DNA of 210 nucleotides from Escherichia coli (GTDB lineage Bacteria; Pseudomonadota; Gammaproteobacteria; Enterobacterales; Enterobacteriaceae). Of the stretch, positions 1-210 are shown piece after piece (the first letter of the stretch is position 1; every line of letters begins with the position of its first letter). The DNA lies in the NCBI RefSeq assembly GCF_003334785.1, contig NZ_QOWV01000096.1. One strand, written 5' to 3'. The notes under the pieces were generated by a model. It had not been told where the DNA came from and did not search any database. It saw nothing but the letters and a program-made list of their open reading frames with translations. The translations under genes were made by a program, and so were the position numbers.

Positions 1-29
1 AGAAAATATCCGGCGGGTTCCGGAGCGCC
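1..29 (-). terminator. Candidate rho-independent terminator for the reverse-strand gene
   Basis: Plus 9-13 tccgg pairs with plus 20-24 ccgga (5-bp GC-rich stem, 6-nt loop cgggtt). An alternative stem is 12-15 ggcg with 26-29 cgcc. Read on the minus strand, the hairpin is followed directly by tattttct (reverse complement of plus 1-8), six T in eight. The stem is short and the T-tract is interrupted, so this is a marginal call. Confidence 0.35.
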
Positions 30-61
30 AGTCTGTAGGTTTATCCATCAATAGAACTCCG

Positions 62-100
62 TCTAATTTAGAAGGAGCTCTAATTTAGTCTGCAAGGAGC
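62..100. repeat. Imperfect tandem direct repeat: tctaatttag + aaggagc, then tctaatttag + tctgc + aaggagc
   Basis: Exact 10-bp tctaatttag at 62-71 and 79-88; exact 7-bp aaggagc at 72-78 and 94-100. The second unit carries an extra tctgc (89-93). Seen directly in the sequence; biological role unknown. Confidence 0.6.
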
Positions 101-210
101 AGGTGTTACAGACGGCATTGGCTTTACGCTTACTTTCATCTCCAGCTTTTCCAGAACAAGCTTTCGCAATGGTAAATTTTGATCCAGTAAGCACGGTTTT
201 GGCCTTTTCG
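63..210 (-). CDS. 3' end of a protein-coding gene, truncated at the window edge; hypothetical protein, Lys/Ala-rich C-terminus with three Cys
   Basis: Reverse-strand ORF with codons running from plus 209 down to 66 and a TAG stop at plus 65-63 (plus-strand cta). Visible translation: EKAKTVLTGSKFTIAKACSGKAGDESKRKANAVCNTCSLQTKLELLLN*. The frame is open at the window edge, so the 5' end is outside. Supporting: a hairpin plus T-tract lies about 38 nt downstream on the same strand, and plus-strand alternatives lack a correctly spaced start codon. Against: no homology recognised, and other frames are also open over much of this span. Confidence 0.45.
   Translation of the reverse strand, partial: EKAKTVLTGSKFTIAKACSGKAGDESKRKANAVCNTCSLQTKLELLLN

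Follow-up and report, generated by a model that had tools for sequence, protein, structure and literature searches.

An IS66-family element nested in the IS30 transposase gene

The window, by which we mean the whole 210-nucleotide stretch of Escherichia coli DNA that was analysed, holds parts of two insertion sequences, both read on its minus strand. Positions 1..133 are the left end of an IS66-family insertion sequence, in which IS coordinate n corresponds to window position 134-n, and positions 134..210 are a fragment of the IS30 transposase gene, nucleotides 350-426, that runs through codon 142 and is broken by the IS66-family element. The IS30 part (134-210) has 100% identity to IS30 in 3528 genomes, and the insertion point lies after codon 142 of 383 of the IS30 transposase; the arrangement is a nested insertion, with the IS66-family element inside the IS30 transposase gene. 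The inserted element is itself ordinary and extremely common. The stretch from window position 1 to 133-139 was matched at 97-100% identity by 3812 of 5426 complete E. coli genomes and by 1159 plasmids, with one to 25 matching places per record, and each match ended at about 133-148. No record among the 5426 complete E. coli genomes, 72,556 plasmids and 50,697 phage records covered 80% of the window, and the 133/134 junction was absent from the same three collections.

A full copy of the element (L001, positions 1093-3633, 2541 bp), used as the reference, carries tnpA-tnpB-tnpC on the strand that corresponds to the minus strand of the window. The TnpC of an identical-ended 2541-bp copy is labelled 'IS66-like element ISEc47 family' by PGAP. 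Against the NCBIfam models, TnpB of the reference copy scored 119 bits for IS66_TnpB (cut-off 50) and TnpC 450 bits for transpos_IS66 (cut-off 180); TnpA remained below its cut-off (66.8 vs 74), yet it matches both IS66 TnpA models. Both ends of the reference copy begin GTAAGCGT and form imperfect inverted repeats, the left one (IRL) reading GTAAGCGTAAAGCCAATGCCGT... and the right one (IRR) GTAAGCGTCAACGGAGCACCGT... (the end is also given as GTAAGCGTCAACGG...), and they are flanked on both sides by the 8-bp duplication GGACGAAA. The window holds one IS end, and its target duplication would be expected in the 8 bp at 134-141.

Within the window, the IRL occupies 104..133 on the minus strand and starts 5'-GTAAGCGTAAAGCC. 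Its tip (window 133..127, minus strand) is GTAAGCG, which is shared by most relatives and provides two TAA codons in the frame of tnpA, at IS positions 2 and 8 in the minus-strand stop list. The first 16 codons of tnpA lie at 1..48 on the minus strand, with the ATG at 48..46; they encode MDKPTDWRSGTRRIFS and are identical to those of the reference copy. The tnpA product is an IS66 accessory protein with an HTH_Tnp_1 domain (Pfam PF01527, E = 2.7e-10). The element shares with the IS66 family (IS679, ISEc8 and relatives) the GTAAGCG terminus in the window and, in the full copy, the imperfect inverted repeats, the 8-bp duplication and TnpB/TnpC. The known features of this family are the tnpA-tnpB-tnpC order, the 8-bp duplication and ends that start with GTAA; the element is a plain member with no difference at the level of the family.

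Stop codons in all six frames of the leader

The first-pass annotation of the window had pointed to stop codons in all six reading frames within 26 bp, at positions 63-88, and direct re-reading of the window recovered all eight stops that it listed. On the plus strand these are TAA 64-66, TAG 69-71, TAA 81-83 and TAG 86-88, in frames 1, 0, 0 and 2, respectively, and on the minus strand TAG 65..63, TAA 70..68, TAG 82..80 and TAA 87..85, in frames 2, 1, 1 and 0. The closure of six frames at 63-88 is real, and nowhere in the 210-nt window is it achieved in fewer than these 26 bp. Of 5000 mononucleotide shuffles of the whole window, 6.2% contained a six-frame island of 26 bp or less, and when the 45 nt ahead of the tnpA start were shuffled with dinucleotides preserved, 21% of the shuffles closed all six frames; the closure is statistically unremarkable and of modest significance.

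The stops had also been ascribed to repeat copies with an offset of 17 nt, and an exact 10-mer, TCTAATTTAG, is indeed present at 62-71 and again at 79-88. It belongs to a longer repeat unit of 17 nt, which on the plus strand reads TCTAATTTAG-AAGGAGC at 62-78 followed by TCTAATTTAG-tctgc-AAGGAGC at 79-100. Tandem Repeats Finder reported nothing in the window; the repeat consists of two copies with a 5-nt indel. The stops are symmetric between the strands because the near-palindrome CTA-AAT-TAG reads TAA/TAG in both directions, and stops occur on both strands because the words TAAATT, TTAGA and TCTAA each contain TAA or TAG on both of them.

The island had further been read as a hard translational boundary, typical of a gene end or an intergenic junction, and this reading holds in part. 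The segment is non-coding, it lies at a junction and an open reading frame ends inside it. The flanking frame that terminates at the island is that of the truncated IS30 transposase, which continues from ...LEKLEMK through VSVKPMPSVTPAPCRLN* and stops at TAG 80..82 (read 82..80, minus strand), 17 codons into the element, so the island does end read-in translation, as this fusion ORF shows. The next gene, tnpA, starts 15 nt past the island (minus strand, 48..46). The island is not, however, a generic gene end: the AT-rich segment forms the core of the 85-bp leader that separates the left terminal inverted repeat from the tnpA start of the IS66-family element. The main value of the stop cluster is that it leads to the correct annotation, since it marks an IS leader and not the end of a gene. 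The boundary that it creates is a real effect, but it is most likely a by-product and not a selected function.

Between the two repeat copies lies a SacI site, GAGCTC (75-80), which is no more than the palindromic centre that arises from the arm complementary to the Shine-Dalgarno (SD) sequence described below and does not point to cloning. A synthetic all-frame stop linker, which this site had suggested, was rejected, the element being natural and present in thousands of copies. Two perfect, Shine-Dalgarno-like AAGGAG words face outwards on the plus strand, at 72-77 and 94-99; on the tnpA strand their complement is the anti-SD CUCCUU. The plus strand has no stop between 89 and the IS tip at 133, and its frame +1, which has a GTG at 103, is open between 67 and 210; initiation of outward translation appears unlikely because this GTG is only 3 nt past the second AAGGAG.

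Leader anatomy and candidate promoter

On the IS strand, the 85-bp leader reads GTAAGCGTAAAGCCAATGCCGTCTGTAACACCTGCTCCTTGCAGA-CTAAATTAGA-GCTCCTT-CTAAATTAGA-CGGAG-TTCTATTG-ATG. It is made of 17-nt self-complementary units that are bounded by TTAGA...TCTAA, and the two 10-mers are the junctions of these units. The upstream copy (79..88; TCTAATTTAG, or CTAAATTAGA on the IS strand) provides a candidate -10 box and the foot of the 5' arm of a predicted hairpin, and the downstream copy (62..71, the same sequence) provides the tip of that hairpin, UCUA-AAU-UAGA.

The candidate -10 hexamer, TAAATT (82..87, minus strand), is the core of the upstream 10-mer, and its TAA is an in-frame stop 39 nt before the ATG. 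In a set of 26 distinct leaders, which are described below, the T, A and T of the corresponding TAnnnT box (window 87..82) never vary, and in an ISEc8-like group of these the box appears as TGnTAACTT, an extended -10. A candidate -35 hexamer, GTAACA (104..109, minus strand), with 4/6 matches, was picked up in the inner part of the IRL by a looser in-house scan and would be separated from TAAATT by a 16-nt spacer. A consensus sigma-70 promoter scanner gave no site at threshold in the window or in positions 3250-3700 of the reference record, and the proposed promoter therefore draws on the conservation of TAnnnT and on the looser scan. From these sequence features, TAAATT is probably the -10 box of the tnpA promoter.

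A predicted hairpin over the tnpA ribosome-binding site

The SD sequence of tnpA, GGAG, is located at 57..60 on the minus strand, 8 nt before the ATG. In the predicted fold of the leader RNA it is paired with CUCC (window 77..74) as part of a hairpin at 52..82 (minus strand), which reads UAGAGCUCC-u-UCUA-aau-UAGA-c-GGAGUUCUA. The leader is thus predicted to form a stem-loop with the transposase SD in its 3' arm, the configuration expected of a structure that sequesters the SD. Folding of the 71-nt leader (window 100..30) gave a minimum free energy of −17.6 kcal/mol with z = −2.8, and the hairpin was the main element of this fold. For the 43-nt segment around the hairpin, the predicted energy was −15.7 kcal/mol for the sense strand vs −11.4 kcal/mol for the antisense strand. 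A scan against Rfam at E <= 10 returned noise only, the hits being to a snoRNA model and to the ClpQY promoter with 13-14 bits vs gathering scores of 40-42.

Two other structures were noted. In a 131-nt fold, the IRL segment CCGTCTGTA paired with codons 4-6 of tnpA; this pairing was dropped, as relatives lack the complement. At window 24..9 on the minus strand, in tnpA codons 8-13, lies a terminator-like hairpin, TCCGGAACCCGCCGGA and then TATTTTCT; it is not conserved in related elements and is probably due to chance.

Conservation of the leader among relatives

Related leaders were collected by a TnpA-based scan with one genome per species, which gave 35 loci, and searches of plasmids, viruses and metagenomes added more. 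When viral contigs were scanned with the 14-nt IRL tip, only 4 of the 120 stretches obtained proved to be real elements; a protein-based viral scan gave almost no new leader variants and the metagenome scan gave 5 loci. The resulting comparison set contains 26 distinct leaders, whose TnpA proteins are ~49-68% identical to that of the window, and the leaders align nearly without gaps when they are anchored on the start codon.

Across the 26 leaders the register of the hairpin is fixed relative to the ATG (i+j = −38). In this register 78.5% of cells are paired and the covariation score is 0.203; sliding the partner by 1-3 columns lowers these values to 25-36% and 0.02-0.10, respectively. Both sides have changed at 8 of the 16 pairs, with replacements such as C-G/G-C and A-U/G-C. 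In the subgroup to which the window belongs, pairing reaches 92% of cells and one pair runs through G-C, G.U and A-U; covariation is non-significant there, where there is too little variation. The consensus energy from RNAalifold over the 26 leaders is near zero (−0.24 kcal/mol, sense), and the weakness of this sense consensus is in keeping with conserved C.A mismatches that the ISEc8-like leaders carry on the sense strand. A hairpin that abuts the start codon is also present in the more distant relatives L163 and L166.

Direct repeats with a period of 16-17 nt were seen in other leaders as well: L026 carries TTAGACGCCCACCTAA and TTAGACGGGCACCTAA, and L163 carries GTGGACAC twice. The periodic self-complementary unit is thus a trait of the family and not peculiar to the window.

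These comparisons bear on whether the stop cluster is just a chance feature of an AT-rich spacer, without function. The stop property alone would allow it, being reproduced in 6% of the window shuffles and 21% of the local shuffles, but the underlying sequence is kept in register and in pairing across elements whose TnpA is ~49-68% identical to that of the window, and an exact 10-mer repeat in 210 nt is itself unlikely, at an estimated probability of roughly 0.02. We consider a chance origin disfavoured and highly improbable.

A function of the stops themselves was also weighed. The island could be a translational insulator, keeping ribosomes of the disrupted gene away from tnpA or from the synthesis of N-terminally extended TnpA fusions; the truncated IS30 ORF does end in it, at TAG 82..80. 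Of 27 distinct leaders, 25 have all three sense frames closed somewhere from the IS tip to the ATG, vs 17.6 expected from shuffles, and 14 of the 27 close six frames over the whole leader vs 8.1 expected, although the leaders are interrelated and are not independent samples in either count. In every 85-nt leader the triplet 39 nt ahead of the ATG is either TAA or TAG, but its invariant T and A are the first two bases of the TAnnnT box. The conserved tip GTAAGCGTAAA adds two TAA codons in the tnpA frame. Closure of six frames is nevertheless not conserved: many relatives close only 1-2 antisense frames, so that half of the six-frame claim is missing in them, the 1-nt shorter loop of the 84-nt leaders shifts the upstream stops to other frames without compensation, and several leaders lose one frame in the last 45 nt. 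Local composition, moreover, is enough to close six frames in about a fifth (21%) of shuffles. Selection of the island as an insulator is therefore judged unlikely.

The palindrome and the 17-bp direct repeats could alternatively act as double-stranded DNA, as an operator at which the HTH protein TnpA, or the transposase, would repress the tnpA promoter. The HTH repressors InsA (IS1/IS2) and OrfA (IS3-family) bind the promoter-bearing end of their elements, at the terminal inverted repeats. The element in the window likewise encodes a small upstream HTH_Tnp_1 protein, in the Pfam family of the IS3-type OrfA proteins, and its repeats adjoin the putative promoter, with the putative -10 box on one side and the ribosome-binding site on the other. 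The TTAGA...TCTAA dyad symmetry with its 17-bp period, and half-site sequences that change between subgroups as TnpA diverges, would also fit an operator. The repeats of the window, unlike the InsA and OrfA sites, are internal, occur at the left end only and have no fixed arm spacing. In relatives with preserved stems, the arm-to-arm distance, which is the loop of the hairpin, varies between 3 and 14 nt, where an operator bound by a dimer would call for fixed spacing, and this variation favours a nucleic-acid hairpin over a protein site of fixed spacing. It is the complementarity that is conserved rather than the sequence, and neither the right end nor any other part of the element contains the repeat words, which speaks against symmetric transposase-binding repeats. 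By this analogy an operator is conceivable, but we hold it to be quite unlikely.

The ISEc8-like subgroup (L007, L008, L010, L012, L016, L161 and relatives) shows a different pattern in the stem. Its leaders carry 3-4 conserved mismatches on the sense strand in the 40 nt before the ATG, all of which are C.A and none a transversion. Since C.A on the sense strand is G.U on the antisense strand, an uninterrupted antisense stem of 16-17 bp results, and the predicted folds of this subgroup differ by about 11 kcal/mol, at about −21.5 kcal/mol for antisense vs about −10 kcal/mol for sense. These models hint at an outward antisense RNA or at a bottom-strand DNA hairpin. A small antisense RNA transcribed outwards across the tnpA ribosome-binding site from the opposite strand, analogous to art200 of IS200 or to RNA-OUT, the antisense RNA of IS10, might block translation by pairing, and it would be compatible with a sense hairpin. 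There is a precedent in IS200, in which a leader hairpin and the mirror-image antisense sRNA art200 coexist (PMC4513863). In our scans of the relatives, however, there was no positionally conserved antisense promoter, no U-tract terminator follows the antisense stem and no match to Rfam was obtained. The sense fold is the more stable one in the element of the window (−15.7 vs −11.4 kcal/mol), the G.U changes in new members of the window's own subgroup fit the sense strand only, and four transitions in the same direction would arise without selection with a chance of ~1 in 8. Such an antisense RNA appears decidedly unlikely as the explanation of the island.

Proposed control of tnpA and comparison with known systems

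In light of these data, the best reading of the whole locus is that the segment is a translational control leader of the IS200/IS10 type, in which the stop codons are a by-product; we put its probability at about 0.6. According to this model, pairing of the anti-SD CUCC with the SD GGAG should hold down translation of tnpA. The transcription start is predicted ~7 nt past the -10 box, near window position 75 and inside the 5' arm, and transcripts from the native promoter would miss the anti-SD arm and could be translated. A transcript entering from outside, in this case from IS30, would contain the complete hairpin and be silenced, and the stops would still terminate read-in translation. The proposed logic would combine the read-in protection of IS10/IS50 with an SD-sequestering stem like that of IS200.

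In IS200, the stem-loop of the leader sequesters the SD of tnpA and blocks binding of the 30S subunit (PMC4513863). The predicted structure in the window resembles it in being a stem-loop of a transposase leader with the SD in the 3' arm and in being an inverted repeat, so that both strands can fold, and very low translation of the transposase would be expected here too. The families are nonetheless unrelated, IS200 having a Y1 HUH transposase and the element in the window a DDE transposase. The stem of IS200 (nt 69-138) is far longer and was demonstrated by experiment, whereas the hairpin in the window is a prediction, and IS200 has a separate terminator hairpin at its tip, which the element in the window lacks.

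Protection from outside activation by 'fold-back inhibition' has been reported for IS10 and IS50 (Davis, Simons & Kleckner 1985; Krebs & Reznikoff 1986; Schulz & Reznikoff 1991). What the element in the window would share with these systems, as we propose, is a start of its own between two complementary segments, so that only read-in transcripts would occlude the ribosome-binding site. It differs from them in that its start is predicted from the TAnnnT box only, in that it is without Dam-methylation control and in that any antisense partner is hypothetical.

More broadly, and only tentatively, the leaders of enterobacterial IS66-family elements may hold an undescribed, positionally fixed RNA control module. 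It would consist of a hairpin that occludes the ribosome-binding site and a -10 box placed so that only read-in transcripts have the full stem. The stem of the ISEc8-like leaders, perfect only on the antisense strand, would hint at an RNA-OUT-like RNA, and the 17-nt units might let the leader alternate between a single long hairpin that closes off the SD and two short ones that show the SD in a loop. What is somewhat novel in the present analysis is the hairpin and box that IS66-family leaders conserve; the rest is ordinary. No description of the leader, promoter or hairpin of IS66-family elements turned up in searchable papers, the defining ones of Han et al. 2001 and Gourbeyre et al. 2010 lying outside this search.

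If the model is true, the hairpin would explain how an element that often lands in transcribed genes, in this case that of another transposase, escapes activation by the transcription and translation of its host, and it would add a DDE family to the short list of elements in which such control has been worked out (IS10, IS50 and IS200). In the plasmids and prophages of pathogenic E. coli, Shigella and Klebsiella, elements of the IS66 family belong to the most abundant insertion sequences, and to our knowledge the restraint of their expression is essentially unstudied.

A further feature of the leader concerns the inner IRL, where the word CCGTCT (IS strand, window 115..110) recurs in inverted form over the ribosome-binding site as AGACGG (window 63..58). 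The repeat is absent in the L003 type, and in the ISEc8-like subgroup it matches the subgroup's own IRL at 9/11 nt. Judged by its sequence, this IRL-like word could be an internal transposase-binding half-site or a coincidence.

Follow-up and report, generated by a model that had tools for sequence, protein, structure and literature searches.

The stretch of DNA considered here (210 nucleotides from Escherichia coli, called the window) is the junction of two unrelated mobile elements, with the boundary at 133/134. The left end of an IS66-family element, read on the minus strand, carries an inverted repeat over the translation start of its first gene, tnpA. This repeat is kept among related elements with compensatory changes, and folding predictions indicate that it would be stable as RNA. 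The original prediction drew attention to two AAGGAG words on the plus strand. Neither of them serves any gene as a ribosome-binding site, and both are located on the antisense strand of the IS66-family leader. The 5' arm of the inverted repeat contains the complement of the first word, and we consider it probable, from modelled folding and by analogy with other insertion sequences, that this arm takes part in a leader hairpin which occludes the tnpA translation start in the mRNA.

Junction of two mobile elements

The features of the window are located as follows.

1-133, read on the minus strand: left end of an IS66-family element (ISEc47-like).
1..48, minus strand, frame -1: tnpA (orf1), first 16 codons, MDKPTDWRSGTRRIFS, with the ATG at 48..46.
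49-133, minus strand: untranslated left-end leader of 85 nt, between the terminal repeat (133) and the tnpA ATG at 48..46.
52..82, minus strand: leader hairpin or inverted repeat, with 5' arm UAGAGCUCC-U-UCUA (82..69), loop AAU (68..66) and 3' arm UAGA-C-GGAGUUCUA (65..52).
57..60, minus strand: Shine-Dalgarno (SD) word GGAG of tnpA, 8 nt upstream of the ATG and inside the 3' arm of the hairpin.
72..77, plus strand: first AAGGAG, the complement of CUCCUU, which is the anti-SD part of the hairpin 5' arm.
80..82, minus strand: TAG ending the truncated IS30 transposase frame (frame -3 translation ...EMKVSVKPMPSVTPAPCRLN*).
94..99, plus strand: second AAGGAG, the complement of a second leader CUCCUU, in the loop of a small predicted CUGC/GCAG hairpin.
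110..133, minus strand: left terminal inverted repeat (IRL) of the IS66-family element, 5'-GTAAGCGTAAAGCCAATGCCGTCTG, from 133.
134..210, minus strand, frame -3: internal fragment of the interrupted IS30 transposase gene, peptide KRPKPCLLDQNLPLRKLVLEKLEMK, cut by the IS66-family insertion.

The name ISEc47-like follows the RefSeq naming. In DNA searches the window from position 1 to about 133-139 shows up to 100% identity with a multi-copy element. Thousands of E. coli chromosomes and plasmids carry this element, as do plasmids of Citrobacter, Klebsiella, Enterobacter and Salmonella. These matches all stop at one place, the tip of the insertion sequence, and their flanking contexts are varied, so the element is mobile and present in many copies. 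The genes tnpA, tnpB and one for an 'IS66-like element ISEc47 family transposase' are present in the copies with 100% identity to window 1-133. In one such copy (locus L001) all of them are on the minus strand; the tnpA product is named a 'transposase' and has 144 aa, and TnpB is assigned to the IS66 family. The set tnpA-tnpB-tnpC is found after the left end in the identical copies; the window itself contains codons 1-16 of tnpA only. The start of this gene is given by the RefSeq CDS L001 3114-3548, which maps to window position 48, and the frame -1 peptide of the window, MDKPTDWRSGTRRIFS, is the N-terminus of the annotated 144-aa protein. The full-length TnpA (144 aa) matches the Pfam domain HTH_Tnp_1 with E = 2.7e-10.

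Read from position 133, the minus strand begins GTAAGCGTAAAGCC..., with the terminal repeat 5'-GTAAGCG at its tip. The GTAAGCG tip is common to about 40 IS66-family loci. The right end of the L001 copy reads ...CGCTTAC and is located about 2541 bp from the left tip. The right terminal repeat of this copy (IS ~2510-2541) has a short palindrome of its own, GCGTCAA-N12-TTGACGC, which ends at the IS tip.

On the other side of the boundary, query positions 135-210 match IS30 with 100% identity in 3528 E. coli genomes. The junction was placed at 133/134 by comparing intact IS30, ...CCA|TTTCATCTCC, with the window, ...TAC|TTTCATCTCC. The IS30 transposase peptide KRPKPCLLDQNLPLRKLVLEKLEMK is interrupted just ahead of ...WSPEQ. 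The insertion follows the K codon of ...LEKLEMK and is co-oriented with the IS30 transposase gene. This particular IS66/IS30 junction is absent from 5,426 complete E. coli genomes and from the plasmids and phages in the collections searched.

The truncated IS30 frame (-3) continues into the IS66 leader for 17 codons, up to the TAG at 82..80. This stop codon coincides with the first bases of the hairpin 5' arm. It is a speculation that a ribosome stopping at this TAG could briefly open the hairpin, coupling tnpA to IS30 translation.

The predicted leader hairpin and inverted repeats in the IS66 family

The predicted fold of the hairpin consists of 13 pairs with one U/C mismatch. On the sense strand the 3' arm GGAGUUCUA is followed by UUG and then by AUG, and the base of the hairpin ends 3 nt before the AUG. 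The GGAG at 60..57 is the only SD-like word for tnpA. A sense-strand RNA of 66 nt has a predicted folding energy of -21.6 kcal/mol (z = -4.65), and none of 200 shuffled sequences is as stable. For a sense-strand RNA of 49 nt the values are -16.1 kcal/mol and z = -4.7, and the fold of 105 nt of the plus strand has a z of -1.43. The hairpin piece of this element has energies of -16.1 kcal/mol for the sense and -11.4 kcal/mol for the antisense strand.

The promoter scan of both strands of the window found no sigma-70-like site above the threshold. A weak candidate seen by eye (GTAACA, 16 nt, TAAATT) has 8/12 matches and is below the scan threshold. A search of Rfam at permissive E-values returned only chance-level matches (snoMBII-202 and ClpQY_promoter), far below the gathering score. 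The leader hairpin was not called in the terminator scan of the window, and the sole terminator-like site is located at 24..9 on the minus strand, within the tnpA coding sequence. This terminator-like hairpin, TCCGGAACCCGCCGGA then TATTTTCT, covers tnpA codons 9-16 and is absent in the tnpA of ISKox1. A long-range pair of the predicted MFE structure, GUCUGUA (113..107) with UACAGAC (37..31), was dropped from consideration because, by reading of the sequence, it is not conserved in ISKox1.

The inverted repeat is retained in the ISEc47/ISKox1 clade. The arrangement AGAGCTCC-N-TCTAA...TTAGA-N-GGAGCTCT is located directly before the ATG in ISKox1 (L003, L007, L008 and L086) and in L006, L009, L090 and L004, and the flanking leader diverges among the clade members that keep it. 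The tnpA SD position is occupied by GGAG or AAGGAG in the ISKox1-type relatives. The centre of the ISKox1 hairpin is flipped, so that its sense strand has AAGGAG as the actual SD, which accounts for the inverted orientation of the BLAST matches to this 30-mer in many Klebsiella plasmids. The arms CTTAGATGTCC/GGACATCTAAG of L011 contain adjacent compensatory changes. In an alignment of 12 sequences, 82% of the cells are standard pairs, as against 27-41% with slid partners. Changes on both sides are found in 8 of the 15 pairs, and one pair is split evenly, with CG in six of the sequences and GC in the other six. Judged from the alignment, compensatory pairing of this kind would also fit a DNA palindrome.

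In locus L004 (E. coli plasmid pLKJULY7989), a group II intron at 3086-4961 (Rfam RF02001, RF01998 and RF00029) replaces the tnpA start and begins 4-5 nt past the 3' arm of the hairpin. An IS200 art200/STnc490 match at 4972-5095 adjoins this intron. Some bacterial group II introns target stem-loops, and the palindrome of L004 may have been the target of the intron. In L005 (3003-3400), a second IS66-family left end (GTAAGCGCTCC...) is located inside the ISEc47-like leader at CTAAAT|TAGA, within the palindromic words, and further GTAAGCG ends occur at ~3305 and ~3376. This suggests that IS66-family elements pile into one another's left ends.

The scan for tnpA relatives covered 100,044 species genomes and viral contigs and gave 152 loci. 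An inverted repeat is present at the tnpA start in nearly all of the approximately 50 distinct IS66-family leaders, from which 26 representative distinct hairpins were picked by hand. In about 24 of these 26 the SD or the start codon is inside the 3' arm, or the arm stops at most 6 nt ahead of the start codon. The family mean of the fold z for the same 26 hairpins is approximately -4.1. Enterobacterial ISEc8-like members have the repeat TGGTGTCCACCA-aatag-TGGTGGGAACCA, located 2 nt before the start, and beta-proteobacterial members have CTTGATGGTGTGCACCA-acaggaga-TGGTGCACACCATGAAG, with the SD in the loop and the ATG and second codon in the stem. The exceptions are L064 and L078, in which a 15-bp perfect palindrome is located just upstream of the SD, leaving the SD and start codon outside the repeat. 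The core GGTG-NN-CACC occurs in most clades and is common to clades with TnpA proteins only 30-40% identical; the ISEc47/ISKox1 clade has GAGCTCC/GGAGCTC instead. In the literature on IS66 regulation that was searched we found no description of this leader palindrome, and Rfam has no matching family.

The beta-proteobacterial loci L044, L049-L052 and L067-L076 have, about 40 nt before tnpA, arms of 13-17 bp with a GGTGTGCACC/GGTGCACACC core. The SD of these loci, AGGAGA, is in a loop of 7-8 nt, and the ATG is inside the 3' arm. The predicted energies of these hairpins range from -24 to -28 kcal/mol.

Readings of the leader and of the AAGGAG words

If the repeat acts by occlusion of the tnpA start, a transcript containing both arms would fold into the 13-pair hairpin and bury the GGAG SD. 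The buried SD would keep tnpA translation low, above all for read-through transcripts from outside. In the window such read-through would come from IS30, and it is realistic because the element is co-oriented within the IS30 transposase gene. Several observations speak against the RNA hairpin. Among 52 distinct inverted repeats there are 13 G.U and 15 A.C mismatches, so that G.U is not the commoner one, and only 13 of the 26 hairpins are more stable on the sense than on the antisense strand (Wilcoxon p = 0.68). Since there is no strand-specific RNA signature across the family, selection could act on the DNA palindrome rather than on the RNA. The GGTG-NN-CACC core looks more like a protein recognition site, and in L064 and L078 the SD and start codon are just outside the repeat. 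In addition, a transcription start within the repeat would leave the 5' arm out of the mRNA made by the element itself, and no sigma-70-like promoter is present at the scan threshold.

The same observations bear on a DNA operator, a possibility to which we give tentative weight. The inverted repeat would then be a palindromic left-end site bound by a protein dimer. The most plausible candidate for this protein is TnpA, an HTH protein, and its role would be autoregulation of tnpABC transcription or help in left-end recognition; AAGGAG/CTCCTT would be half-site sequence. TnpA, with its HTH_Tnp_1 domain, is encoded directly downstream of the dyad, and the GGTG-NN-CACC core is kept across distant clades. 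The repeats have neither a bias of G.U over A.C nor a difference between sense and antisense energies, the palindrome of L064 and L078 is outside the SD and start codon, and the words of the repeat occur at the left end of the element only, with none at the right end. All this is consistent with an operator. However, the arms of 15-18 near-perfect pairs in L051, L058, L064 and L070 are far longer than usual HTH half-sites, and the SD or the ATG, and even codon 2, are regularly part of the repeat. The outer arm sequences vary between clades yet remain complementary, which points to selection for the pairing itself. It is important to note that an operator and an effect of the RNA are mutually compatible, and the one does not exclude the other. 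A transposase-binding site used at both ends was considered as well and was rejected, as the repeat words are found at the left end of the full copy only.

An antisense RNA made from the plus strand in the manner of IS10 RNA-OUT or IS200 art200 appears unlikely. In this case a stem-loop at 57-77 displaying AAGGAG would pair with the tnpA start region. In its favour, either strand of the palindrome can fold, and IS10 and IS200 have known antisense regulators (PMC4513863). However, the scans found no plus-strand promoter-like site upstream of 57 and no plus-strand terminator, the plus strand of this element folds weakly (z = -1.43 for 105 nt), and no Rfam family matches.

The AAGGAG words themselves are exact at 72-77 and 94-99 on the plus strand, as the original prediction had it, and no other copy is present on either strand of the window. 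The count of 2 exceeds the 0.16 expected by chance, and only 2 of 200 dinucleotide-preserving shuffles reach it. The two words are not independent: the imperfect direct repeat TCTAATTTAG (62-71 and 79-88) is in each case then followed by AAGGAGC. This direct repeat with its AAGGAGC largely reflects the nested palindromic words, TTAGA/TCTAA being used in both the outer and the inner stem. The position of the second word reads AAGGAT in the closest relatives, L004 and L005, and the word is absent in the leaders of ISKox1, L006 and L090. Comparison of these leaders suggests that it is probably a non-conserved second copy of the same word, incidental and without a function of its own.

Plus frame 1 contains the two start candidates named earlier, GTG 103-105 at a spacing of 3 nt from the second word and TTG 118-120 at 18 nt, and the frame-1 translation from 103 does read VLQTALALRLLSSPAFPEQAFAMVNFDPVSTVLAFS. 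It also holds that nothing usable follows the first word, as no ATG, GTG or TTG is located 5-10 nt downstream of 72-77. The earlier view that the words are not working SD sites of the plus strand is upheld by the spacers of 3 and 18 nt, by the junction that the reading frame crosses, and by the AAGGAT of the relatives at the second word.

The original prediction had kept a coding plus strand as an alternative. The AAGGAG at 94-99 would then be the SD of a protein from GTG 103 (MLQTALALRLL...), or the end of the element would supply an outward translation start making fusions with the flanking DNA. In plus frame 1 there is no stop codon between 67 and 210, a stretch that includes GTG 103, but the spacer is just 3 nt. 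The reading frame spans the IS66/IS30 boundary at 133/134 and therefore cannot be a conserved gene, and from 134 to 210 it runs opposite to codons of the IS30 transposase. The nearest relatives have AAGGAT in place of the motif, ISKox1 lacks the motif, and the promoter scan found no plus-strand promoter-like site. This alternative is very improbable and can be regarded as effectively refuted.

The preferred explanation of the original prediction was a reading on the minus strand, in which the words are the antisense of codons for E-L-L and C-S-L. The minus strand is indeed the meaningful one, but the coding explanation fails, the leader at 49-133 being untranslated. A minus-strand protein at 63..194, with the words as the antisense of Leu-Leu and Cys-Ser-Leu codons, is effectively refuted by the junction mapping and has next to no probability: the 43-codon frame is present (frame -2), but it spans 133/134 and so covers two elements that are unrelated, and neither of the real genes shares its frame, the IS30 transposase being read in -3 and tnpA in -1. 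The annotation of thousands of copies leaves the leader non-coding, and the leader diverges by indels among relatives. The frame at 63..194 on the minus strand and the one from GTG 103 on the plus strand are chimeric artefacts, because both cross the IS66/IS30 junction.

Known insertion sequences and meaning for the family

Occlusion of the tnpA start by the leader hairpin can be compared with systems described for other elements. The stem-loop in the 5'UTR of IS200 tnpA has been shown experimentally to sequester the SD, block 30S binding and repress translation (PMC4513863). In both elements an inverted repeat of the left-end leader is located between the tip and the first gene, and the SD of the transposase is part of its stem. 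However, the two belong to unrelated IS families with different transposase chemistry, HUH for IS200 and DDE for IS66. The IS200 stem is longer (nt 69-138), and IS200 has an upstream terminator and an antisense sRNA, neither of which was found here. Repression in IS200 is an experimental result, whereas the IS66 hairpin is known here from the sequence and its predicted folding.

In IS10 and IS50, an upstream anti-SD word pairs with the ribosome-binding site of the transposase, and transcripts entering from flanking DNA are not translated. The resident promoter of these elements is located between the arms, and the element's own mRNA escapes. This fold-back inhibition of read-through transcripts was reportedly described by Davis, Simons and Kleckner in 1985 and by Krebs and Reznikoff in 1986, and is said to be covered in the 1998 review of Mahillon and Chandler. 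The window is similar in having an anti-SD word upstream, and the insertion sequence is here co-oriented inside another transcribed gene. It differs in the promoter, which is located between the arms in IS10 and IS50, while here there is only the weak 8/12 candidate found by eye below the scan threshold.

The IS1 protein InsA and the OrfA proteins of the IS3 family are small HTH proteins which autorepress by binding the left end. Their binding sites are the terminal repeats at both ends. The likeness to the present element is that its first gene encodes an HTH_Tnp_1 protein with a palindrome directly upstream; the difference is that this palindrome is internal and at the left end only, and that the binding is putative. 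The leader hairpin can thus be likened in its working to IS200 and to IS10 and IS50, and it may work like InsA and OrfA. These are analogies, and the hairpin is homologous to none of these systems.

The AAGGAG observation is real but ordinary in meaning and belongs to the usual biology of mobile elements, and the family-wide palindrome is a modest by-product of following it. A short window can straddle nested mobile elements, and the reading frames and SD-like words read across the junction are then artefacts.

IS66-family elements are abundant on virulence and resistance plasmids. To our knowledge, the function and regulation of IS66-family tnpA have been little studied. It is possible, although we would put it forward with some doubt, that the family has a deeply conserved left-end palindrome, abutting or covering the tnpA start, of dual purpose: an operator for TnpA and, once transcribed, a hairpin occluding the translation start. 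The principle is already known from IS10, IS50 and IS200, and it is extended here to IS66 and not overturned. The inverted repeat over the tnpA start gives a testable handle on low transposase expression and on resistance to outside transcription, and the palindrome may point to what the HTH protein TnpA binds.

Follow-up and report, generated by a model that had tools for sequence, protein, structure and literature searches.

A stop-poor interval of Escherichia coli DNA at a probable junction of ISEc43 and IS30

Positions 89-172 of the 210-nt Escherichia coli sequence analysed here (the window, meaning the whole stretch) can be read through in nearly every frame, which raises the question of which strand, if either, encodes a protein there. 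A first-pass annotation of the window had held that composition cannot fix the coding strand, and had called the reverse strand on the orientation of a terminator-like hairpin and the lack of a usable plus-strand start. Judging from identity to annotated elements, 89-172 is not one coding region: 89-133 is the non-coding tip and leader of ISEc43, and 134-172 is IS30.

The two elements and their junction

A blastn search of the whole window against 5,426 complete E. coli genomes matched 4,393 records, under 'transposase' annotations and over a span from position 1 to about 133-165. Window 1-133 is the same sequence as the left end of the ISEc43-annotated copies L001 and L002 (133 of 133 positions identical, no differences), and identity collapses after 133. 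ISEc43 belongs with IS66, IS679, ISEc8, ISSfl3 and ISKox1 in the IS66 family, whose gene set is tnpA, tnpB and tnpC, with a DDE transposase. L001 and L002 carry this set, annotated in the order 'transposase' (TnpA, 144 aa), IS66 TnpB and 'IS66-like element ISEc43 family transposase', on the minus strand in the orientation of the window; the window itself holds only codons 1-16 of tnpA. Against NCBIfam, the reference tnpC product scored 448 bits for transpos_IS66 (cut-off 180) and the reference TnpB scored 119 bits for IS66_TnpB (cut-off 50). The reference TnpA reached 68 bits (cut-off 74, E 1e-18) and 62 bits (cut-off 150, E 4e-17) with two IS66 TnpA models, both below the curated cut-offs, and its family was therefore assigned by synteny and annotation.

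The tnpA codons, which begin the IS66-family accessory protein TnpA, occupy 1..48 on the minus strand with the ATG at 48..46. They read MDKPTDWRSGTRRIFS in minus frame 1 and are 100% identical to the annotated copies, whose CDS opens at the position matching window 48. A Shine-Dalgarno motif, GGAG, can be read off the minus strand at 60..57, 8 nt upstream of the ATG, and the corresponding CTCC at 57-60 is invariant among four related left ends. A promoter scan found no sigma-70-like promoter in the window, and we name no tnpA promoter. An Rfam search of the window at E values up to 10 returned only sub-threshold chance matches, to snoMBII-202 (14 bits) and ClpQY_promoter (13 bits).

The remainder of the ISEc43 part, at 49..133, is an 85-nt leader upstream of tnpA that includes the terminal inverted repeat and ends where identity to ISEc43 stops, exactly at 133. 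No CDS is annotated over the equivalent of 49-133 in L001 or L002, alignment shows that 1-nt indels within 84-105 separate related left ends, and the tnpA frame is shut by four stops within 85-132. These three observations together indicate that 49-133, including 89-133, is non-coding.

The L002 element is 2540 bp long, with GTAAGCG at both tips and an 8-bp direct repeat, TGCCATTC, on each side. Since its ends lie 2540 bp apart and are flanked by the same 8 bp, the base at window 133 is the element tip. From this base the minus-strand ISEc43 part opens with GTAAGCGTAAAGCC, and the opposite end in L002 opens with GTAAGCGTCAACGG. Comparison with the right inverted repeat of L002 places the left inverted repeat at 110..133 on the minus strand, where it reads inward as GTAAGCGTAAAGCCAATGCCGTCT. 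The two repeats match at 16 of 24 positions, the first 8 (GTAAGCGT) included. IS66-family terminal repeats are imperfect and start with GTAAGCG, and window 133..127 reads GTAAGCG. These repeats were located through GTAAGCG and comparison of the flanks; an automatic search seeded with 8 nt missed them, imperfect as they are. The tip at 120-133 is nearly invariant in related elements, and GTAAGCG lies 82-93 nt upstream of the tnpA ATG in nine other IS66-family elements. The GTAAGCGT tip has been reported for other IS66-family inverted repeats, for example GTAAGCGTCCGG (PMC12888890), and IS66 has been reported to duplicate 8 bp of its target (PMC6778807).

Window 134-210 is identical to IS30 (77 of 77 positions, L003), with no similarity before 134. 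Searched against E. coli, this segment matched 3,948 records, always under an annotated IS30 transposase; in 3,701 of these records identity was at least 99%. The CDS ('IS30-like element IS30 family transposase') lies on the minus strand in the orientation of the window. Translation in minus frame 3, with codons at 208..134, gives KRPKPCLLDQNLPLRKLVLEKLEMK, exactly residues 118-142 of WP_001254932.1 (transposase InsI, 383 aa), and then diverges where IS30 continues WSPEQ. This protein scored 276 bits for NCBIfam transpos_IS30 (cut-off 80) and carries the Pfam domains HTH_38 and rve, as befits a member of the IS30 family. Unlike intact IS30, the copy in the window is interrupted after K142. By this identity, 134-172 is genuine IS30 coding sequence, read in minus frame 3, from a gene that truncation has made a pseudogene.

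The earlier reverse-strand call is thereby upheld for 134-172, at 100% identity, but not for 89-133, the non-coding ISEc43 part. It was to have been overturned by a protein match on the plus strand over 103-210 with none on the reverse; the match obtained, to IS30, is on the minus strand. Past the join, the IS30 frame reads on into the ISEc43 end through a 17-codon tail (VSVKPMPSVTPAPCRLN; frame -3 translation, 80..133) to a TAG at 82..80. An exact-product look-up in the gene-position index returned no gene for the predicted 159-aa chimeric IS30 product. Judging from window 134-210 and L003 775-1926, truncation would spare the N-terminal HTH_38 domain of the product (Pfam 58-98) and remove its rve catalytic core (229-320).

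Taken together, the window very probably straddles a nested insertion sequence junction, at which an ISEc43-type element of the IS66 family (tnpA-tnpB-tnpC, about 2.54 kb), with its left tip at 133, abuts the interior of an IS30 transposase gene. The tnpA gene and the IS30 gene have the same orientation, and the 5' part of IS30 lies upstream of ISEc43. We take ISEc43 as the incoming element and IS30 as the target, because the join falls inside the IS30 gene (codon 142) but exactly at the tip of ISEc43. Under this scheme, ISEc43 would have transposed into IS30 to create the junction and would thereby have inactivated that copy of IS30. The IS66 DDE transposase TnpC would have acted on the GTAAGCG-tipped inverted repeats and duplicated 8 bp, here TTTCATCT. 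These 8 bp of IS30 beside the element tip (134..141) are the predicted target-site duplication if the insertion was simple, by analogy with the L002 copy and with published work on IS66 (PMC6778807).

Compared with known ISEc43 copies, only the insertion site, IS30 codon 142, is unseen in the collections searched. No record covered at least 80% of the window in complete E. coli genomes or in PLSDB plasmids. A 33-mer across the junction had no match in GTDB representative genomes or in IMG/VR, and a junction 27-mer had none in JGI metagenomes. A junction 18-mer matched 10 times, in unrelated phyla, against about 9 matches expected by chance. Phage records held one ISEc43 end only, and no junction. 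A junction between two well-known insertion sequences is ordinary and already known, and in Enterobacteriaceae it is commonplace for insertion sequences to sit nested within one another.

Another possibility is that the junction is real and secondary, produced at an existing ISEc43 copy by homologous recombination between copies or by an adjacent deletion or inversion; the rest of IS30 would then be absent from the other end, and there would be no 8-bp duplication. Rearranged copies do exist, since the ISEc43 of L001 has differing 8-mers at its ends (CCGCGATC versus TTTCAGTT), and deletions mediated by IS66 that leave mismatched flanks have been documented (PMC6778807). The window, which shows one end, holds nothing that speaks against a rearrangement. 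Simple insertion is nevertheless the default, and the duplication is intact in the L002 copy. We regard rearrangement as unlikely, though a serious alternative.

Far less probable is an assembly chimera that joined reads from two repeated elements. Each element is a multi-copy repeat (median 2 places per E. coli genome, maximum 25), and the junction is absent from all other records searched, as a chimera would have it. However, the break coincides exactly with the biological tip of ISEc43, at the base after GTAAGCG, where a random mis-join within repeats would rarely fall, and the two elements share no sequence at the join that could have caused a collapse.

The 8 bp outside an ISEc43-type tip are alike at three unrelated sites: TTTCATCT (window 134-141), TTTCAGTT (L001 3134-3141) and TTACATCC (L015 3284-3291). 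This likeness may hint at a weak target preference, but the 8-mers of L002 (TGCCATTC), L016 and L017 differ.

Open frames across the join

Six-frame translation and a stop map of the 210-nt window showed that stop codons are absent from five of the six frames over 89-172. The first-pass annotation had described all three plus frames and at least two minus frames as stop-free over most of this interval, and they are open across the whole of it. In plus frame 1 no stop follows that at 64-66, and the frame is open from 67 to 210; plus frame 2, with TAG at 86-88 and TAA at 173-175, is open over exactly 89-172; and the stops that bound the interval in plus frame 3 are at 81-83 and 180-182. On the minus strand, frame 2 has no stop from 210 to 65 and frame 3 none from 210 to 82. 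The sole closed frame is minus frame 1, with stops at 138-136, 132-130, 126-124 and 108-106. Among 5000 dinucleotide-preserving shuffles of the window, 0.06% had at least five open frames at the fixed interval 89-172, and 1.1% had them at some 84-nt interval anywhere in the window. The pattern, though real and somewhat unusual, is not extraordinary given that the interval was picked post hoc.

The join offers an explanation for this pattern. So many frames are open because 45 nt of non-coding element end are joined to 39 nt of real coding sequence, and because the minus-strand stop triplets between 106 and 138, four in number, happen to share one frame, which is the tnpA frame. Three of the four lie within 89-133, and two are TAA triplets of the conserved tip GTAAGCGTAA. 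A separate enrichment of leader stops in the tnpA frame (32, 19 and 14, over ten leaders that are not independent of one another) was discarded as largely these two TAA triplets of the conserved tip.

Nor does composition separate the strands, as had been claimed at the outset. First-position G content over 89-172 was 0.07, 0.26 and 0.30 in the plus frames; on the minus strand it was 0.25 in frame -3, the true IS30 frame, 0.11 in another frame and 0.37 in frame -2. The measure is non-discriminating and would favour the wrong frame, -2.

One conserved protein-coding frame running through 89-172 was not found: each open frame crosses the join at 133|134. Two ORFs come into question. The ORF list contains a 43-aa minus-strand ORF in frame -2 (194..63), which spans the join, and a plus-strand ORF in frame +1 runs from a GTG at 103-105, is 43 aa long from that GTG, and stops 8 codons past the window in IS30 sequence. 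Each crosses the join of two unrelated elements, and both are therefore artefacts. The 43-aa minus-strand product corresponds to no gene on record among 153 billion gene positions, and the product read from GTG 103-105 to no gene on record in the gene-position index.

The window could be read instead as one minus-strand gene through 89-172, such as the 43-aa ORF, followed by an intrinsic terminator at 24..9. The ORF is indeed present at 63..194, first-position G is highest in its frame (0.37), and downstream on the same strand lies a terminator-like G+C hairpin, TCCGGAACCCGCCGGA, followed by a T-run, TATTTTCT (9..24, minus strand, found by a consensus scan). However, this ORF joins two unrelated mobile elements at 133|134 and exists only there, its frame (-2) differs from the IS30 frame (-3), and its product is absent from the gene record. 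The supposed terminator falls within tnpA codons 9-16, 24 nt past the start codon, and L018 and L019, which have related tnpA 5' ends, lack it. An intrinsic terminator, a G+C-rich hairpin plus U-tract, follows a stop codon and closes a transcription unit at its 3' end, and 24..9 has no such position. The terminator scan found 1 site in the window against 0.3 +/- 0.6 in shuffles. The hairpin is thus probably a chance feature and not a gene-end terminator, and its orientation, one ground for the earlier reverse-strand call, gives that call no footing. If the call meant the 43-aa ORF, it chose the wrong frame and a junction artefact. We consider a minus-strand gene here highly improbable.

Least credible of all is a plus-strand gene leading rightward out of the ISEc43 end from GTG 103-105, behind the AAGGAG at 94-99: plus frame 1 is open from 67 to 210 and the motif does stand ahead of the GTG, but the spacing between them is merely 3 nt, the frame ends 8 codons beyond the window for 43 aa in total, it runs antisense to IS30 and across the junction, nothing is annotated on this strand in any reference copy, its product has no record, and AAGGAGC is the complement of a hairpin arm and leader repeat on the tnpA strand. 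The same GTG, with an ATG at 169-171 in its frame, makes the second ground for the reverse-strand call, that the plus strand offers no usable start, an unsafe one.

These results matter chiefly to annotators. Where many frames lack stops over a short distance, a gene is easily called in error, and homology shows that none of the ORFs through 89-172 is a gene. What should be annotated is a truncated IS30 transposase pseudogene, the leader and inverted repeat of ISEc43, and the first codons of tnpA. Evidence such as a terminator-like hairpin or first-position G can give the right strand for the wrong reasons, and the wrong frame.

A predicted hairpin over the tnpA Shine-Dalgarno sequence

RNA folding of the minus strand predicts a 13-bp hairpin, or palindrome, at 82..52 (AGAGCUCC.UCUAA...UUAGA.GGAGUUCU), outside 89-172, whose 3' arm contains the tnpA Shine-Dalgarno GGAG (60..57). 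The 53 nt up to the tnpA ATG fold with a predicted energy of -15.7 kcal/mol (z -3.9). The whole ISEc43 left end, as minus-strand RNA, folds with -43.6 kcal/mol (z -4.93), and hairpin 82..52 forms the core of that fold. A long-range helix in the minimum free energy fold, pairing 116..107 with 39..27, was rejected, as sequence inspection showed that it is not maintained in L018 or L019.

For comparison we folded the left ends of other IS66-family elements, with TnpA proteins 33-68% identical. Together with the window, 11 leaders representing six IS66-family lineages (the window, L016, L018, L019, L021, L022, L023, L026, L028, L029 and L030) are each predicted to form a hairpin within the last 50 nt upstream of tnpA; it stops 3-7 nt short of the ATG, and across the leaders z ranges from -1.6 to -4.9 and the arm sequences differ. 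By these predicted folds, a stable hairpin containing the Shine-Dalgarno sequence has been kept across relatives despite sequence change.

Hairpin 82..52 could occlude the ribosome binding site, could act as a terminator against read-in transcription, or could be a palindromic operator. We tentatively suggest that the IS66 leader, 85 nt in the window, carries a family-wide control hairpin over the tnpA Shine-Dalgarno sequence, possibly shielding tnpA from incoming transcripts or ribosomes by occlusion or termination, or serving as an operator, with IS30-coupled translation of tnpA as a further possibility; we hold this reading to be less likely than not. Such coupling would arise if ribosomes finishing the IS30 fragment at 82..80 opened the stem and thereby tied tnpA translation to IS30 expression, and here we are reasoning purely by inference as to what might happen.

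Several features of the locus lie close to this hairpin. The truncated IS30 frame enters in the same orientation as tnpA, and its stop, TAG 82..80, lies inside the hairpin 5' arm. The UUCUAUUG tract is a candidate termination site for the leader hairpin. Direct repeats occur as well: TCTAATTTAG at 62-71 and 79-88, and AAGGAGC at 72-78 and 94-100. From the first copies (62-78) the hairpin takes its inner stem, its loop and some of its 5' arm, and immediately upstream of it come the second copies; TCTAATTTAGA is nearly palindromic by itself. The inner 13 nt of the hairpin are exactly inverted between the window and L018/L019.

Stem-loops in the 5' leaders of other insertion sequences limit transposase expression, as in the fold-back inhibition of IS10 and IS50. 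Comparable to these is the predicted stable hairpin of ISEc43 and its relatives, which includes the tnpA Shine-Dalgarno sequence a few nucleotides before the ATG, within a leader of 82-93 nt from tip to start. IS200 limits expression of its transposase through a left-end terminator and a stem-loop that occludes the ribosome binding site (PMC4513863). The predicted ISEc43 hairpin may act as RNA, by occlusion or termination, or as a DNA palindrome bound by a protein. A search for reports of leader hairpin control in the IS66 family found none in the searchable literature. A positionally conserved hairpin over the tnpA ribosome binding site could modestly inform how this poorly studied family limits its own expression.

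A diverged copy bears a further element at the same place. E. coli S56 plasmid A (NZ_CP010243.1) carries, at L015 1191-3283, an IS66-type left end whose identity to window 49-133 is 80%. In L015 the leader hairpin and T-rich tail are directly followed by a group II intron (Rfam RF02001, RF01998 and RF00029; ltrA), the boundary reading GGAGCTTTATTGT|GTGCG. Homing behind terminator-like stem-loops is known for some group II introns of bacteria. Beyond the 3' end of the L015 intron lies an IS200 left end, recognised by an Rfam STnc490 match and the TnpA Y1 motif YHIVFVPKYRR.
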